Virus record (IMG/VR): IMGVR_UViG_3300045996_002303
Location: 1 to 60,958 of that record
Length of the DNA stretch: 60,958 bases
Reading direction: 5' to 3' (one strand)
DNA from: a virus
Taxonomy: Duplodnaviria; Caudoviricetes
The translations under genes were made by a program, and so were the position numbers. The notes below the pieces were generated by a model. It had not been told where the DNA came from. It did not search any database and worked only from the letters and a program-made list of their open reading frames with translations. Shown here one piece after another: positions 1-60,958 of the stretch (position 1 is the first letter of the stretch; every line of letters starts with the position of its first letter).

Positions 1-127
1 GTTCTTGACTGTTGTTTTTATCCGGCCATCCTGAAGATCCAATTTCCGTAAATCTTCCTGAAATGAATCGTAGATATCCTTCTGAATAGACGGTATACGT
101 TTATTCATATTCGATATAGAGTCGTTG
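1..127. repeat. Terminal direct repeat, copy 1 (circularity/assembly overlap)
   Basis: 1-127 is identical to 60832-60958; a CDS reads through the junction. Confidence 0.97.
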
Positions 128-159
128 ATCTTTTCGAGTATGTCTTTGAATTCGGCCAT
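1..159 (-). CDS. 5' part of minor head protein (ATG at 159, MAEFKDILEKINDSISNMNKRIP...), continuing across the circular junction
   Basis: ATG 8 nt after the portal stop, in frame with the 60040..60939 ORF. Confidence 0.8.
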   Translation of the reverse strand, partial: MAEFKDILEKINDSISNMNKRIPSIQKDIYDSFQEDLRKLDLQDGRIKTTVKN

Positions 160-167
160 TAAGTCAA

Positions 168-1988
168 TTAAGCAACTTTTTCAATTTGGGCATCAATTAC
201 TTTATCACTTATTACATCCCCAACTATTACCTTTGCGGTATCAAGCGCTCCGGATATTTCTTTCGCATAAGAAAGCAATTTTATCTTTTGATCTTTAAGC
301 GGTTTACCTGGGAAGTCCGCATCTTCATCAATTGCACGCTGTACAAACTCGTTGATATTACTGCTTACTATATACGTTTCCTGCAATATCCCTTTATTTG
401 ATAACCTTGCCATCTTTTCATCTTCGCTGATATTTGGCAATGGGTCCAGCTTTAAAATAAGGGAAACCAAGTCGCGAACCGATTCATCAGTGTTGAACCG
501 CTTACTCGCATAATCAATTTCCATTGCATTGACAATTACCGGGTTTGTCTTTCCGGTTTTGGCCGAGTTTAATTCAGCCTGCACGTTAGTGATGGACAAT
601 AGATCATATTTTTCAGGTACTGGTATCTGTGGCAACATTTTATCAATCTCCTCGAAAGTGTAAATATTCTTATATCTGTAGTAAGCGATTATCTTATACG
701 TGCTATCCATTATCTTAACCAGATCTTCAGCAATGGCATGTATTGTATTATTCTGCTCATCCCGGTCCACCTGCTTGGATATGCCGCTCTCTGCCAAAGG
801 AACCTGCGCCAAGTCCTGAAAGTTAATTGCTGCTAGACCATTATAAATGTGCTGCTCAACGCTTTTTTCCATAAGTGCCACTATCTCTACGTCCTTTTCA
901 ACGTAGCCGGCAGGAGGGTTTGGTATTGTTCCGCCACCTTCAATGCTATTAGTAGGGCGAATTAGCAATTTAGAATATGGACCCGCTGCGATATATCCAT
1001 TATTGCATCCAACGTTGTCACACGGTATTTGTGTGGGTATAGACGCATCGCATCCTTCATACCACGAAGTATTTCGCCTTTTCCCTGTCCCCTTACATGA
1101 AGAGCATTCTTGTTGCGTAAACTCCCAACGTTCGGGGTAAATGTGTAATACCTTAGCCGCCTGCAGGTCACTATACTCACGCAGCGCTTCATCCATTTCT
1201 GGCAAAATTCCGGCTATCCGGCTTTCGTAAAGGAAGTTATGTCCTTCCGTTTCGCATACGATACCACCTAATTTGAAGCATGGCAAAATCCCTAAGTCGT
1301 GTTCATATACCAGGAATGGCTGCATATTCCCTTTTGCATCCACCTGATCATATCTGATTATTGCTATAGTATCTACATAATAGTACGATTTCCCGTTTTC
1401 GATTGCGCCTTTTTTTGTTATATAGGTACAACCAAGCGGATTGTTCAAAATTGCATGATCATCATACTCATATTTAATCACATCACAGCAATCAAACAAT
1501 ACCGGGTAAGGTTGTAGAAAATCTGTTGCCGGTATTTCGGTTGTTAAAGGCATTATTAAAACAACCCCATTAGAGTCTGTTAGGTATTTTTTCAGAACAA
1601 CGGAAAATACCCAGTTAGTTACAGATTCAAAGTATGGGAATTTTTTTTCGCAATAATCTTCCAGGCTTTCGCCTTCACGTATTCTTGTGAAAGTACTTAG
1701 TTCTGGATATTTAATTGCCCAATCGGAGCTACGGCGAATTTTGCCTAAGCTTGATAATATCCGGCTGAATGTCGGCTTTGTTTTAGGCACCCATATCTTT
1801 TTACGATATTCCTGAACTTCCAGTGGCTCGTTTGGGCGCCTGCACTCAATAAGTTCTTCAGGATAACAACCGTCAGAATGCGGCTCAAACTCCTGACATT
1901 TTTCATTCGCTTTCTTATAATAAAAATGCGTTTGCTTATCAGTAAAATAAGGCTTTAACTTATCGTATGCTGGTAATTCGTAGGCCAT
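168..1988 (-). CDS. Portal protein (probable start MAYELP at 1988), with CxxCxGxG zinc-finger-like insertion
   Basis: About 606 aa, immediately upstream of the minor head gene; portal-like ESGISKQVDR segment. Confidence 0.75.
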   Translation of the reverse strand: MAYELPAYDKLKPYFTDKQTHFYYKKANEKCQEFEPHSDGCYPEELIECRRPNEPLEVQEYRKKIWVPKTKPTFSRILSSLGKIRRSSDWAIKYPELSTFTRIREGESLEDYCEKKFPYFESVTNWVFSVVLKKYLTDSNGVVLIMPLTTEIPATDFLQPYPVLFDCCDVIKYEYDDHAILNNPLGCTYITKKGAIENGKSYYYVDTIAIIRYDQVDAKGNMQPFLVYEHDLGILPCFKLGGIVCETEGHNFLYESRIAGILPEMDEALREYSDLQAAKVLHIYPERWEFTQQECSSCKGTGKRRNTSWYEGCDASIPTQIPCDNVGCNNGYIAAGPYSKLLIRPTNSIEGGGTIPNPPAGYVEKDVEIVALMEKSVEQHIYNGLAAINFQDLAQVPLAESGISKQVDRDEQNNTIHAIAEDLVKIMDSTYKIIAYYRYKNIYTFEEIDKMLPQIPVPEKYDLLSITNVQAELNSAKTGKTNPVIVNAMEIDYASKRFNTDESVRDLVSLILKLDPLPNISEDEKMARLSNKGILQETYIVSSNINEFVQRAIDEDADFPGKPLKDQKIKLLSYAKEISGALDTAKVIVGDVISDKVIDAQIEKVA

Positions 1989-1989
1989 G

Positions 1990-2865
1990 TTACATTTTTT
2001 GTCTATCTGGTATGAATGATTTTTTGTCAATCAACGGAAATACGTGTTGCGTTTGAAATTTATTCGCCGCACATTTTATAATTCTATCGTAAAGCTTCTT
2101 TATATCGCCAGTTGCATAATTGCTGCCGCAACTTAGAAGATAATACTTGTTGTAAACCTCCTCAAAAGATGTTGAATTATTGCCATGTAAGCGCGGCCAT
2201 AACGCAGGTATCCATTTGTATTGATGCGGTTCTATTCCGTGAATGGCTGCACTAATATTGATCCCTAATTCGTCCGGTATCTGATTGCCAAACATTATGA
2301 TACTTTTCAGACCATGGTTAGTATTTATCTTCCGCGCATCGGCAAAGAACTTTTTGACCTTTTCTGTTTTTTTGAAGTAAACAACCTCGCTTCGCCACTG
2401 ATAAATCTTGCCTGACAACGAATACTTTTTTACAATCTCATCAACGTCTGCCCAGAAATAGTATTTCTTGCTGATCTCTGAGCGATCGTTTGAGCCTACA
2501 TTAAAGTACCCCTCGGTTATGCCAGTGTATTCATGTCCGGACAATTGATCCATTAATTCGCCTGGGCCCCTCTTGGGCATCCATGCCATATCTGCATCAA
2601 GGAATAATGTTTCATCGAATGGGCTGAGTTCATCCAAATGGAGCTTGCATGCAAAGCCTTTCACTTTCGCTTCTGGTAATAAAATCATTCGATCAAAGAA
2701 CCGCCTTTGATGAGACCCAAGATGATTAAGGGAGTTTTCGCTATGCACAACGCATATTTGAAAATCCGGATCAATTGCTTTTATTGACATACTAAGGTTG
2801 TATGCCATGCGACCATAATACGGATGTCCGGTTGCGATTAATAATATGCCTCGTTTGTTTAACAT
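1990..2865 (-). CDS. GT-A fold glycosyltransferase (GT8-like nucleotide-diphospho-sugar transferase)
   Basis: N-terminal RGILLIATG strand, KLHLDELSPFDETLFLDAD (DxD), late PDE motif. Confidence 0.7.
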   Translation of the reverse strand: MLNKRGILLIATGHPYYGRMAYNLSMSIKAIDPDFQICVVHSENSLNHLGSHQRRFFDRMILLPEAKVKGFACKLHLDELSPFDETLFLDADMAWMPKRGPGELMDQLSGHEYTGITEGYFNVGSNDRSEISKKYYFWADVDEIVKKYSLSGKIYQWRSEVVYFKKTEKVKKFFADARKINTNHGLKSIIMFGNQIPDELGINISAAIHGIEPHQYKWIPALWPRLHGNNSTSFEEVYNKYYLLSCGSNYATGDIKKLYDRIIKCAANKFQTQHVFPLIDKKSFIPDRQKM

Positions 2866-4031
2866 AAGCCAAAATATGTTATCTCCAAATCGCCACCCGA
2901 TCCGAACAACGAAACAGGGGCTCCCGGTTCAGTTTGTAATGCACACACAAGTACGGACGTAGAGCCCTGTACGTGTAAATTTTGTTCATTGCCCGCGCAG
3001 TCTATATAGGTTACAATGGAAAAGTTGCCCGGGAAGCTTGGATTATAAATTTGATATTGCCCACACGACTCAGTATCGGCAGGAGGATTAGTAGTAAAGT
3101 TTATATAAATAAATTCGCTGATTCCATCGATACAGGTACTCCTAACATAGAATCTGTATTCGGTAGATGGACTTAAGCTTTCTAAGTCTGCATATAAATC
3201 TATAATATTACCAGTAAAAATTGGGGTAAGAAGGTCGCTGGCCAGGTACAATTCCCAATGATACTCCGGAGGGGCCGGAATTGGCGCCTGCCAAATGGCT
3301 TGTGCGGAAGCCTCCCCAATGCTTGTAATCTCTAAATTGATCGGACTTAAACATTCTTCGGCTGTACCTGAGACATTAGCGAAAACATTTGCCTCGTCAT
3401 ATGAACCATTTGGACATGTTACCCTGTATGTTAATAAATTAACATTGGTAGCTGACGGAAGCTCTGCCTGCATATCTATTGTCACAATGCCGCTTGCTGC
3501 ATCAATCGTTGCTGCACTTACAAACATTGGGTTAATTGTGGTGATCTCGGCTGTTATCGGCTTGCAACAAATGCTGTCATTCTCGAATACATTGAACTCG
3601 TATTGCTGGCCTTCGTCAAGCGATTCATATGCGCCTGTCACTGTATCATCTTCAAGGCTTAACTGCGTCGCTTCCTCGCATGTTTGACAATTATCATTTG
3701 AATAGTTAAAAGGCGTTACATCTACTTTAAATGCTGCTTTTGCTAAAGGGTAGTCTAAAAACTTAATCCAATCAATCTCGTAATCTCCTTCTAATGATAC
3801 GCCCCCTAAATAATATTTGCCTTCAATTGTTACATCATCATGCTTTAGCGCAATAATAAAACGTTCGTGTATTTCCCTGGGCAGGTTCTCTGTTTCTCCT
3901 TCGAATAATTTCCTAATAACGGATGATAGTGTTTTCCTTGTTCCGTTTGCAAGCCGGAACGTATTACTCTCGGTCGGGAACTGCGGCCGTGTAACGTAAA
4001 AAGGCAATCTTATTCTATTTCTAAAAGACAT
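2859..4031 (-). CDS. Tail/virion structural protein with fibronectin type III-like domain
   Basis: FN3 signature LSPSTEYRFYVRSTC; located in tail module. Confidence 0.6.
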   Translation of the reverse strand: MSFRNRIRLPFYVTRPQFPTESNTFRLANGTRKTLSSVIRKLFEGETENLPREIHERFIIALKHDDVTIEGKYYLGGVSLEGDYEIDWIKFLDYPLAKAAFKVDVTPFNYSNDNCQTCEEATQLSLEDDTVTGAYESLDEGQQYEFNVFENDSICCKPITAEITTINPMFVSAATIDAASGIVTIDMQAELPSATNVNLLTYRVTCPNGSYDEANVFANVSGTAEECLSPINLEITSIGEASAQAIWQAPIPAPPEYHWELYLASDLLTPIFTGNIIDLYADLESLSPSTEYRFYVRSTCIDGISEFIYINFTTNPPADTESCGQYQIYNPSFPGNFSIVTYIDCAGNEQNLHVQGSTSVLVCALQTEPGAPVSLFGSGGDLEITYFGLC

Positions 4032-4036
4032 AGTCG

Positions 4037-4783
4037 TTATTTTATTACAATTATCCCGCTGGCTGGCCCACCGAAATCAAAGCTGATAATCGTCGGCGGA
4101 TAGGTGTCGAACGTTGCGGTAATGCCCATATTCACCAGGTTTGTTCCATCGCTAACCCATACCTGAACCGTAGGAACGTCCCCGTATGCGGCCTGTAAAC
4201 TTGCCGTATAAGGAATTGACAATGTGCTTAGATTAGTAAATGGTATAACTGTAGGCTGGCACGATATTTCTTCTGGCTCAGCCCCAGACCCACAGTAATT
4301 GAACCCAAAGCAATTGTCATCACATCCGTATTCTATTACCGATGTAAAGCAATCGTCTGCTGTTCTTTCAAAGCAGTTACTACAAAACTGAACCGCTCCA
4401 ATTTGTACACGAATTTTAAAACACTCATTATACCCAACCACCTCAGTAAATCCAGGTACCCCATGCGACCAGTTTACTAATAACTGGGTTTCGCTTAACC
4501 TATAAATATCCGGCTCATCGTTATAGGGATTGCCAGTAAAGTCTAAAAGGAAATCGGCATCATCACACGATCTCACTAATCCTACCTCAACAGGCATTCC
4601 ATAAACGCCGCACAGAGCATCAATTTCTGTACTGTTACCTGTAATAATAAACTGAAACGCTACATCATCAGGCTGGAATACTGGCAAGCAAAAGTTTAAC
4701 AAGTCAAATACGCAATGAGCTATTTTGCCAGTTTCCGAGAACTGAACGAATGATTGCGCCGGAGATGTTATGCCATACGACAT
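4037..4783 (-). CDS. Putative tail structural protein, Cys-rich, with shared C-terminal beta domain
   Basis: Tail module position; C-terminal ~70 aa resembles ORFs 11730 and 11969. Confidence 0.55.
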   Translation of the reverse strand: MSYGITSPAQSFVQFSETGKIAHCVFDLLNFCLPVFQPDDVAFQFIITGNSTEIDALCGVYGMPVEVGLVRSCDDADFLLDFTGNPYNDEPDIYRLSETQLLVNWSHGVPGFTEVVGYNECFKIRVQIGAVQFCSNCFERTADDCFTSVIEYGCDDNCFGFNYCGSGAEPEEISCQPTVIPFTNLSTLSIPYTASLQAAYGDVPTVQVWVSDGTNLVNMGITATFDTYPPTIISFDFGGPASGIIVIK

Positions 4784-6987
4784 TATGAATATTTAATTTT
4801 AAGTACAAAATCCGCTTCTCCTTTATTCAGGCGATAGCGCAAATCTTTGATATAGCCTTTTCTCCACTCCCCTGTTCCGCACTGGAATGAAATATACCCA
4901 TATGGGTTCGCCTTTAATGTTTTATAATCGGATACGCTAAGAGGATACTTTAAAGTAGCATAGTCTGGCTTCCATAAAGGGGTTGCCTGGGCGACATCGA
5001 CGAAATCCATCTTACTTAAATCTCGGTTCTCTGCTTTAACCCCATTTTCTAGTTTGCAAGTCGGGTAAGCGCCAGCAATTTGGCCGGCAGCCAGGAAATT
5101 GCCAGTACCGGAACTGAAGTAAAGCTTATTTTCAGAGTCGTTAATATTGGGATAACTATTTGCAATTGACTTAAACCATCTCATTAAGTTGCTGTATGGC
5201 CTAATCCGCCAATTGTACAATGTTTGCGGGCTGAAAACATTCGAAGCATTATCAATATTGCCTTGTTCCACCCGAAAGGTATATGCCTGACGTTCAACAC
5301 AAATAATAAATGTCTCATTATCGTATGAGGTATCTGCAGCGCCTGTGGTGGCAAAACTTTGCTGCCTGGTGGTCTCAATCGGATAACTACCTGCTACAAA
5401 CTTAGAGGTTATATCAAGTGGGTTATTAACTGATGTCAATATCGTTCTGTACTCCCGGTTGCTATTCGGCTCGTCGAGACCGTTTATTCTTTCAACTTCC
5501 CATTTTTGGTAACCGGACCTTATTAAGCTGTAATGCAATTGTTCTTGAACTGATATTTCGGCCTCCGGGACATATGGCAAAGCCAAAATTTCATCATCCT
5601 GGTAAAAGTATTCAACCGATTCAATACGCAACCAATCAAAACCAGAAATAAAAGGATTTGGTTCTATCCCCATGCCAATGTTATCAACCCCACGAAGCCC
5701 TTCAAATAACTCTTTGAGAGAGGCAAAAAAGGAAGCATTTGGCGCCTTTCGTATTTTCAACCCGCTGGTTAATACCCGTAATGAACCGCAGCCATCTTCT
5801 ACGCTCACATATGGTTGGCTGTCGGTTCGACCATAGTAATCAGATTTAACCCGTAGGCAATTATCCGTAATAGCCTCTGCCGCCCTGCTCAATGTTTCGT
5901 TGACCATGTATACTCTCGCATCTGTACTGGGGCACGCCTTAATAGCATCAATATCAATTGACGTATTGGTATCGAAATGTACATCCATCGTACTGTCTCC
6001 GCCTTCCACAACTAGGCTTACTTCTATAACAGAATAAAAACCGAGTCCATCTGTAATTGTGGTCGTTCCGGTTAAAGTGTTGTCAAATGTTATATTTAAT
6101 GGACCGTCTGTGGGTCCTGTATACAATGTTGTTTCAGCGACTAAATCATGGTCTACGAATATATTGCCGATCGCATCCCATTTGAATAGTTTATGTTTAA
6201 CTGTTGACAGCTTGAGATTTGTTGAAATTGTCAATTCGCCTTTATACCTCGATGTATACACAAAACTGCCATCGAAACATTCAATAATATCTTCAAATAA
6301 CAACTGAGGTGTAATTGGCCCGTCGCAACCGTCTGTTACCGCTGCGTTACTCGTGACGCAATTATTAATTCCGATTAATTGACCTGTTTGGATATTGTTA
6401 TATCTTTCTACCGAATAATCTGGCCGTAAATAAATAGTTGCGAATGTCAACCCTCCGATATTGTCAAATGCTAAGCTACTATCATATCCATCAACACCTA
6501 CACTCCCATCAACCGCAGCCTGCAGTTCCTTGGCCGGCAACTCCATTTCAAAATTCATCTTATCATACTGCTGAAGTGCGGACAGCTTACTAAAGGTCAG
6601 GGTGCTGTCAATGTCCACCTTCTGGTCATACCTGTTGCGTAAAGTCATCAGGCAACCGATTTGTTCAACTGGTACTTTTACCAGACAAGTGTTGCCGCAA
6701 GTAGCTGAATACTTCCCAAAATCAAGCCTGCCCTCAAAAATAGTTTCGAGTTCTTCGTATACTCCACATGCTTGTAATGCGCGGAATGTAACACTTGCCT
6801 TTAATCCTTGCGTTTCTTTAATATTTATTAAATATGTTGCAGCAACGCCGTAAAAAGCAAGCTCCGAGGTACTAGCCTCGAAGAATATGCCATGCCAGGT
6901 ATCGTCCCGCTTCATGGTCAATACCATATCCGAAAAACCCTGTGGCTCCTCTATCTCTAAATCGTCTAAGTAGAATTCGAAGTACAT
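4783..6987 (-). CDS. Putative tail tip/hub protein
   Basis: 734 aa, beta-rich, directly after the tape measure gene with 1-nt stop/start overlap. Confidence 0.6.
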   Translation of the reverse strand: MYFEFYLDDLEIEEPQGFSDMVLTMKRDDTWHGIFFEASTSELAFYGVAATYLINIKETQGLKASVTFRALQACGVYEELETIFEGRLDFGKYSATCGNTCLVKVPVEQIGCLMTLRNRYDQKVDIDSTLTFSKLSALQQYDKMNFEMELPAKELQAAVDGSVGVDGYDSSLAFDNIGGLTFATIYLRPDYSVERYNNIQTGQLIGINNCVTSNAAVTDGCDGPITPQLLFEDIIECFDGSFVYTSRYKGELTISTNLKLSTVKHKLFKWDAIGNIFVDHDLVAETTLYTGPTDGPLNITFDNTLTGTTTITDGLGFYSVIEVSLVVEGGDSTMDVHFDTNTSIDIDAIKACPSTDARVYMVNETLSRAAEAITDNCLRVKSDYYGRTDSQPYVSVEDGCGSLRVLTSGLKIRKAPNASFFASLKELFEGLRGVDNIGMGIEPNPFISGFDWLRIESVEYFYQDDEILALPYVPEAEISVQEQLHYSLIRSGYQKWEVERINGLDEPNSNREYRTILTSVNNPLDITSKFVAGSYPIETTRQQSFATTGAADTSYDNETFIICVERQAYTFRVEQGNIDNASNVFSPQTLYNWRIRPYSNLMRWFKSIANSYPNINDSENKLYFSSGTGNFLAAGQIAGAYPTCKLENGVKAENRDLSKMDFVDVAQATPLWKPDYATLKYPLSVSDYKTLKANPYGYISFQCGTGEWRKGYIKDLRYRLNKGEADFVLKIKYS

Positions 6988-9962
6988 TATTTGCTGCTGT
7001 ATCTTTTATCCATGTAATTTTTACGCTCTAACCCCTTCTGCTCCCATATCTTGAACCCTTCTTCATCTATATTGAAGCCAGGAATATTTACGTGTTTCCC
7101 TACGGCCTTGCCGAGTTTATCGTAATCAATTTCTGTTTGGTTTTGAGGAGCAGGCTGCCATTGCATTATTTGCTTATCGACCTCTGGTAGTAACATTTGT
7201 TTCGTTTCGGTAGGGTTATACACTTTGTCTTTCGCGCTTAACCACACTATTTGTTTTTTATCAGCAAGAAACATCCGTCCATTCTGCTCATATAACTCGG
7301 GTCCGGTTTCGCCAATCTCGGCAGGCCCTTCATATCCGCTTTTTTTACCATGTCCGAACCTGGGCAGCGGCCTGGCGGCAACAATAACAGCCTGAGCCGC
7401 GGCAATAGCAGCGTAGATGGCGCCTAATACCGGTCCGCCCTGTGCAAGGCCTTGTAAAAAAGCCTGGGGGATCGCGAGGAACGCCCGAAACACAGCTATA
7501 GTTTTTTCTCGTTGAGCCTGTTGGGCTTTCGCTTTCTTTTCTTCGGCATCTATGCGCTTGTTTCTCGCCGCTGCTTCCCTTTCGGTTATAGCGCCAGCCT
7601 CTAAAAGTTCCGCAACCCTTTGCCGTTCACCCTCAATACGATCGTTTTCTTTCTGGCTTTGCGTGTCACTTATAGATTGGAAAAGATCAAGTAGTTGATT
7701 GGTAACATTTATAGCTATATCTATCCTTTCTATTGTTTCTGCTTTTATTAAATCAGTAGTTGCCTTTTCTGATTCCTCTGTGATCTCCCTTTTCTTGTCT
7801 TGTAGCTGTTTGTATTTTAATATATAATCTTTTTCACTGATTAGCTTTTTCTCCTTCTCGTCTTCAAGAGCTTTTAATTGGATATCGATATTGCTAACCT
7901 GAAAGTCAGCCAACTGCTTAATGGCGGATTTTCTAGCAATAAACGCCTTTCTCTCATCTGCAATAATGCGTTGTAAAGCGCGTGTCGCTGGTCCGTTATC
8001 AGCAATACGGATATCGATTTCATACTGAGCAGCATCCTCAATAAACTTTTTCCGCACACCAAGTATATCGGCATCTCGCTTTGCGTTTATTTCTTTTATT
8101 TTCGCTGAGTTTCCTTTTGCTGCATCAACTTCCGCAGCAGCGGCAAGTTCTATATTGGCAATTTGGAGTATTAGCTTCGCCTCATCATTTGTTTTTAATA
8201 ACTGAATTTCAGCTTCATTCCTGCTTATTTGATCTTCAATTGCCTCACGCCTAACCTGATTATTATAATCTGTTTGTAGTTTACGAAGTCTTGCGAAGCC
8301 GTTCTCCTTTATTTTAATTTTCTCATCTTCACTTAGTTTTGTATTTGATAATTCAGATTGCGTCTGTAGCTCTATTTGTTGTTTTTTAAGATTAAGCTCC
8401 TCTTCTGACCCCTCTTTTACGTTTATCAGTTTTGTATCTATAGCTTTTAACTGATTGTCAATATCTCTCTTGTTTGCTGCCGCAACGGCTTCAGCTTCGG
8501 CCTGTCGGCCTCTTTCGGCTATAGCGGCACGTTCGTTCGCCAACAACCCATCCGCATTAAGCTCCAGCGCAGTTCGGGCTGCAATTAGCCGTTTTTGTAT
8601 GTTCAGTTGATTCTTACTACCTTCTTCGGCTTTTGATAATTGAACCTCTAATCCTGCGATTGTATTTTTTAAATCTTCTTCGCGTAGCTTCTTTTTTTGT
8701 TGGACTTCCAGATTGCTTAAGAATAGTATATCTGTAGTTGCCTGATCTTCAAGTCTGCTTATTTCTTCGTCAACCTGTTTTCTTTTTTCTAGATCAGCTT
8801 CAGCGTTATTTGCCTTTGCTTGCCTAAGCTCCTCTAGCCTTTCTTTTGTGATGTTTGCAATTTTCCGTTCGTTCTCCAGTCTTTTTTCTGCTATTTTACT
8901 ATCAGTAGCACCGACATTTTCAAGACCTGCAATCTCTGCTTCTTCGGTTCGCTTCGCAGCCTCAATTCTTGCTTCATACCCTTTCGCCCCCTGACCCAGT
9001 GCGACATTCAGATTAGTCGTCTGCTGTCTGGCAGCGGCCGCACTCCTGCCGTAGGTGCCTAATAACGTTATAAGTCCCGCCAGCGCAACTACGACAATGC
9101 CAATCGGGTTAGCCGCCATAGCTGCGTTAAGCGCCTTTTGTGCTATTATTGCGCCACCACGAACGACGATAGAAGTTGATTCGAGCCCGTTCTCAATAAC
9201 CTTCTGCGCATTTTTTACTTTCAACTGAATATTGGTAGCAAGTAACGATAACGCGCCCTCTTTTTCCAGTGCCGCACTAATACTCTGCAGACCTTGGGTG
9301 ATTGCGATTGCCGCATTAACCTTCAACATTGTTTTTTCGAGATCCTTATTTTCCTCACCAAACAACGCAACGGCTCCCTGTGCTACAGCAAAGCCACCGG
9401 CAACCGCCTGGGCGGAACCTAACAGATTGTCAAATGTGCGGGTGTCGCTTCCGGCATTCCTTATCTCGGCACCGGCATCAGCCATTGCATCTTTAATGTT
9501 GCCGGCTTCTACTACTAACTTTTGAAACGCGTCCGTCCCATCGTCCCCCGCCAACTTCATCTCAGCTATCTGCTGAGTAAGGTTCTTAAGGCGTTGCCGA
9601 AGACTTTCCGTTGGCTCCTGAACCTCCGTTTGGCCCGTTTTAAGGGCCTCGGTAAACTGTTCAACTGTTACACCGGCCTCTTTCAGCGTTTCAATGACGC
9701 CTTCATTGAACCCTGTCATGAAGTCTTGGGTGAAACTTTTGGTCGCCTTGTTAACATCATCAAGGCTTTTCTTTAATGGAGCCGTAGATGCAGCCGCCTT
9801 CTTTATTTCATTGGATTGCTTCGATATTTCGGAAGTAGTTTGCTTAAATGCATTAGCTAATTGACTGTCAACCGCGCCTGTCTTTTCAAGCTTATTGATA
9901 GCACTATCAAGCTGCTCGTCATTTGTTACAAACTCAATAACTACCGTTTGAACGTCTGCCAT
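6987..9962 (-). CDS. Tail tape measure protein
   Basis: 991 aa Ala/Glu/Lys-rich helical protein, AANPIGIVVVAL motif, C-terminal EIGETGPEL; follows frameshifted chaperone. Confidence 0.88.
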   Translation of the reverse strand: MADVQTVVIEFVTNDEQLDSAINKLEKTGAVDSQLANAFKQTTSEISKQSNEIKKAAASTAPLKKSLDDVNKATKSFTQDFMTGFNEGVIETLKEAGVTVEQFTEALKTGQTEVQEPTESLRQRLKNLTQQIAEMKLAGDDGTDAFQKLVVEAGNIKDAMADAGAEIRNAGSDTRTFDNLLGSAQAVAGGFAVAQGAVALFGEENKDLEKTMLKVNAAIAITQGLQSISAALEKEGALSLLATNIQLKVKNAQKVIENGLESTSIVVRGGAIIAQKALNAAMAANPIGIVVVALAGLITLLGTYGRSAAAARQQTTNLNVALGQGAKGYEARIEAAKRTEEAEIAGLENVGATDSKIAEKRLENERKIANITKERLEELRQAKANNAEADLEKRKQVDEEISRLEDQATTDILFLSNLEVQQKKKLREEDLKNTIAGLEVQLSKAEEGSKNQLNIQKRLIAARTALELNADGLLANERAAIAERGRQAEAEAVAAANKRDIDNQLKAIDTKLINVKEGSEEELNLKKQQIELQTQSELSNTKLSEDEKIKIKENGFARLRKLQTDYNNQVRREAIEDQISRNEAEIQLLKTNDEAKLILQIANIELAAAAEVDAAKGNSAKIKEINAKRDADILGVRKKFIEDAAQYEIDIRIADNGPATRALQRIIADERKAFIARKSAIKQLADFQVSNIDIQLKALEDEKEKKLISEKDYILKYKQLQDKKREITEESEKATTDLIKAETIERIDIAINVTNQLLDLFQSISDTQSQKENDRIEGERQRVAELLEAGAITEREAAARNKRIDAEEKKAKAQQAQREKTIAVFRAFLAIPQAFLQGLAQGGPVLGAIYAAIAAAQAVIVAARPLPRFGHGKKSGYEGPAEIGETGPELYEQNGRMFLADKKQIVWLSAKDKVYNPTETKQMLLPEVDKQIMQWQPAPQNQTEIDYDKLGKAVGKHVNIPGFNIDEEGFKIWEQKGLERKNYMDKRYSSK

Positions 9963-9964
9963 AA

Positions 9965-10546
9965 TTACTTAAATTTCCAGATAAAGCCTTTATATGATTT
10001 ATCAGCGCCAGAGCAAACGCCTTGAATTCCCATAACCCTAATCCCTAATTCTCTAGCAGCATCAGACATGCTCGCGAATTCGTTTATAAAGACACCAGCC
10101 TTCGTAAATTGCAATACTGGTTTAGACTTATGATGATCCTTGCCGAACTTACCAGATGAAGGTGCTTTTCTTAATTTATTTGCGTAAGCATGCTTTATAT
10201 TTTCGGAATACGTCGCCCATTCAAGATTGCCAACGTAGTTGTCTGTTTTAATCGCATTCCTATGGTTAATAATTGGCTTTCTTAAAGGGTTATTGAGAAA
10301 ATGTGATGCGACTAATGAATGGATGCAGAAGGTCTTTTTAGTTCCGCTATTTGATAATGTTGTCATAAGGTATCCGTTCGATGCCGCCGAGGCAGACATT
10401 AATTTTCTGTGCATTAGGCTTTTAACCTCTCCATGGTTCGATATCTCATAAAGCCCTTCATAACCTTTAATAGGTTTCCAGAACTTTAAAACGTTGCTGC
10501 CATTATCAATTCTAAGGGCTAAAAAATTATGTTGTGTTTCTGCCAC
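9965..10546 (-). CDS. NUMOD4-HNH homing endonuclease with C-terminal NUMOD1
   Basis: WKPIKGYEGLYEISNHG, INHRNAIKTDNYVGNLEW, YKGFIWK. Confidence 0.88.
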   Translation of the reverse strand: MAETQHNFLALRIDNGSNVLKFWKPIKGYEGLYEISNHGEVKSLMHRKLMSASAASNGYLMTTLSNSGTKKTFCIHSLVASHFLNNPLRKPIINHRNAIKTDNYVGNLEWATYSENIKHAYANKLRKAPSSGKFGKDHHKSKPVLQFTKAGVFINEFASMSDAARELGIRVMGIQGVCSGADKSYKGFIWKFK

Positions 10547-10830
10547 TACTTTTTCATTTTCTTTTTGAGAGAAGCTATTTTACTATCTAAAATTGAGTAA
10601 TACTCCGGTAGTGGCATGCGGTTGTACGCATCAATTAGGGAAGGATTAAAGTCGGCCAGCCAATGAATTTGCTCGTTATGTTCATCTACTGATTTGCCGA
10701 CAATATTTTTGTAAGATCTGTTAGGTGTATTCCGGCGACTTGTTCCGCTACCTGAAAAAACGTTTTTGAATTTCCGGTGGCAGGTTTTAAGGACGGTATC
10801 AATTCGTTGGATAGCCTGCTCAAAAAAAAA
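10546..10830 (-). CDS. -1 frameshift extension of tail chaperone (gpGT analogue; ...FFEQAIQRIDT...HWLADFNPSLIDAYNRMPLPEYYSILDSKIASLKKKMKK)
   Basis: The -1 frame opens exactly at GAT TTT TTT TTG (10822-10830) and stays open to TAG at 10546-10548. Confidence 0.7.
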   Translation of the reverse strand, partial: FFFEQAIQRIDTVLKTCHRKFKNVFSGSGTSRRNTPNRSYKNIVGKSVDEHNEQIHWLADFNPSLIDAYNRMPLPEYYSILDSKIASLKKKMKK

Positions 10831-11267
10831 TCAAGCGTGTCGCCAGATTTCTTCCACTGCTCGATCTTCTTTGCATTATAATCGAACGAATAGGAGTATG
10901 GGCTTTCTGTCTCGTCAAAAAATATCACACTGGCCAACTTGTATACAAAATCCGGCAAAGGCATTAGCTCTAATCGCTCCTTAAGGTTTAAATTGAGCTG
11001 GGCAATGTACATTACATTGATCTTCTTTGGATCGCTTAATAGCTTCTCCATCGCCTTCGTGTGGAGTTCCAAATATGCCTTATCAACCTTCATCTCCATT
11101 TCCGTATAAACCGCCAATGCTGCCAACATTCGGCCAGTGGGGACCTCAGCCGTTTGGTCAAACATGTAATAAGTTGTGCCGCCGAGTTGGAATGCCTCAA
11201 TTACCTTGTACTTATTATCCAGCAACCGGCTTCTGAAACGTTTTCTGAAGATCTTTCTCCAAATCAT
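10686..11267 (-). CDS. Tail assembly chaperone (gpG analogue)
   Basis: Upstream of TMP; contains T9 slippery run with an open -1 frame. Confidence 0.65.
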   Translation of the reverse strand: MIWRKIFRKRFRSRLLDNKYKVIEAFQLGGTTYYMFDQTAEVPTGRMLAALAVYTEMEMKVDKAYLELHTKAMEKLLSDPKKINVMYIAQLNLNLKERLELMPLPDFVYKLASVIFFDETESPYSYSFDYNAKKIEQWKKSGDTLDFFLSRLSNELIPSLKPATGNSKTFFQVAEQVAGIHLTDLTKILSANQ

Positions 11268-11445
11268 TCAAGCTTTTTAATGGAACAACTATTTCGTTCT
11301 TCCGTTTTATTTTGAATTGGTTTTTCGTCTTTCTGATATAGATCACAAAAGGGCCGTTACGGTATTTGTCGTTACGTATACCCCCGCAATCGCAGGAGCC
11401 ACACGAGTAGAATCCATACCCTTTTATGATTTCTTCAATATTCAT
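11215..11445 (-). CDS. Hypothetical protein
   Basis: Coupled ORF in late operon. Confidence 0.55.
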   Translation of the reverse strand: MNIEEIIKGYGFYSCGSCDCGGIRNDKYRNGPFVIYIRKTKNQFKIKRKNEIVVPLKSLNDLEKDLQKTFQKPVAG

Positions 11446-11729
11446 TATTGTTTATCCGGCGCCCATTTATTGATAATTACATTCCCTCCCATCGCCCCAA
11501 TAATTACTACCGGCCATTTCCATAATTCATGCTGCCAGGGTATTATCCAATAAAGGATTGAGCCATACCATGGGCACATGCAAATATTGCAAGCAAATAC
11601 AGCTGGATGGATTTTATCAGGCAAATGATCTTCCAGCCAATCGCCTAGCTTCCCAAATATTTCATCAGGCTGCATCGTGTAATGGATGGAAAGAACGAGT
11701 AAAGCGATTATGATGATTTGTTCGATCAT
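11445..11729 (-). CDS. Small membrane protein (DUF1360-like)
   Basis: Hydrophobic segments and CNICMCPW motif. Confidence 0.55.
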   Translation of the reverse strand: MIEQIIIIALLVLSIHYTMQPDEIFGKLGDWLEDHLPDKIHPAVFACNICMCPWYGSILYWIIPWQHELWKWPVVIIGAMGGNVIINKWAPDKQ

Positions 11730-11972
11730 TTACCCAATTTTAATTAACCCTGTCGCGGGAGCGCCACCATGATCCACAATAATCTGCGTCACCGGAAAAC
11801 CACTTAATTTGATTTGTGTCATAATACCCGCCGCCACATACTGCGTCCCATCCCAATAAGTCACTGATATATTTGGCGCTGATCCGAATTGAGATTGAAG
11901 CGAAGGCCCGTACGTGACCGTGCTGGTTGATTTATTAAAGAATGGTATTATGAGAGGATTGCAGCAACTCAT
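11730..11972 (-). CDS. Small putative virion protein (stand-alone shared beta domain)
   Basis: Paralogous to C-termini of ORFs 4037 and 11969. Confidence 0.55.
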   Translation of the reverse strand: MSCCNPLIIPFFNKSTSTVTYGPSLQSQFGSAPNISVTYWDGTQYVAAGIMTQIKLSGFPVTQIIVDHGGAPATGLIKIG

Positions 11973-12565
11973 GAAACTAAAATATAACCGGTAGCCGGAC
12001 CGGCATTTGAAACTACTATTGAGGTTAATACTTCATCTGTGAACACTTCCTGAATTCCAACATCAACTAATTGGTACTTTGTACCGCTGACGAGGTGATA
12101 AACCTGAATAACTGGACTATTACCGAACGATGCCAATAAACCACTTGTCCACTCAATAGTTATCTCGTCGTCATTTGTAAACGGAAATAATTGGGTTTGA
12201 CTGCCTGCCGCAGGCGTGCAACTGAAATCACAACCAAGCGTATCTTTCTCATAATTGCCGCCTTTAACAGTGAAGTTGATACAGTCGTATTCCTGAGCAA
12301 CCTTGAACTTCACGGGTTTACACCCGGTATCTTGGACCTGTAAAGTAAACTCGCCGGAATACTGTGTAAGTAGCCCGGACGGTAATTCATCAACCGGTAT
12401 TTGCCAAAATCCGTCTGAATCAGTTGTAAATTCTCCCTGGTATTTATTCCCAAATTTGTCGGTTATCACCCATGTATAATCTGTTAAAGGCGTCAATTGT
12501 GCATAAACCTGTACTGACAGGTTACATTTGGCGAGGTAGTCCGTGAAACAGCAATTGCAGTTCAT
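11969..12565 (-). CDS. Putative virion structural protein, Cys-rich
   Basis: Ig-like beta-rich sequence plus shared C-terminal domain. Confidence 0.55.
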   Translation of the reverse strand: MNCNCCFTDYLAKCNLSVQVYAQLTPLTDYTWVITDKFGNKYQGEFTTDSDGFWQIPVDELPSGLLTQYSGEFTLQVQDTGCKPVKFKVAQEYDCINFTVKGGNYEKDTLGCDFSCTPAAGSQTQLFPFTNDDEITIEWTSGLLASFGNSPVIQVYHLVSGTKYQLVDVGIQEVFTDEVLTSIVVSNAGPATGYILVS

Positions 12566-12611
12566 GAATTAAAGTTACAGTATTTTCAAATTAAATTGAA
12601 AGAATTGAAAA

Positions 12612-13859
12612 TTATTGCTTTAATACCCAGCGAAAGAAAGTGTTTAAATAATACCGGAAGCAGTCTAGGGCGTCAAGCTGTTTGGTGGGATCTTTCCGGT
12701 CGGTTTTGTCTAAAGAACCGTCAGGGAGTACCGCAGCGTATTCCAGGTCGAAGATTAATCCTTTACATTTATCTTTATCAAGGAGCACTGATTTGTTATG
12801 CAGAATTGAATTTACCAGAACCCGGTTTTCTTCAATTGACGGATTAATAGTAGGCACTTTTAATTGTGACGGTCCTAAGTTGAGTCTCGATTTGATAACT
12901 GTATAGTAATTCAAATTGTCTTTCACCAAAGCAGAGGAGGCCTTCCCTGTAGCGTCCCCAGTAACTATATACATAAACCCTGGATAATTGGTGATTATAT
13001 AATCACATAAATCATAAATATTTGAGTTGCTTAGCTTTATTTGTTCAATCCCATATATGCAATCGTTATAATGCTGAAATGCTCCACATGTAATCGGGTC
13101 TCGGTTGAAATCGAATGAAAGGAACAATTCAACAGATATTTTAACCTCCGTTTTCCCAATATGCTTTTCCGGATTATAGCAGTAAGCCCAAGCATTTATG
13201 TTATCTGTGACGAAACTTGCCAAGTATTCTTGCGCAAAGGTTAGTGGGTCCAATTGCAACCTGGCTTGTTCTATTTCTGATGGCAAAATATAGGGGTTGT
13301 CAGAGGTTGGTAATTGCCAGGACGTCCAATCATCGAACTTTTGATGCATCTGGAATTGTTCATAGAAATAGTTATTCTTGCCTTTAGGAGTACTCAAAAA
13401 CCACGCATCTCCTTGCATATCTGTTAAAGTTGGCCTTATAACCCTTATCCACGCCTCCTGTAAATAACGGACAATTGCCGCCTCATCTACAACTGCCCGT
13501 TTATATTTTCGCCCCCTAATAACGTCCGGTTCGTCTAAAGACCAGAAATCAATTACCCCGCCGCCGAAAATCTCGATCCGTTTTTCAGTTTCGGATTTTG
13601 TTCTAATTACCCCATGAAGCGTTTGGTTGATTTCCCTCCAAACTTCCATCAACATTTTATAGGTAGGTGCAAAATAGGCCACAGGATAGCCCGCGAGAAT
13701 GCCATTGCACTCATCATCAGGAGATAATAGCAAATCTTCGCTCAAGGCAGTTTTACCCCAACGCCTGCCGCAACAAAGGACATTAAACCGCTTTGCGTTA
13801 TTAATCACCTTAGTCTGGCCTTGGTGAAGTTGTTTGAGGTTTAGTATTATCTCTGACAA
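12612..13859 (-). CDS. terL: Terminase large subunit
   Basis: Walker A GRRWGKT, Walker B AVVDEAA, STPKG coupling motif, nuclease SFDFN and DALDCFRY. Confidence 0.95.
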   Translation of the reverse strand: MSEIILNLKQLHQGQTKVINNAKRFNVLCCGRRWGKTALSEDLLLSPDDECNGILAGYPVAYFAPTYKMLMEVWREINQTLHGVIRTKSETEKRIEIFGGGVIDFWSLDEPDVIRGRKYKRAVVDEAAIVRYLQEAWIRVIRPTLTDMQGDAWFLSTPKGKNNYFYEQFQMHQKFDDWTSWQLPTSDNPYILPSEIEQARLQLDPLTFAQEYLASFVTDNINAWAYCYNPEKHIGKTEVKISVELFLSFDFNRDPITCGAFQHYNDCIYGIEQIKLSNSNIYDLCDYIITNYPGFMYIVTGDATGKASSALVKDNLNYYTVIKSRLNLGPSQLKVPTINPSIEENRVLVNSILHNKSVLLDKDKCKGLIFDLEYAAVLPDGSLDKTDRKDPTKQLDALDCFRYYLNTFFRWVLKQ

Positions 13860-14106
13860 TTCGGATTATTGTTTCGTTCTTAGTGTCGCCAATGAATTCA
13901 GTACGTGAGAGTTTTGGCGCTTTGTATTCTAGTAGGTCGCAATAAAGTGTTACCCTTTGTGAAGCTGTTAGTTTTTTAATATCATTTTCGAGGTGATCTG
14001 TTTCTATAATAGCAAGCACCTTCGAAACCCGGTCTAAAACTTCCGCAGTTTTTTTATTTGGAGTACCTTTGGTTCTCCCACCTGACTTAATGCCATTTCT
14101 TGCCAT
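13810..14106 (-). CDS. terS: Terminase small subunit
   Basis: GGRTKGTPNKKT motif, YKAPKL; directly upstream of terL. Confidence 0.75.
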   Translation of the reverse strand: MARNGIKSGGRTKGTPNKKTAEVLDRVSKVLAIIETDHLENDIKKLTASQRVTLYCDLLEYKAPKLSRTEFIGDTKNETIIRIVRDNTKPQTTSPRPD

Positions 14107-14145
14107 TTCTACTTAATCTATTGTAGATTAATTATATAATTATAA

Positions 14146-14724
14146 TTAAATCGCATTCTTTAACCCATAATTCGACATAGCCATTATTTTAGCATATTCT
14201 TTTTTGTATCTTCTGCCCGCACAAATATTTATAATTGTCGCTTCTGATGCATCCATTTGCGAAGCAATTTCTTTAGCAGATTGTCCATTCCTGAAACGAG
14301 CAATTAATATTTTCAGAATGTCAACTTCGCTGAATTTTGCCTTACAATGTTTGGCACCATGGCGATTACTAATAAAGTCGACACCGTGTTGAGAATTTTG
14401 GCTATAGCTACACCATTCTAAATTATTCAATTCGTTATTTTTACGATTGCCGTCAATATGGTTTACTACCTGATAATCAAGCGGGTTAGGTATAAAATGT
14501 TCCGCAATAAGCCTATGTATAAACCCGGTTGTTCGCACATTGTCAATTGACATCACAATGGTCCAGTAACCATGACTAAGACCGGGTTTAAGTAGTTTGG
14601 GCTGTAATCGTGGCCTTCCATGGAAATAAAGACTTTTGACCGTCCCTTTATTCGAAATTTCGTATTTTCCATCGGTGCCATTTATTGGAATGAATACCTC
14701 TTCCATAAGAATTCCTTTCATCAA
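14146..14724 (-). CDS. NUMOD4-HNH endonuclease
   Basis: YEISNKG, HRLIAEHFIPNP, VNHIDGNRKNNELNNLEW. Confidence 0.88.
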   Translation of the reverse strand: MMKGILMEEVFIPINGTDGKYEISNKGTVKSLYFHGRPRLQPKLLKPGLSHGYWTIVMSIDNVRTTGFIHRLIAEHFIPNPLDYQVVNHIDGNRKNNELNNLEWCSYSQNSQHGVDFISNRHGAKHCKAKFSEVDILKILIARFRNGQSAKEIASQMDASEATIINICAGRRYKKEYAKIMAMSNYGLKNAI

Positions 14725-14742
14725 ATATACTGAAAGTTCAAT

Positions 14743-14964
14743 TTATTTTGAAAATTCAATATTTAGTTCCACGGGAAACACCTCCTCCCGACAAAATATA
14801 TACTCTGCTTTATTCGTTTTCATATTGAGACAGTGGCGTTTAGTCTGTGCAGTCCAGTGCTGAGTCGGCATATGGGTTATGGTCCGGTAGGTCGTTTTGC
14901 AGCCCTTCTTACGGAAGTATTCTGAAATCCCCAGTTCACCCAGTTGTTTTGGTTTCGGTTTCAT
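14743..14964 (-). CDS. Hypothetical protein
   Basis: ORF in early operon. Confidence 0.5.
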   Translation of the reverse strand: MKPKPKQLGELGISEYFRKKGCKTTYRTITHMPTQHWTAQTKRHCLNMKTNKAEYIFCREEVFPVELNIEFSK

Positions 14965-14978
14965 AGCGATTGTTTTGC

Positions 14979-15506
14979 TTACCCTTTCTCATCAAGTATC
15001 AGCAAATCATTCTGATCCTTGGGCCAGGTTACGGTACTATCGCCCCATATGAATGCCCCTTCTTTATTGAACATGCCAGCCCCTTTTGACCTGCTATCTT
15101 TTGCGTGGTAAGGCATACCGGCCTCGTGTTTGAACTCCGATGCCTTCACCCACTTCGGGCCCGTCCTCACTGCTTCCCGTTTCCCTCTTTCGTAACCGGT
15201 GTCATGGCCTGCTGAATACCCGGACTGAAATGTTGCTTCTTCAAGGGACATACCAGCAAGCTGGTTAGCTACTATCTGTTCCCCTGCGCCAGCGTATTCA
15301 AACATTAAATGCGCGATCATTGAATTTCTTCTCAATAACTCTTTCTGCTCCTCCGTAGTCATTGCATCAAATCTTTCTTTGTCGGCTACAGCGCATGGCT
15401 CGCATTGTACTGCGCGCTTGTTGCCATGAAACCTAGTATTGCACGTTGCGCATGTACAGTTATAATTCCCCGGCGCATATCCCCCTATCGGGTATTTCTT
15501 TTCCAT
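14979..15506 (-). CDS. Hypothetical protein with N-terminal zinc-ribbon
   Basis: GYAPGNYxCxCxxC...CxxC. Confidence 0.6.
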   Translation of the reverse strand: MEKKYPIGGYAPGNYNCTCATCNTRFHGNKRAVQCEPCAVADKERFDAMTTEEQKELLRRNSMIAHLMFEYAGAGEQIVANQLAGMSLEEATFQSGYSAGHDTGYERGKREAVRTGPKWVKASEFKHEAGMPYHAKDSRSKGAGMFNKEGAFIWGDSTVTWPKDQNDLLILDEKG

Positions 15507-15519
15507 GTTGGTTATTGTT

Positions 15520-15744
15520 TTATATTTTCACACAAATAGATGCTGGGTACGGCGCTGCCTGGCTGTGTTTCTTTGGGTCATCGTCGCCTATCGGAAATTC
15601 GATCAGTAAATAACCATCTTCCAATATTTCAGAAACAACGCCTTCGTTATTTGGTTTCGCTCCCGGAGGCGCAAACTGTTGTAGCATCAATAGTCCTTGA
15701 TCCAATACGCGAACTTTGTCGCCTACTTGTAAGTTGTTTTGCAT
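15520..15744 (-). CDS. Hypothetical SH3/KOW-like small protein
   Basis: LQVGDKVRV...GVVSEI. Confidence 0.55.
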   Translation of the reverse strand: MQNNLQVGDKVRVLDQGLLMLQQFAPPGAKPNNEGVVSEILEDGYLLIEFPIGDDDPKKHSQAAPYPASICVKI

Positions 15745-15747
15745 TGT

Positions 15748-16056
15748 TTATTGTTGTGGGGTTATCTTGAAAACTTTCCTTTTCTTCGGCACCATAATCG
15801 TCTCTTCTTTAACCTCTACTGTAAAGTCTACATTGTTAATTTTTGGGAAAATATCATTAGGCGTGCATTTGAATAGTTGACACATCGTAACAATATTCTC
15901 AGCAGTAAGTCCCTGACGACCAGTTTCGATATTGGTTACTGATGTTCGAGTAATATTTAATATTGCCGCAACTACTTCCTGGCTTACACCTGCTGACTTT
16001 CGTAGTTCCTTCACTCGCTTACCAAGATAAAGTCTTAGTTCTTTATCGATGTTCAT
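15748..16056 (-). CDS. XRE-family HTH transcriptional regulator
   Basis: VKELRKSAGVSQEVVAAILNITRTSVTNIETG. Confidence 0.88.
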   Translation of the reverse strand: MNIDKELRLYLGKRVKELRKSAGVSQEVVAAILNITRTSVTNIETGRQGLTAENIVTMCQLFKCTPNDIFPKINNVDFTVEVKEETIMVPKKRKVFKITPQQ

Positions 16057-16511
16057 TGTTTATCCTCCTTTTCGGGCCGCAGGCCAGTATAAAATTCGTT
16101 TAGCGCATCTTGGCCTAACTTCTGCCTTACGAAATATCTCAATTTCTGGTATTCGTCATATTCCCTCCTTGCTGATACGGCTTTGTTCACCTTTTTTATT
16201 TCAGTATTTAGAAGAGTTAACTCAGCCATTACCTTACGTTGTTTCCATGCTGGTGTTTTCGGGTCATTGAATATGGCCCTTAATTCTGCCCTTTTATCTT
16301 CCTGTGAGAGAACCTGCTGTTTCAATATCTCAGTAAGGGCAAATGTAAGCCTGGTGGTTGCGATGGCTTTAACTTCTTCTACCTCATAAAACCGCTTCGT
16401 TGCTACTTCTTCTGCTATGTTCTTGGCGAAGTCCTCAATTATTTTGTCGATCTCAATTGCCTCCATCTCCCACCTCCTTCTCCCCTGCGAGGGCTTCGTT
16501 GCGTAGTACAT
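16053..16511 (-). CDS. Hypothetical protein (start probably ~16466)
   Basis: Overlapping early-operon ORF. Confidence 0.5.
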   Translation of the reverse strand: MYYATKPSQGRRRWEMEAIEIDKIIEDFAKNIAEEVATKRFYEVEEVKAIATTRLTFALTEILKQQVLSQEDKRAELRAIFNDPKTPAWKQRKVMAELTLLNTEIKKVNKAVSARREYDEYQKLRYFVRQKLGQDALNEFYTGLRPEKEDKQ

Positions 16512-17037
16512 CAGTTACATCGTGGTATTTTTTAAATATAGCATCTGCCTGTTTATAATACTTCTCTTGATCTCTTGATAACTCAACATGCATGAACGCC
16601 TTCAATAACATTCGCATGGCCAGCCGCATTTCATATCGTTCCTTCTCGTACCGCTCGACTTTGGCTTGGAGGGCGGCGTAGTCCTGCTTACTTCGTGCCC
16701 AAACTTCACCCCCGTGAATATAATTTGCATACTTTATGATTGCGTCAATAGCAATAGCACAATGAATGTTTATTTCTTCGGTAAACCTATTCATGTTGCC
16801 ATCCTTTCCTTGTCGGAATCCAGCAACCCTTATTGTCCCGCATTGGCTACATACGCACACGCTCACATCATGGTAAAAATTAGGGCCGCTTCCAGATTCT
16901 TCCGATTGAAATGCCCAAGATGAAAATCCATTTGGCAACTTATGTACGCATATTGCGGGTTCGTATTCCGGTAATTGCGGTTGTGTGTTATTGGTCATTG
17001 GCTTTAATTTTATACTTATTTGGGATATTGGGGTCAT
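16453..17037 (-). CDS. Hypothetical protein (start probably ~16998)
   Basis: Early-operon ORF. Confidence 0.5.
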   Translation of the reverse strand: MTPISQISIKLKPMTNNTQPQLPEYEPAICVHKLPNGFSSWAFQSEESGSGPNFYHDVSVCVCSQCGTIRVAGFRQGKDGNMNRFTEEINIHCAIAIDAIIKYANYIHGGEVWARSKQDYAALQAKVERYEKERYEMRLAMRMLLKAFMHVELSRDQEKYYKQADAIFKKYHDVTDVLRNEALAGEKEVGDGGN

Positions 17038-17290
17038 TTATTGTTTGCACTGGCAGAATAACAATCCCTATATCTTGATTAAAGGATTGGTATAATAAAT
17101 ACCTTTCCTCCAAAATATTGGTATTTTCAACTAGCCCTTGCGTTGCTACCAATACCATTTTACACTTCTTTGGGTTGTGAGTAAACCTAACATCTCTCAT
17201 TAGCTTATTTAGTTTATCCCAATTGTTCTTCTTAATAAAGTCCATCACTTTATAATGCAGTTCTTTAAGGTCTGTAATTTCGTTATCCAT
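16988..17290 (-). CDS. Hypothetical protein
   Basis: Early-operon ORF. Confidence 0.5.
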   Translation of the reverse strand: MDNEITDLKELHYKVMDFIKKNNWDKLNKLMRDVRFTHNPKKCKMVLVATQGLVENTNILEERYLLYQSFNQDIGIVILPVQTINDPNIPNKYKIKANDQ

Positions 17291-17546
17291 TGCTTACCTC
17301 CTTGTATTTGGCGAGTATTCCTAATAACTTACTTTTGTAGGTTCCATTTTCCATCCACCCTACAATGCAATCAATTTGGTCAATTGTGTCTTGCGCCCTC
17401 TCTGCCTCATGTAGTGCGCCTTCCTGATATCCCTTAACTTTATCGTCATTGTAAAACTTATTGCTTCCGTTGTATGGAACAACGAAGCCGTACCTGTCAG
17501 CGTCCGCATTAATTCGAGTGAGGGTTTCTTTACTTAGGTTGCTCAT
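17283..17546 (-). CDS. Hypothetical protein
   Basis: Early-operon ORF. Confidence 0.55.
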   Translation of the reverse strand: MSNLSKETLTRINADADRYGFVVPYNGSNKFYNDDKVKGYQEGALHEAERAQDTIDQIDCIVGWMENGTYKSKLLGILAKYKEVSNG

Positions 17547-17830
17547 TACAGATAGCTTTTAAGTTCTAAATCTGGTTTGCTGTGGTCGTAGTATGGAATC
17601 AATTCATAAGGCTTCCCACCTAAGAATATTTCCGCAGCAACCAATATGCTTTTCTTTGCATTCCCCTTCCGCGTATACGTCTCGCTCGATCGCGCTATGA
17701 TGCGGCCGTTCTTAGAAACTATATTCCAATACCATTCAGTTTTGCCCTGGTAGCCTGTCCCTTTTTTAATCGGCTTCCAGTTGTACGACTTGTGCAAGTG
17801 GATGCCTGGTTTGAGTTTAGTGTTTTTCAA
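17546..17830 (-). CDS. DUF1508/YegP-like protein
   Basis: WYWNIVSKNGRIIARSSETYTRKGNAKKSI. Confidence 0.75.
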   Translation of the reverse strand: MKNTKLKPGIHLHKSYNWKPIKKGTGYQGKTEWYWNIVSKNGRIIARSSETYTRKGNAKKSILVAAEIFLGGKPYELIPYYDHSKPDLELKSYL

Positions 17831-17831
17831 C

Positions 17832-18191
17832 TTATTGCTTTTTAAGTATTAACCAATTTTTGTTTGTGTCACATCCTTTTGAAGTCAGCAAGCATTTGAA
17901 CGACCCCGTAGCATCAATGTGGGACCGATTGCCGTGGTAGCATTTAAAGAAAAGATCACCATCAGTTTCAATAATTGAAGTAACATCCTTAATCCTCGCC
18001 TCCTTACTCGTGCAGACTATTTGCCATGTGCCGGGGTCGATTTGTATTGGCACTGGCAGGCCCGGTTTGAACATCTTATCTTTTAAGTAGACCATTACCG
18101 CTAATGGATGATCTTCTTTGTTATACAATTCGTAATGAACTGTCTCCTCCGGCACCTCAGCCGCAAAAAAGTTATCTCGTAGTTGTATCAT
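17832..18191 (-). CDS. Hypothetical protein
   Basis: Coupled ORF. Confidence 0.5.
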   Translation of the reverse strand: MIQLRDNFFAAEVPEETVHYELYNKEDHPLAVMVYLKDKMFKPGLPVPIQIDPGTWQIVCTSKEARIKDVTSIIETDGDLFFKCYHGNRSHIDATGSFKCLLTSKGCDTNKNWLILKKQ

Positions 18192-18499
18192 GGCGCTACC
18201 CTCCTCTTACACCCCCACACAGTATACTCCGGCCCGATCGTTATCCATCTCTTACGCCAGAACCTCAGATGCTTGCCGGTACATACATTATCCTTATACA
18301 CACAATACCCGTCGATCGAGTGCGTGAACGCCGGCGGTTCATGCGAGATGAGGATACGGGAGGGGAGGGTGTCGAGGGTGGTAGCCGACTTTATACCCCA
18401 CCGCTCAGGGTCGAACCTGCGCATGTAAACTGTATCGGGCACCTGGCTGAACCCGTCCAGCGAGCCGGAGAAGATCCAGAGAAGGAGGAGTTTTTTCAT
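18188..18499 (-). CDS. Hypothetical protein with possible signal peptide
   Basis: MKKLLLLWIF N-terminus. Confidence 0.5.
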   Translation of the reverse strand: MKKLLLLWIFSGSLDGFSQVPDTVYMRRFDPERWGIKSATTLDTLPSRILISHEPPAFTHSIDGYCVYKDNVCTGKHLRFWRKRWITIGPEYTVWGCKRRVAP

Positions 18500-18543
18500 G
18501 AGTTTGCTTTTTATTAGGTTATCAATCGGGTACGGATTAGTTT

Positions 18544-18960
18544 TTAATCGTGTTCGTATTCTTCCTTTTCGATTGTTCCATCACGATTCACGGTTATCTC
18601 CATGTGATCACCAAAAAGGTCTTTGTAGAATTCATCAGGAACGGACTGAAGGATATCTGATAGTTCAGCATATACAGCCTTCTTGTCCTCAATCCCATAA
18701 ACGGAATCATCATAGTAATCGACGCCATTTATTTCAAGTGAGCTATAATCGTTACTTACACCAAAAACACATTCATCGCCATCATTGAAATAGGGTGTGT
18801 ATTGGCGCCATTGAAACTTTTCAACCCACTCGTGTTTCGCAAAGAAGTCTTTGAACAAGTCAGGAAACTGCTTTTGCAATTCTTCGCATAGTTGCTTTCT
18901 CTTTTCATCGAAGGCCGCGATCTCTGATTTAATTTTTTCAATCAGTTCCATTTTAATCAA
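18544..18960 (-). CDS. Conserved phage hypothetical protein
   Basis: WRQYTPYFNDGDECVF motif. Confidence 0.6.
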   Translation of the reverse strand: MIKMELIEKIKSEIAAFDEKRKQLCEELQKQFPDLFKDFFAKHEWVEKFQWRQYTPYFNDGDECVFGVSNDYSSLEINGVDYYDDSVYGIEDKKAVYAELSDILQSVPDEFYKDLFGDHMEITVNRDGTIEKEEYEHD

Positions 18961-19351
18961 TTGTTTTATGTGAATAATCGGTATCCTTTACTTTGTACAG
19001 CTTCTTTGCGGAATCAGGTGTGCCGCGCCCGTTCTGCATCCACTGTTTAAATTCCATTTCCTGAATAAAGTCCTGCGGGGTCGGTATGAATTTGTGCCGG
19101 TAATCTTCCAATATGTGCTGCTCGCATATGTCTTTAACCGATACCAGCTTGCCATCGGAATTTGTCAGTGTATGGCCGAACAGCGGTACCATAACCTCCT
19201 GAATCCAAAACATCGTATGAGTCAGCACCCGGTGCCGGTTGTCCGGGAAATATCCTTTGCTGCAGTCCATCTTTGCGTGCAAATGAATGTAGTCTTCCAT
19301 CTTGCCGCCGTACTTTTTAGCTGACGATATTGCGTGTATGTGTGGGGTCAT
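18953..19351 (-). CDS. DUF6915-like phage protein
   Basis: HAISSAKKYGG...DNRHRVLTH...EQHILED. Confidence 0.65.
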   Translation of the reverse strand: MTPHIHAISSAKKYGGKMEDYIHLHAKMDCSKGYFPDNRHRVLTHTMFWIQEVMVPLFGHTLTNSDGKLVSVKDICEQHILEDYRHKFIPTPQDFIQEMEFKQWMQNGRGTPDSAKKLYKVKDTDYSHKTID

Positions 19352-19791
19352 TGTGCAATAGTTTTTTGATCTACGGCCAAACCCGCATCAATTAGGTTGA
19401 ACAAATCGAAGTGTTGGCGCAGGAGGTAGTGGACAATATATATCGCCTTTTGAAAGTCGCCTTCAGCAACAGACATTTGGCTTATCCCATTTGCTTTAAA
19501 TGAAGGATAGTAATGTAGCACATCATCCCTGTTTGCGTCGGGGTCTACGATTTTTACCGCTTCAAAAAACTCCTCCTCAGTCATATCTTCCAGCCGGCGG
19601 AGATGCAGCTGAACGCCTTTATTTCTTTCACACATTTCAATAATGTAAGGCAGCGTTTTCGCATTCAGGTTGCCCTGACTGTTGTTTGTCCAGTAGTCGC
19701 AGCCGATGTAATAATGTAAGTAGTCAATCAGGTTCATTGTTATGCTTTTTTGGTGAGGGATGGGGTGTAGTCGATGGATGGCGACCAGCAA
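19348..19791 (-). CDS. Hypothetical protein (start probably ~19737)
   Basis: LHLRRLEDMTEEE, HFDLFNLIDAGLA; typical Bacteroidota phage ORF. Confidence 0.55.
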   Translation of the reverse strand: MLVAIHRLHPIPHQKSITMNLIDYLHYYIGCDYWTNNSQGNLNAKTLPYIIEMCERNKGVQLHLRRLEDMTEEEFFEAVKIVDPDANRDDVLHYYPSFKANGISQMSVAEGDFQKAIYIVHYLLRQHFDLFNLIDAGLAVDQKTIAQ

Positions 19792-20294
19792 ATTATCTGG
19801 CCGGTGAACAGCAATTCTTTTTTCTTCGGATGAATTCTAAACCAATTGTAGAAGTCGATCAGGTTAAGGCCGTCATTTAGCGCAACTTGTTCCTGCCCTT
19901 CTTTGTCTTGTAGAGCATCATTCACCTTCACTTCAAAAGTAAATTCGGAAGCATACACTACTATATCCCACACCCTCTTTACCTCCACCTGCGCGAACTC
20001 AATTTGCTTGCTGCGGTACGGCTTATCAGACCACACACGCAGGCTTGCCATTTCACCGGGTTTCCAGCGGTCGCCACTGCGGATGGTGTGGTGTTTGATA
20101 TCGCGAATCGCCATTGATTCTAAATATTCATCGCCTTTTAGCAAAGGGACGTAGCTTTCTGTCCACGGCCTGAATTGCTCAGGCAATGCAAAATTTTCCC
20201 TGAATCCGTTCCATACCTTTTCAACGAAGTACGTGGGCTGCCCTGCCTTCGGATGCCTGGTGGGAAACTGCCTGCTAAATGTCAATACTTTCAT
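19740..20294 (-). CDS. ASCH/PUA-like protein
   Basis: KHHTIR...WKPG...WSDKPYRSKQ, ALNDGL. Confidence 0.6.
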   Translation of the reverse strand: MKVLTFSRQFPTRHPKAGQPTYFVEKVWNGFRENFALPEQFRPWTESYVPLLKGDEYLESMAIRDIKHHTIRSGDRWKPGEMASLRVWSDKPYRSKQIEFAQVEVKRVWDIVVYASEFTFEVKVNDALQDKEGQEQVALNDGLNLIDFYNWFRIHPKKKELLFTGQIICWSPSIDYTPSLTKKA

Positions 20295-20541
20295 AAACTG
20301 TTTTTGATTTTATCCTCTTCAATAACCTCTTTGATCATAGCTCTATTCATCTCAGCCCCTTTCTTCAGTCCATCACTATACCACTGTGCTTTCAGGCATA
20401 TACACCCGCACATGATCAGGATTATTCCCAGCACCAGCCAGCCGCGACTGCAACTTATACTGAATGGGAAAGGGTAATTCGCGTGTCCGCGAGGAAGGAC
20501 AGGATGAGGGTTAAGGCGAGGGATGAGAGGTAGGTTTTCAT
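20291..20541 (-). pseudogene. Small membrane protein gene with a 1-nt frameshift near 20465
   Basis: ATG and TGA overlap both neighbours but the span is 251 nt; two hydrophobic halves lie in different frames. Confidence 0.45.
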
Positions 20542-20861
20542 TGTTTTTCGTTTGAATAATTTTCCATAATTATTTTCTTAGTCTCTAATCTATCAATCTC
20601 TGCCGCCGCCCATGCTATCTTCCACCATTCAATTTCTACGAGCGTTACGGTTTCGTCTCGGTGATAGTCCTGGCACTCTGTTTTATCAGGATAGTTGTCC
20701 ATGCCATCGATATCAAAATGCTCTTTTAGGCAATAAGTGGAATATCCTGATGGAGGATCAGTGAGTGGATGGCGCCGCCCAATATCTCTTCCGCTAATAC
20801 AGTTAGCGCACCAACTGCAAAGAGTTGGGAATCGTTTTTTATCTTTATTCTCCACTGGCAA
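20538..20861 (-). CDS. Hypothetical Cys-containing protein
   Basis: Coupled ORF. Confidence 0.5.
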   Translation of the reverse strand: MPVENKDKKRFPTLCSWCANCISGRDIGRRHPLTDPPSGYSTYCLKEHFDIDGMDNYPDKTECQDYHRDETVTLVEIEWWKIAWAAAEIDRLETKKIIMENYSNEKQ

Positions 20862-21183
20862 TACCTAACGGTGATTTGTTTGAATAAATAGCAGGCGGGC
20901 GCTCTAGCTTCTTAACATCGTCTTCTAAAAACTTCTTAGGATCATCAATGCCTTCGCCGGTTAATCTGGCAAAAAGTATTTGCGCCTTCGCTGATTCAAC
21001 GATTACCTTCCCTACATCGGAAATAGCTTTACTTCTTTCTATTTCAGTTTTCATTTGCTCTGGTGTAAGATCTTCGTTGCCTAACCTTTCAAGGGCAGCA
21101 AACATGTGATCTCTTAGATCGCTAATTTTATTTTTCATTTGATAACTGTTTAAGGCGTTTATTAATTTGGCGGTTAAGGGCAC
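20845..21183 (-). CDS. Conserved phage protein (start probably 21138, MKNKISDL)
   Basis: DLRDHMFAALERL...EIERSKAI; commonly next to HNH genes. Confidence 0.6.
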   Translation of the reverse strand: MPLTAKLINALNSYQMKNKISDLRDHMFAALERLGNEDLTPEQMKTEIERSKAISDVGKVIVESAKAQILFARLTGEGIDDPKKFLEDDVKKLERPPAIYSNKSPLGIASGE

Positions 21184-21751
21184 CTCTTAATTGGATAATT
21201 TTAAATATTTCAGGGCCAAAACGGAGGGCGCTGTTTCTTATCATTAGCTCGGCATCACTCACGATTTCCAGATTATCAAGGTTGCAATTAAATGGATTGC
21301 GATCTTTGAAAACTATTTTGTGACCGCGAGGAATGGCGCCATTATTTTGCTCCCATATATACCTTTGTAATGGCATGCGCTTGTTTACGTCTAGGTATAT
21401 AACCAATACCGCTTTACCTTCTTTCTCCCATTTTACAATGTCAAGGGGGTTATGTGTATGCCATGGCCTGTTTCCCTTTTGATACTGAGTAGCATGTAAC
21501 CGGGCCATACCCTCTTTTGTCATCCATTCCGTTTGTCTTTTCCCCTTATTGTGCGGAACGTTACCCTTTTTAAACCCCGCATCTTTATAAAACCCTCTTT
21601 TTATTTTTGCGGGCACCTGCAAGCCGAGTAATTCATATCGTTGCCTAATGGTTGGCCCCTGTCGGTCGAGCAGTCGACCTATCTCACAACTTGGTAAGCT
21701 CAAGTAGTGATCTTTAATAAATTGGTCCTCTATAGCGTTAAACCGTTTCAT
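21128..21751 (-). CDS. HNH endonuclease-like protein
   Basis: FKKGNVPHNKG repeats; WEQNNGAIPRGHKIVFKDRNPFNCNLDNL. Confidence 0.75.
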   Translation of the reverse strand: MKRFNAIEDQFIKDHYLSLPSCEIGRLLDRQGPTIRQRYELLGLQVPAKIKRGFYKDAGFKKGNVPHNKGKRQTEWMTKEGMARLHATQYQKGNRPWHTHNPLDIVKWEKEGKAVLVIYLDVNKRMPLQRYIWEQNNGAIPRGHKIVFKDRNPFNCNLDNLEIVSDAELMIRNSALRFGPEIFKIIQLRGALNRQINKRLKQLSNEK

Positions 21752-21761
21752 TGTGTGTTTT

Positions 21762-22097
21762 TTATTTTACCTCCCACTCCTTCAACACCACCTGATTCCC
21801 CTCCTGACACGCCAGATAAGCCAATCCTCCGACTTTCTTTATATCGTTGAGGAAAGTTATCTGGTCGTCTGATAAGTGGTCATTAAGCGTTTTAACCTCC
21901 GCCACAACCCACCGGCCATCTTTGGTTATGCCGATAATGTCCGGCACTCCTTTTCTGCCGATGAACTTCCTACCTTTGACGGCGAGGTTGTTATTGATCC
22001 ACACGTCATGACCGCGCCAGGTTAGTTCCTTGATCGCCGAAGCGCGGATGACAGCTTTGGTGAGTTCTTTTATGGGTGGGTTGGTTTTCATTTTCAA
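21762..22097 (-). CDS. VRR-NUC domain nuclease
   Basis: GVPDIIG...AEVKT...SDDQITFL (PD-(D/E)xK). Confidence 0.85.
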   Translation of the reverse strand: MKMKTNPPIKELTKAVIRASAIKELTWRGHDVWINNNLAVKGRKFIGRKGVPDIIGITKDGRWVVAEVKTLNDHLSDDQITFLNDIKKVGGLAYLACQEGNQVVLKEWEVK

Positions 22098-22294
22098 AAC
22101 ATAAAATATTGTTTACCATACTCCTCATCCCTCGCCTTCTTCTCCTTCCTGGCTTGTCGTTCGCAGTCCTTGCACATAGGTCGCCTGCTGTCCGGTTGAT
22201 CGCGCTGAATCGCGAAGTCGGAAAGCGGCCTGGGGAGACGGCAGCGGGTGCAGGGTTTAGAAGGGCTGGTCGTTGTCTGGTTCATTGTCGTCAT
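22094..22294 (-). CDS. Small zinc-finger protein
   Basis: CTRC...CKDC. Confidence 0.55.
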   Translation of the reverse strand: MTTMNQTTTSPSKPCTRCRLPRPLSDFAIQRDQPDSRRPMCKDCERQARKEKKARDEEYGKQYFMF

Positions 22295-24116
22295 AATTTG
22301 TATCGTCAGGTTCAGGTGGCAGTTGCCGCCAACTTCCTAAACCTAATTCTTTCGGCGGCTCCTTATCTTCATCCTGCTTAGGCGAGTGGTGAACCGTTTG
22401 TAATTCAATAAATTCGTATTTCCTCGTGTAGGTATCGAATTTGAAAACCACATATCCCTTTTGACCTAGCCAACTTTGCTTTACTTTCTGCACATACACC
22501 GTTGTAAAACCGGTTGCAACATCCAGGTAAACCGTTATGCCGTTGTGGGTCTTATTGTAGAAGTGCGCTGAACCGGAAATATTATAAAGATTCGGCACCT
22601 CAAATTTGCCCCCTTTATCTTTTCCGATCTTCGTCGTATGGGCGATTACAAATACATGCACATCTCGTTTCCTTGCCCACTTAATAATTTTCGTGTAAAC
22701 GGCGCTGACATATTCTGTACCATCCAAACCGGTATTGTTTTCAATCCAGTTCCACGGGTTCAGGCGAAGGCCACGGATACCGTACTTCAACACCAGTCGA
22801 TCTCCCAGAGCAAGAAGCGAATCTATATCGGTATCAATTTCTTCGGTTTTGTAAAAAAAGAAATGCTGATCAATTAAACCTATTGCATCCATGTATTCGG
22901 CAGGAGATAACCGGTGAAATGGATCTTTGCGGAAGTCGAACGATTTACCATGAATTTTTTCCGCCAGCTTCGTTACGGTTTGTTCCGGTTCTTCCTCAAA
23001 ATCTGCGCACCCCCATTTCCAGCCGCAGTTGATGGCTGTTCTGGCTAAGATCAAGTTTGTAAACTCATCCTTACCATGCCCCGGTATGCCGGTAATCGTA
23101 GTCACTTGCTTTGTTGCAAACGTCAACAACTTATCGAAACCTGTAATTCCGGCTTTGGCGCCTTGTGGATACCCTTTCTCATACCAGCTTTGGATAGTGT
23201 CGAACATTTCATCCATCGTTATAATTCCCTCTAAAGGCCATTCCTTTGCCTGATTGAACACTTCTACAACTTTCTCTTTCCCAAACTTTAAAAGAACTTC
23301 ATTTGCATCTTTGCACCCTTCCGGGTAAGTAACTGTGTAACACCTTTCCTTACCTAATCGCCTGGCTAGTTCTTCCCGCAATTCTAAGCCCGGTGCATCT
23401 CCGTCAGTAGCAATAATGATTTTAGTTTTGCCTTCAAAATCCTGCCAGCAATTATCCAGGTACTCCAGCTTCATGCTGCCTCTGCTGGCGCCGTTCGGAA
23501 CACTTACCGCATTGTAGATACCACATTCATGCAATGTCAGGCAGTCAATCTCGCCCTCGACGATTACAGCCTCATCCTGCCCGTTTATTGAATCAAGGTT
23601 GTAGAATATCAGTTCAGCGTCTTTTGCGAGCTTAAACGACTTCTGAGGGCCTCTGAACTTAATGTTTACCAGTTCCTCGTTTCTGAAATAGTTGAAGCAG
23701 ATTGTTACGACCTCTTTTCCGAACTGGGGCATCCACTCTTTTGCTTCCGTTATCTTCAACCGAAGGAGAGTATTGTTGGATATACCCCGATCTTGTTCGA
23801 ACCATTGTAGAGGCTTTTCACTCAACTTTTCCAGGCGCGGCACTGGTTTGACGTATTCCTTCTTCTGCCTTTCAATGTCTACAGCATAACCCCGGTAACC
23901 GCAATTGTGGCAATTGAAGGCGCCGGTGTCCTTATCCACGCTCAAAGACCTGTCTTTCTTGTGCTTCCTACTTGCGTGACATTTTGGGCAGAATGTTTTG
24001 CCACCGGTAACCTTGTTGATTTCAATTCCGTACTTTTCCCAATTCAGTTTCATCAGAATACCATCCCGTTTTGAGTTGTGCTGCCTTTGAATTCCAAATA
24101 TCTTTTCGCTCCCCAA
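22257..24116 (-). CDS. Bifunctional primase-helicase (T7 gp4/Twinkle-like; start probably 24053)
   Basis: Zn finger CPKC..CHNC, TOPRIM VEGEIDCL and DGD, SF4 helicase TGIPGHGK, VIAH, ISGSAHF. Confidence 0.9.
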   Translation of the reverse strand: MGSEKIFGIQRQHNSKRDGILMKLNWEKYGIEINKVTGGKTFCPKCHASRKHKKDRSLSVDKDTGAFNCHNCGYRGYAVDIERQKKEYVKPVPRLEKLSEKPLQWFEQDRGISNNTLLRLKITEAKEWMPQFGKEVVTICFNYFRNEELVNIKFRGPQKSFKLAKDAELIFYNLDSINGQDEAVIVEGEIDCLTLHECGIYNAVSVPNGASRGSMKLEYLDNCWQDFEGKTKIIIATDGDAPGLELREELARRLGKERCYTVTYPEGCKDANEVLLKFGKEKVVEVFNQAKEWPLEGIITMDEMFDTIQSWYEKGYPQGAKAGITGFDKLLTFATKQVTTITGIPGHGKDEFTNLILARTAINCGWKWGCADFEEEPEQTVTKLAEKIHGKSFDFRKDPFHRLSPAEYMDAIGLIDQHFFFYKTEEIDTDIDSLLALGDRLVLKYGIRGLRLNPWNWIENNTGLDGTEYVSAVYTKIIKWARKRDVHVFVIAHTTKIGKDKGGKFEVPNLYNISGSAHFYNKTHNGITVYLDVATGFTTVYVQKVKQSWLGQKGYVVFKFDTYTRKYEFIELQTVHHSPKQDEDKEPPKELGLGSWRQLPPEPDDTNYDDNEPDNDQPF

Positions 24117-24697
24117 TTGTGGAAGTAGCTACGGTACTCTGCGTCCGTAATTCCACTTTTGCCTTCCGCTAAAATGTGAAGGTCAAAGTCATCAAGCATC
24201 CGGTTTAGCTGATCCAGGGTAATGCCCCACCTCATACGAATGCTCTCAATTAGGGTAGCGCTCGTTTCAAAAAAAATCGTGCGCCTTTCTCTTTCTTCTT
24301 TTCCTTCTTCTAATTCTCTTCCTTCTTGTTTGTGGTTATCTGTTGGTTGCTTGTTGGTTATCTGTTGGTTGATTTCCTGGTTGATTGCTTGATAAGATTG
24401 CCAATTAACTATTGATATTAAGGTACTTCTGTTGGTTGCTGATATGGTTATTTCGTTGGTTGATATTAACTTGTCTATTGCTGTTCGTACTTGCTGCTCC
24501 GTTAGCCCTGTTTGCTCAGCCAAACTATGTCTACCTGTGACAACTTGACCCGCTTTAATTTTAATTCCTTTCCATGATTTTGGCTCCCGGTTAGCTGTCA
24601 ACAACAAGTGGGTGAATAGCTTATATACTGGCACATCTTTATACCAGCCCCATTCCAACATTCTCCTGTGTAATTTGATCCAGCCAGTTTCAGGCAT
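24053..24697 (-). CDS. Replication initiator (lambda O/DnaD-like replisome organiser)
   Basis: GWIKLHRRMLEWGWY N-terminus, wHTH, internal iteron repeats. Confidence 0.8.
   Translation of the reverse strand: MPETGWIKLHRRMLEWGWYKDVPVYKLFTHLLLTANREPKSWKGIKIKAGQVVTGRHSLAEQTGLTEQQVRTAIDKLISTNEITISATNRSTLISIVNWQSYQAINQEINQQITNKQPTDNHKQEGRELEEGKEERERRTIFFETSATLIESIRMRWGITLDQLNRMLDDFDLHILAEGKSGITDAEYRSYFHNWGAKRYLEFKGSTTQNGMVF
24331..24465. repeat. Iteron-like repeats (GTTGGTT core), putative replication origin
   Basis: About eight copies of (G)TTGGTT/TGGTT inside the initiator gene. Confidence 0.65.
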
Positions 24698-25115
24698 TTG
24701 GATTCGGATTTACAGTTCTTAAATATGCGATCATCGATTCATCCAAAAACGCTTTTAGCCTTTTGTGGAACTCGGGCCACTTTTCTACCAGGGTGCATAT
24801 CTGCGCTACCGGCTTGATAAATACCTGGTGGTCGCGCATCAATTCAATCAGTATCTCATTAATCTGCCCGCCGATCAGGTGTTCGGTATTGTGGCATAAC
24901 TCGCAGTAGGTCACCAAATAACAATCTTCATACTCCCACGGTTCCAGATTCGGTAGGTACTTAATATGATGCACGTGCATCGATAATCCTTCTTTCAGGC
25001 AGTCGCGATTACAGGATAGGCAGGTACATTTGTCGCGCTCAAAGATCCGCAAGCGCTTCATCTGCCAGTTGGCGTTTTTTAATTTCTCACTGTAAGTTTG
25101 GTTACTTTCCCCCAT
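24690..25115 (-). CDS. HNH endonuclease family protein
   Basis: RDKCTCLSC...HVHH...CELCHNTEH. Confidence 0.75.
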   Translation of the reverse strand: MGESNQTYSEKLKNANWQMKRLRIFERDKCTCLSCNRDCLKEGLSMHVHHIKYLPNLEPWEYEDCYLVTYCELCHNTEHLIGGQINEILIELMRDHQVFIKPVAQICTLVEKWPEFHKRLKAFLDESMIAYLRTVNPNPNA

Positions 25116-25203
25116 GTGATTCGGATTTATGGGCGCGGATTAAAAGTGGAAATCTATACCCCCCGGGAATTCAAAAGACAAAAGGGGTATTTTTTTTGTC
25201 GGA

Positions 25204-25392
25204 TTAAAAAAACACATAATTATTCAACCTCACCCACCGCTTCCTAACGGCCATATCGACACTCACGGCATCGGTCGCCTCTATGCTTTCGAGCTCCTTC
25301 ACGATTTCCAGGTAGTCACGAATCGTTGCGTCGGGGTTTTCTCTGATCAGGTCGCGGATCAGCTTATCTTTCGCCTCTAATGTCATGTGCAC
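25204..25392 (-). CDS. Hypothetical protein
   Basis: Early-operon ORF. Confidence 0.5.
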   Translation of the reverse strand: MHMTLEAKDKLIRDLIRENPDATIRDYLEIVKELESIEATDAVSVDMAVRKRWVRLNNYVFF

Positions 25393-25411
25393 GGGGTTGG
25401 GTCACGTTTAT

Positions 25412-26137
25412 TTACTTCCAGATTACTACGTAGTCAGCGCAGGATTCGAGTTCCGCCTTCAGGATTTTCTCACCTTCCAGTTCGATCAGTTCAGCAAGCT
25501 CCACGCTCTCAAACCAAAAGTTGCAGCCGCCGTCTGTCACTTCCAGGCAAATTTCAACATGGAACTTCAGCGGGCTTTGTCCCTTGAAAATGGGAATATT
25601 TAGCACGAAGTCGATGGGTAGGTTCGTTTCAACTTTCTTGTTGAATGATGATGATTTATTGCCACGGTTGTCTGAATCGGACGCCATATCAATGTATGCT
25701 TTGGCGTTGAAAGCCCGGTAAGCATTCAGCAACATGCCGTGTTTTTCACCGTCATCGAATGCCAGCCGGGAAAACTTGATCAGATCCACCAGTTCCTTTT
25801 GCTTAAAGGTCTTTTTGTCGTTTATGTGGAAGGCAACCAGGTCGGGGTTTAGTTCCATGCTGGCCTTTACAATTGCTGCATAAGGATCAGCAGGATCGAG
25901 CATGAGAATAATTGTTCTGGCTTTCTTGTCAACCTCTACAATAGCACGGGCGGGGTTGATATACTGTTTACCGCCGAGTTCATCACTGACGCCTTTGCGC
26001 CCTTTAATGAAAGATGAGACTGATTTGATGTCACCGGATAAACTGATTTTATTCGGTGCTACAGGCGGCAATGCCTGACCTTCCCGGAATATAATTTCGT
26101 TTGTATTCCCGTCTACTTTTAATGTCAGATTTTCCAT
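25412..26137 (-). CDS. Conserved phage protein (DUF2303-like)
   Basis: LPIDFVLNIPIFKG motif. Confidence 0.55.
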   Translation of the reverse strand: MENLTLKVDGNTNEIIFREGQALPPVAPNKISLSGDIKSVSSFIKGRKGVSDELGGKQYINPARAIVEVDKKARTIILMLDPADPYAAIVKASMELNPDLVAFHINDKKTFKQKELVDLIKFSRLAFDDGEKHGMLLNAYRAFNAKAYIDMASDSDNRGNKSSSFNKKVETNLPIDFVLNIPIFKGQSPLKFHVEICLEVTDGGCNFWFESVELAELIELEGEKILKAELESCADYVVIWK

Positions 26138-26188
26138 TTTAGTTATTAAAGAATGAGTAATTGAGTTTGGAGGGACGGATTAAAAAGG

Positions 26189-26614
26189 TTACTGATTTGC
26201 GGCGGGGCGATCCACCACCTGCATGCGCACCTGCCTTTCGTCTGGACGCAGACGGCGGGATGAAACAAGTTCACCGGTTTCATCGTAGGTCTCCATCATT
26301 GAATCGGCATGATTCGCCATGTGAAAGAGTTGGCCTTTTACCTCTTTCTTTTTGGTCTTTACTTCCTGCTGAAGGCTGCGGTTGATGAGCTTTATCGGCT
26401 CAATCTTATTTTTATACTCCTTCTTTTTTTCGGCCAATTCATCTTCCAGCTTACTAACTGAAATGGAATTATCAACGAATTCCTCACGCTTAGCGTCAAG
26501 TTCTTCCTGAGTAAGTTCCTTTTCGTAAGTAGTTGTTTCGATTTTGTCAGCATTGTTGCGAAGGACATTAAGCCTTTCCTCGGCCGATAGTTCTGGCATG
26601 AATACTTTAGGCAT
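26189..26614 (-). CDS. Conserved Bacteroidota phage coiled-coil protein
   Basis: Coiled coil, C-terminal GELVSSRRLRPDERQ; paired with the DUF2303-like gene. Confidence 0.6.
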   Translation of the reverse strand: MPKVFMPELSAEERLNVLRNNADKIETTTYEKELTQEELDAKREEFVDNSISVSKLEDELAEKKKEYKNKIEPIKLINRSLQQEVKTKKKEVKGQLFHMANHADSMMETYDETGELVSSRRLRPDERQVRMQVVDRPAANQ

Positions 26615-26689
26615 AGTGTTATTTTGGTTTTAAGTTTTCGTTTTATACGTATTCACAAGATTCGATATGTTGGGGCCGGGAAAGCCCGG

Positions 26690-27094
26690 TTATTGGTAAT
26701 TGGAAATTTTAGCCTCCTCCTTCAGGGCCGAGATGCAGGTACGCAATGCCTCGATGGTGTGTAACAATGTCCGGCTACAACGCTCACATACATCATAATC
26801 GTACTGCTCCTGCTCCACCTTCGCGCTGATATAGTCTTTTGCAAGCATCGGGCTGATCGTTTCGTTGTTAGCAAGGGTGCTGCCGATCAGGTTATTGTAT
26901 GCACTCACCTTCTTTTTGTTCAGCAACTTCTTTGCAACCGCCATTTGGTTATTTACGAATGCCAAGGACTTGCATAACAACCCCACCTGATCGATCAACC
27001 ATGCGATTGACTGGGAAGCCGTGTAGCCATCGGCGGCTGTCTCCAACCACTCCATACAATCTTCAACCCGTTTAATCTGTAATTCTGCTTGCAT
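26690..27094 (-). CDS. Hypothetical helical protein
   Basis: Early-operon ORF. Confidence 0.55.
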   Translation of the reverse strand: MQAELQIKRVEDCMEWLETAADGYTASQSIAWLIDQVGLLCKSLAFVNNQMAVAKKLLNKKKVSAYNNLIGSTLANNETISPMLAKDYISAKVEQEQYDYDVCERCSRTLLHTIEALRTCISALKEEAKISNYQ

Positions 27095-27453
27095 TATTCG
27101 AATATTGTTGCGTTTACCTGTTCATCATACTTTGCCACCACAACCGACACCGGCGGCGCCATTACTTTCAACCGTTGATAAAGGCTGGCAATCATCAATT
27201 CCGCATTGGCTTGGCTTTCCAGCAAAGGCCCATGCCAATAACCGCTGTCATCCATAAGAAACACCGCACCTGAGTGAACACATACACCGTAACACGAAAA
27301 CAAGCTAATGTGCGGGGATGCCTTCACTTTAATAGCGTCATTGAACATCACCTGACGGTCAGGGTAGCTATTTACTGTGTCGGTGATAAATTGGAGGTGG
27401 TTCATGATAGTATGGTTTACATATTTCAATAACCCGTTTGCATTGATCAACAT
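27094..27453 (-). CDS. Hypothetical protein (start probably ~27405)
   Basis: Early-operon ORF. Confidence 0.5.
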   Translation of the reverse strand: MLINANGLLKYVNHTIMNHLQFITDTVNSYPDRQVMFNDAIKVKASPHISLFSCYGVCVHSGAVFLMDDSGYWHGPLLESQANAELMIASLYQRLKVMAPPVSVVVAKYDEQVNATIFE

Positions 27454-27790
27454 CGAATAGACCGATGTGCGTATCTTTTACTGGTAAACCCATCTGACCC
27501 GCTAACCATTCATATGCCTTGTGCCGCGCTTTCGTCTTGCTGTAACCTTGTTTCATTTTCTTTTGCCACAGCGGATCAAAGAACTTGTGAGCGTCTTTCT
27601 TCCATTTCCTTAGCTCTCTGTTCGCCAACCTGCCGAGCGCATTGTTTGTTCCTTTGTGAACTCCTACCCAGGCGCCGCACGGCTCACACAGATATATCAT
27701 TCCGTAACTCTTTGTGTATACCCGTTTACTGTCTACGTACTGGGTAGGTCGATTGCAGTAAGGGCAGATTTTACCAGTATTGATACTCAC
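27368..27790 (-). CDS. DUF3268-like zinc-finger protein
   Basis: CPYC...CEPCGAWVGVH...LGRLAN...HIGLFD. Confidence 0.8.
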   Translation of the reverse strand: MSINTGKICPYCNRPTQYVDSKRVYTKSYGMIYLCEPCGAWVGVHKGTNNALGRLANRELRKWKKDAHKFFDPLWQKKMKQGYSKTKARHKAYEWLAGQMGLPVKDTHIGLFDVDQCKRVIEICKPYYHEPPPIYHRHSK

Positions 27791-28350
27791 TTTATTTGCA
27801 GGTTCTTTTTCTCGATTGTTGCGGCACCGGGAATCTTTAGCCCGGTTTTTAATGCCTCGCCTATTCGCTTCTTACTGACAGAGGGCTTTACATCAAAGTA
27901 TTCGATCAGCCTGGCAACTTCAGCCGGCGCCCCTTCTTTTGGCACGATTTCGATGGACACATTTTCGAGAAACTTATCTTCGAAGTCCTCTGCCAGTTCA
28001 ACTGGGTTTGATTTACGGAATGAGAGTTTAAGAATGGGGGTGTCGATCTTCTCGATACCGAACTGCCGCATGGCTTCATCGAGCCGGTTCTTGAATGTCT
28101 CAGCTCGTTTGGCAGCTTTCGCCTTAAGATCTGTTAGGCGTTTGATTTCCTTTGCCAGTACCTCCTCCACATCTTCAAACGACTTCACAACAAAACCATA
28201 ACTGACAGCTTTATCCTCAAACTCTTCTTCAGTGAGCGCCAGCGCCTGTTCCATTTCGGGAGTTAATTCACCTTCGGCTTCTTCAATCTCTTTTAACAGG
28301 CCGAGGTGTTCGGCCCGGATGTGATACATTGATTTAGTTTGCAGTTGCAT
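27787..28350 (-). CDS. Siphovirus Gp157 family protein
   Basis: EIKRL coiled coil, LSFRKS, IPGA...LQIK. Confidence 0.82.
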   Translation of the reverse strand: MQLQTKSMYHIRAEHLGLLKEIEEAEGELTPEMEQALALTEEEFEDKAVSYGFVVKSFEDVEEVLAKEIKRLTDLKAKAAKRAETFKNRLDEAMRQFGIEKIDTPILKLSFRKSNPVELAEDFEDKFLENVSIEIVPKEGAPAEVARLIEYFDVKPSVSKKRIGEALKTGLKIPGAATIEKKNLQIK

Positions 28351-28353
28351 TTG

Positions 28354-28926
28354 CTATTGTTTTGATTGTTCGATTAATTTTTGCTCAGTAGCCTTGCTTA
28401 TCCTGAAGTATTTTTTTAAAGCCGCTATGCTACTTTTACCGGCCCTCATCTTTTCCAGTGCCCCTTTAAATTGATCAGTCCCCTCATTCAGCCAAGGCAA
28501 CCCATCTTCATTGCCTTCATCTTTTTGTTTTTTCTCAGCCTTGCCGCTGGCATTATTTCCGTCATCATCTTCCTCTATGTTAAGCCCAAGTATCGCGCAG
28601 AGAGCATACCGTCGTTGATAAGTTATTGCCGATCCTATCCCTTGAGGGTCATTTTTTGATGGCTTCATAACATACTCTCCTATTATAAACTCCCCGGTTT
28701 CGCCATGCATAAGAATCGTTGTAAGCCCGCCCTCTCCGGTTGGTACTTGAGAAAATGACAAACCGCTTTCCGCCAATGGTGCTTGTATATTTTCAAGAAT
28801 ATTGGAGAGGCTGGCATATTTTGATTTAAAAAAAGGATTGTTGGCATCCTTTTTAATTATATCCACTTTCATATGGAATAATAACAAGGCTTTCGCAATA
28901 CCCTTAATTGATTCGCTCTTTTGCAT
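28354..28926 (-). CDS. ERF family single-strand annealing protein
   Basis: NPFFKSKYASL, PQGIGSAITYQRRYAL, EDDDGN. Confidence 0.9.
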   Translation of the reverse strand: MQKSESIKGIAKALLLFHMKVDIIKKDANNPFFKSKYASLSNILENIQAPLAESGLSFSQVPTGEGGLTTILMHGETGEFIIGEYVMKPSKNDPQGIGSAITYQRRYALCAILGLNIEEDDDGNNASGKAEKKQKDEGNEDGLPWLNEGTDQFKGALEKMRAGKSSIAALKKYFRISKATEQKLIEQSKQ

Positions 28927-29501
28927 TATAACTCGTTTTTATATTTCCAAATAAACCCCTTATGGCTCTTTCTTTCTCCTTTACAAACCTTACAAATATT
29001 TGCAACTTGAAATCCATTCCTTTGAGCTTCAGCAATCGAAGGCCAGAGTTTTACAAATTGCCCATCAAGCGAAAACTGGTTAACCGGTATTGATCTTGCG
29101 CTTAATTCGTTCCTTTTGCCAAGTTGTGGCTTCGTAGACTTGCGAAGATTACTGCGAAACGCATGTTTTAGGTTGTCTGACACGCTTGACCATTTAAGAT
29201 TTGCCTCGTGGTTGTTTGCCTTTACACCATCTTCATGATTAACGTGGGGTAAAGAATCAGGGTTAGGGTGAAAAGTAATGGCGATGATTCTGTTAAGGCG
29301 CTTATTTTTGAACTCCCCATTCTCCCGCATTGACACATATACATACCCATTCTTGTATGTAGTATTAGCAATTACACGCTTTGAAATTTGGTTCACAACA
29401 AATCCTCTTTCATTTGCGCCATAACCGGGAAAGCCTGGAACATCAGTCCAAAGTGTGGGGTTTAACGCGGCTCGTTGTTTGTCACATTTACGTAATTGCA
29501 T
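28926..29501 (-). CDS. HNH homing endonuclease with NUMOD1
   Basis: VNHEDGVKANNHEANLKW; HKGFIWKY. Confidence 0.85.
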   Translation of the reverse strand: MQLRKCDKQRAALNPTLWTDVPGFPGYGANERGFVVNQISKRVIANTTYKNGYVYVSMRENGEFKNKRLNRIIAITFHPNPDSLPHVNHEDGVKANNHEANLKWSSVSDNLKHAFRSNLRKSTKPQLGKRNELSARSIPVNQFSLDGQFVKLWPSIAEAQRNGFQVANICKVCKGERKSHKGFIWKYKNEL

Positions 29502-29543
29502 AACTTTACCCTCGATTATGATTTGATGATTTAGTTTTAAAAT

Positions 29544-29567
29544 GGCCGGGGCTGCGTTTCCCCGGCC
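29544..29567 (-). terminator. GC-rich hairpin, putative terminator
   Basis: GGCCGGGG/CCCCGGCC stem followed by ATTTT on the minus strand. Confidence 0.5.
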
Positions 29568-29584
29568 TGCTTCACGGTCACCTT

Positions 29585-30055
29585 CTACCCTTCAACACCG
29601 CCTTCTTCGGCAACTTCCATTGCCTGGTCTTGTGACGCGCTTTCCTGTGCGTTGGTTTGTTCAGTGGCTTGCTCTGTTGCTTCCTGTTGCCCTGCTGCTT
29701 GTTGATTCGGATCGAACATTGTATTTGTAACGCCTTCCTTTAAGGCGGGTTTAACTGACGTTGACATCTCGGGGAATGAAACATAGTGCGCTAAATGACA
29801 CAGATATTTATCTTTTACAGCATCAAACTCAGACTTATCGCAAGGGGTGTAACGGGTTGCCAATTCCTGGATGTCTTTTTCGTATGACGATGTATCCGGT
29901 GTAGTAATAAAAGACAATACTTTGGATATGTAGACCAATGTGCCGCCTGGGCTTAAATAATAAACTGTCTCCTTTAGCAGGTTTCCTCTGTAATAACCGG
30001 GTGTAACCTCTATCGTTTTCGTTTCAGTGACCTGAGTGTTTATTTGAATTTTCAT
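29585..30055 (-). CDS. Hypothetical protein with Q/E-rich tail
   Basis: Early-operon ORF. Confidence 0.5.
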   Translation of the reverse strand: MKIQINTQVTETKTIEVTPGYYRGNLLKETVYYLSPGGTLVYISKVLSFITTPDTSSYEKDIQELATRYTPCDKSEFDAVKDKYLCHLAHYVSFPEMSTSVKPALKEGVTNTMFDPNQQAAGQQEATEQATEQTNAQESASQDQAMEVAEEGGVEG

Positions 30056-30057
30056 GA

Positions 30058-30576
30058 CTATATTATGCCTTCCTTTAAGGCGGGTTTTATGAGTTCGGGG
30101 TTGTCGTGGATGTTGCTGATTAATTCAATCCACTCCGCGTTTCCATTGGATGAACCATGTAATGACGTGAACAGATAATCATAAGGGGCATTCTTACTAA
30201 ATTCTACATGGTCTTTAATTGGTGACACTTCTCTGCCAAACCATCCGGCATCATAAACACTCCATTCAACAACGCATATAACGGTTATGCGGTCAGGATA
30301 TCCTTTTTTCTTATAACCCCTACTTGGCATATATCCCCTCTCTGCTAAATAAATATCGCCCTGATAAATGTCAATATTGTTCTTATCCTTCAGCCCAGTC
30401 CACATGCCAACGGTTTCAGGCACATCTTCATAATCTGTAAACGAATTTTGTCGCCCTTCGTCAATGTGATAAGTTTCGTGGCAATGCCTTATAAAGGCTC
30501 CTTCAAAAAAGTAAAACCAGCCTGTTACCCACTCACCATTATCCACCCGCTTGCCTCTGAATAAGTATTGTTGCAT
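30058..30576 (-). CDS. YopX family protein
   Basis: FRGKRVDNGEWV, TGLKDKN..IYQGDI, NIHDNPEL. Confidence 0.85.
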   Translation of the reverse strand: MQQYLFRGKRVDNGEWVTGWFYFFEGAFIRHCHETYHIDEGRQNSFTDYEDVPETVGMWTGLKDKNNIDIYQGDIYLAERGYMPSRGYKKKGYPDRITVICVVEWSVYDAGWFGREVSPIKDHVEFSKNAPYDYLFTSLHGSSNGNAEWIELISNIHDNPELIKPALKEGII

Positions 30577-30579
30577 GTG

Positions 30580-31029
30580 TTACGCTGTTTTAAGTTCTTT
30601 GTTTTGATGAATGTTGCCGATGACTTCCAATTCCTCACCGCCAAACGGCCGCACTGTATACTGCTTATATTGCTTATCTTCTATTGGCTTGTATTCAAAG
30701 CCAGCGATTTGGCTATTATAGGCCACTTCATACGTATCGAATATTCGACTTACAAAGTTTCCATCAATCTGTTGTGTCCTCTTAATGATATCGCCATCGT
30801 ATATCTCAACACCGTTCTTGTCTTTCAAGCCTATGTATTGCATGATAGGAGCACCCTTGCATTTTTCTTTAGTAGCACTCTCGTATTGTTCGTGCCCCCA
30901 AAATCCAGCGTACCCATCAACAACGAACGACATCGCATAGCTTCCTTCGAAATCGAAATACTGTAAAGCCGCAAATGGGAGAATAACCATTTCGCCATCT
31001 ATGTAAGCCCTGAACTTTAAATCACGCAT
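30580..31029 (-). CDS. YopX family protein
   Basis: KFRAY, MQYIGLKDKNGVEIYDGDI, EVIGNIHQN. Confidence 0.88.
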   Translation of the reverse strand: MRDLKFRAYIDGEMVILPFAALQYFDFEGSYAMSFVVDGYAGFWGHEQYESATKEKCKGAPIMQYIGLKDKNGVEIYDGDIIKRTQQIDGNFVSRIFDTYEVAYNSQIAGFEYKPIEDKQYKQYTVRPFGGEELEVIGNIHQNKELKTA

Positions 31030-31053
31030 ATACTAATTTGTTATTTGCTTTTC

Positions 31054-31081
31054 AAAAACCGGCGGCAGAACCTCCGCCGGT
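31054..31081 (-). terminator. Intrinsic terminator
   Basis: ACCGGCGG/CCGCCGGT stem followed by a T tract on the minus strand. Confidence 0.6.
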
Positions 31082-31216
31082 GTACCCTGTTACCTATTGT
31101 GAAGAAAGAAGAGACTTTTTAAAAGAAGGCCGGCAAGACTACCAGCCCGCGTTACAGTCTTTATTAATCACTCACGTAAAACTGTAACCCTGTGATGTAA
31201 TCCGCTGAAAAACCAG

Positions 31217-31322
31217 TGCGAGGGACGGGAGTTGAACCCGCATGCCTGAGCGATCAGGGCTTACGATGATAATGTTGTTCGCTGCATTTATCACCGTGCG
31301 TCTACCGTTCCGCCACCCTCGC
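31217..31322 (-). ncRNA. tRNA-Leu-like RNA with greatly extended anticodon arm
   Basis: Acceptor GCGAGGG/CCCTCGC+A, D-arm TGGCGGAACGGTAGACGC, variable arm CCTGA/TCAGG, T-arm GCGGG-TTCAACT-CCCGT; anticodon arm is ~12 bp with a 10-nt loop. Confidence 0.7.
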
Positions 31323-31706
31323 ATAACCCCGGCAGCTCGGCCGGGGCCGTTAACCATAAACCTTCCCCTTGATCCTATTGGCTGCCAGGGGCAATGAAAG
31401 TTGAGTGACAATTATTGTTTAACCCGGGGCCAATAAGTGCTTTTAAAGAACCAGGCTGAGAACAACCCGGTTGGTATAGCCATGAAAAACAAAAACTTTA
31501 TCTTTTTACCATGTTGATCACCCACTCTATACAGAACAAAAACACATAGAAAGCTATCAACATTCCCAACCATACTATCATATAGAAGGCATTACCTTCG
31601 TTCATCTCTGAGTTGTCTGTACGCTTCATCGCTTACCTTATATCGATTATGAATTATTGCGATGTTAACCAGGGTGCCGATTATAAGGGTGATAACAGTT
31701 GCCGAA

Positions 31707-31904
31707 TCAATTGTAATGCTCATACGGAATGAATGGGCGTTCGCAGTAGTTATCAATATCACGGTAATCAATATCATCTCTGCCGGGAATGTCCTGCGCT
31801 TCATCTTCTACACACTCTGCCTTTCTTAAAGAATACGCAAGTATTGACAGGCCCAGCATGAACAGAAAGAAGCCGATAGAATACGCAAGGGTTAACTTTT
31901 CCAT
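31707..31904 (-). CDS. Small membrane protein
   Basis: N-terminal transmembrane segment. Confidence 0.5.
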   Translation of the reverse strand: MEKLTLAYSIGFFLFMLGLSILAYSLRKAECVEDEAQDIPGRDDIDYRDIDNYCERPFIPYEHYN

Positions 31905-32025
31905 ACGTTAGGGTTTTAAGAGTTTTCTACTTTTGATAATTGTGACCACTACGCTGATCAGGGCGATTATGGCCAGTCCAACTGACGACCAGAATATTAG
32001 TTCCATTGGGTGAGGATTATTTCAG

Positions 32026-32097
32026 AGCCTCGTGGGTTACTCGAAAACCCTTATCCGGTTTACAAGACCGGTGAATCACCGTCAATTCTTACGAGGC
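32026..32097 (-). tRNA. tRNA-Thr(UGU), non-canonical
   Basis: Acceptor GCCTCGT/ACGAGGC, D stem GAAT/ATTC, anticodon stem CCGGT/ACCGG with loop CTTGTAA, T-arm GGGTT-TTCGAGT-AACCC. Confidence 0.75.
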
Positions 32098-32487
32098 ATT
32101 TGCCGCTCACTTACCCGGAGCGGCTTAGGGGCGTACTTCGTGTTGTTGTGCGGCTTCACATAATCGATTCTCTTACAATGCGCCCTTTATACGACACAAG
32201 GTCAATTATGCTTAGGTGTTAACTTCGTTTCGCTTGCCTATCCCATTGCCAGAAGGAATTAATCGTTTCGGCATCCACGAAGCGCTCACCGCGCCTTTTT
32301 TATCTTAAAGAACTTAAAATCGGTGACGGAGGAAATGAGACGCACTACTGACTTCATAACCAAGTACGCCACCGAAAGATTTTACCTGGATGTAGAAACA
32401 TCCGGGCTGAGTGTCTGCGACACTTCAATCTGGTAATTTTAAAGAGCTTTTAAAAAGGGGCCGCATGAGCCCAGCCCCGAACCGTCG

Positions 32488-32793
32488 CTAATATTTTAAA
32501 TGAGGCGCAAGAGCCGCCATTATGGTCTGGTTTACGTGCTGATTGTTCAGCAAGGGCGTTGCATTGGCAATCGCTGCGCTCTCCACTTCCTTGTTAAACT
32601 CCACCCACTTACCAGCGCAGGCGATCATGCCTAACAGGTACATTGGGCCGGAAACATCTGCCGCAGCGACTACATGCCCGTTATCTGTGATCCCCGCCTT
32701 ATATGTCACATCAACGTACTGCGCTTCACTCCATCTGAAATTGTACAGTGACGGGTCAACGTGGAGCTTGAAAGTGTTGGTAACGGTTTTCAT
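32488..32793 (-). CDS. Hypothetical protein
   Basis: Coupled ORF. Confidence 0.55.
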   Translation of the reverse strand: MKTVTNTFKLHVDPSLYNFRWSEAQYVDVTYKAGITDNGHVVAAADVSGPMYLLGMIACAGKWVEFNKEVESAAIANATPLLNNQHVNQTIMAALAPHLKY

Positions 32794-33062
32794 GGCTGAG
32801 GGGTTGAAAGGTGAGCCAATAAAGCATCGGCAAGCTTTACTGCATTTTCTGCAACACTATCGGCGATTTCACCATCTGCCATCCATGTGCCATTTGCATC
32901 AGTAGCAGAGCATAAACCTTGTAAGGCCATAGCAGCGAAGTACTCCCGTTTACTCAGGCCCGTGAACGAGCAGCCGTTATCATGCGATGAAAGCGTTGTA
33001 TAAATACCTGCCTCATTTGCCGTTACAGGCAGAGGAAACGCCGGTGTGTTCTTGTTTTCCAT
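32790..33062 (-). CDS. Conserved small phage protein
   Basis: PAFP...GLSKREYFAAMALQGL...AVKLADALL. Confidence 0.75.
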   Translation of the reverse strand: MENKNTPAFPLPVTANEAGIYTTLSSHDNGCSFTGLSKREYFAAMALQGLCSATDANGTWMADGEIADSVAENAVKLADALLAHLSTPQP

Positions 33063-33246
33063 GACTATTTTTATTAAACTGTTTAAAATATTCGCTCTCC
33101 GCCTCCTCCCTGCTCATCCCCTCGTCAATTGCCTTGTGGTAGCTTTCTATCGCACTGTCCTCTATCGCCTGGCGACTACCGCGACGGATCTGTTTTAGGC
33201 GGTGGTAGTCGGTGAGCTGGTCGGGGTGGTCGATGGCGGGGGTCAT
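33013..33246 (-). CDS. Hypothetical protein
   Basis: Early-operon ORF. Confidence 0.5.
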   Translation of the reverse strand: MTPAIDHPDQLTDYHRLKQIRRGSRQAIEDSAIESYHKAIDEGMSREEAESEYFKQFNKNSHGKQEHTGVSSACNGK

Positions 33247-33276
33247 AAAAGTTCAATTTCTGAATGAATAAAAATT

Positions 33277-33356
33277 AACTTAACTAAACAGAACTAAACA
33301 GAACTCCGCTTCACGTCACGCAACTGAACACCAGTTCACAGCACGCCACTCCACGC
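33277..33356 (-). repeat. Pentamer-periodic array 1 (16 units, GTK+NN on minus strand), candidate guide ncRNA
   Basis: Plus strand: aactt aacta aacag aacta aacag aactc cgctt cacgt cacgc aactg aacac cagtt cacag cacgc cactc cacgc; C at position 3 in 15 of 16 units. Confidence 0.85.
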
Positions 33357-33359
33357 TAA

Positions 33360-33920
33360 TTATTTCAAATCGATTAATTCAAACCTTCCGAAGCTCCCGT
33401 TGTTGGTTGGTCTATATGAACCGATACCTACATAGTTACCTGTAGTTGTTACCAACTCGGTTATTGTTTCTTTGGTAATTGTTTTTTCGCCAATTTCCAG
33501 GGTAAAAGCTGCCTGCCATTCAGTCCATTTGGGTCGAACAGTAATTACCCTTGCTTTTACGTTTCGATTAACAGCAGACCTTTTATCAATTACATCATAC
33601 TCCGGTAAAAGAATTTCATCTGGTGTTACCATGAACATGGCTGCAATTATGCTTTTCATGCTCTTAGTTTTAGTGCCAACTTTAGATTTAAGGTAGCCGC
33701 CCCCATTGATTAATGCCATTCGTAATTGATCTGCCGGTATATAACATTTACCGTCGCTGTTTCGGTAGCAATGGTATTCGGCGCGTACAGCATCTTCGTG
33801 GCTCACCTCTGGTCGTTCAATAATGTGCTTTCTGTTTTTCTCCCATTGTTCTAACTTCTGATCATCCATTCGATGTTGCATGTAGGGAGTTAATCCTTTA
33901 ATTGTTACTTGATATTTCAT
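33360..33920 (-). CDS. Solo Cas7/RAMP-like protein (186 aa; true start ATG 33920)
   Basis: RAMP-like YQVTIKGLTPYMQH strand, YIPADQLRMAL (cf. IPGSSLKGAL), C-terminal Gly-rich loop GIGSYRPTNNGSFGRFEL. Confidence 0.75.
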   Translation of the reverse strand: MKYQVTIKGLTPYMQHRMDDQKLEQWEKNRKHIIERPEVSHEDAVRAEYHCYRNSDGKCYIPADQLRMALINGGGYLKSKVGTKTKSMKSIIAAMFMVTPDEILLPEYDVIDKRSAVNRNVKARVITVRPKWTEWQAAFTLEIGEKTITKETITELVTTTGNYVGIGSYRPTNNGSFGRFELIDLK

Positions 33921-33927
33921 ATAAAAA

Positions 33928-33997
33928 AACTTTACTTTGCTAAACGCCACGCGACCTAACAGAACGGAACTACACGGTACCGGACTCTACTTCGCAT
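33928..33997 (-). repeat. Pentamer-periodic array 2 (14 units, GYN+NN on minus strand), candidate guide ncRNA
   Basis: Plus strand: aactt tactt tgcta aacgc cacgc gacct aacag aacgg aacta cacgg taccg gactc tactt cgcat; C at position 3 in 14 of 14 units. Confidence 0.85.
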
Positions 33998-34096
33998 TAA
34001 AATATTATTTCAATAAACTCATTATTCTTGTGCATGCTTTTGCTGCTTGATCGGCACTTAAAGGCACGGATACATGGTCTTTCATTATTATCTGGG

Positions 34097-34303
34097 TTAT
34101 TGGTTTGTCACAGGGGAATCAATTCTAATCTTGATGCTGTCATTGGTGATAACAAGGCCCGTAATCCTTTCACCCTTACCAATCCTGCACTCTTTCCCTA
34201 GTAAGAACCTCAGGGTTTCGTAGTTAATGTTCATAAACGAGCCGGTTGTATCAACCTCAGAATCTTTTAGACCATCGAACGGGATGGTTATTTTGTCACT
34301 CAT
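34097..34303 (-). CDS. Hypothetical protein
   Basis: Early-operon ORF. Confidence 0.55.
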   Translation of the reverse strand: MSDKITIPFDGLKDSEVDTTGSFMNINYETLRFLLGKECRIGKGERITGLVITNDSIKIRIDSPVTNQ

Positions 34304-34396
34304 TACTGACAGATATAATTGATGAAATAAATAGCGCCGATGATCAATGCGCCGAGTAAAACAGGGTAGAGTTTTTTCATGATATCTATTTAAGGG

Positions 34397-34636
34397 TTAA
34401 GAAACTTTTTTAATAAACTGTTCGGGTATACTTTCTAACTTGTAGAGGTAACCGCCGCCGGGACTTTCTTTATACTCAATGATCTTCTGCTCCCTCGCCG
34501 CCTGCAGCTTCCTTTTATTCCAGCCTGTCACCTCCATGATCCACACGTGGGTTACCCAGGTGGATTTCTCTGGCACCTTCTTCAGGCTCTGTACTTCACG
34601 AAGAAGGCGGTCAATCTTCTTTTCGATGTCAGACAT
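34397..34636 (-). CDS. Putative excisionase-like DNA-binding protein
   Basis: Small wHTH-like pattern (WV..IMEVTGW..KLQAAR..YLYKL), second gene of the early operon. Confidence 0.5.
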   Translation of the reverse strand: MSDIEKKIDRLLREVQSLKKVPEKSTWVTHVWIMEVTGWNKRKLQAAREQKIIEYKESPGGGYLYKLESIPEQFIKKVS

Positions 34637-34698
34637 AAAATATTGTTAAGTGATGGGGTGAGGGTTGTGCGGGTGAAACTTTTCTGTTTGCTTTGCGA

Positions 34699-34914
34699 CT
34701 ACTTTGCTGCAGCAGTTAATGCAGCCCTTATCTTCTCTACCGTGCCAGGTGATGCCGAACCGATCAGTAACACACGATTCAGCACCAGCCTGTCAATGCC
34801 GATAGATACAGCACATTCCACTTCCGTGTCAAACCCTTTGCGATATTGCTTAAGCGCCTTTCTTTCTTCTGCTGTCAGCTTTTCGCTTTTCCTGCTAGTT
34901 GTATAAGTGCTCAT
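34699..34914 (-). CDS. Cro-like HTH regulator
   Basis: 71 aa HTH (ECAVSIGIDRLVLNRVL), divergent from the repressor. Confidence 0.65.
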   Translation of the reverse strand: MSTYTTSRKSEKLTAEERKALKQYRKGFDTEVECAVSIGIDRLVLNRVLLIGSASPGTVEKIRAALTAAAK

Positions 34915-34919
34915 AATTT

Positions 34920-34978
34920 GTTTTACATTTGTTTTGCATCACAAGTCAAATGTAAAACCGTTTGGAACTTTATCCAAA
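34920..34978. promoter_or_regulatory. Lysis/lysogeny switch: two opposed Bacteroidota -7 boxes (TACATTTG) and a putative operator
   Basis: 12-bp inverted repeat GTTTTACATTTG (34920-34931)/CAAATGTAAAAC (34947-34958); minus-strand TTTG 20 nt upstream of the leftward -7 box; palindrome TTTGGA-N6-TCCAAA at 34961-34978. Confidence 0.6.
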
Positions 34979-35011
34979 TTTATCTTAGCATTTTGTCGAA
35001 ATATTGAATTT

Positions 35012-35593
35012 ATGCAACTAATAGAGAGGGTTAATGATAAACTTTTAAAGGAATCAATGTCTGTTTTGAAAATGTCTAAAGAAACAGGCATTCCTTCTTA
35101 TCGTATTTATAAATGGATTGACGGCAAAGGGAACCCCAAAACCGAAGATGCGGCAATTTTAGAACAATGGCTAAGCGGAAATTTAGATATAGTTCCAAAC
35201 AGGAAAGCGAACTACGATGTAAGTAATCCTAATGATCCAGCATACTTAGCCGGTCAGCTCGCAATGGCTGAAAGGCTTATAGCCAAATTGGAAGAGAGCC
35301 ACGAAGAGGCTAAGGCTGATAAGAATAAATTGTTTGATGCGTTGGCTGAAACTCGCCAAACAATAAATGATCTTTTAAAACCGATGGTAGCTAGTTTAAA
35401 GGAAATTCCGCCGGTTCTTGACACAATAGTTCGTAATTCAAATGAACACGATAAAGAGATAATGAAGGCGCTGGATCATCTTGTTGGCAATGCTCCTGGC
35501 ACTCTTGCGAAAGAATCGGGCAAGCGTATTCTAAAAGGCGCGATGGAACAGCAGAAAACGGGCAAGGTTGAAGTTGGCAAGTCTGACAAGTAG
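35012..35593 (+). CDS. CI-like repressor (N-terminal HTH, coiled-coil C-terminus; start MQLIER at 35012)
   Basis: MSKETGIPSYRIYKWIDGKGNP HTH; divergent from cro-like gene. Confidence 0.7.
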   Translation: MQLIERVNDKLLKESMSVLKMSKETGIPSYRIYKWIDGKGNPKTEDAAILEQWLSGNLDIVPNRKANYDVSNPNDPAYLAGQLAMAERLIAKLEESHEEAKADKNKLFDALAETRQTINDLLKPMVASLKEIPPVLDTIVRNSNEHDKEIMKALDHLVGNAPGTLAKESGKRILKGAMEQQKTGKVEVGKSDK

Positions 35594-36321
35594 ATTTAGT
35601 GCATGAGTTGTTCATGGCAGTAGCAGTTTGTTGATATGTATGTACGCCAAATACTGGGTGTCTGAGGGAGAAGGTAAAAAGGGCGCAGCCTTCGAAGTAG
35701 CGATCAAGGCCCTGGCAGGCCCGCGAAACCACAACTACAGCCGCGCCTTATCGGCGCATACTAGTAGTTACCGGTTCCGCATTAAAACTGCCAGGTTTAG
35801 ACCGCGTTGGTAAACTAAAGTATCCAATATCATTAACCAGCTATTTCGCTGGTAGAAGGCCGCAAAAGTAATGGATTATGTCGAATATAAACGGTACAAA
35901 ATCATGGCAGCAGGGTTTAGTGTAGTTAGGAATTTGATTAAGTAGGAAAAGGCTGCTATTGGGTATAGGCTAAATTTAAACTTAAATATCCATACACCAA
36001 TAAAGGTAATAACGTTTAAGATTAACCTAAATCAATTTTGTATGATAAATACCCAATCGGTTTAGGGGTAAGTCTATATCAATTACCAGTTCGTGGTATA
36101 TGATATATCTAAGATATACATAATTTGTGTGCCTGGAAATAGCGGTTTTTCACATAATCACATTTTAACATTTCAACCCTAATGGGCTAAATATTTATAT
36201 CTATATAAACAATAACTATTAACGCTTATGAATAAACTAACATGCTTGATTATCTGCGTTTTATTGATTACGGTCAAGCATACCAAAGGTTTATCATTTA
36301 ATCACTTAAATCAAAGCTGAC

Positions 36322-36951
36322 ATGAAAACAATAATAGCCTTTTTGCTTACAACCGTATTAATTAAGCATGCAGAATGCCAAGAAATATTTAACGGTATCG
36401 ATGTGTTTAAAATCAATGATTATTCAATTGGTCATTTAATGAATTATGCAAAAGATAACAAACTAAAAATAAAGATTATTGATAATCGAAGTGATGAAAC
36501 AAAATATAAAGACATTAAGAATTCTCTACTGGAATTGGTTCCAAATAAAGAAAATAAAAATCGCAGTCCGATATACTCGATAGATGTTGACGGAGTCAGA
36601 GTTTTCAATATTCCCCGTATTAAAATTAACAACTTAGATGTAAGCTACATTACTCTTTCGTTCAAAAATAATATCTTATTTGATATTAAATGTGACTACA
36701 CACCCGAGCTTGGCGATTTAATAGAAGAAAAATATGGTAAAGGGAAAATGAAAAGTGAAGAAAAAGAAGCACAATGCATGTCCACTCTTAAAGAGATTAC
36801 GTTTTATACTTCCTGGGATAGTGATAAGATAACAGCAACCGCCATACAAAGCAAATATTATAACTTACAATGCGAAGAAAAGCATAGAGCTTTCCTTACA
36901 ATTTTTGACACAAAGACAACAAGCGAAGTAATCAATAATTTAAATAAATAA
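36322..36951 (+). CDS. Exported protein, putative lysogenic conversion/superinfection exclusion
   Basis: Signal-peptide-like N-terminus, very AT-rich, immunity region. Confidence 0.55.
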   Translation: MKTIIAFLLTTVLIKHAECQEIFNGIDVFKINDYSIGHLMNYAKDNKLKIKIIDNRSDETKYKDIKNSLLELVPNKENKNRSPIYSIDVDGVRVFNIPRIKINNLDVSYITLSFKNNILFDIKCDYTPELGDLIEEKYGKGKMKSEEKEAQCMSTLKEITFYTSWDSDKITATAIQSKYYNLQCEEKHRAFLTIFDTKTTSEVINNLNK

Positions 36952-37007
36952 AAGTAACCCACCCCCATAATGAGATCCCGCTATTAATAACCCTCAACTA
37001 CACCATT

Positions 37008-37211
37008 ATGACCTCAGATCAATTCATGATTTACACCGCCGTCGCAATAGTCGCGGTGGCATTATTGTACTATTTCATCCAATGGTCACACCAGATCAGC
37101 AAGCGCAACCGGTATATGGAAGCGCAAATTAAATTACTTTCAAAGATTGCAGAGAAACAAGGCGTTAGTATAGACGATATTGAAGTAATAGGTCGTGTTG
37201 CCGATGTTTAA
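37008..37211 (+). CDS. Small membrane protein
   Basis: Single transmembrane helix followed by amphipathic helix. Confidence 0.6.
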   Translation: MTSDQFMIYTAVAIVAVALLYYFIQWSHQISKRNRYMEAQIKLLSKIAEKQGVSIDDIEVIGRVADV

Positions 37212-37480
37212 GAAATAACCCCATCCTCTCATACTGAGATTCCCCTAAAATTTCCAGTATGAAATTCTTATTAAACCTTTTTATCGACTTCAAGTTTGCT
37301 CGCCGCAGGCTCGGTGGAACGTGGTATTGTGTAGTAATTGATCCTGGTGGCGGTATGCAGGGATCTGTGCTACATTGGACGCAGGAAAAGCCTGGCGATG
37401 ATTCAGAGATTTTGAAAACGGAAGAGTATTGAAACGCCATTACCGCGAGCAAATCTACCTCGGGCTGATTATTGTTGCTC

Positions 37481-38641
37481 TTATTGCTCTGTGGAAGGCG
37501 GTGGTGTGGTTGATGAGGTAGCCCATGCCGTCGTACACTCTTTATCCACCTTGCGGTTGGTAATTTTATAATAGTTGTCAACGCATGTCTTTAAGGTAAT
37601 ACCCATCAATTCCGCGCATGTCTCAGCACTGATCCCCTGCTCCGCGCACATTGTGATAGCGAACGAATGTCGGCCGCCATGCGTCCCAATCTTTTTGCCT
37701 GGCAGTAATTGCTTCAGCGTCCGGTTCATCTCCTGCTCTGTGATCTTCAGCCTGCAATTCCTCACGCGGTCGAGGTGCTGGGCCAGCCTGCCAATCACCG
37801 GCATGGTCACCCATTCGCCGTTTTTCTTAGCTCTTATATATAACCGGTTTTCTTTAATGTGCTTATTGAAGTCGAACTGATACCAGTCGGAAACCCGCAG
37901 ACCGGTATAGGCACCCAGTAAAAAGTATGTCGCGGTTTGTCTTACCGTTGCATTGGTGGTTGTATCGGCGATCTTTTCCAGGCCGTCAAGCTCGGTAAGG
38001 GTTAAATAATCCTTCCTCGGCGCCTCATAGACGGGATTCTCGTAGGTATCGAATGGATAGCTGGTAATTACACCCCGCTTTTTTGCAGCGTTAAAAAGGG
38101 CTTTTAAGTTCTTCCAGATGTTATGAATGTAGTTACCGCTGAAGTTCTTTGCTCGCAGTGCAGCTTCGAATTTCACCAGGTAGTCGTGGGTGATTTCCTC
38201 GAAGGTCAGGGACTTAGATCCGTGGTAGTCCTCGATGATCTTCATGTACTTCTTATACTGCCGGTGGGTGCCTGCACTCCTTTTGTGATGCACCTCTTTA
38301 TGATACGCCTCCGCAAAGTCGAACAGGTTATGCAGGTCGGTATTGTTGGCAACCAACAGCTTTAGAGCGGAGGCCGTGATCTGCAGCCCCTTGACCTGGT
38401 GATCGACGATGACCTTGATAATTGCTTGCTTTCGGCTGGTGATGTCCGGGTTGATCAGCGCCGCCTGCAGGTGAGCCGGCCGGACCTGTTCAGCTTTTTC
38501 ATCCCAAAACTTTTTGTCAATGAAGTGGCCGGTTGATATGTAGGACTGCCGACGATTAACGGTTATTCGGATATAAATCGGAAATTGGCCTTTGGCATTA
38601 GCCTGGTGTTTGTAGAGTATCAACACGACGGAGTATTTCAT
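37481..38641 (-). CDS. int: Tyrosine integrase (Bacteroidota type)
   Basis: Arm-binding PIYIRITVNR, SAM-like domain, TGLRVSD, HGGRHSFA, C-terminal catalytic Tyr region. Confidence 0.93.
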   Translation of the reverse strand: MKYSVVLILYKHQANAKGQFPIYIRITVNRRQSYISTGHFIDKKFWDEKAEQVRPAHLQAALINPDITSRKQAIIKVIVDHQVKGLQITASALKLLVANNTDLHNLFDFAEAYHKEVHHKRSAGTHRQYKKYMKIIEDYHGSKSLTFEEITHDYLVKFEAALRAKNFSGNYIHNIWKNLKALFNAAKKRGVITSYPFDTYENPVYEAPRKDYLTLTELDGLEKIADTTTNATVRQTATYFLLGAYTGLRVSDWYQFDFNKHIKENRLYIRAKKNGEWVTMPVIGRLAQHLDRVRNCRLKITEQEMNRTLKQLLPGKKIGTHGGRHSFAITMCAEQGISAETCAELMGITLKTCVDNYYKITNRKVDKECTTAWATSSTTPPPSTEQ

Positions 38642-38652
38642 GGCAGTTGGTT

Positions 38653-38895
38653 TACTACTACAATACTAATACAAAAAGGGCATATTTAATGACCGAGGCG
38701 TGCGGAGTGGTGCGGAGGCGTTCTGCTGAAACCTTTACCAGACGTGCATTTAAGCGAAAACCCGCCACTAGAGCGGGTTTGATAAAATACGTTAAGTGAA
38801 CCGGATTGGATTCGAAGCTACTTTTATACTAAGTTCATTATCAAATACTTCTAAACGGTTAAATAATCCTTACTACTACATAATTAATACAAAAA
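38653..38895. other. attP: tRNA 3'-end core (38796-38816) flanked by arm-type repeats (38653-38677, 38871-38895)
   Basis: Minus strand TTCGAATCCAATCCGGTTCAC equals a T-loop plus acceptor 3' strand; TACTACTACA-N4-TAATACAAAAA occurs on both sides. Confidence 0.75.
38757..38780 (-). terminator. Terminator downstream of the attP tRNA fragment
   Basis: AAACCCGC/GCGGGTTT stem. Confidence 0.65.
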
Positions 38896-38929
38896 CCGGT
38901 CTTAAATCATTTTCCCCGACCTTCGCGCC

Positions 38930-39184
38930 ATGCCCGGCAAGAAACAAAACACCTACTACGAATCTCCTTACGCCAAAGACCTGGTTAAAATTATGGAGGC
39001 CGGTAAAGGCCCGTACACGCGCAGCATGCTGGCTGAGGAACTGGGTAAGCTGCATCCAAAAATGTACTGGCAAGAATTAATGAATGAGATCAGCGGGGCG
39101 ATGTTGATGGATAAGCTGTCCAAGGCTGGAAGGTTTAAGTCTGTGAGGCATGGGTGGTATGGGCTGGCGGGGCGGGAGTATTGA
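38930..39184 (+). CDS. Small winged-helix-like protein
   Basis: Helical core, ends FKSVRHGWYGL. Confidence 0.55.
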   Translation: MPGKKQNTYYESPYAKDLVKIMEAGKGPYTRSMLAEELGKLHPKMYWQELMNEISGAMLMDKLSKAGRFKSVRHGWYGLAGREY

Positions 39185-39766
39185 GACAAACAGAGCCCTA
39201 CCCTGGCAACCCCTTTGTTACCGGTTTAGCCTGCCAACTATATCTGCCAACCCCTTCATACATCTTAGTGAGAAAAATCACTGGCAATTACTACCAAATG
39301 AGCAGATGTACTAAGCGAATGCAAATTTTCTATATTTTTCGCATACGCAAAACAGATATACGCTTTACATAAGACAGAACTCAATTTTCTGGTTGCCTTT
39401 GTGACCGGGTTGACGGCTCTGAGGGTCATTGCCCGGGTTAGCGTTTGTTGACATCGAAACTTTGAGATTGTTGGCGCGCAATTGCCACCCGGTCAAAGAC
39501 CTTAAAAACACCGGGCATAAAAAAGCCCACAAGTTGTGAAACCTATGGGCGCGCCAAAAATTCAAAAAATAAACCGAGGGATATTGTACATGCAATATAG
39601 ACAATTTTAACATTGGTGTATTTTTATGAATTTTTTGGCACCACTAATTTCGGCTAATATTCTTAGCATATAGCCATTTTTTTATGCACACGATTACCAC
39701 AATGTTGATAAAATTGACCCTTATCAACTATTTAGTTTCGCTGCGAAATACTTCTTATATTGCCAC

Positions 39767-39967
39767 ATGGCAAAGATTGTTATTGATACAAAGAAATGGG
39801 CGACCGCAAAAACTCTCGCTAAGGAAAACGGGTGGGACAATAAGAAGAACTACACTCAGCGGGTAACAACAATGGTCGGCCGGTATGGAATTAAAACATG
39901 GACTATCGAGGAACTTGATGTAAGGTTAATTGATCGTGATCAATTTAATAAGCATCTGACAAAATAG
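39767..39967 (+). CDS. Small putative DNA-binding protein
   Basis: First ORF of a rightward cluster. Confidence 0.55.
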   Translation: MAKIVIDTKKWATAKTLAKENGWDNKKNYTQRVTTMVGRYGIKTWTIEELDVRLIDRDQFNKHLTK

Positions 39968-40029
39968 ATTTGTTTCGTAACGAAACGTTACCTATCTTCG
40001 ATATATCAATCACTCAAAAACTTGCAATT

Positions 40030-40284
40030 ATGAACACTCCCCAAACTCTCGCCGACCTGAAACATTTTCAAAATGTATTCGCTGTTGATACCGCCAGCGT
40101 TGGTATTCAAAGTGAAGCATCGCGAGTATTTAACGAAAAGATGGGTGAAGATACTTTACCCGGCAACGTTAAGACTCGTTTCCTTTTTGCGGAGAATGAC
40201 AGCGAAGGCAAACAGGTAAAAGTTTATGAAGCGTATAAGGATTCAGGTAGCGAAGATTATATATACTTGACTGCAAAACTTTAA
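40030..40284 (+). CDS. Hypothetical protein
   Basis: ATG at 40030 after AT-rich leader. Confidence 0.55.
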   Translation: MNTPQTLADLKHFQNVFAVDTASVGIQSEASRVFNEKMGEDTLPGNVKTRFLFAENDSEGKQVKVYEAYKDSGSEDYIYLTAKL

Positions 40285-40340
40285 TCCGGTTTTTTAATCG
40301 CACCAGGGGCTTCGGCCCCGTAGGAATTAAAACAAAAGTC

Positions 40341-40547
40341 ATGAATAATCAAAAATTCCAAACCTGGGCTACTGAAATAAAAAAAGATTGGACTGCTGGC
40401 TATAACGCAACGGCTACAGGCGAATCGTTGCAGGTTACTTTCAACTCCGAAGAAGTTGCACGGATCGACTACAATAACGGAAGATACACAGTAACGGGCA
40501 ATGATAAAGAGGCCGTAGGCCAGTTGGAATGGATGGTAGCCCGTTAA
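40341..40547 (+). CDS. Hypothetical protein
   Basis: Bounded by repeated intergenic elements. Confidence 0.55.
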   Translation: MNNQKFQTWATEIKKDWTAGYNATATGESLQVTFNSEEVARIDYNNGRYTVTGNDKEAVGQLEWMVAR

Positions 40548-40620
40548 TATCTTTAACCGCACCATGCCCTACGGGGCTTAGGAATTTAACTCACCGCCCT
40601 CGGGCACAAACCTATAAGCC

Positions 40621-40833
40621 ATGTCAAAACTCATTACAACGAAGATTTCAGGCTCTGGCACTCGGTCGATATATACTGATAACGCAGACGTTGACTTTTT
40701 CGAATCTGTCAAAACCGCTGCCGAAGAACTTCAAAAAACTAATCTTCATTACGCAGAGGTTTGCTTATTCGACGACGAAAACGACGAGTACGACAAAGCG
40801 GTAAAGAAGGTTGAACTAATGCGGCATAAGTAA
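40621..40833 (+). CDS. Hypothetical protein
   Basis: Rightward cluster ORF. Confidence 0.55.
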   Translation: MSKLITTKISGSGTRSIYTDNADVDFFESVKTAAEELQKTNLHYAEVCLFDDENDEYDKAVKKVELMRHK

Positions 40834-40869
40834 CAAATTTCAATTAAACAACCGGCGGGGAGGCCGGGA

Positions 40870-41085
40870 GTGATGAATACCAAAATTACCCACGAACGCT
40901 GTGAGCGCTGCGGAGAAGTGCTTAATCAGAAAAATATTAAATGGTTTGAGCATTCAAATACGGATGGCAATTATTACAATGCGAGCCATTTGCCTAGTGG
41001 GCATATATCGCAGGGTTTATTCCCATTTGGGACAGCTTGCGCAACAAGGCAGTTGAATGAAACAATTGGAAAACTAAAAGCATAA
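40870..41085 (+). CDS. Small zinc-binding protein
   Basis: CERC...SQGLFPFGTACA. Confidence 0.55.
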   Translation: MMNTKITHERCERCGEVLNQKNIKWFEHSNTDGNYYNASHLPSGHISQGLFPFGTACATRQLNETIGKLKA

Positions 41086-41117
41086 AACCGCCCGCCGCTA
41101 CGGTAACGGCGAAGGAG

Positions 41118-41360
41118 ATGAGGGAATATTCGGATAGAGAAAAGTGGTTTATCGAACGCATCGGCAAAGTGGTTTACCGAAACGCAACATCATGTAGATG
41201 CGATATATGTAAGAACGTAACGGTTAACGGGCTTATTATCGCCGACCACAATCACGCATTGTATTTATCTGAAATAGAAGCCGAGTATAATTTGGATAGC
41301 CATCCACTGAGGTATTGCGATACGAAAGAGGAGGTAACCGAATTTATTAACCAATTATGA
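41118..41360 (+). CDS. Hypothetical protein
   Basis: CxCxxC motif. Confidence 0.55.
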   Translation: MREYSDREKWFIERIGKVVYRNATSCRCDICKNVTVNGLIIADHNHALYLSEIEAEYNLDSHPLRYCDTKEEVTEFINQL

Positions 41361-41596
41361 AACGACTCACGATTGCCATACTTGCATTTGTTATATCTTC
41401 TTGCGGCACCACAAGAATAAGACCCGATACCGAAGCAGGTAAAAAGCTCTGGCGGCTGGATACATGTATAGTTGATATCGATACGCCAATTTGCTTATAC
41501 CAACAAGGTAAAGACAGTTATGTATACCGAAAGGACACCTGCTATTATCACAACAAGAACGGGTTTACAGCGATCTTTGTAAGAATAAAAAATTAA
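41357..41596 (+). CDS. Putative lipoprotein
   Basis: MKRLTIAILAFVISSC lipobox. Confidence 0.65.
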   Translation: MKRLTIAILAFVISSCGTTRIRPDTEAGKKLWRLDTCIVDIDTPICLYQQGKDSYVYRKDTCYYHNKNGFTAIFVRIKN

Positions 41597-41663
41597 CCAC
41601 GCCGGATAGCAATTCCGGTTTCCCGTAAATCCACCCCGCCATCATCCACTACCTTAGCATTCT

Positions 41664-41888
41664 ATGGGCAAAAAATTATCATCAATGACCTGGGACGACG
41701 TTCAAAAAGAAATGAGCGTAGCGGGTAGTCCTGAGAAGATAACGCAGTTGGGGCGGGATATTGAGGTGCTGATAAGCGCTAACCTCGATGCAACCAACCG
41801 GGCTGAGTTTACTAATATCGAGTTCATGCTGAAGCGGTTGACGGCAGAGGTGAGATTGTGGGGGAAGATGTATGATAGTTCACATTAA
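41664..41888 (+). CDS. Hypothetical protein
   Basis: Rightward cluster ORF. Confidence 0.5.
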   Translation: MGKKLSSMTWDDVQKEMSVAGSPEKITQLGRDIEVLISANLDATNRAEFTNIEFMLKRLTAEVRLWGKMYDSSH

Positions 41889-41914
41889 AAAAACACGCCG
41901 GTGGGCGAAAGAGT

Positions 41915-42349
41915 ATGACAGTCGCAGAACAAAAAGTACATGACATAATTAAAGACGGCCAATCAGGTAAGTATAAAGGGTTTGTTCGATCGTATACGGG
42001 CCGCATAACCCAAATGGTTAAACTTAAGAACCCGCTTGATGGGCATCTTATTGTAACAGACATTGATCGAATACTCGAAATAATCGACCCCGAACTGAAG
42101 GGAGAAATAGACTGGCTGAAACGATTGCAATTAGCTGTCAAGGAGTGGTGCAATGAAAAGGTTATTACGAACCGGTTGCTGGGGATCAAGAACGATAACG
42201 AGTATGATATGTCCGTATTTGAAGATGTTGTCAGAGAAAAGTTTTTCTATCAGTTGAAAGAGAAGCCGAAGCCCGGCGCTGTAGTTGAAACGGACTTTCA
42301 AACAATGGTCGAGCTTGTTGAAATGGGAGCCCGCCGGTTCCGACATTAA
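41915..42349 (+). CDS. Hypothetical protein
   Basis: Rightward cluster ORF. Confidence 0.55.
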   Translation: MTVAEQKVHDIIKDGQSGKYKGFVRSYTGRITQMVKLKNPLDGHLIVTDIDRILEIIDPELKGEIDWLKRLQLAVKEWCNEKVITNRLLGIKNDNEYDMSVFEDVVREKFFYQLKEKPKPGAVVETDFQTMVELVEMGARRFRH

Positions 42350-42353
42350 CAAT

Positions 42354-42407
42354 AAAGCCCCGACTTTCGCCGGGGCACCCAGTCCGCTACTGCGGGTTAA
42401 AAAAAAT
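42354..42407. terminator. Hairpins between convergent operons
   Basis: GCCCCG/CGGGGC and ACCC-AGT/ACT-GGGT stems next to A tracts. Confidence 0.5.
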
Positions 42408-42441
42408 ATTAGAGGTTATTAGAGATTTATTAGAGGAAATA

Positions 42442-43002
42442 TTAGAGCCCCACCCTACTCAACCAGCTCGTCAAAAATATCTCCTGACTTGGATTCGCCT
42501 CACAAATTCCAATGTACTTTGCGCCCTGCAGCGCGTTCAATAGTTTATACACCTGCTCCTGCCGGGGATGGCCATTCAGTGTGGTAATCGTTACAGGCCC
42601 AATGTTGCCATCAACCTGCAAGTCGGGGTAATCTTTGCCGTTTCGATTTGACACGTTTAACGAGCGCTGCAAGAACAATGCCGCTACCCCCTGCCCCATG
42701 TTGACGGACGTGTCGAATAGTTCATTGGCAATCTTCTGATTATTCACCTGATCGAGTTTCAGGTGATCCCAAAATTTGACCTTGTAAAACGATTCAACGA
42801 GATCCTGCAGGCCTGCTATGCTATGCAGGTTCGCCGGGAAGTCGCCTTGCTTCGCCTTGTCAACCAATACCCAGCCAGGCCAGTCGGGGTGCTTCTTACG
42901 TGCAATCCCTTTCCAGGTTTCGCCGCCGGTGTCGTTGACGTGGTTTGCATACCCGCCTTCATGGGCCATTGTTATTTTGTAAGCCGTTTTGAAGTCTGCC
43001 AT
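42442..43002 (-). CDS. Endolysin, glycoside hydrolase family 108 with peptidoglycan-binding domain
   Basis: HEGGYANH..DTGGETWKGI, FDTSVNMG, VDGNIGPVT, WLSRV. Confidence 0.92.
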   Translation of the reverse strand: MADFKTAYKITMAHEGGYANHVNDTGGETWKGIARKKHPDWPGWVLVDKAKQGDFPANLHSIAGLQDLVESFYKVKFWDHLKLDQVNNQKIANELFDTSVNMGQGVAALFLQRSLNVSNRNGKDYPDLQVDGNIGPVTITTLNGHPRQEQVYKLLNALQGAKYIGICEANPSQEIFLTSWLSRVGL

Positions 43003-43205
43003 CGCTTTTGTTTCAATTTATCTTTAAATAATTGCAAAGGGTACACATGTAGTCGGCCGAAGCCTTCAAGATCAATATACCCCAAACTCATGTCCCGCGG
43101 AGTAGCGCCGTTTTCGTCAGGCCATTTAGTATAGTCGCTCGCCTCTTCTTCAGCCGCAAAGGCGCAATACTTGCGATCAGGCAAGTAGTTGTTGGTAATG
43201 ATCAT
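42972..43205 (-). CDS. Hypothetical protein
   Basis: Coupled ORF in lysis region. Confidence 0.45.
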   Translation of the reverse strand: MIITNNYLPDRKYCAFAAEEEASDYTKWPDENGATPRDMSLGYIDLEGFGRLHVYPLQLFKDKLKQKRWQTSKRLTK

Positions 43206-43702
43206 ACTTTCTCAATTTTAATTGCAATTGTATGCGGGGCTGAACTGGTTCCGCCAAAGTACGGAGCCAACCGGTAACACAACCGCTTTTCATGGTAATG
43301 ATCGACGAATGCCGAGCCCGCCGGTACTGTTTGCCCAACCTCCAACACCTCGAAATAGTAACAGGTCGCTAGCACTTTCAACTTCATCACGTACTCCTTG
43401 CCGATCTCGCAAAAGCCCACATGCTGAATCACCCGCCTACCATTGACATAACAATAAGCGCTTATCTCGATCTCCCTGCGTTCCGTCCAATACCGCCAGC
43501 TGAAACGTGCGGAGTTCTTATGATGATGCGGCAGGTAACCAATGCCGACGAGCTTGTTTGTGTCGAATTGATCGTCATTCTGTAGATCATACCGGCATGA
43601 TTCATCGAACTTCACCACCCATGTGAATGAAGTCTTTGCCCACCATAACCATGGTCGCCAGGGCCGAGCGCGGTGTTTACCGGATGGGATGCGGAAGATC
43701 AT
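43202..43702 (-). CDS. Hypothetical beta-rich protein
   Basis: NSARFSWR, PYFGG motifs. Confidence 0.6.
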   Translation of the reverse strand: MIFRIPSGKHRARPWRPWLWWAKTSFTWVVKFDESCRYDLQNDDQFDTNKLVGIGYLPHHHKNSARFSWRYWTERREIEISAYCYVNGRRVIQHVGFCEIGKEYVMKLKVLATCYYFEVLEVGQTVPAGSAFVDHYHEKRLCYRLAPYFGGTSSAPHTIAIKIEKV

Positions 43703-44001
43703 GAGTTCGACAATGCGACTATGAATATTTCAACTACCAGCGCAATGCCACCCCATGCCCAAAACGGGTTAAGCTGTTGCCCTTCGCGACCTTTTCCCGT
43801 CAACGGCTTTCTCGCATTGTATGCGCCTGCAAAGATGGCTGCAGACACTAACGCGAAAACCGGCGCTAATACCCATGCCCAAAACTTGCCATGCTGGTCT
43901 ATGTAATCGAGAAACCACACGTTCCATACAATAACCGGCAGGAATAAAGTGATTAAACCGCCTATGATGCCGATAAGAAAAAACTTTAAGTCTGAGTTCA
44001 T
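43699..44001 (-). CDS. Membrane protein with three TM helices
   Basis: Hydrophobicity pattern; lysis region. Confidence 0.6.
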   Translation of the reverse strand: MNSDLKFFLIGIIGGLITLFLPVIVWNVWFLDYIDQHGKFWAWVLAPVFALVSAAIFAGAYNARKPLTGKGREGQQLNPFWAWGGIALVVEIFIVALSNS

Positions 44002-44015
44002 ATAAATTGTTTTCG

Positions 44016-44468
44016 TTAACTAATAATTTTTTTTCTTCTTCCTGTTTGCTTATACTTACCATTATATAATACTTTTTCTACGGGAAGCCCCCGCTTAATT
44101 CTTGCTTTTAAGGCCGGAGCGGTTAGCCCGAGGATGTCAGCCCATGCCTGCACGCATTTAGTTTCCCCATCCTTTGTAATTAAGAAATTGCTTCGCCTGT
44201 TCCTTAGGTTCGTAGTGTAAGTAACATACCGACAGTTATTCGGACTATACCCTTTGTTATTATCTATCCTGTCTAACGTTAATCCTTTCGCCCATCCGTT
44301 ATTAATAGCCCATGTGTAAAATTTTATAAAACCATATCTCCATTCATCACATACATTAATACCCCTTGCTCCATAATTTTCATATCCCTTATAGATCGGG
44401 TTATAACACCTTTGTATCATAGAGCTGTGCACTTTGTATAAAGGGTGTTTAGAAAGACCATGATTCAT
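44016..44468 (-). CDS. HNH-type homing endonuclease
   Basis: HGLSKHPLY..MIQRC..YGARGINVCDEW..LDRIDNNKGYSPNNCR. Confidence 0.85.
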   Translation of the reverse strand: MNHGLSKHPLYKVHSSMIQRCYNPIYKGYENYGARGINVCDEWRYGFIKFYTWAINNGWAKGLTLDRIDNNKGYSPNNCRYVTYTTNLRNRRSNFLITKDGETKCVQAWADILGLTAPALKARIKRGLPVEKVLYNGKYKQTGRRKKIIS

Positions 44469-44531
44469 AATAACCGATTTTAAAAAAGAATTTTCAAAGA
44501 GTATTAAATCTCATGGCGTAAAATTGCGCCG

Positions 44532-45173
44532 TCATTTCAACACCGCAGCCGCCCCGCCTACTAACCCGAGCAGCGCCGCTATTTTGGTTTTTAACTTCTC
44601 CCTTTTGATCGTCTTGCGCGCTGCAGTATAATCAGCAAACAAAGTCTTGTATGCTTCCATCAGTGCGTCATATTGCCGCTTCAGTTCATCGTATAGCTTG
44701 CGCCGGGCTTCGAGTGCGGTTATATAGTCCTCGTTCTGGCTGTCCATAATACCGGTTAAACTATCGCTATAACTTTTATATTGCTCGTATAAGAAGGCAA
44801 AACTCTGCGCCTGTTCGGCGAGGCTGTCGCACTTATGCGCGAATTCCGACGTGTCGCCTCTGCGCAGCTCCTTAACCTCTTTAGCCAGCCTGGTTGAAGT
44901 AGCTGCGTATTTGTCTGCCTGAATTTGCGTTGCCTTTTTCTCGGCCTTTAACGCAGCAATAACACTATCCTTTGCCTTCGCTGATTCAATCAGTGTCTTG
45001 ATATAAAGTAGCGTTGTCGCCTCATTCTCCTTGAATGCTTTATTCTCCGCGACCACCCGGCTATAATCGTCGTTGTGGCTGTCGGGCAGTGGCTTATCGC
45101 GTAGGAGGAAGTAGAGCAGGAGAAATACCCCTGCGGCAAAAAGTGTTATTATTAACAAATTATACTTTTTCAT
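44532..45173 (-). CDS. Membrane-anchored coiled-coil protein (spanin-like)
   Basis: N-terminal TM, long coiled coil, hydrophobic C-terminus; lysis region. Confidence 0.5.
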   Translation of the reverse strand: MKKYNLLIITLFAAGVFLLLYFLLRDKPLPDSHNDDYSRVVAENKAFKENEATTLLYIKTLIESAKAKDSVIAALKAEKKATQIQADKYAATSTRLAKEVKELRRGDTSEFAHKCDSLAEQAQSFAFLYEQYKSYSDSLTGIMDSQNEDYITALEARRKLYDELKRQYDALMEAYKTLFADYTAARKTIKREKLKTKIAALLGLVGGAAAVLK

Positions 45174-45553
45174 TCGCCGTCTTTTTTGGTCACACCATCG
45201 GCCACGTTGGTCTTGTGGTCAATGATGTTCATAATATATTTCTTTGCCGCGCTACCTTTCGACACAACTATTGATGAGCCCCATGCGCCGAAACCACAAA
45301 AGAACCATTTGGTATAATCCACTATAACCGGTTTCCAGTGGGTCAACTGGTCGAGGCCAATAACCAGAACCGCCCCGATTAACTGGGTGCCGATAATAGT
45401 ATTCCAGTCAGAACGCCAATAACGGTTCCAACTAAAGTCCTCGTTTGCCTTCGCATACAGTCCGCGGATCTCGGGTATCTTAAATAAAAACAAATCTATT
45501 GCTTGCCCGAGAATATACATCGCAACGCATTGTAGGTATAGGGATAGTGTCAT
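45170..45553 (-). CDS. Putative holin
   Basis: Two to three TM helices, charged C-terminus. Confidence 0.5.
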   Translation of the reverse strand: MTLSLYLQCVAMYILGQAIDLFLFKIPEIRGLYAKANEDFSWNRYWRSDWNTIIGTQLIGAVLVIGLDQLTHWKPVIVDYTKWFFCGFGAWGSSIVVSKGSAAKKYIMNIIDHKTNVADGVTKKDGE

Positions 45554-45554
45554 A

Positions 45555-45809
45555 TCAATTTCGTTTTAATGAATCATATGTGATCTCTTCCTCTGGCTTC
45601 ATAGGGACATTCTGGTATACCCGCAGCTTTTCAATTAGGCGTTGATCTGTCATAATATCAACCTTCGCCTGTAATGCCGGAACAGTTTGCATGATCTGCT
45701 TTATATCCTCTCTCATATCCTTGACAAGAAAACAAACAATAGCTATTAATGCCCTTGTCACCCATTCGAATGCCTGTGCTTTTATACTCTTTACTGCGTC
45801 CTGCTTCAT
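45555..45809 (-). CDS. Small membrane protein (holin/antiholin-like)
   Basis: One TM helix plus coiled coil. Confidence 0.5.
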   Translation of the reverse strand: MKQDAVKSIKAQAFEWVTRALIAIVCFLVKDMREDIKQIMQTVPALQAKVDIMTDQRLIEKLRVYQNVPMKPEEEITYDSLKRN

Positions 45810-45858
45810 TCATATCTTTTGTCAGGGTTGGTTAATGTATAGGATAGGGTCAATAGTT

Positions 45859-47946
45859 TTAATACTTCAACACCACCACATTATAGTCTGCCGCCGATGA
45901 GTAGTTGGCGGAACCAGTAGATACATTGTGAACGCGTAATGTAACTGTATTGGTAGCCGACACAAATGCATCGTATACTTCACCGTTACTATATGCCGCC
46001 AGCTTGCTAACTGTAACAGGGTCACCCACTGCTGCACCGGTTACCGTGAAACTCGTCGATGTGCTGCTACCTGCGCCCACAACGCCGGGTGTCCAGTTGG
46101 TCGTTCCTTTCAATGCGCTGATAGTAGGAGTTGCCCATGACGGCACACCGGTTGCCAGCGTTAATACATCACCGTTCGATGCAGCGGCCAGCCGAACAAA
46201 GTTTCCGCTTCCGTCGCGGTAATATATATCACCGGTGGCATCGCTGCCGAGGTTGATTTTAACGCTGCCTGAAACTTCAAAGGCGGCAGTATTAGTGTTA
46301 TGCAGTGTACTCATCTGCCCGATACGGAAACCGGTTGCATCCGAGCGAAAGCCGAGATTTGTGGATGTATTGCCAGAACCAAAGAACAGAAAATTACCGG
46401 TGAAGCCTATTGGTTTCGCAGGCGTTGCGCTGCCGCTGTAATTGTTAATGGTAAATGATTCTGCAAGCGCTATAGAGGTGCCAGGCACATTGCCTGATGC
46501 GCCGCTATTGTATCGTATGATCTCGGTATATTGATTACCGCCAACGTCCTGCGCTAATATCTGTGTGGTATATGCACCATTTCCGGCACTGTTGTTTTCT
46601 ATCGTTGCTATGGCTCCGGCATTCGCGTTATTCGATACGTTAAAGTGAGAACCAGTAAAGCCAACCGAGCTTGGCCCCGCAACTACCCTGGTTGACCCTC
46701 TGAGTGTTCCGCTGTAATTTCCGTCTACGCCATACACCGTTGACCATCGACGGGATGGGTCACCTAATAAAGTAGTGTTATTGCTTTCTGATCTGAGCGT
46801 TATACCATCTTCAATACGAATTTCCGATGGCCCAATGTCCATTGTGGGTATAATCGCCGCATCGAATCCCATCAATGAAAAGGTTCTGGTACCACTTGAT
46901 ACCGTTCCGGCTAATGTCCCCGTTACGCCTACCGTGGAATCATACACTAACCCGAATCCTTTTGTCTCTGTTAAATTCCAGCTACTACCCGCACCTGTTA
47001 TAGAAGGTTGAGTGCTGAAATAAACGCGATCATCCGCCGGTGATTTAAGGTATAGCCTTGAAACAGTATGGTAGAAGTCATAGCTTCCCGCATCCCGGAT
47101 TGTATAACTACTTAACCTTTTTTGAATACCCGCTCTCGTTATATAGAACTCGTGTTTCTCTGCATCAATTGTATCGCCGACGGTTGGTATATAGGTATGC
47201 TCCCAGCTTTCGCCGATGCCCGGTTCACCTACCTGGTATTGACCGCCGCCGCTATTTATATTCCAGCCCATATGAAAAACGTTATCCCTGCGCGTTACCC
47301 CGCCGAACTTGGTAGCGCCTAAGCCAAACAGTAATGGCGGCGGATCACCAGTGCGATCCAATGGCTTCACCTCCATAAAGTAACCGCCTTTTGCATCGCC
47401 GTCGGCTGCAGTCGATACACTATCGAATACATACATACGATCAGTCACATTACCCAAATCCATCGTCTCCTGCAAAGTGCCGCCCGCGCCGGCAATTGCG
47501 TCTGCCAAATCCGAGGGCGTGACGAGTTCGGAAGTGTCGGCTTTGATTGTTATCGTATTGGCTGTTGTGGTACTGTCTATATCTACACCATACCCCGGAT
47601 TGATTCGCTTAAAATTGCCACCTGGTGTTGCAAGGAGAGCGTAACCGGTGCCGATGTTGTTGAGGGTAACGGAAGTGCCGCCTCCACCAGCCCCTGGTAT
47701 CACCAAGGTGTCAAGACCAATCACAATAGTGCTATCATTAAGAACCTTTGATCTTATGAATCTTGTTAACCCGCCACCTACGTTTGTAAGCAACCCGAGG
47801 CTATCCTTTGTCTTATTGATAACGTAAAGCTCACAAGTTCCGTTTTGCTTCATTATCTTAACCGTATCAAAACGTAAGTAGCCGGTTGTCTGGCCGGCTA
47901 CTTTCAAGGCTGCGAAAAGCAGCACAAACATTATTATCCTTTTCAT
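45859..47946 (-). CDS. Tail fibre-like/adhesin protein with N-terminal signal peptide
   Basis: G/T/S-rich beta protein, fibre-like GDIYYRDGSGNFVRLAAASNGDVLT and LGDPSRRWSTVY; follows tail tube gene. Confidence 0.6.
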   Translation of the reverse strand: MKRIIMFVLLFAALKVAGQTTGYLRFDTVKIMKQNGTCELYVINKTKDSLGLLTNVGGGLTRFIRSKVLNDSTIVIGLDTLVIPGAGGGGTSVTLNNIGTGYALLATPGGNFKRINPGYGVDIDSTTTANTITIKADTSELVTPSDLADAIAGAGGTLQETMDLGNVTDRMYVFDSVSTAADGDAKGGYFMEVKPLDRTGDPPPLLFGLGATKFGGVTRRDNVFHMGWNINSGGGQYQVGEPGIGESWEHTYIPTVGDTIDAEKHEFYITRAGIQKRLSSYTIRDAGSYDFYHTVSRLYLKSPADDRVYFSTQPSITGAGSSWNLTETKGFGLVYDSTVGVTGTLAGTVSSGTRTFSLMGFDAAIIPTMDIGPSEIRIEDGITLRSESNNTTLLGDPSRRWSTVYGVDGNYSGTLRGSTRVVAGPSSVGFTGSHFNVSNNANAGAIATIENNSAGNGAYTTQILAQDVGGNQYTEIIRYNSGASGNVPGTSIALAESFTINNYSGSATPAKPIGFTGNFLFFGSGNTSTNLGFRSDATGFRIGQMSTLHNTNTAAFEVSGSVKINLGSDATGDIYYRDGSGNFVRLAAASNGDVLTLATGVPSWATPTISALKGTTNWTPGVVGAGSSTSTSFTVTGAAVGDPVTVSKLAAYSNGEVYDAFVSATNTVTLRVHNVSTGSANYSSAADYNVVVLKY

Positions 47947-47968
47947 ATTGTCAGGATGTCATTGTTAA

Positions 47969-48514
47969 TTATGGTGCAACTGTGAAACATTCGAAGATTC
48001 CAGCGGGTTCGTCAAAGGGACATGGCACATCCTTGTCGGCCCATTTAACGAGCACGTCCCATACAACGTCCGAGTTAAGATCTTCGGTTACTGGGTTCTT
48101 TGGAATTACTACAACAGGGTTGTTCGTGATATGTATTTGCGTTTCGGTCTTGAAAGCGTACCGGTAATTTTTACTGTTCTTTAACAGATTGTAGAACTCG
48201 CAGTTGCTTTTATAATTCGGGTCCTTGAAGTTGCTAGTGAAGTTGTAGCCAATAAAGCTTTCGCTTTGTCGACCATAACCGGCGCCAAGTACTTCAGAAC
48301 CACCATCGAACGAACCCAGCACACCTGGTATTACCAGTATATCACGGTTGTTGATACCTGTTTGCCATTCGGTTGGGTTCGAAGGGTCAGTAAATTCAAA
48401 TGAGTCTTTAATAAACGCAACATCGCCTACACGACCTTTTTCGCGAGCTTCGCATGGATCGCATATATGATCAGGGATTTCTACTTCGCAATCAGAGGGA
48501 TAATAAACTGCCAT
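47969..48514 (-). CDS. Putative major tail (tube) protein
   Basis: 181 aa, position after neck genes. Confidence 0.55.
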   Translation of the reverse strand: MAVYYPSDCEVEIPDHICDPCEAREKGRVGDVAFIKDSFEFTDPSNPTEWQTGINNRDILVIPGVLGSFDGGSEVLGAGYGRQSESFIGYNFTSNFKDPNYKSNCEFYNLLKNSKNYRYAFKTETQIHITNNPVVVIPKNPVTEDLNSDVVWDVLVKWADKDVPCPFDEPAGIFECFTVAP

Positions 48515-48524
48515 AAGTTAAAAT

Positions 48525-49058
48525 TTATGGGCACTTTTTAAAGCACCCCTTTGAAAAAGTTGTTTCGATTGAATAATTTATTTTAAAGAAGAACTGATCT
48601 TCTTTCAGTTTGTAAGTGTCGCTGGATATGTATTCCTGTTTATACACTGACAGGCTGTCAAAAACAGAGTTTGTGAATGTTGCAATTACAGACTTGTAAG
48701 GAATGACCGAGAACCTTTCCGGAGTATTAGCTTGAGCAAATAACAAGAACTCGTCAGGATACATTTTAGCTTTTTGTTTGTCCAAAAAAACCACCATCGA
48801 TAACTGATAGGTGTTTACCTGATCGCCAACGCTTCTCCCTGCTCCTGTTCCTGCCTTAATTGCGCTGGTCATGGAATTAAGTCTATGATAAATTCGAACC
48901 GGGTAAACGTCATCAATGCCAACGTACCTTTCATTTATTACCGGAATGGTTACTTCATCACGTGATAATAGTTCAGCAATTCCATTGGCCTCGCTTCCTG
49001 ATGGCAACCAGGTTAAAGAGCCATTTAATTCCTTTACTATGTCACGAATTGAGTGCAT
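48525..49058 (-). CDS. Putative tail terminator/completion protein
   Basis: Synteny and size. Confidence 0.45.
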   Translation of the reverse strand: MHSIRDIVKELNGSLTWLPSGSEANGIAELLSRDEVTIPVINERYVGIDDVYPVRIYHRLNSMTSAIKAGTGAGRSVGDQVNTYQLSMVVFLDKQKAKMYPDEFLLFAQANTPERFSVIPYKSVIATFTNSVFDSLSVYKQEYISSDTYKLKEDQFFFKINYSIETTFSKGCFKKCP

Positions 49059-49497
49059 CTGAAATGAGTTCGTTAATTCGATCTACCGCATATTTCTGCT
49101 CGGACTGAGAAAGGTTAAATATTACCTTACCCTTATTCCCTTCTACCCATCTTGCCTTTTGCAAATTGAATGGATTCGTAAACCCTATCCCGTAACCGTT
49201 TTGTGTAGCGATCACCGACCAATCGTTTTCAAGTTGACGCGTAAGACTAACGATGACCTTATTACCTGAATCCCGTTTATATTTTGCCTGCCGAAGTCTT
49301 AGATATGCATTATTGTATGTTCCGATTTGACCTCCATCCGAACCTTGTCCATTTTGATGTATTCTTTCGGTCATCAATGGGATCACCTCTAATGCAACAG
49401 GTCGAAGTAAATAATCCTTATTCTTTAATTGCTCCAACTGCTGCTTTATCCGGCCACTTACAACTTTGATATTTGACTTTATCGTCATGGCAACCAA
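49042..49497 (-). CDS. Putative neck/virion morphogenesis protein
   Basis: RIHQNGQGSDG, LTRQL, KARW pattern typical of Mu gpG-like proteins. Confidence 0.55.
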   Translation of the reverse strand: MVAMTIKSNIKVVSGRIKQQLEQLKNKDYLLRPVALEVIPLMTERIHQNGQGSDGGQIGTYNNAYLRLRQAKYKRDSGNKVIVSLTRQLENDWSVIATQNGYGIGFTNPFNLQKARWVEGNKGKVIFNLSQSEQKYAVDRINELISDALNS

Positions 49498-49997
49498 GTA
49501 ACTGTTTCAGGATTTCCAGCGCACTGCATGCAGCATTCTGAAGTATCCATGAGTAATACAGCTTGTTTTAATGCTTTTTCATACTCTACCTGATAGAATG
49601 TTTTAAGTTCTTCAGCCTGCTTTGAATCAATTGTGGTAAACCGATTAAGCCTTGAAGATGTAAGTCTGAAAATCATCAACCATGCGCCTAGGCAATACTT
49701 CCATGCCTGAACCAGCGTTTCAATATTGTCGCAGATCAGTGTATCGTAATCACACCCACGTTCCAGCTTGAAACATTTATTCAACTCGGACATTACATCA
49801 ATCCTAAATTGTGCAACGGCGGATTGCTGAACGTCTGCCCAAACTCCCAGGTAAGTGATTTGTTCGCTGTCTGCGATTTTATCAATGCTTTCGATACTGA
49901 TTCCGGGCATGCTATTCAAATAAAGCCCACTGCCAGGCTGTTCATAAACACCAGCACAATACGAAAGGCCGATATAGTCAATAAAGCATGTAAGCAT
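49485..49997 (-). CDS. Putative head-tail adaptor
   Basis: Helical protein directly after the capsid gene. Confidence 0.5.
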   Translation of the reverse strand: MLTCFIDYIGLSYCAGVYEQPGSGLYLNSMPGISIESIDKIADSEQITYLGVWADVQQSAVAQFRIDVMSELNKCFKLERGCDYDTLICDNIETLVQAWKYCLGAWLMIFRLTSSRLNRFTTIDSKQAEELKTFYQVEYEKALKQAVLLMDTSECCMQCAGNPETVTWLP

Positions 49998-50045
49998 TAT
50001 AGAAAGGGGGATTTCTCCCCCGTATAATTACAAACCCAAAAAAGA

Positions 50046-51179
50046 CTAAACAGGATAAGCGTAAGCAGGACCATTGTAGGCAGTGTTTCCGATGAAGTAC
50101 TTCAGCGTACCATTGGTGCCTTCCAGTTCATCACCGGTATCATAGCCGTTGTCGGGCTGAACCCACAACGCGTAGTCTTTACTGATGATGCCCTGCCATC
50201 CGCGATCTACGAATACCCCTTCTGAAATTTCAGTTCGGCAATCGTAGTACTTCAGCTGCAGATCCATTCTCAGATCATTCAAACAGTCATCGGGACAACC
50301 GAATTCCTGCACAGGCAACGGTAATGTTGTGAATATGCTTCCACCGGGCTTCTGACCAGCAAAAGCGCCCACGTATTTGTTACGGCCGATAAACTTCACG
50401 CTTCCAGGAGCGAACACGCCAATGGCATTGTTACCCCAGATACTTTGCGTGTCTTTATCGAAGAAGAAGCGAGGGAGACCAACTTTACTGGTATCAATAC
50501 CGGCAGCATTGCAACATGCGAGCGCCTGGGCTTTCTCGTAGGCCGCGAACAAGCCGCCACCCACGATACAAGGCTCTCCGCAGATTTCGTTTTCCTGAAG
50601 ATCCTGCATCATATCAACGATGCCGTTATCAAGAATAACCTTGCTGCCATCCTGGTTGATGTTGATCACTTTTCCGGAAGCGCTACCATTGGCCACATTC
50701 ACGCCGAATTCAGTAGCCATCGCGGTAACCAAAACCTGATTGATCTTCTTCAAAACAACGTTGGCGCCTTCTACAACCAGGTCGTACACTTCCTGCATCG
50801 CCTGGGTAGCAGGTTGCCCCACCGATACCATCCGGCTGGCATCTTCGCAATACCGGCTTACCTGATCATCGCTGATATGAAAGGAGTACTGCGCATGTGA
50901 TAGCGCCGGCACATTCCATTCGAGATAACCGGGCTGCGCATTGATGGTGCAATCGTCGGTAGTTTGCACGTCCGAAACCGTTGGCCGACGACGATATTTA
51001 ACTACCATGCTGCGCTGATGACCTCCCTGGTAAGATTCGTTCAGTGGGGACACCGAGCTATTTGCGCAACAAAACAACATCGCGAGGAAACCGGTAACAT
51101 GCATCTTTGAGCCCGGTGCATTATTACCAGCTATCTCCTTAATATGCTTAAGGAGGCTAGGGCAAAAACCATTTGCCAT
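50046..51179 (-). CDS. Major capsid protein
   Basis: 377 aa after scaffold gene, high-expression codon usage. Confidence 0.72.
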   Translation of the reverse strand: MANGFCPSLLKHIKEIAGNNAPGSKMHVTGFLAMLFCCANSSVSPLNESYQGGHQRSMVVKYRRRPTVSDVQTTDDCTINAQPGYLEWNVPALSHAQYSFHISDDQVSRYCEDASRMVSVGQPATQAMQEVYDLVVEGANVVLKKINQVLVTAMATEFGVNVANGSASGKVININQDGSKVILDNGIVDMMQDLQENEICGEPCIVGGGLFAAYEKAQALACCNAAGIDTSKVGLPRFFFDKDTQSIWGNNAIGVFAPGSVKFIGRNKYVGAFAGQKPGGSIFTTLPLPVQEFGCPDDCLNDLRMDLQLKYYDCRTEISEGVFVDRGWQGIISKDYALWVQPDNGYDTGDELEGTNGTLKYFIGNTAYNGPAYAYPV

Positions 51180-51210
51180 ATAACAATAAATTAAATGATG
51201 AGTAAATGAG

Positions 51211-52164
51211 TTACATCACGCTCGGCTTCTCGAGATCCGCTAAGGCCTGATCTGCTAAAGACGATAACGCGTGGTTTACAGCATTCCCATTGCCATTCCC
51301 ATTTTGATTCTGGTTCTGGTTTTGGCGCTGTTGATTGCCGTTGTTGTTTACATGATTCCTGGCACCGTTACCATTCCCATTTTGATTCTGGTTCTGGTTT
51401 TGGTCAGATACTTTGAGAATTTTGTCGCGGGACATTATTTTGTCGAGATAGCTCTTAGGAGTGAGCAAACGGTTGTCCTCGCCGAAGAAATTTGAACCGT
51501 CTTTTTTTCGTAATGCAAGTTGTCCGGATTCGTCTACGGTGAATTCCGCAGCATCCGCGTTTAATGATTTATTGATAATGGCTTTCAAAGTGATATCTTT
51601 CACCTCTCCGTCCAATTCGTCATATATTGTTTTGTAGCCGCCAAGAATATTGCGTAGCGCATAGGACATGTCTTTATCCTTCAGCTTCTTTTCGTACTCA
51701 GCACGGATGCCGGCTTCTTTGTCCTTTTCGGTGCGTAACTGGCTATTCAGTTCATTGATCTGCTGCTGCAGTGAATCCTTTTCGCCTTTACCGCTGTTCG
51801 CTTTCTTTTCTTCCAGATCTTTTATTTTGGCAGCAAGCAGAACTGCGCGTTTGGTCGAACTCTTTTCGGCCAGGATTTCATTTTTGATTTCATCCGGCAG
51901 TTTGTTATCGTCAATAAACCTGGTCAATTCCTTATCCAAACCGTCATACGCCTGACTGAAATAATGCCCCTTAATTGCTGAGTGATTGTTTTTAGCAGCA
52001 TCAAGCGAAAGCAGGCCGTTGTCAATACCGGTAATTAATGCATCAGGAATGCTGATATTAGCCAACTCAGGGGCGGCCAACAATGGTTTAATTGCTTCGT
52101 CATCAATCTTAACACCGGCTTTAATTGCCAATTCTTTCAAAAAATCTGCTGCTGTTTTGGGCAT
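51211..52164 (-). CDS. Capsid scaffolding protein
   Basis: Charged coiled coil with Q/N/G low-complexity tail, upstream of capsid gene. Confidence 0.68.
   Translation of the reverse strand: MPKTAADFLKELAIKAGVKIDDEAIKPLLAAPELANISIPDALITGIDNGLLSLDAAKNNHSAIKGHYFSQAYDGLDKELTRFIDDNKLPDEIKNEILAEKSSTKRAVLLAAKIKDLEEKKANSGKGEKDSLQQQINELNSQLRTEKDKEAGIRAEYEKKLKDKDMSYALRNILGGYKTIYDELDGEVKDITLKAIINKSLNADAAEFTVDESGQLALRKKDGSNFFGEDNRLLTPKSYLDKIMSRDKILKVSDQNQNQNQNGNGNGARNHVNNNGNQQRQNQNQNQNGNGNGNAVNHALSSLADQALADLEKPSVM
51293..51403. repeat. 33-bp direct repeat (51293-51325, 51371-51403) encoding QNQNQNQNGNG
   Basis: CCATTCCCATTTTGATTCTGGTTCTGGTTTTGG present twice. Confidence 0.85.
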
Positions 52165-52253
52165 AATTATAGTTTAACGTCTGGGTTTGGAAGGCTTCGG
52201 CCTTGGTTTCGTTCCACCACCGCAGGTACGGCAGTATAAAATGTTATTCAATT

Positions 52254-52532
52254 TCATTTTTGAAATGATTTAGGCTTTGGCCCCGGCTTCTTGCGATCAG
52301 TATTTTTTACCGATTCGTTCGTTACAACCGGTTGCACATCGTTATTATGTACCTCCTCAATTGTCTTACGCAGGTGTTGAGGCAGATTCCGGTTCTGCTC
52401 CATCAGCATCTTTTTTGCAGACAGCGGCAGCGCTGTTTCTTTATAAACAGGCATGCCGTTTACAATTTTTGGCCTATTGCCATCTTCTGTAACCGGAGAA
52501 ACTACTCTGAGATATGAGGAAGTGAAATACAT
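52254..52532 (-). CDS. Hypothetical protein
   Basis: First ORF of head operon; KKPGPKPK tail. Confidence 0.6.
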   Translation of the reverse strand: MYFTSSYLRVVSPVTEDGNRPKIVNGMPVYKETALPLSAKKMLMEQNRNLPQHLRKTIEEVHNNDVQPVVTNESVKNTDRKKPGPKPKSFQK

Positions 52533-52630
52533 AATTGGGATTGCAATTAATTATTACAGTAAAATTATATTTTCATTTTTGATTGAAAATTCTATAACTT
52601 CAGTATTTTGCATCAAATTGGTGTAGTTAA

Positions 52631-52813
52631 ATGGCTAAATCCATCACATTGAGGAACATCCCTAGTGATATTTTTCAGATATTATTACGGGAACAGCATA
52701 AAGTAAAGGCCCACCGAAATATTGGCCGGTTTGGGATAGAGCAAACTGTTTATAAGATTATCCGGGATAACGAACGCTGTAATAAGGAAAATGAAAAGGA
52801 GGATAAGAAATGA
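52631..52813 (+). CDS. Ribbon-helix-helix-like regulator
   Basis: SITLRNIPSDIFQIL (Arc/FitA-like N-terminus). Confidence 0.55.
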   Translation: MAKSITLRNIPSDIFQILLREQHKVKAHRNIGRFGIEQTVYKIIRDNERCNKENEKEDKK

Positions 52814-52967
52814 AGCGTTTTTTCAAATATCTCCTATGCATATTACTTATAAACTGGATTCTTACGCAAACTATTGATGCTTATAGTCACCCTGATATGA
52901 CTAGCACAAGAAGGTTCTTGAGAACACCAAAGACATTTATTTGGGATTTCACCTATAATAATCAGAA

Positions 52968-53714
52968 ATGAATTTATCCCTCTGCATAACAACATTTAAT
53001 AGGTTCGAACTACTTAAAGAATCCTACGCCCAGGTGATTGACGATACACGGATCTCAGAAATAATAATTGTTGACGATTGCAGCACTGAGCCCGGCATAA
53101 AAGAGAAGGTTAATGGCTTGGCCGGCGGGAAGGTGAAAGTTTACCACCAGGCGCAGAACAGAGGTATGAGCAGGAATAAAGCTGATGCGATTAGCTATGC
53201 ATCAAATGAGTGGTGTATTATTTTTGACAGCGATAATGTGATTGGGAAAGATTATTTGGATGCGTTTTTCAATTACGCGGGCGGGGCAATGGAGATAATA
53301 AAAGAAAAAGAAAGGTATATATTTTGCCCTGATTTCGCTAAACCGGATTTTGATTACAGGGCTTATAGGCAAGGAGGTGGTGGTTCAAGACATATTTATA
53401 GGGCAGGAATATATGGAAGCTCAGAAGCAAGGGTAGAAATAAAACACGACGACTTTAATTGCCTTCTTAACACCTGCAACTACATAGTTCATCGTGATAC
53501 CTATCTGAAGATATACCAGTTCAACCCAACGCACATAGCCAGCGACACAATTTGGCACAATTATAACCATTTAAAAGCCGGTGGTAGATTTTGGATTGTC
53601 CCTGGCATGCAATACTACCACCGCGTCCACAAAGGCAGCGGTTTCCTGCAAGGTGTTGATTACAATATGCGTACGCAGGCGGAGGTAAGAAAAATGATAA
53701 TGGAATTAAAATAG
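52968..53714 (+). CDS. Glycosyltransferase family 2
   Basis: LSLCITTFNR, IIIVDDCS, NRG...FDSDN. Confidence 0.88.
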   Translation: MNLSLCITTFNRFELLKESYAQVIDDTRISEIIIVDDCSTEPGIKEKVNGLAGGKVKVYHQAQNRGMSRNKADAISYASNEWCIIFDSDNVIGKDYLDAFFNYAGGAMEIIKEKERYIFCPDFAKPDFDYRAYRQGGGGSRHIYRAGIYGSSEARVEIKHDDFNCLLNTCNYIVHRDTYLKIYQFNPTHIASDTIWHNYNHLKAGGRFWIVPGMQYYHRVHKGSGFLQGVDYNMRTQAEVRKMIMELK

Positions 53715-53718
53715 CACT

Positions 53719-54063
53719 ATGATTAACCTACAACCAGAACAACTAAAGGCTTATTTCAATCCGGGGCAAGAACTGGAAATGCAGGATCAAATAAAGGCTT
53801 ATTACGCAACGCCGAAGCTGCCCGGCTTTCACCTTATATGCATAATGCAGCAAGGCCGTAATACTATGTATCATGTCGCCTTTTCCACTGAACTACCCGA
53901 CACCGGAAAGCCGTTTATAATTGAGGTGTTATTCGAGGAAACTCGGCGTATATCTTATAAAAACTTTCTTTTAAAAGCTAATGCAAAGACAGAGGAACCT
54001 TGGAATAATCCAAACCGATTAATTGCGCTTGCTATGCATAACCAGAAAAACGGTATTGTATGA
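53719..54063 (+). CDS. Hypothetical protein
   Basis: Coupled ORF. Confidence 0.5.
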   Translation: MINLQPEQLKAYFNPGQELEMQDQIKAYYATPKLPGFHLICIMQQGRNTMYHVAFSTELPDTGKPFIIEVLFEETRRISYKNFLLKANAKTEEPWNNPNRLIALAMHNQKNGIV

Positions 54064-54299
54064 GAATGTGGGTTACCGAAATACTAGCTATTGATCCCAA
54101 TGACGGGGTAATGAAATTATGGGCAGGCCCTAATGTGCCAGGTATTAATCACGAGGACGCGGAAAGGTACTGCCAGCAAAACGAATTAGGTTATTGCCAT
54201 GTTTTGGGTGAATTAGTTGCAGAAATACCTTGTAAAGAAGGAACGAATGAGCCGGATATGGGGAAGATTGTGGATTATGAGAAAATTCAAATTAATTAA
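54060..54299 (+). CDS. Hypothetical protein
   Basis: Coupled ORF. Confidence 0.55.
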   Translation: MRMWVTEILAIDPNDGVMKLWAGPNVPGINHEDAERYCQQNELGYCHVLGELVAEIPCKEGTNEPDMGKIVDYEKIQIN

Positions 54300-54305
54300 T
54301 TACAC

Positions 54306-54740
54306 ATGGCATACGAAGTTAAGCCGTTAATTGAACTGTCTGAATTAAAAATTGGAAATTGTTTATTATATAAGGGCGAAGTAGTGTATATCACCTCGTT
54401 ATCAATGGATATTGATGACGAATATGAGGATATGATTGGATTCTGTAAACTCGGTGAAACAAGTAACGAAATTGCGGCATGGAACAGGTCGTTATATAAC
54501 GATCTTGAAAGAATTCCACTTACTTATGAATGGGTTGTAAAATTAGGAGTCCACTTTAATTATGGCTATGAATTCGCTAAAATATTTAACTTATATATCG
54601 AAAATGGCGAACCGGTTTGTAAGGTTTACATACAACAATACAGCGAAGGCCGGGAACCACTTCCAGATATAAAATATGTACATCAATTTCAGGTATTATT
54701 TGCTGCGCTAATAGGAAAAGAACTAAAAGCTACCCAATGA
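54306..54740 (+). CDS. Conserved Bacteroidota phage protein
   Basis: ELKIGN, IPLT.EW, IKYVHQFQ. Confidence 0.6.
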   Translation: MAYEVKPLIELSELKIGNCLLYKGEVVYITSLSMDIDDEYEDMIGFCKLGETSNEIAAWNRSLYNDLERIPLTYEWVVKLGVHFNYGYEFAKIFNLYIENGEPVCKVYIQQYSEGREPLPDIKYVHQFQVLFAALIGKELKATQ

Positions 54741-55495
54741 TTCAACCCAAACTTTTCGCCCAGCTTGGCAACCAGTGTTTCATGATAAGTGCGGCCATTG
54801 CCCATGCTCTCAAAATGGGCACCACTTATTCCATCCCTAAAAAGACTATAAGCCCGGGCATTTGGCGAACTTATTTCAGTCATCTTCCGGAAACAAAGAG
54901 CGCCACGTTACACTATTACAAAGAGAAGCGGCATTGTTATGATCCGCTGCCGGAGGTTGATAGTCTCACCATTGAGGGGTATTTCCAAAGCGAAAAGTAC
55001 TGGCATGGTTATAAAGAGCAGATTGCGGAGGCGCTGGGGTTCGTTCATAAGCCGGCAGATTATGTGGCTGTGCATGTGCGCAGGGGGGACTACTTGAAAT
55101 ATCCTGATCAGTTTCCGGTGATGCATTTAGAGTACTACAAAAAATCGATTGAACTCCTAGCATTACAAGGATATTCAAAGTTTCGTGTTTACAGCGATGA
55201 TATTAGCTGGTGTAAACAATTTATCAAATGCGGGCTGGCAGATCACACTAAGTTTGATGACATATGCCGTTTTGAATATAGTGAGAATAAAGACCCACTC
55301 ACAGACATCAGGGATATGTATAATGCAAATGCTTTCATTATTGCAAACTCGTCTTATAGCCTTTTCCCAGCATTATTGCGAGGCAATAATCCGGCGGTTG
55401 TTGCACCAGACACGAAGCACTGGCCATGGTGCGGTGTTAACGGTAGCGAGGCGGTTGATTTGATGCCGGAAAGGTTTATAAAAATAAAAGCATGA
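54737..55495 (+). CDS. Glycosyltransferase family 11 (alpha-1,2-fucosyltransferase-like)
   Basis: LGNQCF, GYFQSEKYW, VHVRRGDY, SDDISWC, IIANSSYS. Confidence 0.9.
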   Translation: MIQPKLFAQLGNQCFMISAAIAHALKMGTTYSIPKKTISPGIWRTYFSHLPETKSATLHYYKEKRHCYDPLPEVDSLTIEGYFQSEKYWHGYKEQIAEALGFVHKPADYVAVHVRRGDYLKYPDQFPVMHLEYYKKSIELLALQGYSKFRVYSDDISWCKQFIKCGLADHTKFDDICRFEYSENKDPLTDIRDMYNANAFIIANSSYSLFPALLRGNNPAVVAPDTKHWPWCGVNGSEAVDLMPERFIKIKA

Positions 55496-55701
55496 GCAAA
55501 CCCTACCCAGATTATGCAGCCAGGCAATGGCCGAAGGGTGAAAAGCCGGATCTGCGCAGGATAACTAAATGCAGCGACCCCAAAGCATGGTATTCGGCTA
55601 TGGTTGGGAAAACTATAACCGTTCATTACTTCTGCACATTCGGGTGCTGGGATGTTAGCGGCAGGTGGTTGGATTATTACGATTTAAGTGAACCTTTATA
55701 A
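55492..55701 (+). CDS. Hypothetical protein
   Basis: Coupled ORF. Confidence 0.5.
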   Translation: MSKPYPDYAARQWPKGEKPDLRRITKCSDPKAWYSAMVGKTITVHYFCTFGCWDVSGRWLDYYDLSEPL

Positions 55702-55708
55702 ATTTTGT

Positions 55709-56275
55709 ATGCGTACATACTCAGATATAGAACAAATGGCAGGGCAGGATTACTCAATTGGTCTTACTGCTCATTATAAACCACTCGCCCAGTTTTTAAA
55801 AGAACGAGGGTATAAAACAGGTATTGAGATCGGTACCGCTTATGGAGGTAATGCTTATCACCTATTGCAAAACACTGAACTTGACAATCTAACCTGCATT
55901 GACCCTTATCTGTATTATCCGGCTATGCCCGGTTTTTCTTGTCAGGAGGAATACGACAAGCTTCACCAATTCGCCATAGATCGCCTTTCTGGATTTCCTA
56001 ATGCCTCTATTGTTCGGATTGATAGTTATACTTTTTACAATAGCGTTGCCAAAGATTTTAAGTTTGACTTCGTTTTCCTCGACGGCAGCCATGATTATGA
56101 AGATGTGAAATGGGAGTGCGAAAACTATTCTAAGATCATTAAACCTGGCGGCGTTCTGTCCGGCCACGACTACAATATTTTTGAGGGTGTGAACAAAGCG
56201 GTTGATGAGTTTGCGAAAGCAGAAGGCAAGCCGGTTGAGTTGTTGCCTGGTAATATTTGGTATATAAATTATTAA
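55709..56275 (+). CDS. Class I SAM-dependent methyltransferase (Methyltransf_24-like)
   Basis: IEIGTAYG, FDFVFLDGSHDYE, KPGGVLSGHDY. Confidence 0.88.
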   Translation: MRTYSDIEQMAGQDYSIGLTAHYKPLAQFLKERGYKTGIEIGTAYGGNAYHLLQNTELDNLTCIDPYLYYPAMPGFSCQEEYDKLHQFAIDRLSGFPNASIVRIDSYTFYNSVAKDFKFDFVFLDGSHDYEDVKWECENYSKIIKPGGVLSGHDYNIFEGVNKAVDEFAKAEGKPVELLPGNIWYINY

Positions 56276-56277
56276 AC

Positions 56278-56835
56278 ATGACACTTCACGACCTCGCAGT
56301 CAAATACGGAACTGATAAGTTGCAGCACGGCTATATCCCCTTTTACGAAATGTCCCTGCCAAAAGAACCTAAACGTATTTTAGAGATCGGCGTAAAAGAA
56401 GGGGCAAGCTTGGGGGTGTGGGCGGAATACTTCCCTAATGCGGAAATTCACGGCCTTGATCTTTTTATAGAAAATGAAATCAGGAATGTCTATTACAATA
56501 TAGATCGTTTATCTGAAGGTAAACTTAAGTTCGACCGGTTTACAATGCACCAAGGCAACCAATGTGATTGGCAAATATTGGAACTATTACGCAATCTTGA
56601 TTTCGACGTAATAATAGACGACGGCTCCCACAATAGCCGTGACCAATTGATGACCTTCTTTGGGTTGTATAATGGTAAACACTATTTTATAGAAGACTTA
56701 CAATGCAATGATGAAGAATTTTACAGCCAGGGTTTGCCGGCGTCGATGCGGGCAGCAAATATATTCAGAGGTTTGCCTATTAATGGAATTGTCAAGGATT
56801 GTCAATCGCCAATTGTTTTAATTTCGAATTTATGA
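56278..56835 (+). CDS. SAM-dependent methyltransferase (MycE/TylE-like sugar O-methyltransferase)
   Basis: KYGTDK..HGY, ILEIGVKEGASL, FDVIIDDGSH, YFIEDL. Confidence 0.82.
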   Translation: MTLHDLAVKYGTDKLQHGYIPFYEMSLPKEPKRILEIGVKEGASLGVWAEYFPNAEIHGLDLFIENEIRNVYYNIDRLSEGKLKFDRFTMHQGNQCDWQILELLRNLDFDVIIDDGSHNSRDQLMTFFGLYNGKHYFIEDLQCNDEEFYSQGLPASMRAANIFRGLPINGIVKDCQSPIVLISNL

Positions 56836-56977
56836 TTAAAGTAGGGGACATAGTTTTTCATAAACTTAGTAAGCTACTTTTTCGGTGTGAAAATAAAAAA
56901 CATGAAAGGTGGATGAACATGAACGAATTCTACCATAAAACAGAGTTAAAAGAAATCGACTACAATAAAATAGAATC

Positions 56978-57604
56978 ATGCTCCTAAACTTCCCCACCCT
57001 CGTCAATAAATACTCCATCAAAGCCAACGGCTGCATCCATGTAGGCGCTCATTTCGCGCAAGAACATGCCGATTACGTTGCGGCCGGCATAAAGCGTTTC
57101 GTATATATCGAGCCCTGCGCAGCCGCTTTTAATATTCTAAAAAATAAGTTCTCCGCACATCATCATATACAATTGTTCAATGTAGCGTGTGGTGAGGTAG
57201 AGTGTGAACAAGTCATGTATACTGGCAGTCAGAACGAAGGACAGAGCAACAGTCTGCTGAAGATGGATAAACACTTGAAGATCCACCCGGGTATAACTCT
57301 GCCGAATACCGAGATTGTAACGGTAAAGAGATTGGACAGTCTTGGCCTTGCTCACAAAGGATATCAATTACTGGTGATGGATTGCCAGGGTTTCGAAGGG
57401 CGGGTATTAAAAGGCGCCAAAGAAACACTGAAGCAGGTTAATTACGTGTATACTGAAGTGAATAAAGATGAAGTATATCAAGGTTGTACGCTGGTTAATG
57501 AACTTGACGAGTTACTGCATGAATTCGAACGTGTAGAAACGGGTCAATGGGTTGGCGGCATGTGGTCTGACGCATTGTATATTAGAAAAACCCGACTGGG
57601 ATGA
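56978..57604 (+). CDS. FkbM family methyltransferase
   Basis: IHVGAH, IEP, LLVMDCQGFEGRVLKGA, YTEV, DALY. Confidence 0.88.
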   Translation: MLLNFPTLVNKYSIKANGCIHVGAHFAQEHADYVAAGIKRFVYIEPCAAAFNILKNKFSAHHHIQLFNVACGEVECEQVMYTGSQNEGQSNSLLKMDKHLKIHPGITLPNTEIVTVKRLDSLGLAHKGYQLLVMDCQGFEGRVLKGAKETLKQVNYVYTEVNKDEVYQGCTLVNELDELLHEFERVETGQWVGGMWSDALYIRKTRLG

Positions 57605-58461
57605 TCAGAAAAACGACATACCCGAGAACACATGTGGCGCACAGGCCAAAAACAATTCTGCCTACCCCGTTAGAGTTCCGGATTAAACATCCATTCCCAT
57701 ACCCATCTGACAACCTGCACGAGTTCGAACGATGGTTTTTCGACAATACTTTGCCCGATGAAATAACCGGAAGGATTTATGTTCCTATATTCTGGACAGG
57801 TTATTGGGTAAGTAATAATTATGGTAAAAAAGAACGCGGCCGCAACAATATGCAGCGGTTTATTGACAACCTGCCTCGGGATAAAAAGTACTTTACCATA
57901 TGCCAATACGATGATGGCCCAATGGTTGATTTTAAAGACCTCGACATCGTTGTGTTTGGTATGTCTGGAGGCCGTATTGATTACCCTATCCCTTTACTTT
58001 GCCAGCCTCATGGATTTAAGTTCGATTGTAAGCGAGATATATTCGCATCGTTTATTGGAGGAGACACACACCCAATAAGAAAGGAGCTGGTGAAGCAGTT
58101 TGCCGGCGTGAAGGACTGTGTAGTGAACTTTAAGAAAGTACCACTGAAAGAATACTGTAATATCTTGGCCCGGACAGTGTTCGCATTATGCCCGCGCGGG
58201 TACGGAAAAAGTAGCTTTAGGATTGCGGAGGCAATACAGTATGGGGCGATTCCGGTATATGTGAGCGATGAGTTCGTGTTACCTTATAATGACGATTTCC
58301 CTGGTTTAGTTGTTAACGGTAACACGAATGTTCTTGAACTAATATACGGGCACGGCTGTCCCAATTATGCTAAACAATTCAGGCAACAAATAGAGCAGGC
58401 TAAACGCCATTACACTTACGAGGGCTGCAAAAAACGTATACTCGAAGAAGTTAACAAATGA
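57601..58461 (+). CDS. Exostosin-like glycosyltransferase (GT47)
   Basis: RDIFASFIG, FALCPRGYGKSSFRIAEAIQYGAIPVYVSD. Confidence 0.85.
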   Translation: MIRKTTYPRTHVAHRPKTILPTPLEFRIKHPFPYPSDNLHEFERWFFDNTLPDEITGRIYVPIFWTGYWVSNNYGKKERGRNNMQRFIDNLPRDKKYFTICQYDDGPMVDFKDLDIVVFGMSGGRIDYPIPLLCQPHGFKFDCKRDIFASFIGGDTHPIRKELVKQFAGVKDCVVNFKKVPLKEYCNILARTVFALCPRGYGKSSFRIAEAIQYGAIPVYVSDEFVLPYNDDFPGLVVNGNTNVLELIYGHGCPNYAKQFRQQIEQAKRHYTYEGCKKRILEEVNK

Positions 58462-58823
58462 CTGTACTGCACAAAATAGATATCCCTAACATTGATCTGG
58501 AAAACCAGAAAGTAACGGATTTCACTGAATTGTCATTGGAGATCCGGGACAACAGTGTCATGTATAGCGTCCGGTTTTATGCCGATGAACCAAAGGACGA
58601 AAATGATAAGGAGTTAGGATGGGAGAATGTTTTTAATTCATTTAAAACGGTGGCAGCTAAACAAAATATTGCCGGCATTGAAATAAGCTGGTTAAACCAT
58701 GCAAAGAAATGGTCTGTAATGATTCTTGTTAACGGATTTTCCAATGATATAAAAATGTACTTCAAAAGAGAGGGTGAAGCAAAAGCCTTATTTGATAAAC
58801 TACACAAATGGCTGTATGAATAA
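58458..58823 (+). CDS. Hypothetical protein
   Basis: Coupled ORF. Confidence 0.55.
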   Translation: MTVLHKIDIPNIDLENQKVTDFTELSLEIRDNSVMYSVRFYADEPKDENDKELGWENVFNSFKTVAAKQNIAGIEISWLNHAKKWSVMILVNGFSNDIKMYFKREGEAKALFDKLHKWLYE

Positions 58824-59436
58824 GCTATCAATAATAATTCCCTACCGTAACAGGGCTCAACACTTGGCTAAATTCCTTAAACATTACAGGCCAAAGTTTC
58901 CAGATGCGGAATTCCTAGTAATTGAGCAATCGCTAAATAAACAGTTCAATCGGGGGTTAATCAAGAACATCGGAGCCTTACAATCAGAAGCCGACTACTT
59001 CATCTTCCACGATGTTGATATGCTGGTGCAGGGACCGGCTAATTACTCATATCCTGAACACCCGACCCACCTGGCAACCCAGGCTAGTCAGTTCGGTTGG
59101 CAAATGCCACACGAAAAGTATTTTGGTGGAGTAGTTGCGTTCAACCGCGCCGATTTTGAAAAGATTAATGGTTATAGCAACCAGTTTTGGGGATGGGGTG
59201 GCGAGGATGACAGCCTTTATTATTCAGTATTAGCCAATGAATTACAGATAGAAAGGCGGGAGCATCGTTATTTATCTCTCCCCCATCCAAAAGACAACCC
59301 CATAGGTTTCGATCCTGCAAAAATGGCTCAGGCGAAAAAGCCAAGAAAGGCAAAAGACGGCCTGAATAACTGTAAATTTAAGATAATCGCAGAGCGCCCA
59401 ATCCCGCAGGGTAGAATTATAACAGTTGATATATAG
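58816..59436 (+). CDS. Glycosyltransferase family 7 (beta-1,4-galactosyltransferase-like)
   Basis: IIIPYRNR, FNRGLIKNIG, FHDVDML, YFGGV, INGYSNQFWGWGGEDD. Confidence 0.9.
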   Translation: MNKLSIIIPYRNRAQHLAKFLKHYRPKFPDAEFLVIEQSLNKQFNRGLIKNIGALQSEADYFIFHDVDMLVQGPANYSYPEHPTHLATQASQFGWQMPHEKYFGGVVAFNRADFEKINGYSNQFWGWGGEDDSLYYSVLANELQIERREHRYLSLPHPKDNPIGFDPAKMAQAKKPRKAKDGLNNCKFKIIAERPIPQGRIITVDI

Positions 59437-59471
59437 AATTATTTGTACTTTTTGGGCCTAAAACCCAAAAA

Positions 59472-59861
59472 ATGAGACACTTCTACTTATTCATTGCAAC
59501 AGTTATCCTGGCTGGATGCGCAAACAGAAAAGCTGAAATCGTTGAAGAAATTAAGGCCACAAAAGCTAAACTATATGATGCTGAATCTCAAAGAAGTAAA
59601 TATAAATCAGCATCTAATAAGCTAAGCGCATACCATACCGCACTCGACGCAAGCAGGAAATATAAGTCTAAGCAAATGGAAATGGACGCACAGGCTTATA
59701 AAGAAGGGTATGAAATGGCGATTCAGCATTTAAAAGATGTTTCCCCAAATATTCTTAAGGATCGAAAAAAACTGGATTCTGTTGCTTTAAAGTATGAACT
59801 AAAAACATGGGAACTACAACACCAACTTGATTCATTAGAGCTAGAGCTAAAAAAATACTAA
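59472..59861 (+). CDS. Putative lipoprotein (coiled coil)
   Basis: LAGC lipobox. Confidence 0.7.
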   Translation: MRHFYLFIATVILAGCANRKAEIVEEIKATKAKLYDAESQRSKYKSASNKLSAYHTALDASRKYKSKQMEMDAQAYKEGYEMAIQHLKDVSPNILKDRKKLDSVALKYELKTWELQHQLDSLELELKKY

Positions 59862-60040
59862 CCCTCCTCTTTCTCAATTTCAATATAACAACTCGCACAT
59901 GCTATCTGTTCTAAAGGAGTTGCTTGCATGCTTATTACCGTATGTAATTGAAACTGTTTCCAATAAATAGGCTCATGACATACTATGCACGGCTCGCCTG
60001 TACATGGTACCTCTCTCCATTCTAATTCAAAATTGATCAT
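59858..60040 (-). CDS. Small zinc-binding protein
   Basis: CIVC...CASC; coupled to the minor head gene. Confidence 0.5.
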   Translation of the reverse strand: MINFELEWREVPCTGEPCIVCHEPIYWKQFQLHTVISMQATPLEQIACASCYIEIEKEEG

Positions 60041-60958
60041 TAACTATTTGCTGACTTCCAGGCTTTGTAGGCCGATGTCGCATAAACGCGCTCTTTATCA
60101 GATTGCGGCACCTGACGCTCGTTGACGGGTCGTATACTATGCCCGCACCGGTACCCTCCGCGTCTGATAAAGAAATTGCTTGCATCAGTTCCCGGTATCA
60201 TGCCGGAAGGTAATCCGGTTTTTTCATAAATCATAACTGGCTCGCGCTTACCGGTCTTTTTATTGATGTATGTTAACCCCTCGGCTCGGAGAAGTGCCGG
60301 CACTTCGCTAATGTGAAAGTAAGGTCGGTCAGTCATCGCATCGCAGAAAGGGCGGGTTGTTAATATGTCTGTGTTATCGTATTTAAACCATTCATAACCA
60401 AGGTCATTAGAGACAATCTGAGTGTATTGGTTGCTATATTGATTAACTGCATCAGTAGTTATTTGCCCAACATATTTTTCTAATGTTCCAGGTGTCTGCG
60501 TACTCACCAGGTTCTCCCATAATTGTTCTGTTAATTTTTTATAACTCCCCCCTGTTGTTATATTGGTCCGAAGGATATCGGCGATAGGTTCAGCGATATT
60601 GGCGCCAATCCCTGCTTCTGTGAGCTTAGAAACGGTATCGGTGATTGCCTGTTCTTTAATTGCCAGTAATAAGGGCTTGGGCTTAAATGTGGACTCAACG
60701 GCCCGCCAATAATTGTTCTGCAGGCTGGTTATCTCATTAAACGATTTGGCGAAGTCCTTTACCTCTGCTTTATACTCCTCTGTAAGTATTATCCGATTCA
60801 GTTTATTTTTAATAGAATTGATTAATGACAGGTTCTTGACTGTTGTTTTTATCCGGCCATCCTGAAGATCCAATTTCCGTAAATCTTCCTGAAATGAATC
60901 GTAGATATCCTTCTGAATAGACGGTATACGTTTATTCATATTCGATATAGAGTCGTTG
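60040..60958 (-). CDS. Minor head protein (SPP1 gp7/Mu gpF-like), 3' part; start at 159 across the junction
   Basis: TRPFC and GGYRCGHSIRPV motifs; downstream of portal. Confidence 0.78.
   Translation of the reverse strand, partial: NDSISNMNKRIPSIQKDIYDSFQEDLRKLDLQDGRIKTTVKNLSLINSIKNKLNRIILTEEYKAEVKDFAKSFNEITSLQNNYWRAVESTFKPKPLLLAIKEQAITDTVSKLTEAGIGANIAEPIADILRTNITTGGSYKKLTEQLWENLVSTQTPGTLEKYVGQITTDAVNQYSNQYTQIVSNDLGYEWFKYDNTDILTTRPFCDAMTDRPYFHISEVPALLRAEGLTYINKKTGKREPVMIYEKTGLPSGMIPGTDASNFFIRRGGYRCGHSIRPVNERQVPQSDKERVYATSAYKAWKSANS
60832..60958. repeat. Terminal direct repeat, copy 2
   Basis: Identical to 1-127. Confidence 0.97.

Follow-up and report, generated by a model that had tools for sequence, protein, structure and literature searches.

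The window, by which we mean the whole stretch of 60,958 bp that was analysed, is a complete viral record that carries direct terminal repeats. It contains a small gene, vipr, that is bordered on both sides by arrays of pentameric repeats lying on the gene strand (Table 1). The gene stands at the head of a leftward early operon that neighbors the immunity region, with three small ORFs directly preceding it. A 228-aa ORF is oriented divergently to vipr, and the integrase gene is approximately 3.5 kb away. Among 71 ORFs compared with PHROGs, we recognized genes for a portal protein, the large terminase, an endolysin, the integrase, Erf, Gam, a DnaD-like loader, and a primase-helicase, and the window also encodes several methyltransferases and at least six HNH endonucleases. 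The neighbors of vipr gave no Pfam or PADLOC match except for a sub-threshold excisionase-like match. The locus is compact, with one gene, two putative guides, and no accessory gene recognized.

Table 1. Features of the vipr locus (positions counted from the first base of the window).
Feature	Position	Strand	Description
vipr gene	33363..33920	-	186-aa stand-alone RAMP/Cas7-like protein; ATG at 33920, stop codon 33360-33362
Upstream vrRNA-like array	33926..33995	-	14 GY/NNN pentamers, in register; run score 14
Upstream array units 1-10	33946-33995	-	likely guide
Upstream array units 11-14	33926-33945	-	AT-only tail GTTTA GCAAA GTAAA GTTTT, then T-run
Downstream vrRNA-like array	33275..33354	-	16 pentamers; run score 13
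Downstream array units 1-10	33305-33354	-	likely guide; CTGGT (unit 5) is non-canonical
Downstream array units 11-16	33275-33304	-	AT-only GTTCT GTTTA GTTCT GTTTA GTTAA GTTAA, then T-run
TTGAAATAAT motif, copy 1	34004..34013	-	8 nt upstream of the upstream array
TTGAAATAAT motif, copy 2	33359..33368	-	overlaps the stop codon of vipr; lies 4 nt ahead of the downstream array

An earlier, sequence-only reading of the window had proposed an ORF of 186 codons with RAMP motifs at this position. The ORF is real, running from 33920 to 33363 on the minus strand with a start that is backed by homologues, whose alignments begin at residue 1, and the motifs quoted in that reading are present. The protein contains GLTP, CYIPADQLRMAL, and GIGSYRPTNNGSFGRF, and the G-loop GIGSYRP..FGRF is conserved among members of its branch in an alignment of 22 sequences. 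We compared the protein to PDB sequences using phmmer, which matched residues 7-181 to 36pp_D, the entry named 'SUSP1 Vipr protein', with an E value of 6.2e-7. When a profile built from 22 homologues was used instead, the match to 36pp_D improved to 2e-15 and covered residues 4-184, which is nearly full length. The protein also matches phrog_4652 in PHROGs (E 3.5e-22), for which no function is annotated; it has no match in Pfam, and none in the GenBank phage collection at E<=1e-3.

The AlphaFold2 model of the Vipr protein has a pLDDT of 77.8 and a pTM of 0.73. Compared with the PDB by Foldseek, this model gave 63 matches at E<=0.001, the best of which are Cmr4, Csm3, and type VII Cas7 (E from 1.3e-5, TM 0.42-0.58). 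The predicted fold thus matches that of Csm3/Cmr4-type Cas7 proteins, which is the fold that had been proposed for it. By sequence comparison and predicted structure, then, the vipr product is a RAMP protein and specifically a homologue of Vipr.

Vipr is the protein of VIPR (Viral Interference Programmable Repeat), a recently described system of RNA-guided DNA binding that has been proposed to be an ancestor of CRISPR RAMPs and a programmable silencer. According to the available text of the two preprints that describe it, phage-encoded Vipr polymerizes on an RNA, the vrRNA, with one protomer per 5-nt repeat. The published repeat units are GGY/NN, of which the filament sequesters GGY and presents NN to dsDNA, and pairing proceeds with every third target base skipped. 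The system silences competing phages or prophages (10.64898/2026.04.26.720920; 10.64898/2026.04.26.720927). The accompanying survey covers 667 loci of seven types and, in the text available, names six vap genes, the accessory genes found next to vipr in most types, for these seven types (10.64898/2026.04.26.720920). We take this to mean that one VIPR type may be without a vap gene.

We examined the repeats on either side of vipr unit by unit. Read from 33995 to 33926, the upstream array consists of the units GCGAA GTAGA GTCCG GTACC GTGTA GTTCC GTTCT GTTAG GTCGC GTGGC GTTTA GCAAA GTAAA GTTTT. Read from 33354 to 33275, the downstream array consists of GTGGA GTGGC GTGCT GTGAA CTGGT GTTCA GTTGC GTGAC GTGAA GCGGA GTTCT GTTTA GTTCT GTTTA GTTAA GTTAA. 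Position 1 is G in all 14 upstream units, and position 2 is T in 12 of them and C in 2. In the downstream array, 15 of 16 units have G at position 1 (unit 5 departs from the constant G), 15 have T and one has C at position 2, and all 16 have either G or T at position 3. When the two arrays are pooled, there is a G at position 1 in 29 of 30 units and a pyrimidine at position 2 in 30 of 30. The sequence-only reading had described the unit as GTN/NN, and the constant G followed mostly by T is indeed present. However, the fixed part is really G-Y and three positions vary, so that the unit is GY/NNN rather than GTN/NN, because position 3 varies without constraint both in the upstream array and across the family. 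The same reading had placed the arrays 3 and 7 nt from the gene, but the gap between array and ORF is 5 nt on each side, and its outer array coordinates were off by approximately 2 nt.

To score phased G-Y runs, we counted +1 for each fitting unit and -2 otherwise, on both strands of the whole 60,958-bp window. The two arrays score 14 and 13, and no run elsewhere on either strand scores above 6. Under the same scoring, 100 simulated windows from a first-order Markov model, which matches the dinucleotides of the window, had maximum run scores of 4-7. The arrays of 14 and 16 in-phase pentamers that had been noted to flank the gene are therefore real and far beyond chance. TRF additionally detects a 10-nt duplication inside the downstream array.

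RNA folding of the window arrays revealed no significant structure, with z values of -0.54 for the upstream array and +0.41 for the downstream array, and no structured 3' pseudoknot tail of the SUSP1 kind is visible at either array, both of which end in AT-only units and a T-run. An identical 10-mer, TTGAAATAAT, was read from the sequence ahead of both arrays; it may be a promoter element, although a sigma-70 consensus scan did not rise above its shuffles.

To ask how general this arrangement is, we collected homologues of the Vipr protein. One search of a 90%-clustered collection returned 813 homologues at E<=0.001, and the profile search, at cutoffs of E<=0.001, E<=1e-10, and E<=1e-30, returned 4,651, 1,054, and 27 cluster representatives, respectively. 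Same-strand GY/NNN arrays adjoin the gene in 14 of 14 IMG/VR loci (45-71% identity), with 1 to 8 or more arrays per locus directly upstream and/or downstream of the gene. GY/NNN arrays also lie beside the gene in three of three loci from genome contigs, one of which duplicates a viral locus. Thus, the periodicity expected in the flanks of homologues was found in 17 of the 17 loci fetched. In 14 whole phage genomes (the records of 13 relatives plus the window, approximately 1 Mb), 38 of the 39 runs scoring at least 7 adjoin vipr. By these sequence comparisons, phased arrays are strictly linked to the gene across the family. BLASTP clustering revealed no conserved neighbor or accessory vap gene among the 17 loci.

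Family repeat statistics were calculated from 42 arrays comprising 738 units. G occupies position 1 in 97% of the units, and position 2 holds T in 88% and C in 12%. The entropies of positions 3, 4, and 5 are 1.89, 1.89, and 1.83 bits, respectively, for all 738 units, and 1.91, 1.90, and 1.87 bits once the three final units of every array are excluded, so that their variability is close to the maximum. At the end of the family arrays there are two or three AT-only units (GTAAA, GTATA, GTTTA, then GTTTT or GTTCT) and then a T-run, an ending that the window arrays share; the array of one relative, L004, closes with the same GTTTA GCAAA as the upstream array of the window. In some relatives a short hairpin follows the array, with compensatory changes in L012, but the window has no such hairpin. 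A search of 10 loci against Rfam revealed no ribozyme or known RNA at the arrays.

These regularities bear on whether the arrays work as RNA or as DNA. The 38 runs that adjoin vipr all carry the fixed G on the gene strand, the AT-only stretch and the T-run at array ends are conserved, and 17 of 17 loci pair the gene with arrays whose variable bases have turned over. In addition, the arrays of homologous systems are proven RNAs that are bound by Vipr, as reported in the available text of the preprint (10.64898/2026.04.26.720920). These observations argue against the arrays acting at the DNA level, whether as iterons, as phased protein-binding sites, or as leftover degenerate repeats beside a protein that works without them. 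A scan for sigma-70 consensus promoters at the arrays, which did not rise above shuffles, is a point in favor of such a DNA-level role, which we nevertheless consider very improbable.

Considered as an RNA-guided system, the locus has a Vipr-related RAMP protein and same-strand arrays of 14 and 16 pentamers, and it is virus-encoded. It departs from the canonical GGY/NN consensus in that G-Y alone is fixed; over the units of the family, the position that corresponds to G1 shows an entropy of 1.83 bits (1.87 bits without the last three units of each array). This departure does not speak against membership in VIPR, because the Methods of the preprint accept alternative repeats, listed as 'NNNGG, YNNNG and NNNNG', at some loci (10.64898/2026.04.26.720920). 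Read cyclically, GY/NNN is exactly the Y-NNN-G of that list, and the window locus can be likened to these 'YNNNG' systems both by this cyclic consensus and by its adjoining Vipr homologue. We therefore hold it to be very probable that the window carries a VIPR locus of the GY/NNN ('YNNNG') kind in a temperate phage. The likeness to VIPR that the sequence-only reading had suggested is borne out in that the preprints do describe such systems, the protein is homologous to the solved SUSP1 Vipr, the predicted fold is that of Cas7, and arrays are present throughout the loci fetched. As a kind of system VIPR is already known, having been in print since April-June 2026, and the present locus is a further example: a compact, two-guide one without an accessory gene, from a large branch of 813 close homologues.

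The closest experimentally characterized comparison is VIPR type II of SUSP1 and of a Pseudomonas fulva prophage (10.64898/2026.04.26.720920; 10.64898/2026.04.26.720927; PDB 36pp). On the available text, these systems share with the window a small stand-alone RAMP protein (profile E 2e-15), gene-strand pentamer arrays of 9-16 units both upstream and downstream of the gene, and a phage genome as their location. The sequence identity between the SUSP1 and window Viprs is low (HMMER E 6e-7). The units of SUSP1 are GGY/NN, whereas those of the window are GY/NNN, and the vrRNA of SUSP1 ends in a pseudoknot tail, whereas AT-only units and a T-run close the arrays of the window. Unlike the type II systems, the window has no recognizable vap gene, and its host is probably different. 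No Shine-Dalgarno motif was found ahead of 20 window genes inspected, and the MAG labels of two of the three genome-contig loci are Cyclobacteriaceae and Draconibacterium; because of these two observations, the host of the window phage is likely to be a Bacteroidota bacterium. A search with the portal protein of 401 sampled Bacteroidota genomes found no close prophage and one distant match only.

The SUSP1 structure offers an explanation for why only G-Y is fixed in the window. In the cryo-EM contacts given in the available text, G1 is contacted by H17 and D177, G2 by R138 and W178, and Y3 by E71, M72, R179, C173, and T175 (10.64898/2026.04.26.720927). We used the HMMER alignment to find the equivalent residues of the window Vipr, in which H17 corresponds to H16, R138 to R129, W178 to Y169, and R179 to R170. 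The window protein thus retains the SUSP1 residues holding G2 and Y3, with Y169 in place of W178, and R129 and R170 are the same in each of the 22 aligned members of the branch. At the G1 contact, by contrast, D177 of SUSP1 is replaced by Ser168, and this serine is found in 22 of 22 branch members. Three Viprs of the GGY type have an acidic residue at this position (D in SUSP1, D in LESphi2, and E in UmaThurman). From the alignment, the G and Y of the window fit the G2 and Y3 of the published GGY. We infer that the branch has lost recognition of the first G: with the acidic G1 contact gone, that base would be freed, and we propose that the Asp-to-Ser change is therefore the reason that each unit has three variable bases. 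This argument is correlative, drawing on three GGY systems and a single GY branch. The change would nevertheless explain the relaxed repeat in a simple structural way that can be tested.

Two of the GGY systems just named are found in phages whose gene lies at a place equivalent to that of the window, beside the repressor. These phages, Pseudomonas phage LESphi2 (vB_Pae_LESphi2, OQ594955.1, P21_9) and Gordonia phage UmaThurman (NC_031249.1, gp39), were weak but near full-length tblastn matches. As in the window, the phages are temperate, the gene is beside the immunity region, and pentamer arrays adjoin it; their arrays, however, are canonical GGY/NN with Asp or Glu at the G-loop position, in contrast to the GY/NNN and Ser of the window branch.

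If the window system works as the preprints describe for its homologues, transcription along the gene strand would yield two vrRNAs of roughly 70-80 nt, one from each array. Vipr protomers would bind these RNAs one per pentamer, holding the constant G-Y (the G2-Y3 of GGY) and exposing the variable bases. The resulting filament would then bind dsDNA of a competing mobile element and silence it. We infer filament formation, DNA targeting, and silencing by the window system from the available text of the preprints, and the filament with a gapped guide that the sequence-only reading had envisaged is supported, by homology, in our analysis.

The same protein fold is used by the Cas7 subunits of class 1 CRISPR-Cas systems. 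The Foldseek matches to Csm3, Cmr4, and type VII Cas7 (E ~1e-5, TM 0.5-0.58) indicate that the predicted structure has the same RRM, G-loop, and thumb, and polymerization along a guide RNA at a fixed step would be common to both if the window Vipr behaves as the preprints report. The sequence identity is 7-16%, the step is 6 nt in class 1 systems versus 5 nt in the window system, and the class 1 guide is a spacer with a repeat handle, whereas in the window the repeats themselves would be the guide. Class 1 systems also have a CRISPR array and further cas genes such as cas5, cas6, cas1/2, and that of the large subunit, and neither was found in the window: no direct-repeat family of at least three copies was found in it, and Cas matches numbered zero among 100 ORFs compared with PADLOC and among the 71 compared with PHROGs. 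The statement in the sequence-only reading that there is no CRISPR array and no cas gene thus holds at the sensitivity of these searches. That reading had also put forward, as an alternative, a Cas7-mimic anti-CRISPR whose array RNAs would act as decoys, soaking up class 1 CRISPR components of the host. The Cas7 fold and the phage origin would suit such a mimic. Nonetheless, the nearest relative of solved structure is a Vipr whose guide function was demonstrated in the preprints, the array positions are hypervariable and guide-like rather than a fixed decoy sequence, and the window contains no CRISPR-repeat-like element, so the alternative finds no support and is, in our estimation, extremely improbable.

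We searched for targets of the window guides using exact gapped patterns made of positions 3-4 of each unit plus one wildcard. Positions 3-4 should, by homology, be the guide dinucleotide, equivalent to N4 N5 of SUSP1. Units 3-11 of the upstream guide had no exact match in IMG/VR; unit 11 is probably tail, and the pattern was over-constrained. Units 1-10 of the downstream guide had no exact match in IMG/VR either. Allowing up to three mismatches, we found no match of the upstream pattern in 15 related records. Upstream units 3-10 matched four IMG/VR loci with two distinct sequences, at which units 1-2 agree at 0-1 of 4 positions and the third bases at 0-1 of 10, which looks like chance. In JGI metagenome contigs, upstream units 2-11 (again with the probable tail unit 11) had a single match, L072, in a bacterial membrane-protein gene of approximately 70% GC; the flanking units agree at 0 of 8 positions, and we judged this match to be chance as well. 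A mismatch-tolerant comparison of 39 arrays all against all in the 14 phage genomes (~1 Mb), using seven pairing rules, gave no excess over reversed controls, as had a smaller earlier version.

Units 3-10 of the downstream guide, a 16-base seed, match 21 loci in IMG/VR with about 16 distinct sequences. The best of the 21 is L088, which lies in the portal gene of another phage and agrees with the guide at 20 of 22 NN bases, 8 of 11 third bases, and 28 of 33 contiguous positions. At L088, 12 of 17 non-seed positions match, for which P is roughly 0.001-0.01 after about 16 distinct matches. None of 36 relatives of this portal gene matches the downstream guide better, and the GC content of the L088 phage is 58% versus 43% in the window phage. 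Taken together, these searches yielded no convincing target for either window guide.

The guides might alternatively act, through the same VIPR machinery, on early or lysogeny genes of the phage itself, and the position of vipr beside the immunity switch would suit such autoregulation. A case in favor comes from the relative L004, whose single guide matches the next downstream gene of its own genome, a PD-(D/E)XK-like ORF, at 20 of 24 guide bases. This match is in frame, and the skipped base falls on the codon wobble position. In 1000 shuffles of unit order, none reached 20, L004 being one of 37 arrays tested. The L004 guide pattern had no match in IMG/VR, and a search for relatives of its target gene returned only the gene itself. 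For the window guides, on the other hand, self-matches in their own genome do not exceed reversed controls (15/24 versus 17 reversed for one guide and 18/28 versus 18 reversed for the other). The available text of the preprint reports no VIPR self-targets at >=80% NN match (10.64898/2026.04.26.720920). We regard autoregulation as quite improbable, and silencing of a competing mobile element remains our preferred reading.

The matches at L004 and L088 point in opposite ways on how position 5 of the unit is read. At L004 only 2 of 12 third bases match the target, and the match as a whole gives tentative support to the reading in which NN is followed by a skip; at L088 the third bases largely agree. 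For the YNNNG consensus, neither a reading rule nor an experiment is given in the available text of the preprint (10.64898/2026.04.26.720920). We have kept the published rule of NN plus one skip as the default, and on our analysis it is most likely that the first two variable bases pair with the target.

A reading in which all three variable bases are used, either as a contiguous-triplet code in which five RNA bases correspond to three DNA bases with no skip or as a means of discriminating synonymous alleles, is in our view unlikely. It draws on the finding that position 5 is as variable as positions 3-4, on the L088 match, and on the L004 guide, whose triplets encode the same amino acids as the target in 8 of 8 codons matched at NN, the wobble base differing in 7. 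It draws also on the paralogous guides of L005, which differ mainly at position 5, a pattern that fits either neutral drift or allele tracking. Set against these points are the absence of stop-codon avoidance at position 5 across 52 guides, the third-base count at L004, the GC content of the L088 phage, and the SUSP1 structure, in which, on the available text, the thumb flips out the third target base (10.64898/2026.04.26.720927). If true, the three-base reading would constitute a second VIPR recognition code. The small window locus would be a convenient test bed for the reading rule of this branch.

The only guide of L004, a locus carrying a window-type vipr homologue, matches 20 of 24 bases in the phage's own downstream PD-(D/E)XK-like gene when it is read by the published VIPR rule (bioRxiv 10.64898/2026.04.26.720920), in which two bases of each unit pair with the target and every third target base is skipped. 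The match keeps the reading frame and places the skipped base at the wobble position; gene codons and guide triplets are synonymous, differing in the wobble base. This arrangement could reflect self-regulation, or it could be that a competitor's homologue of the gene is the guide's aim. The window's downstream guide also fits a portal-like gene, at 28 of 33 contiguous bases, in L088, a member of a phage group with 58% GC that is unrelated to the window phage. Thirty-six relatives of this portal-like gene fit the guide more poorly (16-25 of 33). The guides of two different phages, L005 and L002, have in common the unit run …AAA AAT CAA CAY GTN…, within which position 5 carries most of the differences. 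These differences resemble synonymous substitutions in codons for K N Q H V.

Coordinates of guides, arrays and neighboring features in the window and related loci
Feature	Location	Strand	Remarks
L002 array	3806-3920
L004 sole guide	L004:3561-3620		IMG/VR, 78-kb phage
L004 guide match	L004:4053-4088		inside PD-(D/E)XK-like gene
L005 arrays	3789-3888; 3924-4043
L008 tmRNA gene	L008:4114-4517		full-length; Rfam
L008 tRNA-like element	L008:3999-4108		
L010 in-phase array	L010:2583-2937		71 units
L012 guide cluster	L012:3577-4463		eight guides, 47-nt spacer between
L013 vipr homologue	L013:2953-3546		142-kb phage
L014 in-phase array	L014:3593-4012		84 units
L088 match	L088:~304-336	-	IMG/VR 5.8-kb contig; guide, window 33305-33354
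L135, Pseudomonas phage vB_Pae_LESphi2	OQ594955.1 ~5475-5945
L136, Gordonia phage UmaThurman	NC_031249.1 ~33350-33700
Window HNH or homing-endonuclease genes	9968-10546; 14149-14724; 21131-21751; 24693-25115; 28929-29501; 44019-44468

Array architecture varies among the relatives. Every 8-12 units in the very long arrays of L010 and L014, a unit starting with TT replaces GY directly after GTATT or GTTTT, and each array looks like multiple guides joined head-to-tail in a single register, comparable to the 'staggered arrays' of the VIPR preprint. The L012 spacer has the potential to form a hairpin (TCTGCATAA...TTATGTAGA), and the last spacer preserves the pairing with an altered sequence (CAACATCA...TGATGTTG). 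An in-frame stop divides the L013 homologue into ORFs of 107 and 73 aa, the L013 arrays are short (7-8 units), and the locus may be in decay.

Both cultured phages, LESphi2 and UmaThurman, are temperate, and in each the Vipr homologue adjoins the immunity region. Their arrays are canonical GGY/NN, whereas the window branch uses GY/NNN. Since the UmaThurman array lies under the annotation of the 'hypothetical protein' gp40, gp40 is doubtful as a gene and is probably not a real one.

Dispersed through the 61-kb window genome are no fewer than six genes for HNH or homing endonucleases, one adjoining terminase and another adjoining Erf. Approximately 500 nt downstream of vipr, the 121-kb phage L008 carries its tmRNA gene (90.8 bits) and tRNA-like element. 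L018, a contig labelled Candidatus Pacearchaeota MAG, has vipr at 57% identity with two long GY/NNN arrays, and its vipr branch otherwise links to Bacteroidota. Its placement in the bin of a DPANN archaeon is probably an error, the contig being more likely of phage origin.

What the first reader, a model, noticed from the sequence alone, without database searches (positions are those of the whole stretch)
33277..33356. Downstream array: readable dinucleotide code
Minus strand 5'-3': GC gtg GA gtg GC gtg CT gtg AA ctg GT gtt CA gtt GC gtg AC gtg AA gcg GA gtt CT gtt TA gtt CT gtt TA gtt AA gtt, then AATTTTT. The variable positions are diverse while the period is never broken, unlike a slippage microsatellite. 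The constant triplet shifts from GTG (5') to GTT (3'). The exact register (GTK+NN versus NGT+NN) is uncertain. I did not identify a target by eye.
Basis: partly seen in the sequence, partly recalled or inferred. Interest (0 to 1): 0.8.

Follow-up and report, generated by a model that had tools for sequence, protein, structure and literature searches.

The report
Phage VIPR guide-RNA array (WGT/NN type)
The five-base rhythm is real and is one of two guide-RNA arrays flanking a Cas7-like gene of a phage VIPR system, a CRISPR-related RNA-guided DNA silencer first described in 2026, so it is a new example of a known kind.

Summary
On the minus strand, 33356..33277 is 16 five-base units with G-pyrimidine at fixed positions in 15 of 16 (14 GT, 1 GC, 1 CT), followed by a T-run. 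Runs of six GT at period 5 occur only here and in a second array at 33995..33926. Shuffles gave 0 such runs.

The two arrays flank a 186-aa gene (33920..33360). A profile of this protein matches the solved "SUSP1 Vipr protein" (E 2.3e-27). Its model (pLDDT 95.8) has a Cas7/Csm3 RAMP fold.

In the 18 sequences scanned, 43 of 44 such arrays lie on the gene's strand, with hypervariable spacers.

This is a VIPR system (bioRxiv 10.64898/2026.04.26.720920 and .720927). Its repeat is the non-canonical form already in print as YNNNG or WGT/NN.

By homology the register is xGY+NN, not GTK+NN.

I found no target: four exact collection scans and local searches with shuffled controls were all blank. No accessory (vap) gene was seen.

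The scan has reported VIPR arrays before on other DNA. Verdict: new member of a known kind, modest interest.

The parts
33926..33995 (-). Upstream vrRNA array: 14 five-base units (GCGAA, then 13 units from GTAGA to GTTTT). 12 are GT and 2 are GC.
   Evidence: It is the second strongest period-5 peak of the window.
33921..33929 (-). T-run (TTTTTTT AT) ending the upstream array, directly before the vipr ATG
   Evidence: Sequence
33360..33920 (-). vipr gene: 186 aa plus stop, a RAMP/Cas7-like protein (P0002)
   Evidence: phrog_4652; SUSP1 Vipr; RAMP fold
33275..33356 (-). Downstream vrRNA array (the finding): 16 five-base units. 14 are GT, 1 is GC and 1 is CT. It starts 4 bases after the vipr stop codon.
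33266..33274 (-). T-run (TTTTTATTC) ending the downstream array. Candidate 3' end or short tail.
   Evidence: Sequence. A run of 4 or more T follows within 14 nt in 23 of 44 arrays.

Best explanation
The array is the DNA template of a VIPR guide RNA (vrRNA). VIPR stands for Viral Interference Programmable Repeat.

The locus is a minimal VIPR system in the early region of a temperate phage of Bacteroidota-like hosts. It has one vipr gene (33920..33360, minus strand) flanked by two vrRNA arrays on the same strand.

By analogy with the solved SUSP1 system, I infer the following steps:
- One Vipr protomer binds each five-base repeat and the protomers form a helical filament.
- The fixed x-G-Y bases are flipped out and held by the thumb arginine and the G-loop.
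- The two bases after the pyrimidine are presented for pairing.
- The filament binds double-stranded DNA that carries the matching dinucleotides at every codon-like triplet, skipping one base.
- Binding silences transcription of a competing phage, prophage or satellite.

Transcription, RNP formation, the exact register, the skip rule and the target are inferred.

The repeat is the non-canonical YNNNG (WGT/NN) form: the first G of GGY is relaxed to mostly A or T.
For: - **Protein to Vipr.** A profile of 95 relatives matches PDB 36pp_D 'SUSP1 Vipr protein' over residues 1-184 at E 2.3e-27. The single sequence gives E 6.2e-07.
- **Fold.** The AlphaFold model has pLDDT 95.8. Its best structural matches are Cas7/Csm3/Cmr4 backbone subunits: Foldseek E 4e-06 and below, 79 matches at E<=0.001; VIA Z 11.6 to 10 for the top seven rows.
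- **Key residues.** In the alignment, the SUSP1 residues that paper 10.64898/2026.04.26.720927 (section 5) names as reading the repeat align as follows: H17 to H16; R138 to R129, which is invariant in 95 of 95; W178 to Y169; R179 to R170, which is R in 91 of 95.
- **Arrays travel with the gene.** In the 18 sequences scanned, 43 of 44 arrays of 7 or more units lie on the vipr strand. The 44th is a chance run inside an ORF. Mononucleotide shuffles gave 0 to 0.2 arrays per sequence.
- **Unit logo.** Over 656 units the fixed positions are G 97% and T 93% / C 7%. The three spacer positions vary, with 63 of 64 triplets seen.
- **Unit numbers.** The arrays have 16 and 13-14 units. The published range is 9-16.
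- **Repeat form is in print.** The paper's Methods list alternative 'NNNGG, YNNNG, and NNNNG' repeats. A second paper names 'WGT/NN' among non-canonical VIPR repeats (10.64898/2026.10.21.760802, passages).
- **Phage setting.** The window has portal, terminase, primase/helicase, integrase and an Erf-like protein, and the tool calls it a virus record.
- **No self-target**, as published for VIPR.
Against: - No natural target was found under any register or skip rule.
- No conserved neighbouring gene that could be a vap was found. Among same-strand ORFs within 3.5 kb of vipr in 18 loci, only vipr itself is shared widely. The next cluster is shared by 3 loci.
- No structured 3' tail like the SUSP1 pseudoknot is evident. 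Each array simply ends in a T-run.
- There is no expression evidence.
Confidence: 0.9

Rival explanations
1. The arrays are only assembly or regulatory sites for the RAMP-like protein, for example autoregulation of the flanked gene or of the next gene's translation, or an RNA sponge. In this reading the variable bases carry no target information, as with TRAP and its spaced triplets.
For: - Both arrays end within 10-30 nt of a start codon on the same strand.
- The spacers are C-poor (12-14%) and A/T-rich.
- No target was found.
Against: - The protein is a sequence homologue of a Vipr whose guide function has been shown experimentally.
- Relatives carry up to 8 tandem arrays, or runs of 73-90 units. 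That suits a guide repertoire, not a single operator.
- The spacers are hypervariable between relatives.
Confidence: 0.06
2. The locus is a decaying or inactive VIPR relic whose arrays are no longer used.
For: Two of 16 units are degenerate. No vap gene was found. No target was found.
Against: - The vipr frame is intact at full family length, with all 3 invariant and 11 near-invariant residues of the family present.
- Both arrays keep phase over 65-80 nt.
- The published text says degenerate units are common in working vrRNAs.
Confidence: 0.04
3. The array is a DNA-level repeat with no RNA role, such as a slippage microsatellite, curved DNA or replication-origin iterons.
For: It is a short-period tandem repeat in an intergenic gap. 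TRF reports only partial periods of 10 and 25.
Against: - Only 2 of the 5 positions are fixed, which slippage does not produce.
- The arrays are strand-locked to a RAMP gene in 43 of 44 cases.
- They are hypervariable between relatives.
Confidence: 0.01

Closest known systems
Type II VIPR system of Escherichia phage SUSP1 (vipr, vap1, four vrRNAs); bioRxiv 10.64898/2026.04.26.720920 and 10.64898/2026.04.26.720927; PDB 36pp
   Same: - Homologous Vipr protein.
- vrRNA arrays with five-base units on the gene's strand, one upstream and one downstream.
- 13-16 units per array.
- Phage-borne, with no self-target.
   Different: - The repeat is x-G-T with x mostly A or T, not GGY. SUSP2, a close relative that I fetched, has G at that position in 80% of units.
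- The G-loop residue aligned to SUSP1 D177, which reads the first G, is Ser here.
- No vap gene overlaps the end of vipr, whereas SUSP2, LESphi2, MakoManhole and DSL-LC04 all have one there.
- No pseudoknot tail was seen.
Non-canonical VIPR repeats: 'YNNNG' (10.64898/2026.04.26.720920, Methods) and 'WGT/NN' (10.64898/2026.10.21.760802, passages)
   Same: The unit logo is the same: fixed G-Y, a preceding base that is mostly W, and two freely variable bases.
   Different: I could not see the figures or supplements that show which clades, hosts and VIPR types carry these repeats. I therefore cannot say whether this Bacteroidota-phage clade is among them.
Class 1 CRISPR backbone subunits (Cas7, Csm3, Cmr4)
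   Same: RAMP fold with a thumb and a glycine-rich loop. One protomer per fixed step of guide RNA, with flipped bases.
   Different: The step is 5 nt, not 6. There is no CRISPR repeat-spacer array and there are no other cas genes in the locus. The guide is read discontinuously. Sequence identity to these subunits is only 8-16%.
TRAP (trp RNA-binding attenuation protein) and its spaced GAG/UAG triplets (recalled, not from a call)
   Same: Short fixed motifs at a period of 5-6 nt in unstructured RNA, each bound by one subunit of an oligomer.
   Different: The protein is unrelated: P0002 has no Pfam hit and has a RAMP fold. TRAP spacers carry no information, and TRAP is a closed ring with a fixed number of sites.

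Membership tests
VIPR system | A Vipr protein: a single-RRM RAMP with G-loop and thumb, homologous to described Viprs | tested here: met
   Profile match to PDB 36pp_D SUSP1 Vipr at E 2.3e-27 over the whole length; single sequence E 6.2e-07. Model pLDDT 95.8. Best structural matches are Cas7/Csm3. The G-loop motif GIGSYRPTNNGSFGRF and thumb residue R129 are conserved.
VIPR system | Tandem five-base repeats beside vipr on its strand, with a fixed G-pyrimidine core and hypervariable remaining bases | tested here: met
   for the window. 43 of 44 arrays in 18 sequences lie on the vipr strand. Logo G 97%, Y 100%, and 63 of 64 spacer triplets seen.
VIPR system | Canonical GGY/NN repeat | tested here: not met
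   The base before G-Y is A .40, T .33, C .14, G .13. The repeat is the alternative YNNNG / WGT/NN form, which the VIPR papers include in the family.
VIPR system | About 9-16 repeats per vrRNA | tested here: met
   16 units and 13-14 units.
VIPR system | Conserved structured 3' tail after the repeat tract | tested here: inconclusive
   The window's arrays end in semi-conserved WAGT units and a T-run, and their folding energy equals that of shuffles. Some relatives have a hairpin plus T-run (L003, L004, L006) or a conserved 55-nt inter-array segment with a hairpin at z -3.5 (L012).
VIPR system | Accessory vap gene next to vipr (described as 'typical', not universal) | tested here: inconclusive
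   BLASTP clustering found no conserved same-strand neighbour within 3.5 kb in 18 loci. Remote homology and structure of the neighbours were not tested. The 77-aa and 90-aa ORFs downstream have no Pfam hit.
VIPR system | Viral or proviral location | tested here: met
   Portal, terminase, primase/helicase, integrase and Erf-like protein. The tool calls the window a virus record.
VIPR system | vrRNAs are expressed and bound by Vipr | not testable with these tools
   This needs small-RNA sequencing or a pull-down.
VIPR system | NN string matches a foreign DNA target under the 1-nt skip rule, with no self-target | tested here: inconclusive
   No self-target was found. There were 0 exact hits in viral contigs and metagenome contigs. 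There was no excess over shuffled guides in 326 kb of related phage DNA. A mismatch-tolerant search of large collections could not be run.
TRAP-type RNA-binding attenuation system | A TRAP-family protein | tested here: not met
   P0002 and 6 neighbouring ORFs have no such Pfam hit. P0002 has a RAMP fold.

The most novel reading that the evidence does not exclude
This Bacteroidota-phage clade may read DNA by a rule different from the published two-read-one-skip code. Examples would be pairing of all three variable bases (a triplet code), a different skip length, or action on RNA. Four features set the clade apart: Ser instead of the Asp that reads the first G, WGT/NN units, no vap gene, and a bare U-run in place of a pseudoknot tail. 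The split at that G-loop position in the wider family (D 42, S 32, A 13 of 95) would then be a specificity switch for the repeat type.
Probability: 0.12. Interest if true: 0.6.

Novelty: new member of a known kind. Interest (0 to 1): 0.3.

Why it matters
VIPR is a very recent discovery: an RNA-guided DNA-binding system proposed to be older than CRISPR. This locus adds a compact example from a temperate phage of Bacteroidota-like hosts, with one gene, two guides and no recognisable accessory gene.

It uses the relaxed WGT/NN repeat. Together with the Asp-to-Ser change at the residue that reads the first G in SUSP1, this suggests a simple protein-RNA specificity rule that could be tested.

It does not change the picture of what VIPR is. 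Its practical value is for annotation: the protein family is large (813 hits; 2,016 clusters), has no Pfam model and is listed as phrog_4652 'unknown function'.

Tried and rejected
- **Rfam.** No family matched at E<=1 in 32500..34700.
- **RNA structure.** The arrays fold no better than shuffles.
- **Early ideas dropped.** I first considered a TRAP-like ring, an N/nut-like antiterminator and a Cas6-like processing site. I dropped them once the Vipr match appeared.
- **Named phages.** tblastn of P0002 against 50,697 phage records gave no match at E 1e-3.
- **Relatives.** Relatives of the genome could not be drawn because the window is a virus record. The whole 'genome' is the window itself.
- **Alignment A1.** It was too diverse to seed a locus search, so I used the closer set A2.
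- **Local exact-seed target search.** 11 register/skip rules were tested with 44 arrays (762 units) against 326 kb. This gave 1-8 seed hits per rule, against 0-16 in ten shuffled controls per rule.
- **Local mismatch-tolerant target search.** 198 ten-unit windows under 5 rules gave real and shuffled distributions that were alike.
- **Self-target.** The best matches equal those of shuffled guides.
- **Collection scans.** Exact scans found 0 matches in each.
- **Sequencing runs.** No RNA holder was listed. One DNA run held a small share of the words and I did not lay it.
- **Stop-codon depletion.** There is none in the concatenated triplets, so they are not simply sense codons (counts).
- **Asp-to-G1 correlation.** Four GGY-type phages (SUSP2, LESphi2, MakoManhole, DSL-LC04) have Asp and G at 80-97% at the first position. 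Listonella phage phiHSIC also has Asp but has no G there, and its arrays may lie on the opposite strand. The rule is therefore not clean.

Full report
**Observation.** In a G-first register it has 16 five-base units. Fourteen start with GT, one with GC and one with CT. TTTTT follows at 33274..33270. A pattern of six GT at period 5 matches six times in the 60,958-base window, always inside this array or a second one at 33944..33990. It matched in none of 100 dinucleotide-preserving shuffles. The two arrays are the strongest period-5 spectral peaks of the window. A third weak GT run at 57182..57218 lies inside a 208-aa ORF and is at chance level.

**Anatomy.** Both arrays are on the minus strand and flank one gene (33920..33360, 186 aa, P0002). 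The upstream array (33995..33926, 13-14 units) ends in a T-run two bases before the ATG. The downstream array starts four bases after the stop codon. As RNA the arrays fold no better than shuffled sequence (z +0.15 and -0.04). Nothing in Rfam matches.

The window is a temperate phage. It has portal, large terminase, primase/helicase, integrase and an Erf-like annealing protein, and the tools treat it as a virus record whose whole genome is this window. The locus lies in the leftward early region, next to a putative excisionase-like gene.

**Relatives.** P0002 has no Pfam hit and belongs to phrog_4652, 'unknown function'. The family is large: 813 hits in one collection and 2,016 clusters at 50% identity in another.

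I fetched 14 viral loci at 45-71% identity. I then fetched 13 loci with wider flanks, 12 of them the same contigs and one new, and two loci from MAGs labelled Cyclobacteriaceae and Draconibacterium orientale. In the 18 sequences scanned, 44 arrays of 7 or more units were found, and 43 lie on the strand of the gene. Mononucleotide shuffles gave 0 to 0.2 arrays per sequence.

Over 656 units from 37 arrays, the fixed positions are G 97% and T 93% / C 7%. The other three positions vary freely and are C-poor, and 63 of 64 triplets occur. Array architecture varies:
- single arrays, as in this window;
- eight arrays separated by a conserved 55-nt segment with a hairpin (L012);
- unbroken runs of 73-90 units (L010, L029).

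**Identity.** A profile of 95 diverse relatives matches one solved structure, PDB 36pp chain D, 'SUSP1 Vipr protein', over its whole length at E 2.3e-27. P0002 alone gives E 6.2e-07. The AlphaFold model is confident (pLDDT 95.8). Its best structural matches are the Cas7-type backbone subunits of type III, IV and VII CRISPR complexes (Foldseek; VIA Z up to 11.6). The Vipr entry itself does not appear in the rows returned from either structure library.

**Literature.** A full-text search led to the papers below.
- 10.64898/2026.04.26.720920. I read the Results, Methods sections 20 and 26, and passages. It describes VIPR: a phage-borne RAMP protein plus vrRNAs of 9-16 pentamers. GGY is fixed and NN is hypervariable. 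The NN bases pair with double-stranded DNA while one target base in three is skipped, which silences competing phages and satellites. Its Methods state that some loci have 'NNNGG, YNNNG, and NNNNG' repeats. The repeat here is YNNNG.
- 10.64898/2026.10.21.760802 (passages only). It lists 'WGT/NN' among non-canonical VIPR repeats found beside Vipr-like folds. That is the logo seen here (W = 73% at that position).
- 10.64898/2026.04.26.720927 (sections 5 and 6). It gives the structural mechanism.
- 10.64898/2026.10.15.759431 (passages). It shows the biological role against a satellite.

**Register.** In SUSP1 the second G is held by thumb R138 and stacks on W178. The pyrimidine sits against R179. 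The first G is read by H17 and D177. In the alignment these residues correspond to R129, Y169, R170, H16 and S168. R129 is invariant in 95 of 95 relatives and R170 is R in 91 of 95.

The conserved G-T here is therefore most simply G2-Y3.

The Asp-to-Ser change fits the loss of the first G, but this is inference only. Four GGY-type phages that I fetched have Asp there. Listonella phage phiHSIC also has Asp without a G at that position.

**Targets.** No target was found.
- Self-targets are absent: the best matches equal those of shuffled guides.
- In 326 kb of related phage DNA, 11 register/skip rules gave no more exact seeds than unit-shuffled guides.
- A mismatch-tolerant run of 198 ten-unit windows gave identical real and shuffled distributions.

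These scans required perfect matches over 10-12 units, so a target at the published 80% threshold would have been missed. The code for this array remains unread.

**Differences from the type system.** No gene overlaps the end of vipr, whereas SUSP2, LESphi2, MakoManhole and DSL-LC04 all have a 146-179-aa gene there. No neighbour is conserved across the 18 loci at BLASTP level. No pseudoknot-like tail is seen. Which of the seven VIPR types this is cannot be said without the papers' figures and supplements, which I could not see.

**Verdict.** The array is real and is far beyond chance. With about 0.9 confidence it is a vrRNA gene of a VIPR system with the already described WGT/NN (YNNNG) repeat. 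The scan has reported VIPR arrays on other DNA before, including GY+NNN ones (8 notes). This is a new member of a known kind.

Noticed in passing
L012:3070-3965 (same contig as L027): Eight vrRNA arrays in tandem, each ending TTTAGTATAGTTCTTTT. They are separated by a conserved segment of about 55 nt that forms a hairpin (z -3.5 against shuffles). The layout resembles a CRISPR repeat-spacer array, with pentamer tracts as the 'spacers'.
   Followed up: partly
L010:2083-2444 and L029:7338-7784 (L014): Unbroken pentamer runs of 73 and 90 units, punctuated by GTATTTT-like units. They may be the 'staggered' multi-guide arrays mentioned in the VIPR paper.
   Followed up: no
L003:3130-3175, L004:3105-3150, L006:3100-3140: In these relatives the array is followed by a hairpin plus T-run whose loop carries a shared GGGGTTAA/GGAGGTTAA motif. 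This could be a structured tail or an intrinsic terminator, and it is absent from the window.
   Followed up: no
L016:10584-10923 (Draconibacterium orientale MAG): Three arrays each end in the same ACAATGGTTTnTCCCTGGTTCG segment. This is a clade-specific conserved tail.
   Followed up: no
L032:3151-3391 (Listonella phage phiHSIC, AY772740.1): Period-5 arrays read GCA+NN on the vipr strand or TGC+NN on the opposite strand. They lie under an annotated 'hypothetical protein' (ORF21), so that CDS is probably a mis-called vrRNA array.
   Followed up: partly
alignment A1, column of P0002 residue 168: The G-loop residue aligned to SUSP1 D177 splits in the family: D 42, S 32, A 13 of 95. The residue aligned to H17 splits H 54, N 22, D 7. 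These positions may be repeat-specificity residues.
   Followed up: partly
window 57182-57218 (+): A run of 7 GT in 8 units at period 5 lies inside a 208-aa ORF (56978..57604). It is a chance run, not an array.
   Followed up: yes
window 34006-34086 (-): A 26-codon ORF sits between the 68-aa ORF and the upstream array. The sequence TATTTTAA, which resembles the Bacteroidota -7 promoter motif (consensus recalled, not tested), lies a few bases before the first unit.
   Followed up: no

Follow-up and report, generated by a model that had tools for sequence, protein, structure and literature searches.

The window analysed here is a stretch of 60,958 nucleotides that makes up a whole 61-kb virus record, and it carries portal, large terminase, primase/helicase and integrase genes. 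A compact module of one gene and two tracts of pentamer repeats, all read from the minus strand, lies some 3.5 kb away from the integrase. The gene (33360..33920, minus), which we call vipr, encodes a Cas7-like RAMP protein of 186 aa plus the stop codon, and its reading frame is intact from ATG 33920 to the stop codon at 33362..33360. The upstream tract (33927..33996, minus) comprises 14 pentamers, and the downstream tract (33276..33355, minus), called array 1 in an earlier note on this DNA, comprises 16. An Rfam search of positions 32500..35000 at E ≤ 1 returned no family, CRISPR repeat families included, and no cas-like Pfam or PHROG match was found among the neighbouring ORFs. The interval 32790..33246 (minus), just downstream of array 1, holds a pair of ORFs (77 and 90 aa) in different reading frames with a 50-nt overlap, and the second matches the C-terminal half of phrog_2201 (E 1.9e-14); they could represent one frameshifted gene or an unrecognised accessory gene. 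A tRNA-Thr (TGT) gene is located at 32025..32097 (minus), approximately 1.2 kb downstream of the module.

Read from 33996 to 33927 on the minus strand, the upstream tract is a series of 14 units of the form x-G-Y-N-N. Our direct count placed a G in all 14 units, at every fifth nucleotide from 33995 to 33930, followed by T in 12 units and by C in the other two. This agrees exactly with the earlier note, which had read 33997..33921 as 14 units followed by TTTTTAT and by an ATG at 33920. The end of this T tract, TTTTAT (33921..33926, minus), abuts the start codon, and a T-rich 3' flank was also seen in relatives. The upstream array is the longest run of G with a period of 5 in the window (14 units), the maximum on the plus strand being 7. 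It lies far above the runs simulated: in 200 Markov-1 simulations of the window, with either strand counted, the longest run ranged from 6 to 11 (7 in 100 simulations, 8 in 61, 6 in 21, 9 in 15, 10 in 2 and 11 in 1), and the expected number of period-5 G runs of at least 14 under an iid model was 1.1e-4. When the whole 60,958-base window was scanned for uninterrupted GY pentamers, the caller returned the two arrays flanking vipr and one 6-unit run on the plus strand at 15542, which is at chance level.

Searches with the vipr product identified its closest characterised counterpart as the protein Vipr of Escherichia phage SUSP1. In PHROGs it belonged to phrog_4652 (E 3.5e-22), a family to which no function is assigned, and the single sequence matched the PDB entry 36pp, 'SUSP1 Vipr protein', with E 6.2e-7. 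The A1 profile, built from 29 family members, matched the same entry over its full length (E 1.9e-15; residues 4-183 against 5-188). An AlphaFold2 model of the product had a mean pLDDT of 78.3 and a pTM of 0.74, and its best Foldseek matches in the PDB were Csm3, type VII Cas7, Cmr4 and Cas7-11 (E 5e-6 to ~1e-4; TM ~0.5) in a fold library that extends to 8 April 2026 and holds no Vipr structure. The Vipr profile match and the Csm3/Cas7 fold matches together justify the label 'Cas7-like' that had been given to the gene earlier, and by sequence homology we regard its product as a Vipr homologue, a small stand-alone RAMP. A Pfam search of the product and a tblastn search of the GenBank phage collection gave no match.

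The ORF list places the start of this gene at a GTG at 33950, inside the upstream array, which the earlier note had suspected to be wrong. The 17 full-length proteins of A1, among them the query, all begin at the methionine corresponding to ATG 33920 or one residue ahead of it, and the alignment with SUSP1 Vipr starts at residue 4-5; because these two lines of evidence agree on 33920, the GTG start is a mis-call, and the suspicion was well founded. The idea that the upstream tract partly encodes an N-terminal extension translated from GTG 33950 draws on the open frame from that position and on a few database homologues, among the matches listed, that are annotated as approximately 10-30 residues longer. 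However, the A1 starts speak against such an extension, most of the 120 matches listed from our homologue search (813 at E ≤ 0.001) are 186-191 aa long, and in relatives the sequence ahead of the ATG shows no conservation at the protein level and frequently consists of an array. We consider an extension of this kind extremely improbable.

VIPR was first described in 2026 preprints as a CRISPR-related DNA silencer (PMC13142463; 10.64898/2026.04.26.720920). A VIPR system combines a stand-alone phage RAMP protein, Vipr, with vrRNAs in which 9-16 YNNGG pentamers are followed by a 3' tail, and the loci 'typically' carry an accessory (vap) gene (10.64898/2026.04.26.720920). In SUSP1, one vrRNA lies upstream and three lie downstream of the genes, and the upstream one is a discrete transcript of ~100 nt (10.64898/2026.04.26.720920). 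DNA targets are read through the NN bases with a 1-nt skip, a gapped code; the transcription of competing phages and satellites is silenced, and for its own systems the preprint reports that no self-target was found (10.64898/2026.04.26.720920). Seven types are distinguished, with 'GGY/NN motifs, or a related consensus', and the Methods name NNNGG, YNNNG and NNNNG as alternative repeats (10.64898/2026.04.26.720920). In the structure, each repeat is occupied by one Vipr protomer; H17 and D177 recognise G1, R138 and W178 recognise G2, and a purine-excluding pocket that includes R179 accommodates Y3 (10.64898/2026.04.26.720927). A language-model survey adds non-canonical motifs such as WGT/NN beside Vipr-like folds, and 'TGH/NN' clusters too (10.64898/2026.10.21.760802). 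The available text of the discovery preprint (10.64898/2026.04.26.720920) and of the survey (10.64898/2026.10.21.760802) gives no loci, targets or reading rule for the YNNNG and WGT/NN classes.

We compared the window with 14 related loci from IMG/VR (45-71% identity) and with three loci on genome contigs, which are binned with Cyclobacteriaceae, Draconibacterium and a Pacearchaeota MAG, giving 18 sources in all. With the window a virus record and 14 of the relatives from IMG/VR, the module agrees with VIPR systems in general, most of which are encoded by viruses or proviruses. Pentamer arrays were found beside vipr in 18 of 18 sources, and 59 of the 60 uninterrupted runs of at least 8 GY pentamers lay on the vipr strand. 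This strict strand bias bears on the question of whether the tract acts as DNA, through phased protein-binding sites or bent DNA, and not as RNA. A period of 5 bp does correspond to half a helical turn; however, a DNA-level role is hard to reconcile with the bias seen over the 18 sources, and the partner gene is homologous to an RNA-binding RAMP whose relatives bind such RNAs, according to the available preprint text (10.64898/2026.04.26.720920; 10.64898/2026.04.26.720927). A tract that works as DNA is thus very unlikely.

The grammar of the repeats was derived from 705 units in the first 15 sources, that is, the set without the three genome contigs. G was present in 97% of the units, and the next base was T in 89% and C in 11%. 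The other three positions carried 0.10-0.18 bit, the base before G accounting for 0.18 bit; it was A or T in 74% of the units, compared with a background of 61%. The fixed part therefore comprises only G (97%) and the pyrimidine that follows, and not the canonical GGY/NN consensus. Judged by sequence, this pattern of G, pyrimidine and three free bases is that of the published YNNNG class, and the match places the locus inside the VIPR family as its authors define it. In all pairs of arrays from different loci, identical variable triplets came three in a row only three times, once between the upstream array and locus L011; the content of the arrays is, by this comparison, hypervariable across loci. 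When the two arrays of the window were compared with each other, their variable strings also proved unlike, as the earlier note had stated. The position that follows GT (or CT, GC) is restricted to G or T throughout the 16 units of the downstream array; the upstream array uses all four bases there.

The residues of the protein fit such a repeat. The G-loop GIGS[YF]RP is invariant in A1, as are the equivalents of SUSP1 R138 and R179 (R129 and R170), and the position of W178 is occupied by Y or F. Where SUSP1 has the G1 contact D177, the A1 proteins have a serine throughout (S168), and H16, the equivalent of the G1 contact H17, is kept in at least 90% of the 29 sequences. This set of residues is consistent with a repeat that keeps G2 and Y3 and has G1 freed; since H16 is retained, the residue argument for the loss of G1 reading is incomplete. 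Within 3 kb of vipr, and leaving aside vipr itself and antisense ORFs over it, each ORF family occurred in at most 3 of the 18 sources, so this branch has no conserved vap gene.

Several relatives showed features of their own. Very long arrays of 70-75 units in one register, broken only by TTTT units, were present at L010:2583-2947 and L014:3573-4012, and they recall the arrays that the discovery preprint calls 'staggered'. At L013:2953-3546, on a 142-kb viral contig, the vipr homologue contains an in-frame stop that divides it into a 107-aa and a 73-aa piece. The gene is perhaps a pseudogene, or the stop a sequencing error; short arrays are still present there. Neither L001 nor L002 has an upstream array; vipr is instead immediately preceded, at L001:400-507 and L002:2890-3000, by a conserved ~100-nt element common to the two, which contains several inverted repeats and had no Rfam match. 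An Rfam search of the 17 relative loci returned only a tmRNA and two tRNAs, none of them within arrays; the tmRNA gene (L008:4114-4517; 90.8 bits) is full-length and lies ~560 nt downstream of vipr on a 121-kb viral contig.

The downstream array starts 4 nt past the vipr stop codon and has G in 15 of its 16 x-G-Y-N-N units, one unit having C in place of G. It ends in AAGTT and a T tract, AATTTTTAT; the ATTTTTAT tract after the array occupies 33268..33275 (minus). The earlier note had pointed out that both arrays end in AAGTT and a U tract, and this resemblance is real and extends to the family: of 58 arrays called in the 18 sources, 24 end in AGTT, 30 have at least 5 T in the next 8 nt and 19 have both, and the commonest terminal 9-mer, AGTATAGTT, was found 12 times. 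No significant fold was predicted for either array region when the RNA was compared with shuffles (z = -0.03 and -0.36), so that no pseudoknot tail of the SUSP1 type is predicted for this phage. Hairpin tails follow the arrays in some relatives. In the Draconibacterium-binned locus L016 (3640-3700 and 3761-3830), each array is followed by a conserved tail in which GGTTCGATTCC stands between complementary arms, similar to a tRNA T-arm.

At their 5' sides the two arrays share a box. The 10-mer TTGAAATAAT occurs exactly twice in the 60,958-base window, both times on the minus strand and just 5' of an array: the first G of the upstream array comes 8 nt after the first copy (34004..34013), and that of the downstream array 4 nt after the second (33359..33368), which overlaps the vipr stop codon. 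By eye, A/T-rich boxes resembling it precede arrays in several relatives. Since a scan for sigma-70 promoters and terminators gave no more sites than in shuffles, we treat the TTGAAATAAT box as a candidate vrRNA promoter element, similar to an extended -10 sequence.

The gapped target search proposed in the earlier note was run, and it yielded no target for either array under the models tried. Perfect 8-unit matches for all arrays, sought in the window and the loci under 12 models, numbered one, which is at chance level. The full 14-unit pattern read with skip 1 and up to 3 mismatches had 0 matches in the phage window, so no self-target was found under this model, matching what the available text of the preprint reports for its own systems (10.64898/2026.04.26.720920). 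Under the gapped code with a 1-nt skip, the first 10 units of the upstream array had 0 exact matches in viral contigs and 0 in metagenome contigs, and those of the downstream array had 0 in viral contigs; the G-rich 10-unit pattern of the latter had 7 matches in metagenome contigs. Beyond the ten units, these seven agree at just 1-5 of 12 additional positions (chance expectation, 3), and the contigs that carry them are unrelated and have a GC content of 0.35-0.73; given the short extension and the unrelated contigs, we read them as chance. A mismatch-tolerant local scan with 55 arrays and 9 models gave the same scores as shuffled guides (for skip 1, 0.764 versus 0.763), and its only perfect matches were two identical arrays matching each other. 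In the GY-NNN class, three bases rather than two may be read by each protomer.

These searches could be taken to mean that the upstream array is a decaying or decoy copy from which no working guide is made, and the two units of 14 with GC instead of GT might point in the same direction. However, the G is intact in every unit, and a C in place of T after the G is usual in the family, where 11% of the 705 units have it. The 5' box and the 3' end are common to both arrays, and the vipr reading frame is intact. We therefore regard decay as improbable.

The close spacing of the upstream array and vipr raises the question of whether the array also serves as a leader. The 6 nt between the last unit and ATG 33920 (TTTTAT) are too few to hold a promoter of its own for vipr; the array is therefore probably part of the vipr transcript, or else vipr is expressed by read-through from it. 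The vipr mRNA would then, as the earlier note proposed, have the array as its 5' leader, in addition to the guide role, and a Vipr filament assembled over the 14 units would end 6 nt from the AUG, block ribosome entry and shut off vipr translation, so that Vipr synthesis would be tuned to free guide RNA. The analogy behind this idea is TRAP, the trp RNA-binding attenuation protein, a multi-subunit protein that reads (G/U)AG triplets approximately 5 nt apart in the Bacillus trp leader and regulates the gene that follows. The likeness consists of a multi-subunit protein on a repeated triplet with ~5-nt spacing in a 5' leader; the protein fold of TRAP is unrelated to that of Vipr, and the triplet it reads is (G/U)AG.

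Evidence from the relatives bears on leader control in both directions. No terminator hairpin was predicted between the array and the gene in the window, and several downstream tails in relatives also abut an ATG. With the strict caller, an array lies within 200 nt of the vipr start in 7 of the 18 sources, so that arrays directly upstream of vipr recur. However, 11 of the 18 have no upstream array by the same caller (3 of these 11, L006, L015 and L009, have weaker arrays with a lenient caller), and the gaps outside the window, where it is 6 nt, are 16, 17, 27, 28, 30 and 38 nt; a close leader array is thus not a conserved design. Moreover, the upstream vrRNA of SUSP1 is a discrete transcript of ~100 nt (10.64898/2026.04.26.720920), and autoregulation is not discussed in the available text of two of the VIPR preprints. 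Taken together, a shared transcript whose translation is shut off by the filament is conceivable, but we think it unlikely. If it were true, a built-in feedback would match the supply of Vipr to that of guide RNA, and this would be a cis-regulatory use of guide RNA that has not been described for VIPR or CRISPR. This possibility is the only new element at this locus.

Our preferred interpretation, to which we assign a probability of roughly 85%, is that the upstream array is one of the two vrRNA guide genes of a minimal VIPR system in a temperate tailed phage, and that its filament would pair with the DNA of a competing mobile element and silence its transcription. It is built on the array statistics and the homology to Vipr, and on the co-occurrence, co-orientation and hypervariability of the arrays in relatives. 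Transcription of the vrRNA would probably start just downstream of the TTGAAATAAT box, and the upstream vrRNA would be a run of 14 pentamers with one Vipr protomer on each. Vipr would hold the fixed G and the pyrimidine, the presumed counterparts of G2 and Y3 in the GGY motif of the preprints, and would leave the variable bases exposed. From the VIPR preprints we infer for the system in the window that a helical filament assembles, that its variable bases pair with the double-stranded DNA of a competing mobile element and that transcription is thereby silenced. The branch belongs to the published 'YNNNG' class, whose repeats leave the first of the two G positions in GGY free. The earlier note had only hinted at a trans-acting, DNA-targeting guide role; its view of the array as a periodic RNA onto which the Cas7-like protein loads is in line with the structural preprint, which shows one protomer per repeat (10.64898/2026.04.26.720927).

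The module can be compared with the Cas7 backbone of class 1 CRISPR systems and with the VIPR systems published so far. With Csm3 and Cmr4 it shares an RRM/RAMP fold with a thumb and a G-loop and, by analogy, one protomer per RNA period in a filament on the guide. It differs from class 1 systems in its period of 5 nt instead of 6, in that each guide is a stand-alone gene and in the absence of CRISPR repeats, cas1/cas2 and other cas genes from the locus. Among VIPR systems, the type II system of SUSP1 (Vipr, vrRNA and vap1; PDB 36pp), as described in the available preprint text, is the reference. It differs from the module in the fixed part of the repeat, which is GGY in SUSP1 and G-Y (xGY) in the window, and in the end of the RNA, a pseudoknot tail in SUSP1, whereas none is predicted in the window and a conserved WAGTAWAGTT end with a U tract is found instead. 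The window also has no conserved vap neighbour, has one downstream vrRNA where SUSP1 has three, and has GSYRP in the G-loop compared with GDWRP in SUSP1. The likeness lies in a small stand-alone RAMP (186 aa in the window, 202 aa in SUSP1) that is phage-borne and homologous over its full length, and in pentamer-repeat RNAs on the strand of the gene (14 and 16 units in the window), one upstream and the rest downstream, with hypervariable content and no self-target found. Phased from the pyrimidine, the unit of the window reads Y-NNN-G, as in the YNNNG class named in the discovery preprint (10.64898/2026.04.26.720920), and the A or T that precedes G in 74% of the 705 units recalls the WGT/NN clusters of the survey (10.64898/2026.10.21.760802), both as far as the available text goes. 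On the sequence comparisons, the locus is most likely a real upstream vrRNA of an already published system, of which it is otherwise an ordinary member. It adds a compact example of VIPR from a temperate phage, in which a single protein is accompanied by two guides and by no helper gene. In each repeat of this branch, the G and a pyrimidine alone are fixed, and the very short distance between the guide and the start codon makes the locus convenient for testing whether a guide controls the expression of vipr.
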